This document shows, one piece after another, positions 1-64,000 of a stretch of DNA of 64,000 nucleotides. Below the pieces are notes generated by a model. The model made no database searches. It was given only the letters and a program-made list of their open reading frames with translations, and was not told the DNA's origin. Position 1 is the first letter of the stretch, and every line of letters starts with the position of its first letter. Source of the DNA: Mytilus californianus (Eukaryota); the NCBI RefSeq assembly GCF_021869535.1, contig NW_026262723.1, forward strand, positions 93,372,001 to 93,436,000, read 5' to 3'. Position numbers and translations under genes: made by a program.

Positions 1-663
1 TTTTCTGAAGTCATGTAAACATTAACTATAACTGTGTTAATTTACACCTTTTCAGAGACGCTATTTTGAAGTTTATCGGCCATTTTTGTTCATAGTTTAT
101 AACACCTCTTACAAAAAAATGATATGTTGGTTTGCATTTGTATCCAAATAAATGTTTCATTATTTTTGCATCAATCAATACCACATAATTACAAAAAAAA
201 GTCAAATTTTGACATTTTTGACGGCGCCATTTTGCATGTTGCCGCCATTTTGAAAATATAATCTATGTCCCCTGGTATAATTAAAGTTTACATACCACAT
301 TGATAGTGTAAATATATCAATACTGTTAAACTCTGACATTTTTTACGGTGCCATTTTGAATTTGGACGCCATTTTGATTAATTATGTATCTATAAAATTG
401 AAAAAAATATTTATTGGCATATCTTAAATATATTTCCTTAAATTTGTGATATCTACTAAACTTTTGCATATTGGTAGACTTCATCAAGTGTATGATGTTA
501 TATTCCCAGTACCTTATGGCGGCCATCTTTAATTTGGCGGCCATATTGGATTTTTTTTCGTGGCTCCATATCTGAATTTTGTTTACACCCTTAATCTTTC
601 ACTATGCCAAGTTTCATGGTTTACCATAAAGTGGTCAATTATTCTTATATCCGCTGGACTATA
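1..663. mobile_element. End of a DNA-transposon-like repeat, truncated by the window edge
   Basis: Six GCCAT(T/C/A)TT motifs at 225-548 and a terminus-like ATCCGCTGGACTA near 649-661. This style is typical of invertebrate non-autonomous DNA elements. The other end is not visible. Confidence 0.35.
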
Positions 664-782
664 CTCAAACAATTAGTTTTAATAATATTCAGTTTCTGTA
701 ACATTCATTTACATTTGCAAATCTGAAAATAAAATGGGCTGAATAATACTGTTTGTATAGTCTAAATATAGAATGTTTGTTT

Positions 783-1212
783 TAGGACTACGTCCCTCAT
801 TATTAACAAATTGCCGTAATTTGCTTGAACACATATCGGAGAACACATATCTGAGAAGGGTGTCGTTTATCTCTACCACAAGTATTTTTTAAAGACTTTT
901 TGGCGTTCCTGTTGAAGGGAAATCCAGAAAAGCACTTCAGAGGCATTACATTGTTGTTTTCATTTTTTAACCATAAAGTGCTGGCCTTTTTCTCATTTGA
1001 AAACAACATTGCTGTATACAAATGGATGATTTAAGACCAGTGCACTAAATCTACTGTGTGTGTTCAATGAAGGCCTCATGATGCTTTGTTGCTTCTGGTC
1101 CTTCTTTCATATTGCCTTTTTGAGTATATAATCGTTCCACGATTTGGTTGATTTGCGCTTTTAGAATGAATATTAAATATTCAGAAATATATTCATATTT
1201 CCTAATCACCAT
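783..1212 (-). pseudogene. Pseudogene copy (C1) of the unknown-function family also at 7144, 9578 and 13175
   Basis: From ATG at 1212: MVIRKYEYISEYLIFILKAQINQIVERLYTQ..., then in shifted frames RFSALVLNHP, KNTCGRDKRHPSQ and NEGRSP, collinear with C2. Lacks about 10 codons (PAFQTKSKYE) and has in-frame stops and frameshifts. Confidence 0.8.
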
Positions 1213-3349
1213 TTTCAGCATTAATTCACATCATATACTTTCATATCACTTCAAATGTTCCTTTAAGTCTGGTCATTGTGAATGTAAGTTTATGTTAAAG
1301 AGAAGATTTAAAATTATTTACATTCACACTATGTACCATTTAACATGACACAAACACACTTTCTGCTTCAAATATTCAATCAGAAAAAAACTGTATGAAA
1401 CTCACCCTGATAAACAACACCCCACGAATGTATTACTTTTCCATTCAAATTTGACCAATATTGTAAAAAAAAATACTTACTTATCATCAGTTACAATTTC
1501 TGTTTAAATTGTAAAGTTTTAAAATAATTCATCTACCGAACAATTATAATTCACAATTATATGTTTATTGAAATACAAACTCGGAAAACGAAATGTTATT
1601 TATTAATCAAATGTTTTCGTGAAAATGATAAGATGTCATCAAACAAGTAATTAGTGCCTATTGTAAGTTGTCAACCGCTTAAGTTGTTTCTATGGCAATT
1701 AAAATGAACACACTGTATCATTTACTATATAGTTCACAACTAACATAAATATCAAAAAATAAAAAAGTTACAATGTTCTGTACAGTTAAGTGCTACTTTT
1801 ATTTATCAACAATGACCTTTGCCTAAAACAGGTTCTCTATTGCAGAAAGTGGCCAAGGTAATGGCGATTTAAAATTTTTCATGTAGCGGACGTTTAAGCT
1901 TGTTTGTTGTACATTTGACCAATTCTTTAGTTTTTAATATGATTAAATAATGTTCGGACCTTTTTTGTGATCAAACGGATATGAGCTGAGTATGAGATAA
2001 GAATGCTTAAGATGGATCGTACCCCTGTTGATATAAATATAGTCTCCAGTCCATTCGCAAAACTATCATTTATTTCATCTCGCGTCACAGTATTTCTTAA
2101 GTATTTTGAAAATTAAAAAAATATCTTGTTTTTTTAAGCATTTGAAACCTTTTAAAAGTTACCATGTGGAATAATTTTGTGATATCACTATATTTTCACT
2201 TAATGGTAGTTTCACGGTTTCCTATCAACCCATCACAACAGGTCGATCAATGCACAATGCAGTTTTGATATAGGGTTATCTCGCTTCGCTTTTTTCAAAC
2301 AGAATATTTATTAAATGCAAATCTATTAATCGGGAAGTTTTATTTTCGCTAATGTCGCGATAACAGTTGATACGCGAAAAAACTACTTCGAATCTTTAGT
2401 TGAAACTCGATCCGTAGGACAAAGATCGTACGTGAATTGATACCAACTAATACTTATTTGGATATATAAATGGATGAGGGTTTAACTTCTTGTTGCAAAT
2501 ACTACATGTATATCAGACCGAGAAAATGTTGACTTGATAGGCATATGAAGATTGAAGTTGGTTTTAAATCTACCAGATTTTTCTTCCTTATTTTTCGTTG
2601 TCCTTCGAATGATATCATAACAAATACCTACAGATACAGAAACACAGGGCATCATCATGCATAGTGTTGGAAAACTTGACAAAGATATACGTTTGAGATC
2701 TGATTGATAGCATAGATAAATTTCCAAACATGGCTATTCCTAAATTGAATATAATGACGTAGAAGAACCACGAGCAAAATACAATAATAATGAGCATATC
2801 TCTCAAACACGTAAACCTTTTAACTGCATCCACAAGACAACACATGCATAATATTCACAGATACACTACATAATTCAGTTCATAAAAACCAATCTGTGAC
2901 TGTTATTACTGAGAACTGTTTTACAAATGCATGTAAAATAATTCTTGGTAAATATCTACAAACATTTACAGCAGCCTAGAATTATATACGAGTTGTACGA
3001 CTGAAATATGCCATCAGTGCTGTATCATTATAGGCTGTGAACGAAACAAACGAACGTTTATGCTCATAAACCGAAAACTTTTAATGCAATAAAAACTTCT
3101 TAAGACATATCCGCTCATTTTTTTCTTGCACTATTCATGTAATGCTTTGAATTCTTTGCATTTATTAAAATCTAAGAGTGAAAAATATCACAATTTCAAA
3201 AATCCCTGGCATGATTTTATCTAGAAATACAATTTTCAGGGACATATTGGTGCAAAATTTCCATCGTAAAAAGTAGTTGTTACATAATATTTTTGGCGTT
3301 ACTTTAACCGGGTCTCGTATTTGTATTGTCCCCTTTGTGTCTCGAATAA

Positions 3350-3432
3350 TTTAACAGTTTATAAACAGTAATTAACAAAAAGTGACCATATCAATGATAT
3401 GTCATGTCAATGCAGGAGTGCTGAATACTGGT
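3350..3432 (-). mobile_element. Fragment of the upstream part of repeat family B1
   Basis: Reverse complement aligns with 6075-6165 (cagcact..ttgacatga..tcattgatat.gtca..aatta.ctgttta). Confidence 0.55.
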
Positions 3433-3671
3433 AAATAATTTTAAAATCCCAACTTAGTTTTATTTTCTTTCTATAACAAAGAGTTCGATTTCAATTGTTT
3501 AATTTCAACTGGATAGCTGTCCTAAACAGTGGAATGACTTTTCTAAAAATAATATATCAAAATTCCCAATAAGTAAACGAACCTTCTTTTATTGCAGTTT
3601 ATATTGTGGACAGTGAGGTATCTAATTTTGTGAAGGAATTTGCTCTATATTGGTTTATTCGCTTGATGTGT

Positions 3672-3758
3672 TTGAGCTTTTGATATTGCTATTTGATAAA
3701 GGACTTTCCGTTTGAATTTTCCTTGGAGTTCGGTATTTTTGTTATTTTACCTTTTTTA
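3672..3758 (+). repeat. Short interspersed repeat, family F
   Basis: ggactttccgtttgaattttccttggagttcggtatttttgttatttt; a near-identical reverse copy lies at 8080-8160. Confidence 0.7.
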
Positions 3759-4993
3759 TACGCATCATGATAAGATTTATCTCATTATTTAGAAAATTGA
3801 TGTCCATATAAGTATAATTTGAGTACAAAAACATGTTTGTTCACGAGCCAAATTTCCTGTGTGAAATTTTACTAATTTGAAAAATGAAAGATCAGACAAG
3901 GTGCTAATACATTCATATAGGTTTAAATAAGTGTAAAAAATAAGACTGCTATTTATTTGTGTGGTCGTTTTACAAGATTTTATTTTAAATCTTCCAGATT
4001 CCCCTACCTATTTTATACCTATGTAGACTCGTTATTGTTATTGAACCTTATTCAGTTCGAATGGTTAAGTTAACATTGTTTAACATTTAACTCGCTTAAA
4101 ATTCTCCATGCATTTAAATATGTCAGAAAAATAATCATTTGTGAAAAAGTAAATCATTTATTTCAGATATGATATTAAACAATACTGTGTTATATATAAA
4201 ATAAAACATAGAACAGGAGTAAGGAGTTTCAATTTTACCGCTTGGTCAATTAACAAAGAAATGTAACAAATATTAAATGGCTTTTTTGTCGGAATCTGGC
4301 AAATATTCAAAAGGAGTTGGTTAGGATTTTTTTTGGGTGTTTTTATTTAACCGATTATCAATTCTATTTCAATAGTTTCTCTCGTTTATGTTTAATGTTA
4401 TATAATAACTGCTGATTCAAACATTTGACGCATGTTTTAGTGAGCTGTATTCACTATTTTACTTTGAATATGTAATTGTTCAGAGTCAGTACACTAACTA
4501 TGCATTTGATGCTTGATTATGTTTAGATACCTCTGATAGTGTGGTGATTCTAACAAATGCTCCATGAAACATTTTACGATTTATCAACATCTAGTTGATC
4601 TGCTTTCAAAACTGTACATTGGAATAATTGTGAAATTACCGATATGGAAAATGCGGAGATTTGATATGATTGACAATAGTCAACTATCCACCAATGAACA
4701 AGGATTAAACAACTACAGTGTTTACCCATGTGGATTCTAAGACATTTCTCAAGATTTGTGAGAGTAAATAAAATCAAAGTCACTCTCCGGTGCAAACGTA
4801 TAAAAAAACCTTGGCATATCGACCCTATACACAAGGGTTTCTCAAAGCTCTAACAGTTTGAAAAATATTCCGTGTTTTTCATAAAAAAAGAATGGCCAAC
4901 AGAGATAAAGAAATAAAGATAATTGGCATTATCATCAACAAGATGGTTAAATTTATACTGAAAACGTATCACTTCCAACTATATAGTATATGC

Positions 4994-5094
4994 GTTGGCT
5001 TTGCAACTGTTTTGATTCGAGCGCCACGAATTTATCTTATGTAGACGAAACCCGCGTTTGGCGTATCAAATTATAATCCTGGTATCTTTGATGG
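4994..5094 (+). mobile_element. Retrozyme-like repeat B1, degenerate hammerhead layout
   Basis: gagcgcca-CGAATTTA-tcttatgtagac-GAAA(5047-5050)-cccgcgtttggcg-TA; the CUGANGA box is destroyed. Confidence 0.65.
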
Positions 5095-5284
5095 GATTCC
5101 TATGGGAGCCAACTTTTGCCCTTTTATTTAGCCTTTATTCTTTTGAGGCAAACTTTTTCTAAGAGCTTCTTATGATAACCATATTCTTGCTTAGGTGTAT
5201 TCAGAATAGTTGATTGAATTGGTGCTTACTTAAAACTTGTGTAACAAGGTGATTTCAATGATATAATTGAAATTATATAATCGA

Positions 5285-5670
5285 GTTTCACGAAGACCAT
5301 TGTTATTTGGTTGACCGTGACGAAACATTTGGAATTGTCGTAGCCACAACCCCTTCCTCCGTTCTCGTGTTTGACATCACCGACTACGATGCATCATCAG
5401 AATTTTATTTTATAATGGCCAACACAAAAAGTGTCACTAGTTAGACAGGAGCTGCTTACCCTTCTGAAGCTAAACAATCTTTAATGGCTATTTTGTCAGA
5501 ATATAGCAACGATTTAAAGGAGTTTGTTATTTTTTTTTATTTCAATCCTAAGTTTACTCCTATTTTAAGAGATTTAAATTGTTCTTGTGTGCATTTTTTG
5601 CCACTGTATTTTTCATTGTCAGTATTGATTCTATCGGTGATGGTCTCATGTATTCTTTGTCCTCATTTAC
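5285..5670 (+). mobile_element. Degenerate 3' tail of a Penelope-like/RT element, family E
   Basis: Matches 16400-16700 and 16915-17150 (ttgtcgtagccacaacc..caacac..gacaggagctgcttacccttc). Confidence 0.55.
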
Positions 5671-6074
5671 TACTGTAATAACATTTCAAACTTTAACATT
5701 AGACATGTATTAGGGTTTGAGATTTAGAAAAATGTACATTAGGTTAGAAATATGATAATGTTGTACCCAAGACCAATTTCCTAGTGTATGATGTCTTATT
5801 TTTTAACAGGAATAGGAGCACCTTCTGGTGTACATGAAGGTTGCTTCTATAACTAAGAGATGTATGTTGTTTCTTTGTTGTAATTAGTATGCTATTTAAT
5901 TGTTCAATTTTGTTTTGTTAATTCTTTGTCCTGACGTACTGTGATAACGTTTCAAACTTAAAAATTCGGTCTTTAATTAGGATTTGAAATTTACATGTAT
6001 TGCTTATAAAAAAGATAATATCTACAGGTTCGAATAAATACATTAATCAATATGTTGTTCTATGGTGTCTTATA

Positions 6075-6378
6075 TCACCAGACAAGTAGTCAGCACTTCT
6101 ACGTTGACATGAATAATCATAGATATTGTCATATCTATAAATTAACTGTTTACAAAACTTTGAATTGATTGTCCGAAATATATGGATTTTCTACCTAAGA
6201 AATAGATTACCCTGGCTGTATTTGGCAAAAATCTTTCGGATTTTTAGGTCCTGAATGCTCTTCAACTTCATACTTTATTTGGCCTTTTAACTTTTTATTA
6301 GATCGTCACTGCTGGGTCTTGCAGAAGAAACGCGCGTCTGGCGTACAATATTCTGGGCCTGGTATCTTTAATGAGTTT
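6075..6378 (+). mobile_element. Retrozyme-like repeat B1, longest copy (about 300 nt)
   Basis: cgtca-CTGCTGG(6309-6315)-gtcttgcagaa-GAAA(6327-6330)-CGC gcgtctg GCG-TA(6344-6345); flanks shared with copies at 4994 and 15844. Confidence 0.7.
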
Positions 6379-6397
6379 TTTTTTATTACCATATTTG

Positions 6398-6640
6398 ACT
6401 CACCAACCGATTTACACAGGAGCAATACTGTGGTTGTCGTTCGAGAAGCAGTAACTATTTGTCCTCCCGGAGCACCCATGTTCCTCCATGTTTAAATGAG
6501 ATTCGTGTTGCACAATGTATAGTTTTCTGCTTAGTGCTTTGTTTACTGTGTTGGTTCTTTTTTCTTTTTTCTTTTGGCGATTGTGTTGTCTAACCTTCTT
6601 TGATTACTTATTTCGTTTTCCCCTCTATCTTCTTACTTCA
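6398..6640 (+). mobile_element. Degenerate family E tail
   Basis: ccggagcacc..attcgtgttgc..tagttttct..cttttggcgattgtgttgtct, collinear with 16915-17150. Confidence 0.55.
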
Positions 6641-7143
6641 CACTTTTGACACAGTTGATTATTCTTACGGAATAACGTATAGCTTATTTTTTATATTTTT
6701 TACAAAAATTATACTTTTCTACAAAACAATTCAGCATGGTTGTTAGGCAATAAGTATGCATGACACAGCACATTGTAGTATCATTTTAAGCCTACATATT
6801 AATATTTAAATATCAGACAACAAATACTATCAACGTTATTGTCAGATGAACTCAAACAGTTTTGATACCATACTTATCGATTCTTGTTGAATAGTAGAAA
6901 GGAATTACAGATATAAACAGAAGTACGATACGTCTAACAGATCTGTAACAAAACTTTAATATGACATATTTATCAGATCATGCATCTTATATTTGCGTGA
7001 ACTTATTCAATAGTTCGATTGTCATTCCCATGCCTTTTCATAAAATACTTCCGACAGTTACTGTAACATTAATTTGCAAACTTTAAAATGAAAATCGGTT
7101 AAATAAGTCCAGTGATTCCATGATCTAAATGATAAATTATTTG

Positions 7144-7524
7144 TCAAGGACTTTGTCCCTCCACAATAAGCCAGTTCCTAAATTTTGCTGGTACATGTCC
7201 CTGAGGAGGGTGTCGTTTATCTCTATCACAAGCACTATTAATAGTCTTCACTGTAAAGCGCTTTACTTTTCTGGCATTCATTAGGAAACGAATATAGCTA
7301 GATACCGTCGGTTGATTTAACCTCAGTGCACTGAATTTCCTCGGTGTCACCGACGAAGGTCTGTCGATGCTTTGCTGTCCCTGATCCTTATTTGGTGTTA
7401 CTTTTGGTGTATTTAATCGTTCCACAATTTTGTTGATTTCATACTTAGACTTTGTTTGAAAAGCTGGTGCTTTTTGAATGAATATTTCATATTCAGGAAT
7501 ATATTCATAATACCTTTTCGACAT
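7144..7524 (-). CDS. Uncharacterised 126-aa intronless protein, family copy C2
   Basis: True ATG with an in-frame TGA upstream. Shares three blocks with C3 and C4: YEY.PEY...I.KAPAF..ERL.TP, RLNQPTVSSYIR and CD....HPPQ......RNWL.VEG. Confidence 0.8.
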   Translation of the reverse strand: MSKRYYEYIPEYEIFIQKAPAFQTKSKYEINKIVERLNTPKVTPNKDQGQQSIDRPSSVTPRKFSALRLNQPTVSSYIRFLMNARKVKRFTVKTINSACDRDKRHPPQGHVPAKFRNWLIVEGQSP

Positions 7525-8079
7525 TTTACAGCATCAATTCAAATCATAGATTTTTTTATAATATTTCAAATGTTCTTTTGATTCCAGTATCTTTTATAGG
7601 TCTTATATAAAATAGAATATAAACATGATTCTAAATGTTAATATCTTTTTTTTAAATTTACATTCACACTATGTGGCAATCAGTGTCATAAAAACACACT
7701 TTCTATCCTTCAAATTATCCAATTAGAAACACAGCTTGAAAACCAATGAAAACAACATATGTTGCTCATCCTATTGATATCATGCCTAAAATCTTATACA
7801 CAAGCAGTATCATAACACTATGTGAATACTTCTTTTCCATCTGTTTAAATTTCTGTGGAAAAAAGTTTATCAACCGAATATGCTATATGTTATATATGTT
7901 TCTTTTAAACACAAAGTCGTAAATGTTTCAAATTAAGTTTGGGGTGAAAAAAGAAAAGATGTCTTTTGAAACTTGTCAATCGATTGAGTAGTTTTCTATC
8001 ATTATTAAAATGACATGTGGTGTTGTTGATGCATCAAAACCATATATAAATTATATTTAACATACATATTTAAATATAG

Positions 8080-8160
8080 AAAAAAGTCAAATAACAAAAA
8101 TACCGAACTCCGAGGAAAATTCAAATCGGAAAGTCCCTTTTCAAATGGCAAAATCAAAAG
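8080..8160 (-). repeat. Short interspersed repeat, family F
   Basis: Reverse copy of 3672-3758. Confidence 0.7.
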
Positions 8161-9577
8161 AAAGAAAGAAAGAAAGTTTTGCATTAAGTTATTATATTAA
8201 TGTACAAATGTATAGAATAAAAAGTATTTGAAGAACTGCAAAATGTACTATTTTTTTAAATTGTGCCTTTGTAACTTAAAATGGCTCAATAGAGAAAAGA
8301 GGAAAGCAGGTATAAAAGGTTAATGTGTCTTCGGTCCACCATACAAAATAAATGTCTGAATTCCTGTACCGGTCATTTTATAAAAAGACATTTTAGTTTA
8401 AAATATTAGACCCCCCCCTTTTCTTGTTTATTAGATTTTTCTTTTAAATTTGTGTCCAGAATACTTTGAATTTGGATTTTATATGTTTTAATAAATTCAG
8501 GGGTGTTGGTTCTATCTTTATGTACTAGTTTCAATTAGTATAAATCAGAATTCCAAATTCTTCCAGAAGAAACTGGAATTCCAATTTGTATTAGGATGTA
8601 TCTGGTTCATAATGAATCCGAATTTGTATTTTGACAACAACATTCATATGTATCGTTAAAACGTAACTTTTTACCTTATTCCATATACAAAAGTGCGTCG
8701 ATTCGTCCTTTGGCTAAACATATATATCTTGATAAATGAGTATTTAGTTTGATAATAGTGTGCCCGTTTTACATTATTTTTAAGATTATATAAAGATTAA
8801 GCAAACTTCATTTATCTATTTTTCGCGTTCAAATATTCTATCCAAAGGTTTTTGTGATATGAAAAATTGTGTGCCAACAAAATATATTATCATAATTGCT
8901 GTTGATTTAACCGGGGGACTCCGTCATTAGGATTATAGACGCACGTGACAAAGAAAGAATTGAACAACTATTTTAAACAAACAGTTTACTGTCTCATTGA
9001 CGAATACCTCACATCTCCTTTAATTCATATTTAAATAGTAGATTTATTTTAATTAGGTACTGTATAAACAATTCAATATTTGTTCCTGAAGACTTGTATT
9101 GTGTGTTTATTTAAAGTCACCTTTTTCTTTACTTAATGGATTTTCTTTATATATTTTATACTGATATAATGTTTCAAATTTTGATAACAGTTCTGGCAAG
9201 ATTGATCAGTAAAAGCATCAATATATACTAGTCCTTATTGGTATATGTTTTGTTACAGCAACAAAGTCATAAAATTAAGGGCACTTATCAAAAATGCAAA
9301 GAAAATTGAATTATTTCGTGTAAATTGAACATTTTAATTATAGGTTAAAATAAATCATTTTAAACTGATGAAATAGAAACGGGCTATGAATCTGAACAAG
9401 AAGACAATTATGTAAACTCTGTTGATAAATGACCTGAAACGATCAACAACATGGATTGAAAATAAGCTGAAACAATGAAAGTATTCTATATCCCACATCT
9501 TTTTTTATATAAACTTAAATAAAATGAATAGAATTCAATGTAAGAAATATTGCTTGAACTGGTGATCTCAAGTCAAA

Positions 9578-10045
9578 ATGAGAAATCAAAGGATAATTTA
9601 CAGAGGCCCGGGATTTGTACCTCTATCCAAAAATGTGAACTTTGTCAACTATGATTACTTTCCAGAATATATGATTCATATTCCTAAAGCACCTGCATTT
9701 AGAGCGGCTTCTGGTGAAAAAATCAATGAGATTGTAGAAAGGTTAAGCACTCCATCATCATCAACAGCTAGCAGAGAACGCTACATAAATACAGAACCGT
9801 CAGCAGATAAAAGGGACATCGTGCAACCATCACCGGTAGACTGCAGATTAAAAGTTCTTAGATTGAACCAACCAACTGTAGCCAGCTATATTAGATTTCA
9901 GATGAGAAGCAGAAAGGATCGGTTGATCAATGTTGAGGATATTAGGAATTCTTGTGATAAATATAATCGACATCCTCCACAAGGATATATGCAAGCTAGG
10001 TATAGAAACTGGTTGACAGTAGAAGGACATACACTTTGGAATTAA
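9578..10045 (+). CDS. Uncharacterised 155-aa intronless protein, family copy C3
   Basis: True ATG. Blocks YDYFPEYMIHIPKAPAFR..ERLSTP, RLNQPTVASYIR and CDKYNRHPPQ..YRNWLTVEG are conserved against C2 and C4 despite divergent linkers. Confidence 0.85.
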   Translation: MRNQRIIYRGPGFVPLSKNVNFVNYDYFPEYMIHIPKAPAFRAASGEKINEIVERLSTPSSSTASRERYINTEPSADKRDIVQPSPVDCRLKVLRLNQPTVASYIRFQMRSRKDRLINVEDIRNSCDKYNRHPPQGYMQARYRNWLTVEGHTLWN

Positions 10046-12199
10046 GAACTAATGAATGGCTTATAAAATATATTATATGAACTTGCTTATTTTTGTGTTG
10101 TAAGTTTTAAAGTTCATTGTTTATTCCGAGTAGAGACACTTTTCGAAACTGTATTAACATGCTTGAGATTCAAGTGTTACGTGTTGCTACAATCGAAGAA
10201 AAGTGTACAAAGTGTGTTTGTTATTAAATCCATAAAGTAGAGATAATTCACTACATATCAGACTGAATTACTGATAGTTTTATTTGCTTTGAAGCCAAAT
10301 ATATCCCTAAAGATTACATATAAAAAACATAATAACATTAAGAATGCAAAATTCAGTGGGTAAGATATGTTTCGATGCAGGCATCTTGTTAATAATAATT
10401 TATATAAAATGACAGGGATATGTACAGCACTCAGCAAAAAGGTTCTCTGTTTTTTACATCATTTCGCCAGATTAGCTGAATTTGGCAGTTGTTAACAGCA
10501 GACTATATCGTTGAATATGAAATTTTATTGGCTTATTTTGATTGACTGCCACATTTATTATTAAGAGTATTTACAGAAATTGTACTTCTTCTAGTTCCAG
10601 ATATGAGCTATTAGTAGTTCCACTTGTATACTTTGTACCATTTTGTTCTGTTTCGTACGTGTCGAATCATTCTTATATATTAAATTTTAAAATACAAAAT
10701 GGGGATTAAACGTTTGTAGAATGTGGGTGTTGAAATTTCTGCATTGTTTCTGTCGGAAATGTCAGAGTAGTTGCATTCGTTGTTGTATAAATACAATTTT
10801 TCAATAAAAAAAACCTTGAGCTACGAAAAATGATCAATTTTGGTCTTATATATATAAATATGTGGAACGACTGTTTAATCAGCGATCCTTTCTGAAAGCT
10901 TTTAAATATTAATCTTTCTCTAAAAACAAGACCAATATACTGGGTCTGTACCAGCATGCAGTTGAAATTTTCTTTGTTCAATGAGTGTTGTAAAATTTCA
11001 AACTATCGACAAACAGGAAGTGACTGCATGGCAGATGTAAAAATTGCTAACAGGCTACAACTCAACATAATCAAGCTCCAGATAAAAAATAAATTATTCG
11101 CTTCCATAGAAGCCAAGTACAACTTGACGAAAATTTTCCGTGTACAATGAGTGTTACACATATGATTTCAAACTATTATCAGACAGGAAGTGTCTGCACA
11201 GAAGATGTAAAAATTTCAGTGTACAACAATAAATGTTGTAAAATTTCTAACCATGGGCAAACAGGGTGTAGCTGCAGGGCAGATCTATTGATTATACGCT
11301 TCAACTACAAATTATCAAAATAAACCAAATATTCATAAATGAATGACAGACAGAGTCGACCGGCTTCTTGACTTGCTTTCGTCGTTTTCAACGCAGGTTA
11401 TGAAACACATACAGATAGCCATGTTCTACAAAGTCTGAACATTTTCAACAGAACTTGTTTCATAATTTTCCCATTTAGCTGCAATCTGATCATAACTTAT
11501 ATAAGAAATTAAAAAAAACTGTATCCGGAAAGCATTTGTTTCGAACTCGTGTACAGACGGACAGAAGGACGAACGACCGACATACAATGTTTCAACAGTT
11601 TGTGTTGTTCAAGGAGCATACTATAATGGATACAAGATACTTTTTTTTTTATAAAAACTGCATCTTCCATAAACGTACAAAATAAATTAACAATAAAAGT
11701 CCTCTCAACGTAATCAACTTTGTGATCAGTCAACTATTCAAACGTCAGATGCATTAAAAACCTGGTGCATTGACTTTTTTAATACAAGAACATACACAAG
11801 TGATATATGATATTCAAAATAATAAAAAGTGCAAACGAAAGTGACATTTACATGCATACATGCAGGTATATTCATAAGAAAAACGAACATGAATATAGGA
11901 CTGATCTTTTATATAAAAAAATCAATGCTTTCCATCTTCGGTTTTCTTGTAGTGTATTGTGAACTGCTGTTTGTTTGTCTGTCTTTTAAATACCCCTTGA
12001 TATCTTATCTCCCTTTTTATTTAGATCACATCATAACTTAAAAACGACATGTCCAAAATGAATATTTGCATATAACAATACACATATTCATGGTCTAACT
12101 GCATCGTTTCGAACAGCACCCCATACTTCATTTGATATGTCTTGTGCATTGCATAAACGTCTTTAAAATATCCAATCACTTTATAATCTTTCTTCTCCA

Positions 12200-12605
12200 A
12201 CTCTATTATTCATTACATACACAATTTGTTTTTGTATTTCATACATGAATTTTCCTTCTTTCTTTCTTGAGTACCTAAGGCAAACAACAACATTGTGTTG
12301 GCTGCTTTGTCAGCTGATACAATCATGAAACGCTTTCCAAAATCATTTGATTTGTTAGTATATTTTCCGTCGTGATATTGTCTAATAAACCTATTTAGTA
12401 TACAATTACTTTTGAAATGGTTCCTCAACCAGATTCGTGCATTTTATTTCAAGAAAGCATCCACTGAATTTGATCAGTTTTCTCTCTATTGTGACATCAT
12501 TAATTTCATTGATGTCGACAGGCGAAATTTACAAAATAATATAAACTATAAGCTATCATCTCAATTACTTCCCTTTCAAGTCTTTATAGTGCGGTGACCT
12601 ATTAT
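12200..12605 (-). mobile_element. Degenerate Penelope-like RT element fragment
   Basis: Broken frame with KRFMIVSADKAANT, resembling the recalled PLE-type motif V(V/P)ADKAxNNxV just upstream of the RT core; many stops. Confidence 0.45.
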
Positions 12606-13174
12606 TTTATTAATATTTTTTTTTAGTTAACGATATAAACTACATTTTGGCATATATGAAGTATTTTGCCATATTTTGTTCATAATCCTTAACTACCTCT
12701 ATGTCTTGGTATAGGTTCATCCAGATGAGGGTGGTACAAAACAGTCTGGGCTAAGTCTTATTCATCCTGGTAATTTTAAGTGCAATCTCTAACGGCCGTG
12801 AATAGTTGAGATATATCATATCTAATTCACTATACTCATTTAATCTCATTTAACTGTTCTTATCGACCTCTTCATACAAAGTCTTCGGGTTTAAATTTTT
12901 TAAAGTTAAAGTCTGTTTTTAATTGGTATTGTCAACTTAAAACAAATTTCTTTAAAACATTCTCATTTCATTTTTACTATTCCATACAAAAAAATCGATA
13001 TATTTATACAGTGTTTACACATTCTTTTTATATCTTCTTTCAATATATATTTGTAATATTACCTAGGAATACAGTCGATTAAATGCAATCTAAAACGATG
13101 TCTGATCTGCTAAGCGATAAAAAAATGTTATTTATGACACATAATAAACAGATTCATCAAGAAGGGTCTAAACA

Positions 13175-13702
13175 TTATATATCATAATCTAACGAATCTA
13201 AACTACTTTTGTTCGTATTTGTTGAGAGAAAGCTAGATCTCATACTTTTCGTACCATTGACATTTAACCAGTTCTTGTACGCCATTGGGAAATACCTCTG
13301 TGATGGTGGTAAATTAAGTCTGTCACAAGCTTTTGAAATTTCTGTTACCTTCATTTTTCGTTCATTAGCACTCCTCATTCGCAGTCTGATATAACTTGCT
13401 ACCGTTGGCTGACTTAATCTCTCAACACTACAATTTTGAGATTCATATGAAGATGGTTCTGGGTGTAGAGGTTTGACCTCCGATTCTGTTTCCTGTATGG
13501 GAGTTCTCATCCGAGGTGTGTATAACCGTTTAGATATTTCTGTAGCTTTACTTCCCGACACAGTTCTGAATGCAGGTGCTTTCGGAATGTACGCTTTGTA
13601 TTCCGGTACATATTCGTAGGTAATGAAATTAGAATTCGTTTTTACATCCACATAAACAGGCTTTCTGGCACTTTTTCGCTGATTGTCTACTTTCCGTTTC
13701 AT
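13175..13702 (-). CDS. Uncharacterised intronless protein, family copy C4 (175 aa from ATG 13702; alternative ATG at 13789)
   Basis: The supplied ORF starts at a GTG (13813). Blocks YEYVPEYKAYIPKAPAFR..KRLYTP, ERLSQPTVASYIR and CDRLNLPPSQ..YKNWLNVNG; NSNFITY aligns with NVNFVNY of C3. Confidence 0.85.
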   Translation of the reverse strand: MKRKVDNQRKSARKPVYVDVKTNSNFITYEYVPEYKAYIPKAPAFRTVSGSKATEISKRLYTPRMRTPIQETESEVKPLHPEPSSYESQNCSVERLSQPTVASYIRLRMRSANERKMKVTEISKACDRLNLPPSQRYFPMAYKNWLNVNGTKSMRSSFLSTNTNKSSLDSLDYDI

Positions 13703-14393
13703 TGTCCTGTTCTCTAAAGAAATGTTTGTGCTGTATATATTCCTAATGTTGTGTTTCTGAACAGATTGAAACCCTGTACTAAAAGCCATTACTATCCAAC
13801 GCAAAAATGTCACAAGTTACAATAAAATGTATATGTAGTATTGTGCAAACATTGATAAATGTGAATCTATTGGCTTGATTTTTAAAATATACACTATTCA
13901 CTTGTGCGAATAAACTTCCTTATTAAGTGAGTTGCTAAAGGTGAAAAAATGAGAAGATTGCATCAATATCTTCAATTATCAATCACTAAGGAAAACGTCA
14001 AATGCGTTAAGGGTCCTACAATTCATGTGTCTATAGCAAAAACAAACAAAAGATAAAGTTTGATAAATAGAAATACAAACATACTTATTAAAGGTACTAT
14101 AGCATTCTGTATACCAATAAAGGAAAGTTTAAATATTTTTATCAATCATACTTAAAGAAAGCAAACGTGTCAGGCTATTTAAGTTAAATGCAAAATTAGA
14201 GAGAAATGACATTCAACAAATCGTTTGTGGTGTATCACGATTTATATTGTCATAAGTAATTGACATTTGTCTGGTAAACCAGTGTGTGCGCAGATTGTAA
14301 AACAGTTTATTTATTACAAGTGTTAAAACCCTTGCAGGTAGTAGATAACTTAAAATGAACATATAATAGCTGAACACATGAACAGAAAAGGGT

Positions 14394-14573
14394 AAAGATA
14401 CCAAAGGGCAATTAAAAACTATAGGTTAAAGAAAAACAGACAATATAAACGTCGAAAAGAAAATCAAGTACACGAAACAATACACAGAAAACAAAAGAGT
14501 GAGCACCACTAACCAAACCAAAACCAGAGTTAACTAGATATTCCAGAATGGTAAGCAGTTCTTCCTCCACTGA
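14394..14573 (-). mobile_element. Degenerate family E tail
   Basis: Reverse complement has gaactgcttaccattc..agtgtgg..tctgtgtattgttt..ccctttggtatct-like segments matching 16915-17150. Confidence 0.5.
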
Positions 14574-14853
14574 AATAGTTCCTTAAACCAATGAAACACC
14601 AACTCAAATTCTAAAAGCGATGATGTAAGCATGTAAAACATAAAAACAAGTTTCTTTACCAATGTATCCTTTCTTTTCGTACCATAAGAAACAATCACAT
14701 TTCTACCTGAACGTGGATGTTAAGCAAACCACAATTAATTAATATTTTTAATATCTGTTTTATTAGTAGGAATTGGCATGTTAAGTGATTATATCAAAAG
14801 GTGAAGAAAAGAGCAAGTTTGTCTATCAAATCAACACGAATAATAAATACTCT

Positions 14854-15077
14854 ATGTTAGCAGCTACTTTAAATTTAATGAGTTAACAATCAATGATTTA
14901 TTTACTTAATGTACAAAAATTGAGTTCTCAAATATGAAAAAATCGCATACTTCTTTTGCTGTACATGTTAGCAGCTACTTTAAATTTAATGAGTTAACAA
15001 TCAATGATTTATTTACTTAATGTACAAAAATTGAGTTCTCAAATATGAAAAAATCGCATACTTCTTTTGCTGTACAT
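14854..15077. repeat. Exact tandem duplication, 2 x 111 bp
   Basis: 14854-14964 is identical to 14965-15075. Confidence 0.95.
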
Positions 15078-15843
15078 TTCTGCAGAAAGTACTTGTAGTT
15101 GTCAAATTGACAACATTTGTGTTATTTTCTTATATTGAAACTTTGCAATAATATCAGGGGGTCCACAGAAGGGAAACGAATTTACATCCTATGTAAACAT
15201 TAGACGATTTTGTTTATCAAAACACAGTTATATATAAATATACATATAAAATGGTTGTATCTTCTAAATTTGTTAAATTGTTGTAGAATTAGCACGACGT
15301 CTTGACTCTGGTAATACTTTTGTGAATACAGGTATGCTTGTGAGATATTCTTATGGTACTTGTGGAAAGTTGCACATTTTATAAAAATATCACACCACAA
15401 GTCATGTGTTCAATAATACATTTAGTATAATTTATTAAAAATAAATACAAAACCATTAACAAGTAACATGGTAAAAGTTAAAATCACTCTTTAAACCTGA
15501 AATATATAAAGATAAATAATACATTTAAATCGCACAAGGTAAAATAAGAAAATACATTGAATATACCTATTTTGTCGATAATTCATTTACAAGGCCATCG
15601 CTGTCTAGTGTCAATTTAAAGGAAAAGCTTCATAACCATTGATGTTAACTAGTTTTAATAAATAAATGTAAATTTGTTGTATTTTCCAACTAGACAGCAA
15701 CCAAACAACACATAAACAAGAAAAGACACCTATAAACCAACATGCATTTTTCGTTGAATGTCTCCCTGTAATGTGTATAGCGTTGCTGTATGAACTCTTG
15801 TATGAATAAATAATAAATAAATTTTATTTTATTATTGTGTGTC

Positions 15844-16015
15844 CTAAGCCGTATATAGCAGAAATTTTAGAAATGTTTGGTGTTTAATGCTCTTCAACTT
15901 CGTAAATGGACTTGGCCTTTAAACTGTTATGGTTAGAGCGCCACAAATGAGTCTTAGGCAGACGAAACGCGAGCCTGGAGTACCAAATTATAGGCCTGGT
16001 ATCTTCGAAGAGTTT
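15844..16015 (+). mobile_element. Retrozyme-like repeat B1, degenerate hammerhead layout
   Basis: gagcgcca-CAAATGA(15944-15950)-GTCT taggc AGAC-GAAA(15964-15967)-cgc gagcctg gag-TA; stem II is intact. Confidence 0.7.
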
Positions 16016-16329
16016 GTATGTGCAGTATAGGGACTGATTTCAGAGGATAGTACGGTATGATTTAAAATCATCAGGTAAACTTTGTTGAGTTTACGTTCAG
16101 TAATTACGAGCATTATTTAGTACGGTATATAAACATAGATAATATATTTTCGTGTACTTATTATCATACCGTTATTTAAGAGTTAAGTGATTTTCTGTAT
16201 ATTACTTTTTTTTATTGTTTTCTTTTCTTTTATTGAAATTTTTTTTACTCCACAAAACGCGATTAGCAAGGTGAACGAGATCTAAAAAAAATAGGTTTAA
16301 CCTAGTACTAGTAATCAAGATCTAAGTTG

Positions 16330-16700
16330 GAGGGTTGCTGCTTAAATGGAAGCTACTGGTCCAAGAGTTCCAAGTGGTAAATTTGAATTCACCCCTTTGA
16401 AAATTTTACGTACACCATCACGAGATGGTAGACTGTTATGGAATATGTGTTTCAAAGATGACGACGGATATGTTCCAATTGTCGTAACCACAATTCCGTC
16501 CTCTTTTCCTCGAATGTGACCTGGCGAATAAGACGTATTACCGGATTTGTACTTACATGAGCAACACGAAGGGTGCTACATGTGAAGCGAAATTTGCTTA
16601 CCCTTCCAGGGCACTTGAGATCACCCCTTGTTTTGTTTAAAAGCGGTTCGTGTTGTCCTTGCTTAAGTTTTTAATGGTGTTCTTTGTTCTTTTTATTTTT
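16330..16700 (+). mobile_element. 3' end of a Penelope-like/RT ORF plus tail (family E)
   Basis: Translates GLLLKWKLLVQEFQVVNLNSPL*KFYVHHHEMVDCYGICVSKMTTDMF, a degenerate form of the recalled RT C-terminal motif KLLxQGFxxxKLKSSLRKFYGRHH, followed by the family E tail. Confidence 0.7.
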
Positions 16701-16914
16701 TGAATGTCTGTCATTTTTATAACGGTAACAATCTCGTCTATCCTTTGTCATGGAAAATTTGCTTCAATTTCAAAATTGCATATTCGGTCAAGTTCCAAGG
16801 TTAGAAAATTTACATGAATTTTGTGATGTCTTAGTGTTAGATAAGAGAGAATTTCCAATCGCTATTGCTTGATGCCTTGCTAACCACTTGATTTAACTTA
16901 TCAACATATTGTAT

Positions 16915-17150
16915 AGGAGTAACACGACGGGTGTCGCATGTGGGACAGGATCTGCTTACCTTCCAGAGAACATGAGATCACCCCCGGATTTTGGTGGGGT
17001 TCGTGTTGCTCAGTCTTTAGTTTTCTATGTTATGTTTTGTGTACTGATGTTTGTCTTTTCATCTTTTTTTCGTTTTTTCGTCATGGCATTGTCCGTTTGT
17101 TTTCGACTTATGAGTTTGAATATCCCTTTGGTATCTTTCGCCTTTCTTGT
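16915..17150 (+). mobile_element. Family E SINE-like tail copy
   Basis: aacacgacgggtgtcgcatgtgggacaggatctgcttaccttccagagaacatgagatcacccccggattttggtggggttcgtgttgc...ccctttggtatctttcgcc; at least 6 relatives in the window. Confidence 0.75.
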
Positions 17151-17155
17151 AATTT

Positions 17156-17282
17156 GACGCCTCGGTGGCCTCGTGGAAATGTGCTTGCCTTGAGTTCAGA
17201 CGCTCGTGAGTTGCAGTGGTGTCAAACCAAATATTCTAAAATAGGTATTTGCTGTTTCTACACTAATCATAAATCATTTTAA
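17156..17282 (+). mobile_element. Degenerate tRNA-derived CORE-type SINE (5' part)
   Basis: tRNA-like head (cgcctcggtggcctcgtgg..tgcttgccttgag) followed by gtcaaaccaaa..taaaataggtatttgctgtttct, resembling the recalled CORE domain. Confidence 0.5.
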
Positions 17283-17334
17283 GTTCGGGCAAACTCTTCA
17301 CTTTCACACACACGAAGACACATAGTCACACTTA

Positions 17335-17531
17335 CTATTTATTTGTAGGTCGACCGTCATCGTCACAAGTCACAGAATCTGCCCAGTCACAAGTTATTTT
17401 CTTTGGATTAAATCTTAATTCACTTGGGCATCTATAATGGAATGTTCTTCCCATATGACATACAAAATATTTATTACAGTTATTTGGGTCTTGAAAATAT
17501 CCAAACGGTTTTCGTCTACATGAGAATGAGT
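17335..17531 (-). CDS. Chitinase last exon: CBM14 chitin-binding domain
   Basis: ttctttcag acceptor; [60 protein letters not shown]; six Cys in CBM14 spacing. Confidence 0.9.
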
Positions 17532-20500
17532 CTGAAAGAATAAAATCAGATCAAATTATTGAAAAACTTAAAAATACAGCAATTGTTTTAATGAGGCATT
17601 AATATTCATTTGTTCAACCAAAATGCATGCAGTATCACCTCGTCGTTTGACAACACTGCGAGGATGTATTTATCCTTTCGTTTTAAAACACTTGATATCT
17701 TTAAATGTCATTACCAGCAAGATATGCTTAAAAGTAATGTTACAATTGCATAAATATACAGTAAATTTTAACACATGTGCAAAACAGAGACAAGTGCAAT
17801 GATATTACTTGGATTTAACTAAGCCCCGTTTTCAAAATAATTAATCTACCAAACAGTTGACTGGGGTGTCGAAATGTGGTCATCACTGATTTCTCCCGTC
17901 CGGCAGTAAAGCCCTAGCTAAAAAGGGGCGTCCGTTAAGCTGTGCGTTATGTATAAATACGCGGCCACGTCCGGTTGAAATGGGGACGTTAAATCCGATG
18001 CCTCGTGAAGTGTGATTGTCACGCTCTCTGCACGTTAAAGAATCCTTGCAACAACTCTCTGCGGGGTATGTATGTGGCCTGTTGCAAGACATAATTTTAT
18101 ACCAAATCCAGCATACCCTCGTTTTCCAGCGATAGTCCGTAGAACCTACCATTTGTAATAATTGTTAATTTTGTTCATGTTCAGAATATGCATGAAATAT
18201 TGGCAATGGACATAAAACAAACAACAATCAATCAATCATTAAGAATGACAACCTCCTGTTTTGCTAATTTAGTTTAGAACATAAAATACTTCCACACTGA
18301 CTGGTGAATTGAAATTTTGAGCAAGATACAGTTGCCTTTATACTGCTATATTATAAACTTATTTGATTAAAATGGTGTATGAAAATTAAAAATTAGTACA
18401 AGTTTTTAGTACTCAGGCTATTATCTGAATAATCGATATCTTATAGATGACCATCATGTCACATTCAAATTCAAATTCTTTATAACCTTGAACTTAATAG
18501 TTCATCGGTGTCAAAATAAAATTTCAAATTAAACAAGTAAACAGACAGAGAACGTTCATGTTATAATGTTGTCTCTGATTTCAAATGCAGTAAAATGTAT
18601 TTTCTTAAATTATTTAACTGTTTGATGTTTTTTATACTTAAACGTTCAATAAGTTTCGTTACTGGCGTCAAATTTTAATAGAAAGGTTAACAGCTTAATC
18701 CCATCGCGTGCTCCCTGGTCTGTTTCTTCGTTATTTATCGGTTGCACATACAGAAAATATTTATTTTTAATGGAACTGGAATTATTTTGTATTACACATT
18801 TTGTTAGTCTTAGTAATAAAATTATGTTATTGTACTAAAAGAAGGTTGCCTCAGGAAAAACATTTTATTTAAATACAATATTTAAATTGCGAAATACGAT
18901 GAAGGTAGCAACGTTAGAGAGTTATATATTATAGCTGATAAAAACTTACATGTTGGTTAAAGGCGGCATAACTCAATATATTTATGAGATGAAAAACTGA
19001 TAGCTTACAGAAATTAATTTAGAAATTCGAAAAAAAAATGAATGGTGTTATTTGGAATATACCGTCATACGAACGAGATCTATATTTATTTCTTTCAAGA
19101 AAAGCCTTCGCATTTGAATTCGTTTACTTTTAACATGAACAATAGATTTTACAACTCTGATATACAATGAATATACAGCTGTTTGTATTAAGTTAATGAA
19201 TACTTAAAAAAAAATAATGTCGAAATGCAATGTTATTTCAGCGGAAACAAAACCCCTCAAAATGCATTTAACCCCAATTTAGGAAACACAAATTATATCG
19301 TGACATATTCAACAATTCCATCCAATTTTTCAAGTGATTAAATGACAATTTTACACCAGAAATGATGAATATTTTTGGCTTTAATTCAACACATACTTCA
19401 AAGCTGCATCACTAAAGCTATTTTATTAAATGTTCAATCACACGCAGCTGGCATTTTGTTAAATATGAAAATTTCACGTTGTATGCATACTCTTTTCCAT
19501 TTAATGTTTACTTCTTACTTTTTCTATATTTCAATTAGCCAAATGACTGCTTTTGTTGAATAAAACAACAAATATCCTCTAAAAAATGAAAATAACTATT
19601 TATAAATTCCATGCGTCCTAAGCGCTTTTCTGGATTTACCTTCACCAGGAACGCTCAAAGCCGAATATTTGAAAGCGAAGGATGTATAAAAACCGAAACA
19701 GTTAAATAGCTATATGACGGAAAATAAACCAAATAATATCCAAATAGCTCTTAACTGACACAAAAGTTACATATAATATTCTTTGATATGTGATAAAACT
19801 CTTATGTAGAGTTCTATGCATGTATTTAGACTAAATTTGATAATACAGCATCAGAAACTTGTAAGACGTGTTCATTGCAATACCTTATTACTGTAAAAGA
19901 CATATACCCCTTTCCAAAACTTAAATCACTATCTAATTACAAAAAAAAAATCAACCGATACAAAAATGCTAGTTTTTTAATGTGATGACAAATCCTTTCA
20001 AGATGGATCTGTTTTCCTTGTTAAATCAACACCAATAGAATAACACCAATACTTACATTTTCCGTAAACCAGTTCGTTTGGTGCCCAGATTGGAGGAGGT
20101 GCTATTTTAGTGGGTGGGGTTTCGTAATGCAAATCAGCTGTCCACAGCTTTGTAGTAGCTTCTGGTATTGGAGACAATGTTGTCGGAGTTTTCATTGTTG
20201 TTGTTGTTGTTGCTGTTGTTGTTGTAACTGTTGTTGGAGTTATATGACGATGCGTTGTTGGTTTTGGTAATATTTTTCTGGTCGTATTTGACGTCAAATT
20301 TAATACTTTATCCCTTTCTATCTTTTGTAAGGTCGATGATAATGTGTGCGTCAGAGGAAATGGCACAACTGATGATGAGCATTTTTTACCAAAGTCGTCC
20401 AGAGATAAAGACCAGACCATGCTTCCACCATATCCTTCCCTGGCTATCCATTCCGCCTACAATTACTCCATAGTTTTAATATAGCGAAATAACTTGGAAA

Positions 20501-23500
20501 TGATCAGTTGAAATAATCTTACATCTCTTACGGATCTTGGATTCATTTACAGAACTTTAATAAAGTTAGAGATTTAATAAACAGAGTAAAAAACTATGGT
20601 ATTTTAGCAAATAAAGATAGGAATAAACAGAGATTCAATGAGGCAGCAGCATCCAAATGGAACAAGTTCGCCAGATCTATAGAAATCTAATAAAATATCA
20701 GCATATCTCTATTTAGTTACCATCTTTTTTTTACAAAAAGGGGTTCTAGCCCCCACTCTTTATACATCGTATATTCATTTTACCTTGGTTCTAATACTGT
20801 CCTCGTCATCATAGCCAATCCACAGATCTCCTTTCACATAGTAAGGTACCATTTGTTCTTCATCTCTGTATATCTTACCTTTCCCGTCATTTTGTAACTG
20901 ACATATCTAATTTAGTATAATACAATAGTAATGTGAGGTGTTATACTGCTTCGTTTGTGAAATGGAAAATATAAAATATCAAAAGTAAAAAAAATATATA
21001 ACGTTGAGAAGGACTTTAAATTTAGACTGTACCAAACACATAACCTGAAACTTAACAGATTATCACATATTTGATTCATTGCTATGTGTTCGAGTGAGTT
21101 AATGACCAAGTTGATTCATTGCTATGTGTTCGAGTGAGCCAATGACCAAGTTGATTCATTGATATGTGTTTGAGTGAGCCGATGACCAAGTTGATTCATT
21201 GCTATGTGTTCGAGTGAGTCAATGACCAAGTTGATTCATTGCAATGTGTTCGAGTGAGTCAATGACCAAGTTGATTCATTGCTATGTGTTCGAGTGAGCC
21301 AATGACCAAGTTGATTCATTGTTATGTGTTCGAGTGAGTCAATGACCAAGTTGATTCATTGCTATGTGTTCGTGTGAGCCAATGACTAAGTTGATTCATT
21401 GCTATTTGTTCAAGTAAGCCAATGACCAAGTTGATTCATGCGTCCGCAGCATTTTCTGGATATACCTTCACCGGGAACGCTCAAACACAAACACACTAAA
21501 AGCTAATGATTTATAAATACTTAAATACTTGAGTAGTTATATGACCTAAAGGAGACATTAAAAGCATTGCAAAATTTATCTTAAAGTGAAAATATTAGGA
21601 TTTTTTGGTGCTTCTTCTCCGAACATTTCATATATATTTGGCTTTGAAAACTTTTGATCTCGTCCGTACCTAATGGTTATTTCCGTAACACATGTTGTAC
21701 GCACCATGGGGATCATATTGGTTTTTTCTGTCCTCAGTATGTATACATTACAAAAAGTTCACCTGCTTTATCTTAGACTTTCTTTAAAATAACTTACATT
21801 TTTATGAGGTTTTCCTTTACTTATTAGAAAAACATTTTATTTAGAGCTATGCATTTATGAAACATTATTTAATTATTTCGACTTTACTAGAGAAATCTTT
21901 GTCATGCAGTTGTCACACATTAAATGTGAAGTTGTGAAACAGTCTATAATCATTTGTACATTACATAGTTTTGAAGGTCTATTCATGTATAATACACAAT
22001 ATCATTTTTATTTTACTCCTAAGTTATTGACAAACACTACCTCATAATAGGAATAAAATCCTATTTCCTGCGTAAATGATCCCTTTGGACCAGGTCCAGT
22101 GACTGGTGCGCCAATGCCAAAATTATTAACGGGATCTGCCAGGACAAATGACCGACCGTACGTTGCTACTCCAATATTCAGTTTATGTTTAGGTGTGCCT
22201 TTAGAAACCCAGTACTTTGCTGCTTTCTCCTGAAAAAAAAAATTCAGTATTTCACAGATAAATGGTGATTATTATTACAAGTTCATTGTGCATACCTTGC
22301 ATGAACTATTATATAATTAGTATCCAAAAATTACTTGATACCAATAAAATTCTGGAAACCGGCCAAAAAATAAATAAAATGTTCAGTCAAAAGTGGACAA
22401 TTTTGAAACCTATAAATGAACGGGAAAATCTTAAACTTCTATAGTATATATAAATGTATGTAATTAATGTGTTTCTTGGTGTATGCTATTTTAATATTTT
22501 GATTGATTGACATCCAGTAATGCATATTTAGAGTTATAAGAACATTATATAATGTCATGTCATAATTGTTTTAGGTAATACACAATTACCAAAACTCGTT
22601 CAAATTAATTGCACATTACCAAATTATAAGTTTATTCAGTGCACCCATGTTTTACGTAATTGTCACGATGTTCTTGAAATTGTTATGTATAAACTGACTG
22701 AAACATGAAAAAAGTCTCAGACTCATGTTAATTAAATAATTCCTTGGTTTTTTTTTCTAAACTTAAATTCGATTCGACAAATTAAATGAATGCCTGAACA
22801 GTTTAATATGCTTCTTCAAAACAGATGCCACAGAATGTAATCATTTTTATTTGTAGAAAGGATAAAATCAGATTGGTGATAAAAAAAAAAGCAAACAAAA
22901 AAGACTTTAAGACAGATATTGCCGCTACACTAACATTTTTCATGATTAATAATTGTAGAATGTGGTACTGGTCCTACAACATACAATGATCCACCGAAAT
23001 GGTTCTTATTATACATACGTTACAGCTACACCGTACGACTACGGGCCAATTCTGGCTGTTTTGTATGGAATGTTGTGTTCGTTTGTTTCTTCTGAAACAC
23101 CTTTATGATTCCCCGGCAGTTTTAAATATAAGGAGTTGGCTCTATCCTTATTTTCCAACGATTTTTTGCAGTATTCCTTGTAATTGATTGTCTGCGAGTG
23201 AGTTTTTCGTAGACATTTTTGTTTTCCCTGTAATATGGTCAATTAACTACTCCACTAATTTCTGATAAAACAAGCCTGCTGTTTTTGTGTTTTTATTTCA
23301 TAATATAATTAAGCAAAGACTTACAGTGTTCATGTTAGCAGAACCTGAATCCTTACTGCTACCAAACAATGGACTATTATGACCTGTTTTCCGTTCCCAA
23401 CCTCCATGAAAATCGTATGACATTAAGTTGAGGAAGTCCAGATATCTGCATAAATGAACAATATGTATGTTATTTTTATGATTTTGTAAAATACATGTTG

Positions 23501-26500
23501 ACATAATTAAACTAACGATACAGTTCATTTTACCATTTCCCTTTCCTAGACTGCACGATATCTAAGTTCATTTTACCATTTCATTCCAATAAATATTGGT
23601 ACAAATGAATGTTTCGTCGACAAAGAAACAAGAAATTAGTAATGTTGTAAAAAAGTACAATTAAAGTTATTGATATAGACCAGAATTAACTGTTAATAAC
23701 TGTTTCTGCTTTTGTCATTAACAAGCGTGTTTACTTCAATGTCATCTTTTTGTCGGCTATACTTTTGCTTGAGCGTTTCTGTTTATCCGTTAACCATCCC
23801 TCGATCAATTATTTGGTATTTTAAGATTTCTCACTAAAACATTGAATCCTCTTCAACATGGATAGGTCGAAAAATGTTAAAGAGAGGATGTATGGTGGAT
23901 ATACAAACCTAATACAATACAATCAAAAAGTTTATATGCCAAAGAGAAGTATTTGTATTGTTGTTCTTTATCTTTATAATTTTTTAAAAGTCTTTCATTC
24001 ATAATAGATAGACTCGCCCATTCGGTTGAATTCGTTCTGTTTAGGAATGTTTACTAATATATTTGGCGCTCTGTATGAAGGTTCTTTTAAAATGCGCTTT
24101 GTATGCAGTATATATCGTATCCCACATCCACCACCTTTCTACCAGTAGGAACCGCCGCTGAAACTTGTTATTCACGACTGTGCGCTGTGTACACAGTATC
24201 TTTTTATTTATGATTTAGATATGTACTTAACTTACTTAGATAGTGTTGGTATATCGTATCCCGAATCTACCACCTTTCTACCAGTAGGAACCGCCGCTGA
24301 AACTAGTAGTCTACGACGTAAAGATTTCTGTGCCTCCATATCAAAAGCCTCTTTTATTTCCTACATATAAACAGAGCAAGCAATGAAAAGCTGTTCTTAT
24401 TGTAAACAGGGTCTTTATGATACTAATATTATTTTTAGGGGACGATCAGTTGATTTTTCGGAGGGGGTTGAAAATGAATAAGTTGCCCGTATAAGAAATG
24501 AAAATAGGTAACTTTGCACAAAGCAGGATGAAAATGAATATTCTACAACACAAAATGAAGGAAACATTTGAACAAAAGTGAAAAAAATAAGAATGCATAG
24601 CATCAGATGAAAACAAAGAATCAATCCAGAAAAAAAAATCATCCTGCTCCCCCCCCCGAAAATCAAATGCTCGTCCCCTTATTATAATGAGACGAAAAGG
24701 TACAAATAAATAGATAAATGTGTTTTTAAACGAAGTTAAAACAAATCTCAAAGTTGAAGGTGGTAATGGGAAAAGCACAACACTTGTGGAAAGAAAAAGA
24801 CTTGAATTACCTTAACAAGGAGAGCAAATTTAGGTTTATCCTCCATTTTTCCTTGTCTAAGAGTTGGATATTCCCAGTCGATATCTAATCCATCAAAGTT
24901 ATGTTTACGTAAAAATTCCATCGTAGACAATATAAACGTCATTCGGTTTTCTGGTGTTGCCACCATATCAGAAAAAGCTTTACTGCCTGCATTCCATCCA
25001 CCTATAGCTAACATTGTCTTAACTCCCCGTGTTTTATTCTTTTTTCCATTGAATTCTTTATACCTGAAAACTCAAATAAAAAACAGTCAATTGAATTATA
25101 TAATGTATATCCACGATTTAATATAATTTTGAAGATATTGTTTTTATGTATCTAAAACCTTACTATAAGATCAAACTTCTTTGGGTGAATCTTCATAAAA
25201 TATCTATCATTCATAGAAATGATTGGCTAATATGTTTATTAAAGGATGCATTTTCCGTTGAATAGCTGCAGAATACATGAAATGATAAATTTTGTTTGGT
25301 CTTGTATGGTCGGCCACTTAATAGTTTTGATCTTTTTTTTTACCATAACAATGTCAATTACAAATCGTACAACACAATGTTTACAATTACAATGACGTAC
25401 ATTTTTTCATCATTATACTCTGTAAAAACCAATTTCTTGCCTTCCAATCTGGCAAATGCATATACGATATGTGTACAGAGATCTGGGTTGATATTATCGG
25501 GTGTAAATTTGGCTTCATTATTACGATACTGTGCCCAGTTGGTGAAGTAGCATATTCTTCGAAATGTCTTTATTTCTGAAAAATAATCCAAAATATCAAA
25601 ACTTGCTCAAAGTGTTCTTCTAATCAAACATAAAGCACGAAGATATTTATTTTTTTCAACTGTTAGTAGACATTTCTACCAAAATGTTACTGGTTGATCA
25701 TAATATACAAATTAAATCTTTGTAAACCAAAATAATCCTCAAAATGCATCTTGTCCTTTTCCTAATTGTTGGTAAACTCTAAAATTAACGTAGTTATCTA
25801 ACATATCTCCAGGGCATTAAATAAATTATTTTTGCAATATTCAACGTCAAAATAGGAAAATGAATACTGGTGGTGTCTATGCATTTTTATCCACCATAGA
25901 TCACAAACATTGCTTGAATCTTAGAAATACCTTTAGATGACCCTTTTGACATTTTATTGCCCCCTTGGTAGCCAGCTTAGAAGTCAGTGTTTCGGTACTG
26001 GCATGTTTAATAACATACTTTTCTTAAATTTAAGAAATACAAACAGCATTAAGAAACTAAGGTTTCTACTCCCTCAGGAAAAGTTGATCTTACCGAGATG
26101 GATTTTGCTATTATTTTTAGGTCCCTATTGGTCATATAGCTCTTTACGTGTTTCGGAACTTATAAATCCTTGAATTTTAAATGTTTGGCTTTGTGCGTTT
26201 CTGATGAAGGCAAACCCAGAAAAACGCTTCTGACGCATACAATTTATATAGTGTTAATTCATTTTATGGCATATTCTTATTTTTAAATAACTAAAGCCCA
26301 TGTCGTTAAGATTTTATATTTTCTTATTACCACACTGTTCATCCGTCCCATCTAAACAGTCTTGATCGCCATCACAAACAAAAGCATTGTTCACACAGAC
26401 TCCATTACTACACTGAAAATTATCATCCGGGCATCCTCTGGTGTTATCATTTGTTCTTCCTAAAAAATACCAAAACCCATCATTCTGGTTTATATCTTCT

Positions 26501-28273
26501 AATTGAATCGCCGTCTTTATCGCACTAAATTTAGCCTCAATATTTATCTTATATCACGAAACTTATCAATGGAACTTAAAGAGGTTTAATTGTCGATCAT
26601 TTTGTATTAACGAACATTTGTAGATTCCAGCCATTCAAAATGGTGGCCCAAGGCATGTCAATTATGACGGTAGACTTAAGCCAATGAAAAAGTTGTTACA
26701 TCAAGATTAAAATTAAGAATTTAAGACCACCAACTATTTCATATAGGGTCGGCACGCATGGTCACCGATTTTCCTGAAATTTAGCCTGACAATATAATCA
26801 GATGCAAAAGTAAGAAAAATGCATTAGCAAAATATACAGTTTTGCATCCACCCCCATTTAAGTTGTGGTTATAATTATAAATTATTCATGTCTCTAGTCA
26901 ATAACTTACAATAAAATGTTTGGGATTCCGGTCGCTAGGATGATTGCTATGGAAACCAAAATGTGTCATTTTTGTTTTTTGTCTTTAGAAATTCGACCAT
27001 GTTATTAAGATAACCCGAAAACAGTGATTACTATTGAATGACTATGATGTGAAACTATGAAGGAATAAATAACCTTCAATTTGACCCAAGGTCAAAGGTC
27101 ATTGATGACCTTGACCTTTGATCATGCATATATTAATTGGATTTTGTAAGAAAAGATAATAGAAAGACGCAAACAATACATGAGAAAAGTCCTTAGCAAC
27201 CATTCATTTATAGTGGAAAAGGGCCTAGCAACCATTCATTTTATTGGAAAAGTGCCTAGTAACCACTTATTTATATTGGAAAAGTGCCTATATATTTTTC
27301 GAATACAATGAAAACTCCATTATTTTAATCAGTGATGCCACCTTCTCCACTAATTATAAGAATTGATTTTTATCATTTATCCAACCAATTAAATGCTATA
27401 TTTTAATGAAAAAATGTTACAATATTCATCAAGATTGAAATGTGTGCATGATAACTGCTTGAAGTTGGTCATTTTTTTACGTCAAAATATGCAATTTTGA
27501 GCCATAGTCCAAGGAGACCCATAACCATGGCAACGGGGACATAAACATTTTATTTATCATTTTATCAACATATTTCTTATATGTTTATTGATAGCTACAA
27601 ACAAACAAAATTTCAAGAAGATCTGAGACTATGTGTGCCGCAACTCGGTTGTTGGTTACATATAATTGCTATTAAGGTGGGACTTTTATATTATCAGATT
27701 ACGAGCTTAAAGAGCTTTCTCTCAGTAACTGATATAATCTTAGTAACGGTATTTCAAGCTATACAATGTTCCGGTCCCATGTAAAGTGCCCAAATCAGGA
27801 TGTTCGTTACTGATATCTTCTTGTTGATGATAGATCTATCTATAACACAACATGTCTATATGTACTTGGCAAATCCCAGTTCAAAGGTATCGCGCTTTTA
27901 CTGCTGTTCTTCATCTCAAAGTCACCGTAAGGTTCAGCACGAACCAAACGCTTACATATCACTGCAAGTCCGCCTGAAGCACTCATTGAATTTCACAGGA
28001 AGCAAACAACGACATCTCAATGCAAGTTTGGACGGCGTAAAATCTATCAGATACACAGAGGATATGAAAATTGGTCCAAGTAAAAACTCGACAATTGTCA
28101 ACTCTATTCAGCGAGTAACCTCAGTTTTAGTATAGAATTTGATATAGATGTGATATTAGACTTACGACAGGATTCTTCGTCTGAACTATCAGAGCAGTCT
28201 GGATCATTGTCACACACCCACTGTTTCGGTATACAAGTACCGGTCTTGCATCTGAACTGGGTTTCCAAACAGT
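17335..28273 (-). CDS. Spliced chitinase: LDLa-LDLa-GH18-Thr-rich linker-CBM14 (5' exon(s) not found)
   Basis: Ten GT-AG exons join in frame (1820 nt, about 605 aa): 28273-28166, 26459-26331, 25575-25401, 25063-24811, 24360-24236, 23445-23325, 22229-22041, 20906-20784, 20456-20057, 17531-17335. GH18 motifs [43 protein letters not shown] and MVWSL. Confidence 0.93.
17875..18239 (+). mobile_element. SINE with a Meta/Deu-like central domain and (CAAT)n tail
   Basis: ggggacgttaaatccgatgcctcgtg..gcacgttaaagaatccttgcaac core; tail atatgcatgaaatattggcaatggac..caatcaatcaatca, also seen reversed at 60590-60660. Confidence 0.6.
19608..19725 (-). mobile_element. Retrozyme-like repeat B2
   Basis: Minus strand gagcgttc-CTGGTGA-aGGtaaatCCa-GAAA-aGCGcttaggaCGC-ATG. 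Confidence 0.65.
20057..20456 (-). CDS. Chitinase exon: GH18 end plus Thr/Pro-rich linker
   Basis: gtaattgtag|[35 protein letters not shown]..; donor AAA T|gtaagt (phase 1). Confidence 0.9.
20784..20906 (-). CDS. Chitinase GH18 exon
   Basis: [41 protein letters not shown]; phase 0-0. Confidence 0.92.
21071..21439. repeat. 40-bp minisatellite, about 9 units, in a chitinase intron
   Basis: Unit ttgattcattgctatgtgttcgagtgagtcaatgaccaag; contiguous, no spacers. Confidence 0.95.
21437..21560 (-). mobile_element. Retrozyme-like repeat B2
   Basis: Minus strand gagcgttc-CCGGTGA-aggtatatcca-GAAA-atgctgcggacgc-ATG; abuts the 40-bp array. Confidence 0.6.
22041..22229 (-). CDS. Chitinase GH18 exon
   Basis: [40 protein letters not shown]; phase 0-0. 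Confidence 0.93.
23325..23445 (-). CDS. Chitinase GH18 exon
   Basis: [31 protein letters not shown]; phase 2-0. Confidence 0.93.
24236..24360 (-). CDS. Chitinase GH18 exon
   Basis: [42 protein letters not shown]; phase 0-2; absent from the ORF track. Confidence 0.9.
24438..24678. mobile_element. 241-bp MITE with TIRs and a TTA target-site duplication (PIF/Harbinger- or Zator-like)
   Basis: Left GGGGACGATCAGTTGATTTTTCGG; right (reverse complement) GGGGACGAGCATTTGATTTTCGG. TTA at 24435-24437 and 24679-24681. A related fragment lies at about 40165-40310. Confidence 0.8.
24811..25063 (-). CDS. Chitinase GH18 catalytic exon
   Basis: [34 protein letters not shown]; DxDxE intact. Confidence 0.95.
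25401..25575 (-). CDS. Chitinase first GH18 exon
   Basis: [33 protein letters not shown]; phase 1-2. Confidence 0.93.
26100..26270 (+). mobile_element. Retrozyme-like repeat B2 with both core boxes intact
   Basis: tgcgttt-CTGATGA(26201-26207)-aGGcaaacCCa-GAAA(26219-26222)-aaCGcttctgaCGc-ATA; stems II and III are weak. Confidence 0.65.
26331..26459 (-). CDS. Chitinase exon: LDL-receptor class A module 2
   Basis: [42 protein letters not shown]; six Cys and the acidic Ca-binding motif; phase 1-1, in frame with the GH18 exon. Confidence 0.9.
26745..27797. mobile_element. Old non-autonomous DNA-transposon-like element between the LDLa exons
   Basis: Degenerate inverted ends (agggtcggcac../..gtgcccaaatc), internal tgaccttgacc/ggtcaaaggtca motifs and a roughly 32-bp degenerate repeat at 27184-27292. 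Confidence 0.4.
28166..28273 (-). CDS. Chitinase exon: LDL-receptor class A module 1
   Basis: (D)[35 protein letters not shown]; canonical LDLa; phase 1-1, donor gtaagt. Confidence 0.88.
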
Positions 28274-31200
28274 CTTCAAATTCAGAAAACAAATCATTAT
28301 AATATAATCACTGTCAGAAGATCATCTTAAATGGTTTTTGAATAACCCAGCAGTGACACAAACAAAATCATTACCATTCGCCCGCTATCATATCAGAATT
28401 ATAACATACTATAGTATTTGAAGTGGGTTTCTAGACAAATAAGAAATAAAAAGTGAATAAGTTTTATTCTCTTTTTTGTATTTCAGTAGTTTAAGAATAA
28501 GTATTACGATAACATCGTCATCAGTCTTATATATACATGTGTGTGATTGAATAAATTTAAATGAGTCACCTTAAATGTTTATTGTATAAACTGCTGGTTT
28601 TGTTGTTGATGAAAATTAAAATTGATGAAAACTGTCATTAGTTTGAGTCTTTCTCGGTAAAAATCTCACGGAGTCTTCAATGTCCAATGTTTATTCGACA
28701 AAATGTGTTCATGTCCAAATAGAATTACGTATATGTTGAAGCTCAGCTTTAAATGATTACTTAGCATAAATGATAAATTAATGCCATCAATTTTGATTTG
28801 TGAAATATAAAATTCTATACATACCTTGCTGTGCTTTTAAATGTCCTATTTGAATAATTACAATGAATAAAACTTTAAGTCCCAATTCCTGAAAATAAAT
28901 TAAAAGCATTGCGTAAATCTATGTTTTCTAGTATGGAAACTGTTTGCTTATGTCAAAATATATTATACCAAAGGTGACCTGTAGGAAATTTTATAATTAT
29001 TTTTAATATCAAAAACAAGAATCTGAATGAAACTTTCTTTCAATCGACAGTATATATATATATCACTAGAAACATGTGTTATAAAAATGAGCATGTAAAA
29101 AAAATATTTTCAAACTGATATAAATAAGATATTATAACTTGAGTACCAAGAGATTTTCAAAAAAAAATCCAGTATCTTATCATGATTAATAAATGATTAA
29201 ATAAAATTGATTCTTACCATCTCATTAAAATAAACTCAATTTTAAGCAAAGTTCATTCAATCCGAATTTGCATTTTTCCAACAATAAAGACAACAATATA
29301 TAAAAATGTTACCAATTAGTGTTATTTCTTAAGTAGAAAAACATGTCGGCAATTTGGAATCATAAAAAACGATCCCATTTTGTTAACTGGTTTGTACATA
29401 TGCCAATTTACTGAAAAACTGTGGCTTGATATAAATAATACAAATAGACTACACAACGTTACACATTATGCTACATCGGATTTCCTTGTCGCACACCACT
29501 TCAGTTCAATACACTTTGATAAACGACCGCTAATAGGCTATAAAAATGTCAAAAGTACATGTAAATTACATTTATAATAATTACCTATAATTACCAAAAA
29601 ACGTGTGTTTGCATATTTTTGTTCAGAAATTTTACTCAACCATTATATTATTATGTGTGTCAATTGCATACATTAGATGTTTATATTTATTCGTCAACAT
29701 AAAAACTAATTTTTCATGCAAATGAAAATAAAAAAAAATACATCCACAAGTAAGAAACATGTATCAATATTGTTTTTAATAAATGCTTTCATTCCATTGC
29801 AAGACACCAGAGTGGATTGATCCGAAGTAAAGACAACGAAAGTGAGGAATCATTAATTTCTAATAAAATAAATATATTTTGGAAGGACACAAGAACTGAA
29901 TACGTCAAGTTTGATGAATTGCAAATTGTTTATTTAATAACGTTTATAGGAGTTTATATCTATTTGTATTTGAAAGTTATGTAAACGGCAAAAACTTTCA
30001 ATATTTGATAAATTACATGAATTTGTAGTTTTGCTGACGTGTTAAAACATGAAGCAATTTAGGGAAATACAAAAAGTAAATTAATTTTTAAGGTAATGAT
30101 TGCAAAACCATAATTTGAAAACAGACTCAAATGAACTTAATTATCTCGGTATGGATTGGAAACTTTACTAAATGTCTCTAAATTCAGACTCAACACTCAA
30201 GATGCTTTATAAACCTTAGACACAACGTGTAAAAAAGGATGATAACATGTTTTACAATTTAACGAGAAGTATTACAATTTACTTGTATGGATATATTTAT
30301 ACATATAAGAATGCAGCATCTAATACAGTTGTATTTCTGTTTGTTTAGAGTCACAAAAAATTTAAGAATATTGATATTTTATCTTCATTCAAACTGTTCA
30401 CATAATCTGGAGGATATGTATTTTTTTCTAATAACCTTGACTTGATTATGGTTACAAACGAAGAAATACTTGACTGATTCAAATCCCCCTTTTACGATAC
30501 CTGGCAATCTTGTTCGTTTCTATCAACATTTCAAAATTTGAACACCAAATAAATGTTTAAACTTTCTACACTGGCACAAAATATTCTCCAGCGGTTTTTT
30601 ATTTTTTAAGAGTAAACATCAGAACGCGACGATGCGCATTTTTAAAAATATCAATGTTTTACATACTGATCATAGAACCTTTGTTTTACAATTGACTTCG
30701 ATACTTGTTTTTGACATGTAATTGATCATTCAATATATAATACTACATTCATCAAAGATTGATTTTACGTAAGTTATCCATTTTAACGTTGTAATTATAA
30801 CACTAACCTTTACACAATACTTTTGATCTTCTGATAGTTTATTTTAGTCACATATACATTTGTAAGAAGCTATTTCAAAACCATAACATGGTAAGAAAAT
30901 GTTTTGCGGTCCTTGGTTTATTAGATTTTTATTTTACGTGTTCTATATACACTTTATAACTGCAGACGGAGGCGCTATGATAAGAGCACTTATTTTACCC
31001 CTAAAAGTGCAGAAGTAGTAATCCTATTCAAGCCTTTCAAATTTATGTTAATTTCATTGATAAATGAACAAGTAACTGTGACTTGACTGTAAGTGTTGCT
31101 CTCAACCTATTGCAACTTATTCAAAATTTTGACCAAATTGCAATTTGTTTTATAAAACCAAACTGTTCAACTGGTCAGAAATTTGATCAAACTGCTGTAG

Positions 31201-31353
31201 AAAACCACAGTCAAGTCGTGAAAGTGCAAGGTGATGAAATAAAGCATACTTACAATCCTTTAAGACTTTAATTCCACTTCAATGTTATAATGAAAAATCA
31301 GTCTTACAGTTTGTATAGAAATTTTATTGTTATTGTCATGCTAAAGGTGATGA

Positions 31354-31752
31354 GTAGTAATTTTGAATTGCCATAAAAATGTCCAAACTAAGATTTCATA
31401 CAATTTTTCTTTCGAAAAGTCTTCTGTATTCATAAGAATCAGACATCATTTGAATTAAAACATTTTATATTCAGTAAAATATGTGTGAAATTACAATACG
31501 TGTTTAGTAAGTTTCCATGGGAGATAATCAATTTTTCTTTCGAAAAGTTTTCTACATTCAAAAGAATAATGTTTTAGGTTATTTCCCATGGAAACTTATT
31601 AACAACGTATTGTAATTTCACATATATTTTACTGAATGTAAGATGTTTTAATTCAAATGATGTCTGATTCTTATGAATATAGAAGACTTTTCGAAAGAAA
31701 AATTGTATGAAAGCTTAGTTTGGACATTTTTATGGCAATTCAAAATTACTAC
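31354..31752. mobile_element. 399-bp palindromic (foldback) MITE
   Basis: Arms 31354-31527 and 31579-31752 (174 bp) are near-perfect reverse complements around a 51-bp spacer. Confidence 0.85.
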
Positions 31753-34024
31753 CCATGCATTTTATTTTTTATTTGAAGTATCTAATACATCTAGGGTAAC
31801 TATCTTTGATGCAAACGCCGCAAAAGGAGAGATATTTAAGCAAATTGACAATTAAGACATTGACAATTCCATTCCTACATTCAAGTAGAAAAAGCTGTCA
31901 CAATGTTTTATCTACGTAGAGACTATAAAAGCACAAGCAATACAAAAAAAAACTACATGCAATATGAGATACATAAAGTTCTTTCTTACTTTTGTTGACA
32001 TTGCTATTGAATAAAATATAGATGTTTTCATTAATAAAACGAAACGTGATGATTGATAAATGTATAATTTTGGTAACAAGAGTTTAGCAAAAAATAAATG
32101 TAATACATTTTTACACGTTATTTATAAGCTTCCGATGGATTAATATTCTTGTATACAGTTTCACGTTTGAATTCTACTAAAACTTCGTCAGTGTAATACT
32201 ATTACTTTTCATACACGCCTTCACATAGTATACTACGCTTGTAGAGTAAACTGTCAATCAAATCTAGTGAAATTTATGGACAGACAGAATGGGAGATTCA
32301 CATATTTAACCCCCAAACACCCATATAACGAAAAATACACGTAATTAAAAATTAATATGTTACAGGTGGCATTTTTTACTCACAACACAGGCACCTTCTT
32401 CTTCTTTGGGTACGCTCGGAAGAAGACATATACCACCTTAGCTATTCTATCGTCTAATAAAAACAACATCGATGAGATTGTTTTATTTAATGAACTTAAC
32501 TAAAAAGGCGATATTAGGCACACTTCAATGAGACAACAGCCCAACATCTCAAGCAAATCAAAAAATTTATCTACAGATGAACATATACGGTCGACAAAAA
32601 TAGTATATCATATATAAGTTACAGTAATAGTCATCCATGTATATCATACTTAAATATCGACAATGTTTACCTTGAAGTTCGGATCATTTATTATTCACTT
32701 TTCATTTCATACATCAGGTTGTACGTCACGCGGAGACTAGACAAGGTGTGAAGGAATTTGACAAGGAAGTATTATATCGAAAATCTCACAAAATAAAATG
32801 CTTAATGGAGGGAAAATATGAAGATCAACAATTAACGACGATGTTCCTGAATTGGGACAAGCACATAACACACGGCGTGATAAAATAGTTTTCTGACTAC
32901 TTGAAAACTTAGCGACTTAGAAAAGTCATAGAAAAACCAATTTTGTGTGATAGAAAGAAATCTAAACGATAGAATTTTAAGATAGAACTAGAACACACCC
33001 GCGACATCGCAGGTCCGTGACTGAATTAATGTACCTATGCCTTATTTTTATGCCTGGATTTCTAGTGTTCGTATTATCAACTGATAAAATCATGCTGAAT
33101 GTAAGGTGCACAGTTTTCTCTGCTTTCAAAATTTTTCTGTTTGAAACCGTCCTGGTTGTCTTACTACAATCAACTTACTATAAACTAAATTTAATTTTTT
33201 AACTAATAAACAAAAATTAATTAATAGTGGTATTGACGTGGAAGAAAACAGACTTGTTAAATAGTATACTTTAGTGTAACATAGATATAAATCAACCACT
33301 GGAAGAATTCTAGGTTCTCCTGAAAGAGGAGGGATTTACAGAAGGTAACAGGTAACTACAACCGAAAACTACATGAGACATATACTATATTCACGGTAGG
33401 TATAGTGTCCGGCGTAGATCAGGTTTTTTTCGAGTGATATTACATGCGATCAGATCAATTTACTGCTATTTCGCGTTTATATAGTTTTATAGTTTTATTC
33501 ATGACTGATAATCTTATTCTGAATACTATACATGTTTTGATCACAAACAACGCACAATTTCCTTGTAGTTCACTATCAATTCAGTGTTTTACATTGTCCG
33601 TGTTTTTTCGAGAGCAACATTTAAAACGTCCAGGTTTTAAAACAAATGGTCCGGGTTTTTCAAAGAAAAAGTGAATAAGAAAGAAGGCATTCTTGGGCTA
33701 AAAAACTAACTTTTTCTAGTTTGTAACTGTTATTTAGCGAAGGGCAATATTATACATTGCTAATAAGTAACAAAACATATTACTATGTTGATCAAATTTA
33801 ACCCTTTTCAATTTAATGATAATTTTCTGTTCTGAAAACATTTTACCACAACCTTGCAGTATTAGAATATATCAGAGATTCTTTGTAAAACTGTCTTTAG
33901 AACCGAGAACAGGGGACTCATAATCTTTTCAATATCATTTTCATGCTACAATATTTTTTTTACAGTAAATAGTATGATTTATATACATTACGGTGGCGAA
34001 ACCTGCAGTTTTCAAAATAGAGTT

Positions 34025-34432
34025 TGAGTTAAGCCATTTCAATTGCTATTTTATAGTGTGTCTTTCTATGTTGTGATGTCACACTATTATTTCAAGGTAG
34101 GGTGCGGGTTGGCACCTATTAGAACGTTTGAACCCGCTGCATTTGTTTGCACCTGTCCTAAGTCAGGAACCTGATGTTCAGTGGTTGTCATTGTTGATGT
34201 GGTTCATAAGTGTTTCTCGTTTCTCGTTTTTTATATAGATTAGACCGTTGGTTTTCCTGTTTGAATGGTTTTACACTAGTCATTTTTGGGGCCCTTTATA
34301 GCTTGCTGTTCGGTGTGAGCCAAGGCTCCGTGTTGAAGGCCGTACTTTGACCTATAATGGTTTACTTTTACAAATTGTGACTTGGATGGAGAGTTGTCTC
34401 ATTGGCACTCATACCACATCTTCCTATATCTA
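34025..34432 (-). mobile_element. Abundant interspersed repeat family A, full-length copy
   Basis: Core AAGATGTGGTATGA.TGCCAATGAGACAAC..ACGGCCTTCAAC shared by at least 8 copies here; recalled as a Mytilus-type high-copy repeat. Confidence 0.8.
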
Positions 34433-35243
34433 TTAAGAAAACAAAGGGACAGAAGTTATAATTTCAGTAAAAAAATGCAATATACCACAAATTATCTACT
34501 AAGAGAGGCCTGTGACCAGCCAAGCACCCCACCTCCCCCCAGAAAAAACTTTTAATCCTCCCCTGTACTATTTCCTATTGACAATAAATTTTGAATTGAA
34601 TGGAATGTATAATAAACAATGAAATAAATGATACATAAGCTTTTTTATATGATCCTTTTGAAATAATTAAAAATAAGACAAATGTGTATACAATAGCGTA
34701 CACCTCGTGTATTTAATTCATGTCTTTTGGCAGAGTTCCGTAGATATACATTGGTAATTGTAATGTCTAGATAGACATCCATATTTTTCATTTTTAAAGC
34801 ACTGCTAACTGATGGAAAAGAAGCTATCATGGTGTTTTATTGATGTGTGACCAAGTGATCATATTCCTCATCACAGTATTAGCATTTGAAAATTCTTCTT
34901 GTTTTCCATTCATAGAACGATAAAATAAATTATCATCAAGACAAATAGTAAATGAAACATCTAGGATGTATTTTTTGTTAAAAAAATACACATACCCGCT
35001 TAACACACAAAATGCACGTACGTCTCAATCTAACATTGTACTGTTTGGTACTTTAGTCTGGGAAAACATGATTTATTGATTAGTTGTAACTGGCTTTGAA
35101 CTAGCTTTCAGTAACCTATATCAATACTTTGTATCTATTGTTTTTATGTTAGTTGGTTTGTCTGTGCATTGTACCGATCTGTTGAGTAAAGCCATTTGTA
35201 ACTGATTTTTACAATTTGTTCTTATTTTGTGCTGTAACACCAT

Positions 35244-35512
35244 AAGGCCGTACGGTGACCTACAGTTGTTAATTTCTGTGTCATTTGGTTTCTTGTAGAG
35301 AGTTGTCTCATTGGTAATCATACCACATCTTCTTATTTTTATATTTACAAACATGTTTATGTAGTTCATACGTGTTTCTCGTTTCTCGTTATTATATAGA
35401 TTAGACCGTTGGTTTTTCCGTTTGAATGGTTTTACACTAGTAATTTTTTGGAGCCCTTTATAGCTTGCTGTTCGGTGTGAGCCAATGCTCCGTGTAGAGG
35501 GCGGTACCTTGA
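35244..35512 (-). mobile_element. Two adjacent family A fragments
   Basis: 35244-35342 is the head; 35343-35512 is close to 34195-34350. Confidence 0.75.
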
Positions 35513-36195
35513 TTTTTGGTTGAATCGACATCGATATACGTATGTTTGGATCGATACAACATGTGTACCTGGGCGTTAACTTGTTGGATAGTTTCACCAT
35601 ATTTACATGGGCGTGGACATGTTTGATCTATCCAAATATATATACTAATGCCGGTGTCCATGCAATTTATAAGATATGGCAAACAATAATATATACAATA
35701 TACGATGCTTTTTACGAATGTACGTGATATGTACTACAGTATTATCAAACTGGTTAAATGCATTGGTTTCGTGCTTTGAAAAGTACTATTAATTACTTTA
35801 TGTTAATCTTTTCATTGTTTTTGAAACGTAATCGCACTGACATATAACATTTTAAGCCATTGAATTTTTGTTTAATCACTCTATCAAAACCCTGGACCGC
35901 ACTAAAAGAAAACCCGGACTGCTCTCGAAAAAACACGGATATATAAAAATTAATTTATTCTAAAAATGTCCTTCTCTATGTAATAACAAGAATTTTTATA
36001 AAGTGTCTGTATATCTAAGGGTATATAGATTCAAAAATACATTTCCTTTGACATTTGCATTGGTACTTATACCACTATACCTACTGTGATATTGGTATCG
36101 GTATCGGATTCGATCCGGAACTTGTTAATTATTGGTAATATTAATTATGTGGAAAACAAAAGGGCATGGAATGGTGTAATTTTAAAACAATACCT

Positions 36196-36404
36196 TTGTC
36201 CTGTACCAAGTCAGGAAAATGGCCATTGTTATATTATAGTTCGTTTCTGTGTGTGTTACATTTTAATGTTGTGTTTTTGTTGTGTCGTTGTTCTCCTCTT
36301 ATATTTGATGCGTTTCCCTCAGTTTTAGTGTGTAACCCGGATTTGTTTTTATCTCTATCGATTTATGAGTTTCGAACAGCGGTATACTACTGTTGCCTTT
36401 ATTT
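36196..36404 (-). mobile_element. Interspersed repeat family C
   Basis: Reverse relative of 38854-39030 (aaaggcaacagtagtatacc..aaatccgggttac..gagggaaac). Confidence 0.75.
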
Positions 36405-37189
36405 GTCCTATATTAGCTATATATAAAGTTGACTTCTTTAATTCGTCGTGTTTTCGTCATACCGGCTAACAAATTGGACCTCGTTTTTTCTTGCTAAAAA
36501 AAACAAAATAGGTAAATTCCAAACACATTCCTTTATAAAAGTAAGGTTATCTTAGTTATCTCCCTTTATATGGATAGTTGAAAAAAACGAATCCGACAAA
36601 AAACATGTTGTGTATTTTTTTTTAAACAGTCGTAGTAAGAATATAAAACACATGATTTTCTTCATTTAAATGAAGACTTACATATGATTTATGTATCTCT
36701 CTCAAAATGTGTATATCTTATAAAAGGTCTAGACCAAGGATTTGTCCAACCGTATACAAATCCTTGTCTAGACCAATTGTGTTTTGCTATTTTACAATCC
36801 AAGATGGCGGAAGATACCGATCTACCTTGAAAATATCCCTTACATTATTAGTCTTCTGTTGAAAATGTAGAAACAACTTCAAAATCCCCGTGTGTTGAAA
36901 TAACTAATTTCGATAAGAAAGTGCAAATACAATATCATATAATGTTGTGTCCAGTGATACAAGATAGATAAGTATTGTATTGGTCAAGATTATAACACGT
37001 AGCATGATTTCTGTGGGATTCTATTCTTTAAATCTTCATTGAGAGATACCGAAATCAAGTGTTTTGTTAAAGAGTAACAAACCTTTAAGTTTATTTCCTT
37101 AGAAAGAACCGAACATTATAATGGTTCATTTACATAAGCAAGAAAATAACATACAGAATCCATAGTTCTACACTTAAATACAAATTTTT

Positions 37190-37292
37190 TATTAGGTTTT
37201 GGACTTTCAACTATTTTGACCTAGAGCATCACCGAAGCGACATTGATTGTCGAAATGCGCATCTAGTGCAATAAAATTGGTACCGTTAATGA
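37190..37292 (+). mobile_element. Retrozyme-like repeat B3
   Basis: gagcatca-CCGAAGC(37232-37238)-GACA ttgat TGTC-GAAA(37252-37255)-TGCGC atcta GTGCA-ata. Confidence 0.65.
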
Positions 37293-37887
37293 TATTAGAA
37301 CCTCAACTTAAAAGTTTCGATTGATAAGTTAACGAACCGGTGTCATTCGATATATCGAGAAAAATTATCGTGAAAGAATAACTAACGTTGGTCAAGTATT
37401 GCGATTGGATCGTGAAAGAGGTGGAACAAACCAGAAAAAAGAAATATGTCTGTCAAAATGAATCAACTTCCTTAATAATATTGTGCACTACGTGAAAGAA
37501 AAAATGCAGTAAATACAAAAGGCGACACACGATCATATGAGAATCATTAAAAAAATCATCTTTTGTATCCATAATGTTCACATTCCAATATATCATGATA
37601 TATTTGAAACTAAATCTTTATTGTATCACATAGTCAAATAAAAGTATGTTATTACTTGAAAAAGTTTGCAATATTTTTGAAAAAGTATATTTTTGTTGAT
37701 TTTAAATCAAAATTTATCGTGATAGATCAGGCAACGCTACCTAGGCCGGCATCCAAGATAGTAAGACCTCCAGGAGCGTAAATAACCGAAAAGTAAATAT
37801 CTATGTATTAATAACGTTAAATGCATCCACGAATGGGTGAAGTGAGAGGGGTTCTGGTGATCTTCACCTGGAAATATCTTAATGTTA

Positions 37888-38290
37888 AAAAAGATGTGGT
37901 ATGATGGCTAATGAGACAACTATCCACCAAAGTTCAAATCCAGTGAATGTAAGCAACCGTACGGCCTTCAACAATGAGAAAAAACCTATACCGTACAGTC
38001 GGCTATAAACGGCCCGGACATGAAAAATATTAAAAAATTCAATTGAGAAAACTAACGGCCTTATTTATAACAAAAAAATGTACGAAAAACAAACATAACG
38101 GACATAAACTAACGACAACCACTGAACTACCGGCTCCTGATTTGGGACAGGCACGTAAAGAATGTGGCGGTGTTAAACATGTTTGTGAGCGCTCAACCCT
38201 CCCCTAACCTTGGACAGTGGTGTTACAGCACAACTTAAGAACAAATTATAAAAATCAGTTGAAAATGGCTTAACTCATCAGATCGATACA
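37888..38290 (+). mobile_element. Family A full-length copy
   Basis: aagatgtggtatgatggctaatgagacaac..cgtacggccttcaacaatgag..tggcttaactca end matching 34025. Confidence 0.8.
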
Positions 38291-38853
38291 ATGAAGAAAA
38301 ACATACGTTTACGTGTACGTTTTTGTTTTCGTAAGGGTTTAACCTAATAGACTATTTAAATATTCAGGGTCTACTTCTCAAATAGTACAGGATGGTCTTG
38401 TGTTATAGATTCTAGGTACTGACTCTGTATAATTTTTTATACTTTACAGATTTACTTATATTTCTGTTCCATTTGGTCGTATGACACTTGACGTGGTTCG
38501 GTATATGTGCATCCAGCTTTCAGGTTTTTGGCTTTAGGCGCTCCTTAAGCGGATGGGTCCAGATATGCGGTTCGGACACATGAGGTCTTTATAATGTTGT
38601 TTTCACTTTGAATACCCTTGTATTTATAGCTTACTTATTTTGTATTGTATCGGTAAAATGTATATGTCATTACCATTTACTATACTGACTTTATTATCAA
38701 CTACAAAAACTTTTTTGTTGACGTCTTTGTTTGATTAAATTGCAAGTATGTTTGAATGTTTAATTCAGTTGTGTTGTATGTATGTTTAGAAAGTTTTGGC
38801 TGCTGGATCTCAATTATGGCCACGTTAACCAATTATGTCTGTTTGGGTAGCTA

Positions 38854-39030
38854 GAAATAAAGGCAACAGTAGTATACCGGTGTTCAAAAGTCATAAATCG
38901 ATTGAGTGAAAACAAATCCGGGTTACAAACCAAAACCGAGGGAAACACATCAACTATAAGAGGAAAACAAAAGAACAACAGGAACACCGAAGTGCAACAA
39001 AAACAAAGGCCAACACACATAGAAACAAAC
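38854..39030 (+). mobile_element. Interspersed repeat family C
   Basis: See 36196-36404. Confidence 0.75.
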
Positions 39031-41468
39031 ATAGAAAACCAGTTTTAACCCACCATTTTCTCAGGAAAATGCCTGTGCCAGGTCAGGAATATGACAGTAG
39101 TTTTCCTGCGGTTTTTTAAACAATGTTTTCTTTCTAATTTTTACAACTATCAACAGGGATCTTCGTTTTATAGATATGAATATGCATAGAAATAATGAAA
39201 ATCGGATGAGATAATCTTAATTTTTCATACGACATAAAACTTATGTATGCAGGACGGACAGACGGACTTATGTTGTTATAAGGCAACTAGTCGGTGTAGT
39301 ATTATCAAATAATCAGATCCAATGGCATTAACCTATCATAGCCCTATTCGCAAACAAAAGTGAAGCGAAATGAGTCACGAAAATTCAGTCTTTTGCTATA
39401 ACTATTACCAATATATCTTATCATATGTTTTGATCGTTTTCGTAGATTTTTACAATAAAGAATAAGCGGCAACACGATCCTTATCACGATCATCAAAAAG
39501 CCGTACCCGATCTTTCACAATCCGAAATATCAAATTTTTACAAATATTCCCAATTTTGCAAAGTTTCTGCATGATTAAACTAAAACTAAATAACTTTTTA
39601 GAACTATTTAAAACAGTATAATGGAACGATATGTTTAAGAGAAAAGTAGTTTATGCATTCAAGATATGTAAACAATCATGTTTGTTTCCATTTTTATTTC
39701 TTTGAAATTTCGAGGAGCAATTAGCCTTTTATAGTTTTGTAAAAAGGGTGATACTAATCATAATGTTAAACCATATTTGTCATTATTATTCATTAAATCA
39801 GATTATTTACTGGCATTGGATGTGTCTTCTCGATAAGATTTTCTTCACGGTCCTATACCATGTCTTTCACGATCCAATCGCAATATTTGACCACCGTTAC
39901 TTATTCTTTCACGATCATTTTTCTCGATATACAGAATGACAGCCGTGTAACGAGTCCGTTAGTTAACAGATGCTTTGTGACTAAACTCCCTGTTATGCTA
40001 TGATGCCTGTTGATTTCGTCACTTGTACCATGTACCTCATGTTACGCTTAACAGTTTCCTAGCGTTGTGAATAGAATCTTGAAAAGCAAATGCAATCCTG
40101 CAAAGTATACAAATTAAGTAAAATATCTTGAACTAAGGAGCAAGTTGAAAAGGTTATTCTGCAATACAATATACAGGATAGAATCGTGGACAAAAGTGAA
40201 AATAAATGTTTCGCCGCGAGGAAAAAATAAATATGCATAGCAACAGATGAAAATGAATATTCAAACCGCAAAAAATCCTCCTGTTCCCTCCACCAGAATG
40301 TCGTCTCCTAACTCTTATGATAATTACTACAAGACATATCGGAGTACTTAACGTTCCAGCCTTTTAAGAACGATCGCACCATAGTTGGAAATGTATGCGG
40401 CTTTAATAAAATGAAATTATTGAAGAGCTATTTTTTTTATTTGTCGTTATCATCATTTTTTTTTTAAAACAAATACGAACAAGCAAAAACATATTTCAAA
40501 ATAATCGAAATAACACAGAGGGAACCAATATTCTTATATAATTTTGATAAATGAATCTTGTTAGAATTAAAGGGTCTGATGATATTCCATATGGTATATA
40601 GTCCAAAACACCAATAAATTCAGTCTTTAATGTCCTTCTTTTGTTCAAGATTTTCAGTTCCAGTTTTCCGAGTTTAAAAATCTCTCAAAATTCACAATTA
40701 GGGCTTGGGTTGGACGAGATCAAAGTCATCAGTGATTGCTTAACAGAGTTCACATATGGTGGTTTCTCATTGTTTTGATAAGGTTTCGTGTGCTTTACCT
40801 GAAATCTTCTATATGAAGGAAGCACTGGCAGGGCTTGGGTTTGACAAAACTTTTGATTGTAATTATCTTAATTAAAGAAATCAATAAACAGATTGATACG
40901 ATATTATTCTATACGTCGGCAATATCAAAGAAAAATATGTATTACAAAGTTCACTCAAAAATCTTTATAAACTAAATTTCCTAAATAGTTTTTCATATAT
41001 TATTTTGCTATCTTAGGACAAAGAATACATATTAAAACTTAAGTGAGTATTTTTTTTTAGAAAATATTATGCTGCTATCAATAGTATTCAATAAACTGAA
41101 ATTAAATATTTTATATCGTTCTGCAGTCTTTTACATCGTTGGTTGATAAAGGTTAATTTTGCAATTGGAAATTGAGATCTCTTTCATTTCAAAAACATGT
41201 CACAGGTAAGGGAAAAATAAAATTTTCGTTTAAAAGAAGCTGTCTGAATAAATACAATAATATATACACTAAAAGATAGTATATTAAAATCCCGTGTAGA
41301 AATGTCATATTCAGCATGTACATAACTGAGTTAATTTTTTTTATAAAACATTTAAATATAGGCGACAATTGTCTTAATATCTCGTTTTGAGGAATAGGCG
41401 TCAAGTAAAAGCTGCCAGTGTTATTTAAGTGAATTTTTCTATTTTAATTTGTTTAATTACTTTCAGAC

Positions 41469-41531
41469 ATGGGAAGTGGAACAATGACAACGAAATCGAA
41501 GCGACAAAGAACTAAATATAGCAAGGAACAG
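41469..41531 (+). CDS. Homeobox exon: residues up to 12
   Basis: MGSGTMTTKSKRQRTKYSKEQ|gtagg. Confidence 0.85.
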
Positions 41532-43665
41532 GTAGGATACTGATATGTTTGATATCATTCAGATTTTGTTGAATTATACTCTGTCTCAGTCTCTCACTCT
41601 TCTGCATAGTTGAGTTTTCATTTTCTTTTTTTATTTGTGGTGCATTTCAAGTCTTAAATTAAAAATAGACACTACGGATTGTTCTATTATAATTACATTT
41701 TATAGCATATTTTTCTACCAATATATGCATTACACATTTTTTTTTGAAACGAATATCAATTGTTTGACATGAATACTGATTTCTCAAAATTTTGACAACT
41801 GGTGAATATTCTATCGGCTGTGTTTTCTTTCTTTCTTATTTTACGTTTTTAAAAACAATAATGTGAAGTGTGTACCGCTGAGATGCCTTAAGCCGTTATA
41901 ATGAACCAAACAATTAAAACGTCCGATATCTGAATGCAATTTAAATTCTCGATGAAAAAAATTAAGGTATATCCCTAATTTCAGTAATTGAGAAATAGTT
42001 ATATAGATTTGTTTCCATTAAAGATTAAACATGTCTCTTATTGTTTTCATAGTTAAAAATGTGGAACATGAAAATAAAATCGATTTTCTTTAATTTGCTA
42101 GCTTGAAGCCTTGGAAAGAGTTTTTATTGCTAACCAGTACCCAGATTCTCTCACAACAGACGAATTAGCTGATCAGTTAGAAATCTCAAATGAAAAGGTG
42201 TCTGTAAGTATATATTCATTTTTTAGATTATTTGAAAACAGATGATTTCCAGGTCTGAAATATGAAAAACACATACATTTTCCTTTTCCAAAAAGGTATT
42301 GGAAAATCATTAGAAAATTTCACCAGCGATTAACGGTCGACAAACCTTGTAGAATCGACCTATAATTGTATAAATTGCTATTTTTTCATGACAGAATATG
42401 CATTGACAGCCGTACGGTGGCCTATGTTGCTAACTACCACTTTATTTTAACTCTGATGTCTCATTGACATTTATACCACATCTCCTCATATTTTTATAAA
42501 ATATTTGACGCTGGACAATAATCATGTTATCATTCATCAGCAATTTATGGGATTTCCACGTAATATTATTCATATATATTTATACAAAATTTGGATTACT
42601 TGAAAGGTTCATTTTTGTCTTATTTTTTTATCGATTTTATAAAAAAAAAATACGTGTTATAAAAAAGTAAGCACCCAAAAGACAGTGACAATTCATAGTG
42701 TTTGAAAAAAAAACTCGTGTTAACATTCAAGTCGTCAAAAAATAATCTATGCGTATCGTAACTACAGCAACACAACCTGGAAGATAATTGGTAACAAAGG
42801 TTGTTTCTTTTTTCAGATTTGGTTTCAAAACAGAAGATCTAAATTTAAAAGACAGTACAGGGATTCACAAGTTACATGGATGAGAAATCAGGTTTATGAT
42901 CAAGAAAACAGACCGCCTGTATTGACCATCCCAAGTGAACCAAGACGACAAATGAAGCCAACATCACAGATTTTAGAAAGTCCCCATGTTTTAACAGTTT
43001 CGACAGTAAATCAACAAAACACCGTTGATAATAAGAAACCAGTTTCAAAGTAAGTATAGTCAAAGAAAAAAAGTTCTCCCTCTTAGTTATGGCCCAAACG
43101 GACGCAGATGTTTGCTGAAAATCATTACAAATAAAGAAAGAAAGAAAAAAACACCATACATGAATATACTGCTAAAATACTTTAGTGAAAAAAGGATTGG
43201 TCTCAATATCAACATTGAATATATTAGAAACAGTAAGACTTTGAAAGGTATGATTTAGTATGCATTTAATGCATGTTTTATTTAATTGCTTGAAATTTTT
43301 TCTACATTGCATAATGATTATATATACAATTCTATTTTTTTAGCTTACATTACAAGCCGATTACTGATGTATTAACCCCACCTCAAACATGGGAGCATAA
43401 CGTTGGTTACACGACACCATCGCCACCATTTGACTATTCGTCATGTGCTAATGACATTTTGAAAGACTGCAGTGTGAACCCAGCAACGACAAGACCTGAC
43501 TATCCAGTCGATATCCAGTACCACGGCAATGTGACTCCACCTGGTTTCTGGTCACCGTACGTGACAAGTTCTATTCAAGCGCCTCCAGTCCGATCATGCA
43601 TGTTTTCTAACTATTCATTCTTTCCACAAACTCAAGTGACAAATCAACAGTTGACTTTATTATAA
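41469..43665 (+). CDS. Divergent PRD-class (Q50) homeobox protein, 4 exons, about 239 aa from the first visible ATG
   Basis: Exons 41469-41531, 42102-42203, 42817-43049 and 43344-43665 join in frame (720 nt). Homeodomain SKRQRTKYSKEQ|LEALERVFIANQYPDSLTTDELADQLEISNEKVS|IWFQNRRSKFKRQY. The ATG follows a tttcag acceptor, so upstream exons are likely. Confidence 0.9.
42102..42203 (+). CDS. Homeobox exon: residues 13-46
   Basis: tttgctag|LEALERVFIANQYPD..EKVS|gtaagt. Confidence 0.9.
42408..42495 (-). mobile_element. Family A fragment in a homeobox intron
   Basis: gccgtacggtggcctat..tgtctcattgacatttataccacatctcc. Confidence 0.6.
42817..43049 (+). CDS. Homeobox exon: residue 47 onward
   Basis: tttttcag|IWFQNRRSKFKRQ..KPVS AA|gtaagt. 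If the donor is not used, a TAA follows at 43051. Confidence 0.9.
43344..43665 (+). CDS. Homeobox gene, probable last exon (Pro/Ser/Thr/Tyr-rich)
   Basis: tttttttag acceptor; the phase-2 junction gives an open 107-codon frame ending in TAA that includes the supplied ORF 43459-43665. Confidence 0.7.
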
Positions 43666-45124
43666 ATTGTTTTATTATTGTACTTTTTTGTAGTACCAGT
43701 TAAAATGCTTAATTTGTATATATCCTATATATTATATAAAGTGCTGTATTCATAGACATGTATTGCTTTATTCATTTGTCTATCTTGTATTAGAAACTTT
43801 GTGCAACATATAAATTGTGTACCTCCATCTAAACATAAAAAAAATCTGCTGCTATAGGTTTTACTTAAAATGCCACATTTGTGTTTCAACAGACCCACAA
43901 TTAAAAATCGACATAGGTTTGAAAATGCAAATGTGATCAATGCTGTCATACTGTTATTGACCAATGGTAGGTGGTTTACGATATCATTCACATGACCGTC
44001 GCAAAAATTAAAATGTTTTTATACTGCAATCAAAAACTATATATAACCTAGTCAATAAAAAACAAAAAAAAAAACGGAACAATGCAATGTTGAAATACAA
44101 ACATGGTCTGGAAAATATTTTGAAAGCCTTCGCATAAACTATATTGATTACCGATTTTGATCCTAATTTTCCGCAAAATAAATGTTAACCCTGCGTTAAC
44201 ACAATATTTTCTCACTTTCCGAAATGGTAAGATTTTCTAACTTATGCATTTGCTATGCAAATCATGTTTTTCTAACTTGTGATTCGTTACTATTGTTGAC
44301 TAGTATATATATTGGACATATAACAGGTATACAAATAGTTGCTTTTTACTTTCTTGTGTCGTATACAACAAAATCTCCTGACATCCTGCTCCGAGTTAAA
44401 CGAACAGTAATGTAAAAATAACTTTTTACTTCACAATTCGATGATTCTGGGGTTTACTTCGCAGTCCGCGTTCATGCGATGTTGAATGATATTTTATAAG
44501 AATTAAACTCAACAGTTTGGAATTGAAAAAACTTTTAAGCGTCGATGTTACAAAGCAGAAAATATACAATATATTTGTATTGTCAAGAGTTCATTGTTAT
44601 CTTAAATATAAATATCTCAATGGGCCGCATTCCTTCAGCTTGTCGCATTGATGCACGAAAAGCAAGAGACGCTTAACACGTCGACAAACCAGACCCTCGC
44701 ATTGAATTCTCTCAGATTTTTTTTTTAATTTACGAGTTCAGGACATTATAATTATGCCTCGCGTTATACATTGTAGTGTAAACTTCTTTATATAAAATCA
44801 ACAAACTCGGTGCTCGTTATACTGAAAAATGAGTGCTATTGTGATGAAAAAGATTGCTATCGATCATTCATGAAAAAAATCTCTAAACACACCTGACAAA
44901 ACACAAAGCAATGGAATCGCTCTTAAGTGCTTTCTTCAACTCAATGTCTCAGTGAGGCCTTCAACATTGAACAGAAGAAAACAAATAAAGGAATGTGTGT
45001 GTGTGGAAAAGGGGGGGGGTCAGACTTGGGATATTCATATAAAAAAAGTGGCGGGGTTGATATATTTCTAGGCGCCAAACCCTTCTCATAACCTGAGGAA
45101 TTGGTGTAACGGCACAACTTTTAC

Positions 45125-45310
45125 AACGGAGCATATATGATCATCGCCTGTTTTGGTGGAGTTCGTGTTTTTTTTTTTTTTGTCTTTTATTTTTTTATGC
45201 TGTGTTTTATATACTGTTTGTCATTTGATCGATTTTAGTTTTTCGTCATGGCATTGTCAGTTTAATTTTTCGACCTATGAGTTTGAATATGCCTTTGGTA
45301 TCTTTCGCCA
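45125..45310 (+). mobile_element. Family E tail fragment
   Basis: ttttggtggagttcgtg..cgtcatggcattgtcagttt..tatgagtttgaatatgcctttggtatctttcgcc. Confidence 0.65.
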
Positions 45311-46033
45311 GCAACAGTCAATCAACATAAACCACTAGATTGAAGGCTTCTGAATTAGGATAGGCATATGAAAAATGTGGTGGGGTTAATATGCCTCACT
45401 TCAAGTTCAAGACGACTCCTAGCACTGATTTCAATGGGTCTCTTGGCTCTTGGCTAAAAAGCAATACAAGAACGTCGATGAAGTCATACCATACAAAATA
45501 AAACATATCATCGCAATAAACATGAAATCTTCGTTGATAACTAGAGGATAGTGACGGGAGCCACCACAGAGGGGCTCGCAGCATGTACATAAAGTATGCT
45601 GTTTTCTGTTCTAAGGTCCGGTTGTTGTCTCTTTGACACATTCCCCGTTTCCATTCTCAATTTTATAATGTATTTGCACAGGGGTGTCTTAAGTTCAACT
45701 ACATTTTTTTATCTAGATCATAAACGTACGATTTACTTTTATGTACACAACACATTTTCTAGTAGTGGTAAATAATCATACAAAGTTTCATACCGGAAAT
45801 CGACGGGGTTTAAATGATTTTTGTACGCATGCAAAGGGATGGCTAAGTCAATTGACCATGTCGATTTCAACCCACCTTCTGGTAATGTTGAATAACCATG
45901 CCAAGTTTCTCATCACTGAACTCTTTGGTGGTTTTTAAGTCAAAGAGCTGAAATGATTCAGTGGCGGACAAGCCGAAAATTATAGGTCTTCCGCCGATTT
46001 ATATGCAGGAACCTAATTAGAATACTGTGTAAA

Positions 46034-46196
46034 AATAAGAAGATGTGGTATGATTGCAAATGAGACAACTCTCCTCCAGAGACCAAATGGCGTGGAAGGA
46101 AGCAACTATATGTCACCCTACGGCCTTCAACAATGAGCAAACCCTATTCCGCACATCAAGCTATACAATGCCCCGAAATCATAAAATGTAAAACAT
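46034..46196 (+). mobile_element. Family A head
   Basis: aagaagatgtggtatgattgcaaatgagacaactctcc..acggccttcaacaatgagcaaa. Confidence 0.8.
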
Positions 46197-48235
46197 AACG
46201 TTCATTCAATCCAGTCTAATGTCTATTTGTACCAATGCAATTGTTGCCAAAGATCGAAATAGTATGGACTTATGTCGTTACTGTAGCACACAATCAACAG
46301 TTTTGTAACAAAGATGGAATTAAGGTGTTAAATAATAAAAGGGAAGTAATCTGATACTTTATTTTGGTCGTATTAGAAACTATAGTAACATAGGTGATTC
46401 AATTAATTTTTTTTACATAACCATGCATACTGGTTTGCTACAATTTTGTTTTATATTAGATTTTAAACTAATATATACAAACAAGCACACACCTTTATTT
46501 GTGTAAAATTTCATATATACTCATTATATACTCATTACGTTTTAAGCATCTATTTACTATATGTTTAAAATAAATTTTATCTTAACTGCTCTATAAAAGT
46601 CTGCAAATACTAATAATATGTAATACGGAATCAAAGGAAACATTATTACTGACACGTGTAAGTTTATATTTCCCTTAAATACATTTTAAGACAAATGAAA
46701 AATAAAAAACTTTGGTTGTTTAATTGCCAAAATAGCAGTATAAAAAAAATTAAAGTTGTATTAAATCTTCGAAGAAATTTCGAAAATTCGCAAATTTTAT
46801 CCTCCGAACGATTTTTTTAAGTAAAAAAGGACAAAAAGACTCAATGCATTTTGAAACTGTATAATGATTCCCTTTAAACAAAGTAACGCAAGTGCCGCAA
46901 AACTCTTTTCTTATTGGGTTCTTTGGGCGACTAAATGAATAAAAACTTAATCTGATTTTTATTAAATCATCATCGTAGTATTTCTTACAAAAAACGTGTA
47001 ATGTATAATGTGCAACGTAATTTACCCATACTTACTGATACTGTTTATAACCCTAATTTGGCAGCTTTACAGGTTTTTAAATAGATATAGTGAAACTACT
47101 AAAATACAATCCACTAACAAGGAAGAATAACTATGACTTGAATTTATTTATAGTGCTTTGTCAATCTAAAATGTAGGAGATAAGAATTGTAAGTACAAAA
47201 TTTAACATATTATCTATTTAATGTAAATGACGGTTTCCAATTAGGTGTTACATTTAGACGGGATCCTATTTTTATTTTCGGAAAAAATGGAGGTGAGTCT
47301 ATAGATTCCACTCCTGTTGGAAAAGTGTTTCCGATCACGTAAAAATTGACGGAAAGAAAGCTTTGTTCCAGGTTTTCTCATGGTATAATCGGACCCTATT
47401 TGTTTTCAAAATATTTGAATCTGCCCCCGAATGAACTCTCAATAACATAATGTAAGTTGTCATAGTAATATCCCTATACGCGAATATTCTATATATATAG
47501 GTATTAGTTCCTGGTATATAATGTGTATGACAGAGATGCCGATTTTTTTTTAAAGAAGAAACTGACATAACATTTGCCATCTTTATGTTGTGTACAAATT
47601 GTAATGTTGAATTTTTGTACAAGTTATCAGTGATTTATGAACCGCTTAACACAAATGGCTGATGCAAGCACATGCATAGTCTTTTTTTTCGCATATTTCT
47701 GTCATATGACTACATGATACAGTCTAATACTAAGCATTGATACAAAAAAAACATTATAAGAACACAAAAAGACTTTTTATGGATATGATTTTGTTATAAG
47801 GAGAAAAATAAAAATAGAATTTAAACCATTCAGGTGTCCTTATTTCCAGTTTTAGGACGAGGAGAATAGCACTAAATGTTATGTTGAAGTATATAAAATT
47901 GAATTTAAGACATTAAGCTGATACATTTTAGAAGATAAATTTTTGTCACCTGGTGCAAAAAGGTATGTGTCAAAAACGTATAACATGTACAAAAACCCTG
48001 TACAAATTATAATGTGTACAAACTTGCATCTTGTACACAACATATATAAAACAGATTAAAATGAAGAGCTTGAAAAATCTGGCTTAAATTCATACAATTG
48101 ATAAAAATAACACTTACCGTTACCTTGATAATATTTTTCCTTTAAATAACAAATAAATCTCTTATTATAATGCAGAAATTTACACAAGGGAACTGACATT
48201 AAATCACTATGATAAAAAAACAATAATATTTGTCC

Positions 48236-48600
48236 TTTTCTAGATTTGGGTATTTCAGTTTTAAATGGGAAACTAATTACAAAAATTTCAAAAAAGGAGA
48301 CGATTTATCGTTCCTATTGATATTTTCCTCTGTAGACGGTGATGTTCCCTTTTTGCCTCTTTACTCTCACGGTATATTTCCAAAACTCGTTCACTATGAT
48401 CGTGTCTGTAGTGACGTTTAAGATTTCAGCGAACTTAATCTATGTTTAACTGATAAATTATAAGTCAGGGATCTCGTTACCACAAGTTATTTCAAACTTT
48501 TATGTAACATTCTTTTATAGATACAAAGATTTTGTTTTGAAGTTTGATTGTATCTGTAGCAGTATTATTACAAACAGGATATATCATTCTTATTTTTACG
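48236..48600 (+). mobile_element. Degenerate Penelope-like RT C-terminal fragment
   Basis: LDLGISVLNGKLITKI / GDDLSFLLIFSSVDGDVPFLPLYSHGIFPKLVHYDRVCSDV*DFSELNLCLTDKL, matching the recalled PLE-type pattern FLDL..KLxTKIYDKRDDFSFPI.NxPFLDGDVP..SYGVYISQL; frameshifts and stops. Confidence 0.75.
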
Positions 48601-48860
48601 TTAATGATGTTTATAGAGCCCTTAACTTTGGATAAGATCTATGTTAATTCATGTATCCTTTGAATAAACTTATTATAAAAAGTGATTAATTTAACAATGT
48701 GGTCAAATATTTGAATTTTGTGTTCTATTTGTACCAATATTTGTTTTGTTTTTGATTAACTTAAACATAACTAAATATGTTTTGCTATATACAATAATGA
48801 AAACTTATGCAATATACTTATATTTTGGCAATGCACAAGGTCATGTTTTTCTCAATAAAA

Positions 48861-48981
48861 AAATAGAAGATGTGGTATGATTGCCAATGAGACAACTTTC
48901 CATCAGAGAGCAAAAGACATAGAAGTTGGCACCATTAGATCACCTTACGACCTTCAACAATGAGCAAAACCCATATCGCAT
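48861..48981 (+). mobile_element. Family A head
   Basis: gaagatgtggtatgattgccaatgagacaac..acgaccttcaacaatgagcaaa. Confidence 0.8.
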
Positions 48982-50126
48982 TTCTCCGACTGTTTAAGGC
49001 GTCTTAACAGTAAATCTGTTGGGTGTTTACTGATTTGTATTTAAAGTCTGTGAGAAGATGATCATTTTTTTAGTTTTAATTGGTTTTAAACTAGCTTTCA
49101 GTAACTACGGATTCTCTCAAATAGGTACTGTGTTACTTTTGTAATTTTGTTAGTTGTTCTTTGTTCTTAATTAAAAAAAAAACTTGTTTAAACACGCCAC
49201 ACATTCATGATCCTGTGTCCCAAGCCAGAAACCTCGTCATCAACTTTTTGTCTCATGTAATATCTCAATGTTTTTTGTGGTTGTTTGATTTTGATTGATT
49301 TTATTTATTTTGAAGAATTTGATGGCAGATCTTTGATTGTTTCATTTAAATTCATTCACAACTTTTAGATTCGGTACGGTTAAGAGCTTATCATATTTTA
49401 TAGACGCCTGTCTACTGTTGAAGACTATATATTGCTCTAGTGTCGTTTTTTATGTCTCATTGACTTTTAAATTACATTTATTTTCTTTAATCTTAAACGA
49501 CAAATTTAAAATAATATATCAAGTATTGGCAATCTTATTTCAGTGACACACCTAGAAATTTTCCGTAATGACACAAAATAAAGAAAACAACAAAAGCCAT
49601 GAAAGCAATGCTGAATATACCAAAGAACAACAAGTACTTGTGGACAGGTAGAGTGATATGTTTTATTGATGATACTTGTAGGTTCCACAGTGTGAAATGA
49701 TTCTTTATGGTTTAATATAAATTAGAGTGTGTGACAAATTCGTGACAAGCAAAATCAAGAAATGAAAAAACCCACAACGCTTAAACATTGTAAAACTTTC
49801 TATGATGAATTCAATCTTTGAATTCCTGTTATATTGGTTATCACACCAAAAAATATAAATCGGCATAGCATATGCACTTGTTCAAAATATAAATTGATTT
49901 TTAAAATCGTGTCTGATCGACGTTTCTCTTACATTTTCTACTTTAACCAGTTTTGGAGGGAACAGCCAAAAGTCGTATATTCCACGAAAGTAAATTAGTA
50001 TTGATAGCAATTTGCTATATATATAATCTATATCATGCCAGCTGCGAGTGATATTTCTAACTTTTTTTTACACTTAATCATTACGTAATCTTAAAAAAAA
50101 TAAAGAAAACTATTCCCAGTCATTCG

Positions 50127-50350
50127 TTTTTCATGCCCTCGCCGCTAAGTGTTACCCTTGTCCATCTGACTGTACGTCCGTCCGTAAGTCCCAAAATTAG
50201 TTTCCGTTCTCTAACTTTAGTTTGCCTTCACCAAATGTTATGAAACTTATACACAATACTTATTACCACAAAACACAAGTTTGAATTTGGATTGCGTCAC
50301 TTTTACCGTTCTTGAGTTATGTCTCTTTATAACGTCCCATGGACACATTC
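50127..50350 (+). mobile_element. Helentron-associated (HINE/DINE-like) element, degenerate
   Basis: T-rich start tttttcatgccc, a (GTCC)n tract and a 3' hairpin gtcc-cat-ggac. Confidence 0.5.
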
Positions 50351-50433
50351 TCCATTTATTTAATTTTATTCCGAATACATGTCTCAATTTGACATAATAC
50401 ACAAACATTAAAATAGTTTAATCGTTTTAATAG

Positions 50434-50585
50434 GACACTAGCTTATCCAGAATGTATGTATTACGACATCCTTGAAGTTCCGAGACTGTCACCTATAGAT
50501 GTTATATCAAAATCGTACAGGAGGCTGTCCTTACAACTACATCCCGATAAAAACAAAGCACCAAGAGCAGAGGAAGCATGCAAAG
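50434..50585 (+). CDS. J-domain (DnaJ/Hsp40) exon, DNAJB12/14-like
   Basis: ttttaatag|(R)[51 protein letters not shown]|gtaat; HPD intact; phase 2-1; absent from the ORF track. Confidence 0.88.
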
Positions 50586-50987
50586 GTAATATTATCAGAT
50601 GTCAAAATCTATTTTATGAATTTGTATCCCAGTAGACCGGTTTATTATAGAATATTAAATTTTTAGCAATACGACTCGTTCCTTAAAAAAGGAATGTCTT
50701 CATTTTCAATCTCCATTGTTCAAAACTACCATGGCGTACCAATTTGAGATGAAGAACAGCAATAACAGCATTGTTCCTTTGCTTTTGTTTATTTCATGTA
50801 CGTGTAGTGATTTTGTGTCAGGAAAACATGAGACACCATTTACTGTCTTTTCCATCAAATTTTTTATTAAAGATTATTTCGCTAAGGAAAACAATATCTG
50901 AATTAAATCAACGCGAAATTCCATTCAATTGTACTATATGTATTTAAAAAGATTAATAATTTGCTATTGCTTATACATTTATCTTAG

Positions 50988-51107
50988 TGATAAACAATGC
51001 TTATGACAAACTGAGTGACACCGAGAGTAAACACCTATATGACACAGTAGAGCTACCCAATATAGAAGAACGCTTAAGACAGAGGAACAGGACTCATAGT
51101 TATTCAG
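50988..51107 (+). CDS. J-domain second exon
   Basis: atcttag|VINNAYDKLSDTESKHLYDTVELPNIEERLRQRNRTHSYS G|gtaaa; in frame with the previous exon and completes helices III-IV. Confidence 0.85.
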
Positions 51108-52651
51108 GTAAAATTATCTCGTAATTAAAATATGGTGTAAATAACATTTTTACATCGCGATGACCTTGAGGTCATCCCGATGTATTGCTATCGCCTAGAT
51201 TTCCATTATGTAAATTAGTTTTGGGTTTGTAACCGATCTATAAACATGAAAAATACGCGCACATAAACGAGTGCAAAATAACATTCCTTATCGTTTGATA
51301 TAAATACATCTCTTCAATGAATACTGATAAAAATATTTTTGTTTACAACATAAATTAATAATATGAAAATGTTTTGTAGTTAGATATATATATATATAAG
51401 TAAAAAATCATTGATAATATCAATGCACACGTACCGAAAAATTGTGTTTAAGCATGCGGAAGAATATCTCAAAGAACGTTTTGTGAAAATACCGTCAAGG
51501 ACCGGTAACTCTGTAATTGATTTTGCGGGAAAATATGAATGCCTACTCGTATCCAATCTTAGAAAAATCGAATTTTTACAGAAAAGTGTCCACCATGCAC
51601 TTGCATTGCACTATTTTTAGAATAGTAGAATAGAATGATATACAAATGGACTCAAATCATATATATATGTAACTGTTATTTTAATATAATATAAACAACA
51701 ACTCAGTGTATACTGATTTGTATCACTACAATATAATAGTTATTACGGTGAAGTTGAATTTCCTGTCATTTATTCATCATCCACGCACGAACTTGTCTCA
51801 GAAAAAAATATATCTCTGTACATTAACCTCAGTTTTAGATAAAGAGATAGTTGTTTTATTTCTGAGACAAGTGCTTTTGACCATCCTCAAGAACTTGTGG
51901 TCATCCGATGTTCAGTACTTCAGTACTTTGATTACTTTCATCACAACTTTTAATTTAGCAATTCCTTAAAAGTTAATCACTTTTTTTTTCTGTTGCTTAG
52001 ACCTTAAACGTGTTGCACATGCACTGCAGTCGGTTTTCTGATGTATTATTACAGAAACAATATTTACAATTGTGCATGAACTGTTGATTTTACATGTATA
52101 CCTTGTTTTCTTCATAAAATAACCTAATATAAGAATGAATATAATAGAGGTAAGCAGTATTTCTTCTTTTTTTTAGATGACTATTACAAATATAATTATA
52201 ATGTTTATGCTAATTTGAGGGGAAGCATGTTGTCTAGCATTTAAGAACAGAAAGAAAAAGAATATATTTTTTTTTTCAAATATTTTATGTATATGTTACA
52301 TATTTGTATTGTTTATTGTTTATTTGTGTTATCTCATGTATTTAGTAGCAATTTACTTGTTTGGATTTTACACTCATAGATATGTTATGATATATTCTTA
52401 TTTCCATTGGATTATTACCGTTGCTGGTAAACTGTCAGTTTTTTCTACAGTAACCTCCGCTCTTTAGCCAGTGCTCGACATAAACAGGTCCACCATTCCT
52501 CATAATGCTCCACTCCGAGTGTAGCGATAAGAGAAAACAGCAGGTACTGGCATAAAATAAATGATACATTCTTTCTGTTTTTGGCATTCATCACTTTTGA
52601 ACTCAGCGAATCTGATGAGGTCTATTAAAAAATCAGATATGGTGCGTAATG

Positions 52652-52861
52652 AAAACCGAGCGTTTATATTACTGTGACATTCATGTCAGTATAAAACCGA
52701 GCGTTTATATTACCGTGACATTCATGTCAGTATAAAACCGAGCGTTTATATTACCGTGACATTCATGTCAGTATAAAACCGAGCGTTTATATTACCGTGA
52801 CATTCATGTCAGTATAAAACCGAGCGTTTATATTACCGTGACATTCATGTCAGTATAAAAC
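52652..52861. repeat. 41-bp minisatellite, 5 units
   Basis: Unit aaaaccgagcgtttatattaccgtgacattcatgtcagtat; one substitution in the first unit. Confidence 0.95.
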
Positions 52862-52965
52862 AGAAAAAAAATATAATGCAAATGGTAAAAATGAAAGTCT
52901 TCTAAAAAGGATGATTATAAATTGTAATAAATTAGATAAATTATAGATATTGTATTGTCTTTCAG

Positions 52966-53063
52966 CGGAAGCAGAACAAAATTCACAAAACCAGACATAT
53001 TGTGATCATCAACAAACATTTAGCCGACGAAGGACTATTTTTGAAAGGATGGACGAAGATTTT
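52966..53063 (+). CDS. Candidate downstream exon of the J-domain gene
   Basis: gtctttcag acceptor; phase-1 compatible AEAEQNSQNQTYCDHQQTFSRRRTIFERMDEDF|gtatgt. Competing phase-1 acceptors exist near 52000 and 52176. Confidence 0.3.
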
Positions 53064-54045
53064 GTATGTATAATTTTACATATTTTAATCACATCTTTCC
53101 ACATTAATGTCTTCAAATTAACCAGTCAGTGCGGTGAAAAAGAGACAAAATGTCGTCTAAATTTTGAGTTTAATCTTTCCATATAACGCAAGGCTATAAC
53201 AGGTCTTTATGTCTACTTTATTTTCCACCCTGTCGTTAGAAACTCGTAATTTCACATTTTTTTCAAATTATCGTCTTTCCGAATGGACTTTTTTTGTAAT
53301 TTTGTAATCCAACTATTTCAAAATATTTATTTGATCTTATCTGCTTACTTTTTCTTTAAAAGAGTTTAATTTTTGGAATAACGAGCTTCCATAATTGCCA
53401 GTTTAAATTTGCATCTACTCTATAACAGTTTACAGTTATAAGTTGTTTTCGAATATCACATTTTTTCGTTAAAATAAAGACATGAACTGTATTTGCTTGT
53501 CCATATAAGTACACATTTGTAACTAATTGTGTAGTAAACATCCTTTATGTTTTTCCTGATAAAACTTTATAAGAGCAGGTATAGACATTCCTAAAATTAT
53601 TGATGATGAAAATTAAAACTGGAAGTTAAACACGGAACTTGATCACTTATCTCACGGTCATTAATTTTCAATTACTAGTAGCACTCAAGTAATATTTCAA
53701 TTTACTACTTTTTTGCAATTATATATATTTTTTCTAGTTTATTGTTGTTATGTATAAACAAAATTGCTTTTAAATGTTTTTTTTTTTTAGTATTTGCGCT
53801 TTTGTAATGTCAAAAAAGAGGTCTGATTATATAAAGGCAAAATCACCGATGAACATTCCGAGTGAAAATTCCGCGCGGATTTGTCCAGTCCATTGCGCTA
53901 GTTAGCTTCAGGCAAGATCAAACATTACAACAAGTTTCAAAGTAATCAAAGATCATCGAAGGTTTCAATGACACATTTTTGCTGTTCTGTTCTTGCGTCT
54001 GAAATAATTTTGACACTATAATAACTATACTAACGCTATTTAAAA

Positions 54046-54480
54046 CTAGATGTGTCGGAACAACACAAATGGCCCCGCTCGCGAAAAAAGCTTGAAGCCA
54101 TTTTTAAGAGTGGAAATTTGAGAATAAAAGTCTGTATAACTGTTATTTTCACGAAAAGTCCAAAGCCCGTAATTCGGCAAAAATCTGCGACTCTTTTCAC
54201 AAAAAATCGTACGATTAAAATTGATCGTAAGTTATACTGAAATGTTCATGACTTACGAGTATTTTTACTCGTAAGATTTTTTGTGAAAAGAGCCCCAGCA
54301 GAGCGGAACCAACCGTAAACTCGAACTGTTACTCATCATAGTAGACTCACATTTATTAAACATCAGCTCAATATGTGAAAGCGTTAAATAAGTCCGTATA
54401 ACTATTCGTTGGTGAATGACGGAATGACGGATAAGGGTAAAACTACAATAAACTAAAGTACTTTGTTGCGGGGCCATAAA
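54046..54480 (-). mobile_element. Helentron-associated (HINE/DINE-like) non-autonomous element
   Basis: Perfect 10-bp subterminal inverted repeat ATGGCCCCGC (54069-54078 and 54468-54477), (GGAATGAC)n tract, 3' hairpin TGTGT..ACACA, then CTAG followed by a T run. Confidence 0.7.
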
Positions 54481-55555
54481 AAGTTAAAACGTAGCGTGCA
54501 TTAACCGCGCGTAACTTCGCACGAGGAAGTCCCAATAATCAGAGGGGAATTTGAAGTTTTGTTTAATTTCACATGGGATAATCTCAACTAATCAAATATT
54601 GCTTACGCTATCAATATTTACATTCAGTGCAATAATACCCATTATCCAATAGACAGTTTGGATGTTGTATCAATTAGAGACAGGAGTGGTAGAGAGTTTT
54701 CTCATTGGCATTCATAGCACAGAAAGAAATCTCTTGACAAAGACGTTTTAATTCTTTGTATTTATTTTTTGTCCCTGAAAAAAATTGTTTCGCTATCTAT
54801 ATTTACCTTTAGTTGAATAATACATATTAAGGGGTGGATGCATATGATTCGTCACACTATATAAGCAATAGACATGTTATCACAATTAAGGACAGAAATG
54901 GTAGAGGGTTGTCTCATTGGCATTCGTATCACATATTCAAATCTCTTAATTCTTTGTGTTTATTTTTTTCATCCTAATCTGTGGATTTAAACTGTTACCT
55001 GTTCCAAGTACCCAAGACGCTATGAACTTGAACATAGGCTATGTTATCAAAAGAATATAATCTAATTAAAATATAGATGTCTGATTTCGTTATACTTATA
55101 TGAGTAAGCGAGTTCCGATAGATGTGATGTGACTTTTTATCAGATTACAAAAGAATACAGATATGACTTTCTTTTATATTGTGTAACCAATTATGATAAT
55201 ATGTTGTTTTTCATTTCCAGGTCAAACTTGTATTGATGCTTGGTGTACCTATACTTATTCTGTTGTTGTATCCAGTCATCAGCTATATGTTTTCTTCTAA
55301 CGAGATTTTTATGCTGCGTAGATCAGGGTATTTTTTCCTTATTTCTCAATTATTTTATAATGATTGAACATATCGCGACGAAACAAATGATATCATATCA
55401 TAGAAACATATCACCATTCAAAGTTAACCTATAGTACCTAGTAAATCCTTACCACTTAATGTTTTGGAATTAGTATACCATTACCAAAGCAAACAACGCA
55501 AGTCTAAGGCATACAATATGAACAAACCTATGCATATTCTCTCTGAAAAATTGTC

Positions 55556-55780
55556 AAGGAAAAGAGAGTCGGTCTATACAAAGGGAATTTTGAAACTCAA
55601 GAGTAAGTCGATGGCAAACTGACAACGCCATGGCAAAACATGAAAAACTACAAAAGACAAACAACAGTATACAAAACAAAACACAGAAAAGTAAAGACTG
55701 AGCAACACGAATCCCACCAAACAAAAACCTGGGTGATCTCGGGTGCTCCGAAAGCGTAAACAAAACCTGCTCCACATTTC
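55556..55780 (-). mobile_element. Family E tail copy
   Basis: Reverse relative of 16915-17150. Confidence 0.75.
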
Positions 55781-55941
55781 GTTTCGATTTGACCGGTGGA
55801 TAATATTAAGATATTTTGTATTTAAAAGTACTCATCTGGAGAAAGAGAAGAGGATATTATATTTTCTTTTAATTTCTAACCATTCAAATGTGGTGTGTAA
55901 GTGTGTGTCTTTCATTTTGGTTAACATTGGAAGCTACTATA

Positions 55942-56702
55942 CGGGGCGCCGAACGGGACTCTTGTGGTTTTGTTCAACAAAAATGAGTTCAGTTTAACAA
56001 AATTTGTAGCATACTACAAATCTAAATTTTGTCATACAAAATTATCTTTCAGTGGACAAAAGTTACTTTTGTCATGACAAAATTCAGTTTTGTATCACAG
56101 ACTTTACTTTTGTTACCTAATTTCAAAATTGGGCGACAAAATTCAGTTTTGTATGCAAATTAGTTTACTTTGGATTCTGTGAACTAATTTGCATACAAAA
56201 CTGAGATTTTGTCACAAAATTCAATTTTGTGTTTATTTTTGTGTAGACAAAATTGAGTTTTGTTAAACAGAAGTGAAAATTTAACAAAAGTTAATTTTGT
56301 CACGGTTAAATTTTCACTTCTGTCTAACAAAACTCAATTTTGTCTACACAAAAAATAAATTTAATTACAAAATCACAGGATGCTAATTTAATCAACATGT
56401 TAATTGCGTACAAATTCAATTTTGTCTCACAAAATTGACTTTTGTGTTTTAATTTCCATATCAGGTAACAAAAGTTGATTTTGTATGCAAATAAGTTTAT
56501 ATTTGCATACCTATTTGACAAAATACAAAAATGAATTTTGTCTACAGAGTCTACAAAAAATGACAAAATTGAAGTTCTCATAAAACAAGTCTGTATCACA
56601 TAGTTTTGTAAGACAAAAATGATTTTGTTATGACAGAATTGAATTTTATGTACACAAAATTGATTTTGATTACAAAAAGTTCAAGTCCCATTCGGCGCCC
56701 CG
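55942..56702. mobile_element. 761-bp TIR element with TA flanks and a modular foldback interior
   Basis: CGGGGCGCCGAA(C/T)GGGACT inverted at both ends; TA at 55940-55941 and 56703-56704; interior built from ACAAAATT..TTTTGT modules. Confidence 0.85.
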
Positions 56703-57028
56703 TAGCTACATTGATAGTGTAAATTGTTTGAAGCGATTCAGATTTTCACTTTTTATCATGAACACCGCCTTTGCTAATATTTCAGAGTATATACAGAACA
56801 ACGTTTCACTAGTGTGAGAAGAATTCCTTACTATGTAAAGAAAGGCTATCAACCAAGTAATTTACAAGCATATCATGATTTGGAGAAAAATGTAGAATTG
56901 AAATATTATAGGATAAAGAATCCGTATTCATAATAGATATTGGTGTAATACAATAATAACTGTTCTGGCTAAGACATTTGAGTTATAAGGAAACTGACAT
57001 AAATTATACTGATACAGAATCGATGGTA

Positions 57029-57319
57029 GAGGGTGTGGATGGGGTTTACAGAATAGAGAATAATGGGCAAAAAAATTAAAGAATAGAGAAAAATGGGCGA
57101 AGGAAATAAAGAATAGAGAATAATGGGGTGCTAAAATATTAAGAATAACTGCAAAAATAAAAAAAATTGGGTAAAAATTTACTGATTACAGAAAAGAACA
57201 ATTTCCAGAATACAGTTATCAAGTAATTACAGAGTATAGCTATTATTTTTAAAGAAAAAAAAATAATGAGCGAATAAATTAAAGAATACAGAAATGAAGG
57301 ACCACCCATCCATACCCTC
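57029..57319. mobile_element. Probable MITE
   Basis: GAGGGT(G/A)TGGATGGG inverted ends and an internal agaatagagaa(t/a)aatggg repeat x3; no clean TSD. Confidence 0.5.
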
Positions 57320-58116
57320 ATGGTATAAAAAGAAACAATGTTCAAGTCAATTTGAAATATGAAAGTTATACAGATTTAAAAACATGATTTTCAAAATCTT
57401 ACAGATAAACATATTGCTACTCTAGATATTGTTTGTGATCTTGTCAAATTTCAAGGTGCTGCGGTAAGATATTTCCTACTTTACATCATTTGAAATTAGT
57501 AATATTGCCCAACAGGACTAGGGTATTAATAAACAGTTACAATTTTTGGCGAGTGGTGTCTCATTTCTGCTACGACTAGGCTTGATTTTCACAAAATAAA
57601 GAACAGTGCAAATGAAAAAAATATTTTACATAGCTTAAAAATAAAATTGACTTCGGAATTGACCTGTTTGAACATAGTAACTGTTACTGGATGTGGATTT
57701 TTTGGTTAAGTCCAGAAATAACAAAAAAATGTCTTGGCTCAAATCTTGGTTCTTTACATTTTGCGATGAGAATGAACAGTCCCGTTTTGACCCAAATAAA
57801 GCCTGGCTCGAACATTGCTAATTGTGATATAAAACAACTTTTTTGGCTAAACTTTGGCTCGTGTCACTTATGTTTGCAGTGCACCAGAAATTGAAGCAAT
57901 TATTGGAATACATGAAACAATACTGTCTGCTATACGGAAAATATATACATGTACAGCTGAAATATTTTCTAAAATTAACGAAATAATCTAACATATTATA
58001 ATTTCCTTATTATCAAATGTTTTGTAATTCTCATTTTAAGTTACAACACACATTCCTGACGTTATCCATTTTTCTATGAATTGTCAGATAATTTTTCGAC
58101 TAAATGTTTACCCTTC

Positions 58117-58785
58117 TTATTTCTTTTCAGCAGAATAAGGTCCAACAATGTTTTTCCTAGAAAACCCGTTATTTCTGTTTTGGTTATCGAGATCCTTTGT
58201 AAACTTTGAATAACACAGAACTATTACCCTGTAGCATAACAGAAACAGAATCAAGATGTTTTTAGCAGTGAAAAATATAATACCATACGACAACACTCCT
58301 TTGACAAAAATTGCATACAATCTAACACCAAGAAAAGGACCATCTTGCAAAATCAAGCAAATAAATAAGGTCCAGATTTCTAGTTGGAAAACTTTGTCAC
58401 AACAAGCAGAATATCCGACCTTTTCCTGTCCCACTTCATCCTCTGGAATATCACCATCTACAGCAGTATGCTTTGCAATAGCCCTGCTACCAATATTCCT
58501 GGTCGCGGTAAGGATTAAACAGAATTGAAGTAAACTAAGGGACCACACTCCTAAAGTTACATAACTGAATGTAACATCTGACCTTATTTCTGGTTCTTCA
58601 AAAATTACAAAAAGTTCCATGACGTCTGATGCAGATCCTATGTATACAAATAAAAGTTGCGAAAGTTGATCGCGTGTCAATTTCCCCCTAGGTAACACCC
58701 ATCTTGCAATTACAAACATAAACAGCATGAGTTGCTCCAGGACGGATGCCCAGGTGTCTGCATCTAATTTCAAAGGCAATGTTAC
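58117..58785 (-). CDS. TMEM26: TMEM26 exon 3
   Basis: tttacag|VTLPLKLDADTW..PYSAEKK*. Confidence 0.93.
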   Translation of the reverse strand, partial: VTLPLKLDADTWASVLEQLMLFMFVIARWVLPRGKLTRDQLSQLLFVYIGSASDVMELFVIFEEPEIRSDVTFSYVTLGVWSLSLLQFCLILTATRNIGSRAIAKHTAVDGDIPEDEVGQEKVGYSACCDKVFQLEIWTLFICLILQDGPFLGVRLYAIFVKGVLSYGIIFFTAKNILILFLLCYRVIVLCYSKFTKDLDNQNRNNGFSRKNIVGPYSAEKK

Positions 58786-61700
58786 CTGTAAATAACAGAA
58801 ATCTCATAATCACAAGCTTTAAGTTGTAAATAAATTCTAATGCATCTCAAACAACCAAAAAATTCATATTAAATTCAATTCTGCATCCTGACAATCAAAC
58901 ACTGATACAAACTGAGAAGGCTCTTGCATTTGCGAAAAGCACATTATCAAGTGACACAATTAACCTACGTGATCATGTTATCTGCCAAGAAAATACGGAT
59001 ATTATTTATATCTAAATTTGCTGTTCTAAAATTTCGAAATATTTTACGTTGAGGAAAGTATATGCCTCATTAAAAGCTATAATTCCTTGTCCGGGTTTGG
59101 CTTTGTATCTCCCTCATGTATAGCTCTGGTTCCTTGTACGGGTTTGGCTTTGTATCTCCCTCGTGTATAGCTCTGGTTCCTTGTCCGGGTTTGGCTTTGT
59201 ATCTCCCTCATGCATAGCTCTGATACCTTGTCCAGGTTTGGCTTTGTATCTCCCTCGTGTATAGCTCTGGTTCATTGTCCGGGTTTGGCTTTGTATCTCC
59301 CTCATGTATAGCTCTGGTTCCTTGTCCGTATTTGGCTTTGTATCTCCCTCATGCATAGCTCTGGTTCCTTGTCCGGGTTTGGCTTTGTATCTCCCTCATG
59401 TATAGCTCTGGTTCCTTGTCCGTATTTGGCTTTGTATCTCCCTCATGCATAGCTCTGGTTCCTTGTACGGGTTTGGCTTTGTATCTCCTTCATGCATAGC
59501 TCTGGTTCCTTGTCCTGGTTTGGCTTTGTATCTCCCTCATGTATAGCTCTGGTTCCTTGTACGGGTTTGGCTTTGTATCTCCCTCATGCATAGCTCTGAT
59601 ACCTTGTCCCGGTTTGGCTTTGTATCTCCCTCGTGTATAGCTCTGGTTCCTTGTACGGGTTTGGCTTTGTATCTCCCTCATGCATAGCTCTGATACCTTG
59701 TCCCGGTTTGGCTTTGTATCTCCCTCGTGTATAGCTCTGGTTCCTTGTACGGGTTTGGCTTTGTATCTCCCTCGTGTATAGCTCTGATACCTTGTCCCGG
59801 TTTGGCTTTGTATCTCCCTCGTGCATAGCTCTGATACCTTGTCCCGGTTTGGCTTTGTTTCTCCCTCGTGTAAAGCTCTGATACCTTGTCCTGGTTTGGC
59901 TTTGTATCTCCCTCATTCATATCTCTTGTTCCTTGTCCGAGCTTGGCTTTGTACCTCCCTCTTTCATAGCTCTGGTTCCTTGTCCTGGTTTGGCTTTGTA
60001 TCTCCCTCATTCATAGCTCTGATTCATGGTCTGGGTTTGGCTTTGTATCTCCCTCATGGATAGCTATAATTCCTTGTCCGGGTTTAGCTTTACTTTTGGT
60101 CCTTTAAGGTTTTTTCAGCCCTTCAACGTTTGTATGAGGTAAATATTTGACCTTCAAATATTTTGGCCTCGAGCATCACTGAAAAGACATTAATTGTCAA
60201 AATGCGCATATGGTGCAGTAAAATTAATAGCTATTGTTTTATTATCCATATTCAATAATCAATATTCCGCCTCTCCGCCTTTAGAAAAACAAAAACAGCT
60301 TTTCCACTAAAAACATAAACCATCAAACGTTCAATAAAAAACCTAATTATAAACATAGTTATACAGTTTATATAACATATATAGTGAAGTCAGATTGAAC
60401 TGTATAAGTGAATCGCATATTCTAACAGATGAAATGAGTCGCTAAATGTGGTTATTCTCCATCTTCTTGCGCTTTTAACAAACATTATTACGTTAATATG
60501 TCCAACTATTTTTAACTTGGACATATTTATCTATATCAAACCAAGTATGGTGTAAAAAGTTTTTGAGAGTGAATGTCGATTGGGTTGATTGTCATTGATT
60601 GATTGATTGGTGTTTCTTTAACATCCAGTGGCAAATATTTCATACACATTCGAAACAAAGACAATCCAAAAGTTAGGTTCGGCAAAGTGAATCGACCGGG
60701 TTGAGATCAAAAATTTCTACTGCCACGGGAGAATTATGGTATGTTTGGTAGTACATCCACTTCTTTTGAACTTTGGTGGATAGTTGTCTCATTAGCAATC
60801 ATACCACATCTCCTTATTTTTATGTTATTTTTGAATCAGGCCACACACAGACCCTCCAGCCCTATAAAGAGTTGTTGAAAAAGTTCTGCATAATTATGTT
60901 TATTTTTATCTTGCTTATCAAAACGGACACCCTTTTTTCTTTGATAATTATACTTAAGTCGTAAGTAATGATGGCATCCTCAAAATGTTTTCTGAAAGTA
61001 AGAATTGCAATACAATCCGTAGTAAAAATTTGACCATTATTGTCTGTTTGGATAAAATTGTCGTATAAAGCCTTTTAAGGATTAGATACTATTTTGTCTT
61101 TATGTTAATATGCTATAATTCAAACAATGAACATTTTGACATTATATTGATACTGGTTGGCAGAAAACTCACAGTTGTATAATAATAATACGAATAATGT
61201 TTTGTTCAATATTAATTTGGCCACCACGGTAGATGACATATTCCACTCCCCATGGAGTCGTGAACCACATTTTGCTTTGATTTTCGCATTGTAATGCTTA
61301 AGCACATCATTCTATAAAAGTATTCTAAGGTAAATAACTGTGATAGTTGTAATGATAAACATGCAAAAAGTCGCATGACAAAAATTCACAAAATTTATAA
61401 GACAAAGAAGTCACAATTCAAAAATTAGTTTACAATAGAAAACATTTTTTCATTGATTTCTGTTTATAAGATAAATGCATTCTACAAATTAAGATATTTT
61501 TCATTAGCGTTGGTAAATAAGTTTTCCCAAATTTTAATCCCTGAAAAAAATTTTTTTTGTCACCATGAAGCCAGTGAAATAGCTTGTCACTTTAACGGCC
61601 TGTTTTCTAAACAGTTATTTTATAATTTTTGAATTTTTACCAGAAGTTATTTAATATTATATAGTTCAATGGTAGCTTACCCCATTTATTGCAGAAAGTG

Positions 61701-63528
61701 CCTCGTTTTGGGCATTTGTTATGTTGGAAGACGAACTGACTTTGGTAAACTTCTCCAGTCTATCAATTTCAAGTAACCATATGGCTGGTACCATACCAAA
61801 GATATAAAACAGTATACATAAACTAAACCTACAAGAAAGTAAGAAGTTTTATAAGTATTTCAAAGTGTGGTATTGATTTTTACGACATGGTCAAGGAGTG
61901 TGAACTACTCATCTGGTACCTTCTTTCCCTATGCATAATGTAAAATGTCCAAGGAATCTGTACTACTCATTGTGTACTTCATTACATTATGCATAACATT
62001 AATTACATGTTCAAGGAGTCTGAACCACTGATTTGGTACCATCTTTCACTACGCATAATGTTACATGTCCAAGGAATCTGTACCGCTCACCTGGTACCTT
62101 ATTTCAATATGCACAATGTTACATGGCCAAGAAATCTGCACCACTCATCTGTTACCTTCTTTCACTATGCATAATGTTACATGTCCAAGGAATCTGTACC
62201 ACTCACCTGCAACCTTATTTCACTATGCATAATGTTACATGTCCAGGGAATCTGTACCGCTCATCTGATACCTCAATTGCTTATGCATGATGTTACATGT
62301 GCAAGGAATCTGAACTACTCATCTGGTACCTTCTTTCATTATGCATAAAGTTACATATCCAATTAATCAGTTCCACTCATCTGTTACTTTCTTTCATTAT
62401 GCATAATGTTATATTCACAGGGAGTCTGAAGCCATCATCTGGTACCTTATTTCACTATGCATAATATTAAATGGTCCAAGGAATCTGTACCACTCATCTC
62501 TACAATTTGCGTAGGAAAATTTGTAGAGTGATTCATTTGACCTCAATGTGTAGAGTGATACATTTGACCTAAAAAAAAATAGAAACTTGCCAAATATGTA
62601 TTCGCGTTTGATGTCATGTTGACCGATGTCTAAATTGTCTTCTTTTTGCCTTCTCTGTTACTTATTTTTCTATCATTGACTGTATTTTTAAACTGCACTC
62701 GGTAAAGATAAAAGTATATAAAACATTCCTATTTGTGTATTTGAATCATGTTTATAACTAGTACAATAGTTGAAATGAATATGTTATGAGACATATATAA
62801 ATGAAAGAGAAGTTCGTTATTATGTCATAATCCAATTTTTGATATGCTCCAATTGACACTTTTACCTGAATTAACACATACAGAACTTTAGTTTGATCAG
62901 CAAATGATGTGTTGTTCAGCCGTATTTATGAACACAGACTACTCAGTCGTGTAAGCTTCTTGACTAAAAGCATCATTATAAGAAACTAAAACCCTATTTG
63001 TTTGTGTTTTCGGGAATATAGTGTGCTTCTTTGCTTTTTGCTGAATAATGTGTTAGATCTGCATAATGATATAAAATCGAGTCAATGGACTGTTCCAAAA
63101 TTTTCAATAAACAAATATCTTTCTTTTTGATTTTGTTTAGCTTTAATTATTTTGTACTTATAACTTGAAAATAAAACACTACTCTGATAATAATGGGGAA
63201 CAGTTTTGATCTCTTATTCCCCAAAACTATTCACTTTACTTGCTAAAATAATTTAGTTGAATTCTCAAATCCAAGTGATTGCAAAAACTCAATCAATGAG
63301 AATGATTTCTATCGTTTTAATATTTCCTTACCATCTTGATTCTTCGCCATTTTCCTTTACTATTCTGTATACTCCTTCAAGAATGACCAGTAAATTTGTA
63401 AGAGCTAGAAGCAAGTACAAATTGTCATCTTTAACATCGCTAGCCCTCCATACTGTAAATAAGGAATGGATCACTAAGATTACGCGTACCAAAATAGCAA
63501 AAATTATATTGTAAAGTTTTCTACGCAT
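58117..63528 (-). CDS. TMEM26: Transmembrane protein 26, 3 exons, 337 aa
   Basis: Exons 63528-63332, 61828-61681 and 58785-58117 join in frame (1014 nt). TMEM26 motifs R..L..HSL..VWR, VP.IWLLE, RW.LP.G.LTRDQLSQLL..Y.G.A.D..E, QDGPFL..RL and FFT.KN. Confidence 0.93.
59073..60090. repeat. 47-bp minisatellite, about 21.5 units, in TMEM26 intron 2
   Basis: Unit tagctctggttccttgtccgggtttggctttgtatctccctcatgta with a few recurrent variants. Confidence 0.95.
60140..60232 (+). mobile_element. Retrozyme-like repeat B3
   Basis: gagcatca-CTGAAAA(60179-60185)-GACA ttaat TGTC-AAAA-TGCGC atatg GTGCA-gta; G8 and G12 are mutated. Confidence 0.65.
60590..60660 (-). mobile_element. SINE 3' tail fragment
   Basis: (ATTG)n plus aacatccagtggcaaatatttcat, the reverse of the tail at 18180-18239. 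Confidence 0.55.
60770..60825 (-). mobile_element. Family A head fragment
   Basis: tggtggatagttgtctcattagcaatcataccacatctcc. Confidence 0.7.
61681..61828 (-). CDS. TMEM26: TMEM26 exon 2
   Basis: ttcttgtag|(W)FSLCILFYIFGMVPAIWLLEIDRL..SAING|gtaagc; absent from the ORF track. Confidence 0.9.
61885..62500. repeat. Degenerate 58-bp minisatellite, about 10.5 units, in TMEM26 intron 1
   Basis: Unit ggaatctgtaccactcatctggtaccttctttcactatgcataatgttacatgtccaa. Confidence 0.9.
63332..63528 (-). CDS. TMEM26: TMEM26 exon 1
   Basis: ATG at 63528; MRRKLYNIIFAILVRVILVIHSLFTVWR..ESR TG|gtaagg. Confidence 0.92.
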
Positions 63529-64000
63529 TGTGGTGATGTAAAATCCGATGAAAGAATGAACATGTATGTGATTTTATATACCAAAATGTATAAATAAGAT
63601 GCTTTTTAATACAGTCAGGTGGCATGAAAAGAAATCGTCGTGTCGTTAGAATTTCTGATGAATTTCTAATTCACTTTATTGATTACGGATTTCTATTTCT
63701 GTACCTGATCGCATATCGATATAAGGGTCATCCATAAGTAGTAGCAACTTTTCAGTACGTACAAGGCTAAAACCATCAATAGTCCGCCTCATTTTCAATT
63801 TTCAACATCTTTGCAGAATATTTTTATTCATTATCCACAGATCTATTAACAAAGTCTTCTTCGTATGTTTGAGTCCGGATCATATCGAAGACTTTGTGTT
63901 TGTTTGTTTTTGTTTTTAAGGAATGTGTTGCTTATGTTATATCATTGTTAGTCTCAAATTATTTACATTTTTTCTAGTCTCAAATTAATTTACAATTTTT

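What the first reader, a model, noticed from the sequence alone, without database searches (positions are those of the whole stretch)
783..13702. Four-member cluster of an unrecognised intronless gene family with three conserved blocks
Seen: C2 (7144-7524, -), C3 (9578-10045, +) and C4 (13175-13702, -) are intact single-exon ORFs, and C1 (783-1212, -) is a broken copy. They share block A Y[DE]Y.PEY...I.KAPAF[RQ]..S......I..RL.TP, block B RL[NS]QPTV[AS]SYIR..M and block C CD[RK]....P.Q......[RK]NWL.V.G, joined by unalignable linkers of different length. Inference: blocks conserved amid free linker divergence point to purifying selection on an old local gene family. I cannot assign it to any named domain, and there is no signal peptide or TM segment.
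Basis: partly seen in the sequence, partly recalled or inferred. Interest (0 to 1): 0.78.

Follow-up and report, generated by a model that had tools for sequence, protein, structure and literature searches.

The report
Mollusc-only two-helix-motif small protein family
Three intact genes and one dead copy in this mussel window belong to an unnamed, mollusc-restricted family of small, basic, mostly disordered proteins. They are under purifying selection, and their repeated helix motif faintly resembles one used by proteins that bind the outside of flagellar microtubules.

Summary
C2 (7144-7524, -), C3 (9578-10045, +) and C4 are intact single-ORF paralogues, and C1 (783-1212, -) is a decayed C2-type copy.

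Two corrections:
- C4 most likely starts at the ATG at 13789 (204 aa), which adds a fourth conserved block, MAFxxxYxxIxxxNIRNIYS.
- The end of block A and block B are two copies of one ~20-residue motif, SxxE(V/I)xxIVxRLxxPT.

The family has no Pfam match and no full-length match to any solved structure. An exhaustive profile search found 87 cluster representatives. Every named one is a mollusc (bivalves and gastropods), annotated only as uncharacterized.

Selection is purifying. dN/dS against Mytilus coruscus orthologues is 0.05 for C4 and 0.29 for C3, and the blocks are more constrained than the linkers. C4 is transcribed without introns. C2 and C3 were seen only in contigs of a related species.

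AlphaFold gives no globular fold. Only the motif helices are confident.

A motif-only profile ranks trypanosomatid ArcMAP/MOP23 proteins first in the PDB. These are outer-surface doublet-microtubule binders that use one arginine helix per protofilament. The score comes from summed repeats, so this is a lead (about 30%), not a membership.

Overall this is a real, uncharacterised family of moderate interest.

The parts
783..1212 (-). C1, a decayed C2-type pseudogene
   Evidence: tblastn finds pieces in three frames. It has two in-frame stops and a 9-codon deletion of the PAF core.
7144..7524 (-). C2 coding sequence, 126 aa. It lacks block 0. PRAPAF-type block at 7456-7509, motif 1 at 7405-7455, motif 2 at 7288-7329, block C at 7156-7230.
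   Evidence: A contig of a related species' run covers 6980-7527. Nearest relative is P0009, 70% identity.
9578..10045 (+). C3 coding sequence, 155 aa. Block 0 remnant at 9584-9613, PRAPAF block at 9650-9703, motif 1 at 9704-9754, motif 2 at 9854-9895, block C at 9953-10027.
   Evidence: It is 94% identical to M. coruscus CAC5402260.1. dN/dS is 0.29. A contig of run X5 covers 9552-10127.
13175..13789 (-). C4 coding sequence with revised start, 204 aa. This is the full ancestral architecture. Block 0 at 13730-13789, PRAPAF block at 13565-13618, motif 1 at 13514-13564, motif 2 at 13385-13426, block C at 13253-13327.
   Evidence: It is 99% identical to the M. coruscus 204-aa protein P0150. dN/dS is 0.046.
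11717..13941 (-). Extent of the C4 transcript as assembled in M. coruscus run contigs. There is no intron, the leader is about 130-150 nt, and the 3' UTR is 0.6-1.45 kb.
   Evidence: Contigs L006-L009 are colinear with the window. Three of the four begin at 13921-13941. Stranded raw RNA reads and contigs lie on 11764-12899.
13817..13852 (-). Short upstream ORF (11 codons) in the C4 leader
   Evidence: It starts at the only ATG between the contig 5' ends and the main ATG. Its function was not tested.

Best explanation
Shown: C2, C3 and C4 are functional members, and C1 a dead one, of an unnamed mollusc-restricted gene family. The family encodes small (126-204 aa), basic (pI about 10), hydrophilic proteins with no globular fold.

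The ancestral architecture, kept by C4, has four parts:
- an N-terminal block, MAFxxxYxxIxxxNIRHIYSG;
- an aromatic/proline block, EYxPEYxxx(I/L)P(R/K)APAFR;
- two copies of an N-capped amphipathic helix motif, SxxE(V/I)xxIVxR(L/V)xxPT, with an invariant arginine, set 34-96 residues apart (median about 48);
- in this subfamily, a C-terminal block, CxRxxxxPSQRYFPxAYKNWL.

C3, and then C2, arose by local duplication with loss of the N-terminus.

Inferred: the conserved pieces are docking elements that fold on a partner, and the free linkers are only tethers. The two arginine helices would bind two equivalent, neighbouring sites. My preferred partner is the microtubule lattice, probably axonemal, with one helix per protofilament. 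This is how trypanosomatid ArcMAP/MOP23 proteins bind, and SPMAP2 (THEG) occupies the same niche in mammalian sperm.

Confidence splits as follows: real, selected, disordered motif-protein family about 0.9; bivalent docking about 0.5; microtubule lattice as the partner about 0.3.
For: - Paralogy at E 1e-23 to 1e-34.
- Purifying selection that is stronger in the blocks.
- 87 representatives in the exhaustive profile search, and 91 proteins in the word-index search with nothing between E 2e-8 and 5. All named ones are Mollusca.
- Tandem clusters also occur in L001, L010 and L011, and adjacent locus tags in Mactra, Mizuhopecten and Mercenaria point the same way.
- The AF2 model has pLDDT 67 and pTM 0.30. 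Only residues 61-90 and 111-130 (the motif regions) are confident, as a hairpin plus helices.
- The two-copy motif with an invariant Arg is seen in 47 members.
- The motif profile A5 against 177,635 PDB sequences ranks MOP23A (E 0.001), MOP23B (0.005) and ArcMAP4 (0.007) first. ArcMAP1 and ArcMAP2 are also listed.
- The full-length profile independently put ArcMAP2, MOP23C and MOP23B among its 4 hits.
- Control profiles of block 0 and the PRAPAF block gave only unrelated hits at E 0.3 or worse.
- ArcMAP helices bind successive protofilaments through a conserved Arg that pairs with alpha-tubulin D431 (PMC7617938).
- Repeat spacing in ArcMAP/MOP23 is about 41 residues (positions), which lies within the mollusc range.
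- C4 is transcribed from its own strand.
Against: - The ArcMAP scores are sums over homologous internal repeats. The best single stretch is 12 bits (E about 1).
- Unrelated proteins reach similar or higher single-stretch scores (uL4m, 14.8 bits). Designed helical repeats reach E 0.02-0.06 in the same search, because SxxE...IVxR is a generic capped helix.
- The same summing effect produced a plainly false hit to an Acropora discoidin-repeat protein.
- There are only two motif copies here, against four or more in ArcMAPs.
- No THEG, SHIPPO or other axonemal Pfam signal was found.
- No X-box excess was found near the promoters.
- No tissue information was obtained. C2 and C3 were not seen in RNA of the window's own species.
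- No literature or proteome link was found.
Confidence: 0.35

Rival explanations
1. Same family and same disordered motif architecture, but the partner is not the microtubule. These would be basic nuclear, chromatin-binding or RNA-binding proteins, for example spermatid-specific or stress-specific. The positive charge drives nucleic-acid binding and the motifs recruit other factors.
For: pI is 9.2-10.2, K+R is 16-21% and S+T is 12-21%. There is no globular fold. Intronless tandem genes with low bulk expression are typical of germline-biased genes.
Against: No DNA-binding or RNA-binding domain or motif was recognised. What is conserved are hydrophobic and aromatic motifs and one arginine, not charge patches. 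The linkers that carry most of the charge evolve almost freely.
Confidence: 0.25
2. The proteins are short-motif regulators or inhibitors of an enzyme or a dimeric signalling protein, in the manner of heat-stable phosphatase or kinase regulators. The two helices would clamp a dimeric partner.
For: The architecture of conserved short motifs joined by free linkers, and the bivalent repeat.
Against: By inspection of the alignments there is no RVxF, SILK or other known docking motif. No similarity to any regulator family was found in Pfam or the PDB.
Confidence: 0.15
3. The ORFs are neutral leftovers, such as retrocopies or chance ORFs in AT-rich DNA, with no protein function.
For: One copy (C1) is dead. 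C2 and C3 were not seen in RNA of the window's species. The window is about 30% G+C, which favours stop codons rather than long open frames.
Against: dN/dS is 0.05-0.29. Block-specific constraint is seen. Orthologues are intact across bivalves and gastropods. C4 is transcribed from its own strand. The dead copy shows what decay looks like here.
Confidence: 0.03

Closest known systems
ArcMAP1-4 (Leishmania/Crithidia; PDB 9e78, 9y6s) and MOP23A-C (PDB 9e2g, 9e5c): outer-surface proteins of the axonemal B-tubule
   Same: They are small (166-261 aa) proteins without a globular domain. They are built from repeated helices carrying the motif (S/T)xx(E/D)xxxxVxR(L/M)(Y/S), some followed by xP(K/H). 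The repeat spacing of about 41 residues overlaps that of the mollusc proteins. They are the top PDB hits of the motif profile.
   Different: They have four or more helices, against two here. They have no counterpart of block 0, the PRAPAF block or block C. They are kinetoplastid proteins. Similarity is at motif level only, with a full-length profile E of 0.3-2, so it may be convergent or chance.
SPMAP2/THEG and SPMAP2L (mammalian sperm doublet microtubule outer proteins; Pfam THEG repeat PF14912)
   Same: PMC7617938 says they occupy the same structural niche as the ArcMAPs. From my own memory, which was not tested here, the THEG repeat ends in L(S/A)xPK, like the RLSxP(T/K) here.
   Different: None of 77 or 47 family members hits Pfam THEG. 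No SPMAP2 chain appears in the PDB motif search. As I recall the motif, its arginine sits in a different register.
Sperm-tail PG-rich (STPG/SHIPPO) repeat proteins such as ODF3/CIMAP1 (Pfam PF07004)
   Same: From memory only: a tyrosine followed within about 10 residues by (K/R)xAPA(F/Y), as in EYxPEYxxxxPRAPAFR.
   Different: No Pfam SHIPPO-rpt signal even at E up to 10. The block occurs once here rather than as a repeat, and there is no PGPG.
CFAP77 (Pfam PF14825)
   Same: It was the only named cluster near C3 in the language-model feature search (score 0.75).
   Different: The score is below the level the tool calls a lead. There is no sequence match.

Membership tests
Unnamed mollusc family (MAF / PRAPAF / IVxRL-PT proteins) defined here | N-terminal block MAFxxxYxxIxxxNIRHIYSG | tested here: met
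   C4 has it at residues 1-20 when started at 13789. C3 keeps only NQRIIYRGPG, and C2 and C1 lack it.
Unnamed mollusc family (MAF / PRAPAF / IVxRL-PT proteins) defined here | EYxPEYxxxxP(R/K)APAFR block followed by two copies of SxxE(V/I)xxIVxR(L/V)xxPT with an invariant Arg | tested here: met
   Present in C2, C3 and C4. In this subfamily the N-terminal half of motif 2 is degenerate. Profile E-values to family members run from 1e-10 to 1e-68.
ArcMAP/MOP23 outer-surface doublet-microtubule proteins | At least four helices, each with a conserved arginine that contacts alpha-tubulin D431 on successive protofilaments B04-B08 (PMC7617938) | tested here: inconclusive
   There are two motif helices with an invariant Arg, not four. 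The motif profile ranks MOP23A, MOP23B and ArcMAP4 first, at E 0.001-0.007, but these are summed repeat scores. Tubulin contact cannot be tested with these tools.
ArcMAP/MOP23 outer-surface doublet-microtubule proteins | Full-length sequence homology | tested here: not met
   The full-length profile A4 gives E 0.31-2.1 with high composition bias. The narrower profile A2 gives none.
SPMAP2/THEG (PF14912) | THEG repeats recognised by the Pfam model | tested here: not met
   There is no THEG hit at E up to 10 in 47 members, or at E up to 0.01 in 77.
STPG/SHIPPO repeat (PF07004) | Repeated PGPGxY...APA(F/Y)S units recognised by the Pfam model | tested here: not met
   No hit.
Retrogene-derived tandem family | An intronless copy derived from an intron-bearing parent, with poly(A) or target-site-duplication traces | tested here: inconclusive
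   The coding sequence and assembled C4 transcript are intronless. Three-exon relatives exist in the Ruditapes cluster beside an intronless one. Poly(A) and duplication traces were not searched. The duplications are too old (dS saturated) for such traces to be expected.

The most novel reading that the evidence does not exclude
Molluscs have their own family of 'arc'-type proteins on the outer surface of axonemal microtubules. In these, two arginine helices staple neighbouring protofilaments and the MAF, PRAPAF and C-terminal blocks fix the register. They would fill the niche held by ArcMAP/MOP23 in trypanosomatids and by SPMAP2 (THEG) in mammalian sperm. The shared (S/T)xxExxxxVxRL(Y/S)xP motif would then be either an ancient eukaryotic tubulin-binding helix or a striking convergence.
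Probability: 0.25. Interest if true: 0.62.

Novelty: new variant of a known kind. Interest (0 to 1): 0.42.

Why it matters
The family is conserved across bivalves and gastropods, clustered in several genomes, under clear purifying selection, and absent from Pfam and from the literature searched. It is therefore a genuine gap in mollusc annotation.

If the motif resemblance to ArcMAP/MOP23 reflects function, it would give a sequence signature for finding outer-surface protofilament-stapling proteins in animals. Cryo-EM has so far found these lineage by lineage. Mussel sperm and gill cilia could then serve as a test system.

If the resemblance is chance, this remains one more lineage-restricted disordered-protein family. 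That is useful for annotation but not surprising.

Tried and rejected
- Pfam on the three proteins and on 77 and 47 relatives: no shared family.
- PDB by sequence with the narrow profile: only immunoglobulin light-chain chance hits.
- Foldseek against the PDB and a shape search of the ESM Atlas with the AF2 model: nothing (TM 0.25 or less).
- Atlas feature search: only a sub-threshold CFAP77 row for C3 and nothing for P0048. The third call failed because the service was busy.
- Profiles of block 0 and the PRAPAF block against the PDB: random hits only.
- RFX X-box scan: 22 matches against 19 expected, none at the three promoters.
- Exact-protein look-ups for C2, C3 and C4: not on record.
- Paper searches for K1QXK2, LOC identifiers and SRR run numbers: zero hits.
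- Supplements of a multi-species sperm-proteome paper: no K1QXK2. The oyster sperm-proteome paper is not in the library.
- Repeating the word-index search at E up to 5 returned the same 91 proteins. It showed only that there are no borderline candidates.
- The Acropora 1514-aa hit is a false positive: eight identical discoidin strands, RLNPPIMARYIRFR.
- A tRNA-derived origin for the repeat at 8080-8148: no tRNA found.
- I did not type ArcMAP or THEG sequences in for a profile-profile comparison, because no tool returned them as references.
Full report
**Observation**

The window is AT-rich animal DNA, about 30% G+C. The ORF list shows C2 at 7144-7524 (-), 126 aa, and C3 at 9578-10045 (+), 155 aa.

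tblastn of each protein against the window links the three at E 2e-23 to 1e-34 and 39-48% identity. It finds C1 only as fragments in three frames, and finds no other copy in the 64 kb. C1 is closest to C2. It has at least two frameshifts, two in-frame stops and a 9-codon deletion that removes the PAF core.

The proteins are hydrophilic and basic, with no stretch that could be a membrane segment or signal peptide.

**Species and orthologues**

C3 is 94% identical to a Mytilus coruscus protein and 84% identical to a Mytilus edulis protein. Both are annotated only as unnamed or uncharacterized.

The syntenic M. coruscus locus, L005, has the same order: LDLa-chitinase, then C4, then C3. Synonymous divergence from M. 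coruscus is 0.08-0.14, so the window is a congener. Earlier notes of this scan call the genome the California mussel.

**Revised anatomy**

Relatives in scallop, oyster, clams and unnamed contigs begin with a conserved block, MAFxxxYxxIxxxNIRHIYSG. The M. coruscus annotation gives a 204-aa protein that is 99% identical. C4 therefore most likely runs 13175-13789. C3 keeps only the tail of the block, and C2 has lost it.

Across 47 members, the second half of block A and block B turn out to be two copies of one motif of about 20 residues. Its consensus is (L/V)SxxE(V/I)xxIVxR(L/V)xxPT. The arginine is the only invariant residue besides the start methionine, and the copies lie 34-96 residues apart. 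In the mussel subfamily the first half of copy 2 has decayed, but RL(N/S)QPTV is kept. Block C occurs only in a subset of the family that includes this cluster.

**Extent of the family**

The exhaustive profile search of 1.84 billion cluster representatives found 87 proteins at E up to 0.001. The word-index search with the wider profile found 91, with nothing between E 2e-8 and 5.

Every hit with a name is a mollusc:
- Bivalves: Pecten, Mizuhopecten, Magallana (K1QXK2), Pinctada, Mercenaria, Mactra, Ruditapes, Mya, Potamilus and Mytilus.
- Gastropods: Biomphalaria and Elysia.

All are 'uncharacterized' or 'hypothetical'. Two Biomphalaria entries are labelled filaggrin, presumably an automatic label.

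No Pfam family is shared by any two members. One non-mollusc hit, an Acropora discoidin/EGF protein, is a false positive made of eight identical weak matches.

Tandem clusters recur. There are two paralogues on L001, three on L010 and at least four on the Ruditapes contig L011. Adjacent locus tags in Mactra, Mizuhopecten and Mercenaria point the same way.

In Ruditapes, two members have three coding exons whose borders coincide with the blocks: block 0, then PRAPAF plus motif 1, then motif 2. A neighbouring member is a single exon. Intronlessness is therefore a trait of a subfamily, not of the whole family.

A maximum-likelihood tree splits the mussel subfamily into a C2/C3-type clade (support 96/90) and a C4-type group. 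C2 lies nearest the C3 type.

**Selection and expression**

Against M. coruscus, dN/dS is 0.046 for C4 (16 synonymous, 3 non-synonymous changes) and 0.29 for C3. Against the L001 orthologue it is 0.20 for C3. In the deeper pairs, pN/pS is 0.20-0.31 in the blocks against 0.42-0.79 in the linkers, with pS near saturation.

Four M. coruscus run contigs carrying the C4 orthologue are colinear with the window from 13941 down to 11717, without a gap. Three of them start within 20 bases of each other, which suggests a defined 5' end and an intronless mRNA.

In the one raw RNA run of the window's species, reads lie on the C4 3' UTR with only one mate orientation, at low depth. None lie on C2 or C3. 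Contigs of two other runs of that species also cover the C4 3' UTR. A run of a related species has contigs over C2 and C3. The tissues are unknown.

**Structure**

AlphaFold2 with the 47-sequence alignment gives mean pLDDT 67 and pTM 0.30. Confidence is above 78 only at residues 61-90 and 111-130, which are a small hairpin plus helices covering the PRAPAF block and the two motifs. Fold searches found nothing.

The conserved hydrophobic positions of the motif (relative to the arginine: -6, -3, -2, +1) lie on one face of a helix that begins with an SxxE cap and ends at a proline. With no core of its own, that face is presumably buried on a partner. This last step is inference.

**The lead to microtubule-binding proteins**

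The full-length wide profile gave only four weak PDB hits. Three of them are ArcMAP2, MOP23C and MOP23B.

A 23-column profile of 71 motif instances ranked MOP23A (E 0.001, five stretches), MOP23B (0.005) and ArcMAP4 (0.007) first among 177,635 sequences. ArcMAP1 and ArcMAP2 appeared lower. Equivalent profiles of the other two blocks gave only unrelated hits at E 0.3 or worse.

ArcMAPs are paralogous proteins that arc across protofilaments B04-B08 on the outside of trypanosomatid doublet microtubules. Each of their four or more helices binds one protofilament, often through a conserved arginine paired with alpha-tubulin D431. SPMAP2 and SPMAP2L fill the same niche in mammalian sperm (PMC7617938). 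The ArcMAP/MOP23 repeats are about 41 residues apart (positions), which lies within the mollusc range.

**Cautions on that lead**

- The E-values come from adding weak matches to homologous internal repeats. The best single stretch is 12 bits.
- An unrelated ribosomal protein scores higher on a single stretch.
- Designed helical repeats reach E 0.02-0.06, because SxxE...IVxR is a generic capped helix.
- The Acropora artefact shows how repeat summing misleads.
- There are only two helices here.
- No THEG or SHIPPO signal exists.
- There is no X-box excess.
- I found no tissue or proteome evidence.

I therefore treat 'works like an ArcMAP' as the best single guess, at roughly 30%. I do not file the family as a member of the ArcMAP family.

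**Verdict**

What it adds to current knowledge is an unnamed, mollusc-restricted family with four features: a defined four-block architecture, an internal two-fold helix repeat, mixed three-exon and intronless members, and old tandem clusters. Function is unproven. The most testable idea is bivalent docking on the microtubule lattice.

Noticed in passing
window 8080-8148: A stretch of about 68 bases is covered at depths of thousands in every RNA run and contig set laid, with unrelated loose ends on both sides. It behaves as a very abundant, transcribed short interspersed repeat. ARAGORN finds no tRNA there.
   Followed up: partly
window 10900-11100: A second repeat-like stretch has a depth of 518 in the related species' run (X5) but only 5-31 in runs of the window's species.
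   Followed up: no
L011 (Ruditapes philippinarum JAKTTH010010591.1) 1-22416: The cluster holds at least four family members. Two have three coding exons whose borders match the protein blocks, and one neighbour at 17915-18493 is a single exon. Further partial matches at 4170-4376 and 5510-5656 may be dead exons.
   Followed up: partly
L001 (JGI metagenome 3300042738, contig Ga0454335_557517): A 5.9-kb contig filed under a metagenome carries a tandem C3-type and C4-type pair. It is therefore almost certainly mussel host DNA in that sample.
   Followed up: no
window 13817-13852 (-): An 11-codon upstream ORF lies in the C4 leader, ahead of the main ATG. The main ATG has A at -3 and G at +4.
   Followed up: no
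   Followed up: partly
P0045 (Acropora millepora XP_044171674.1): The narrow family profile scores E 1.6e-9 on this protein only because the discoidin strand RLNPPIMARYIRFR is repeated eight times identically. This warns against trusting summed repeat scores with short motif profiles.
   Followed up: yes
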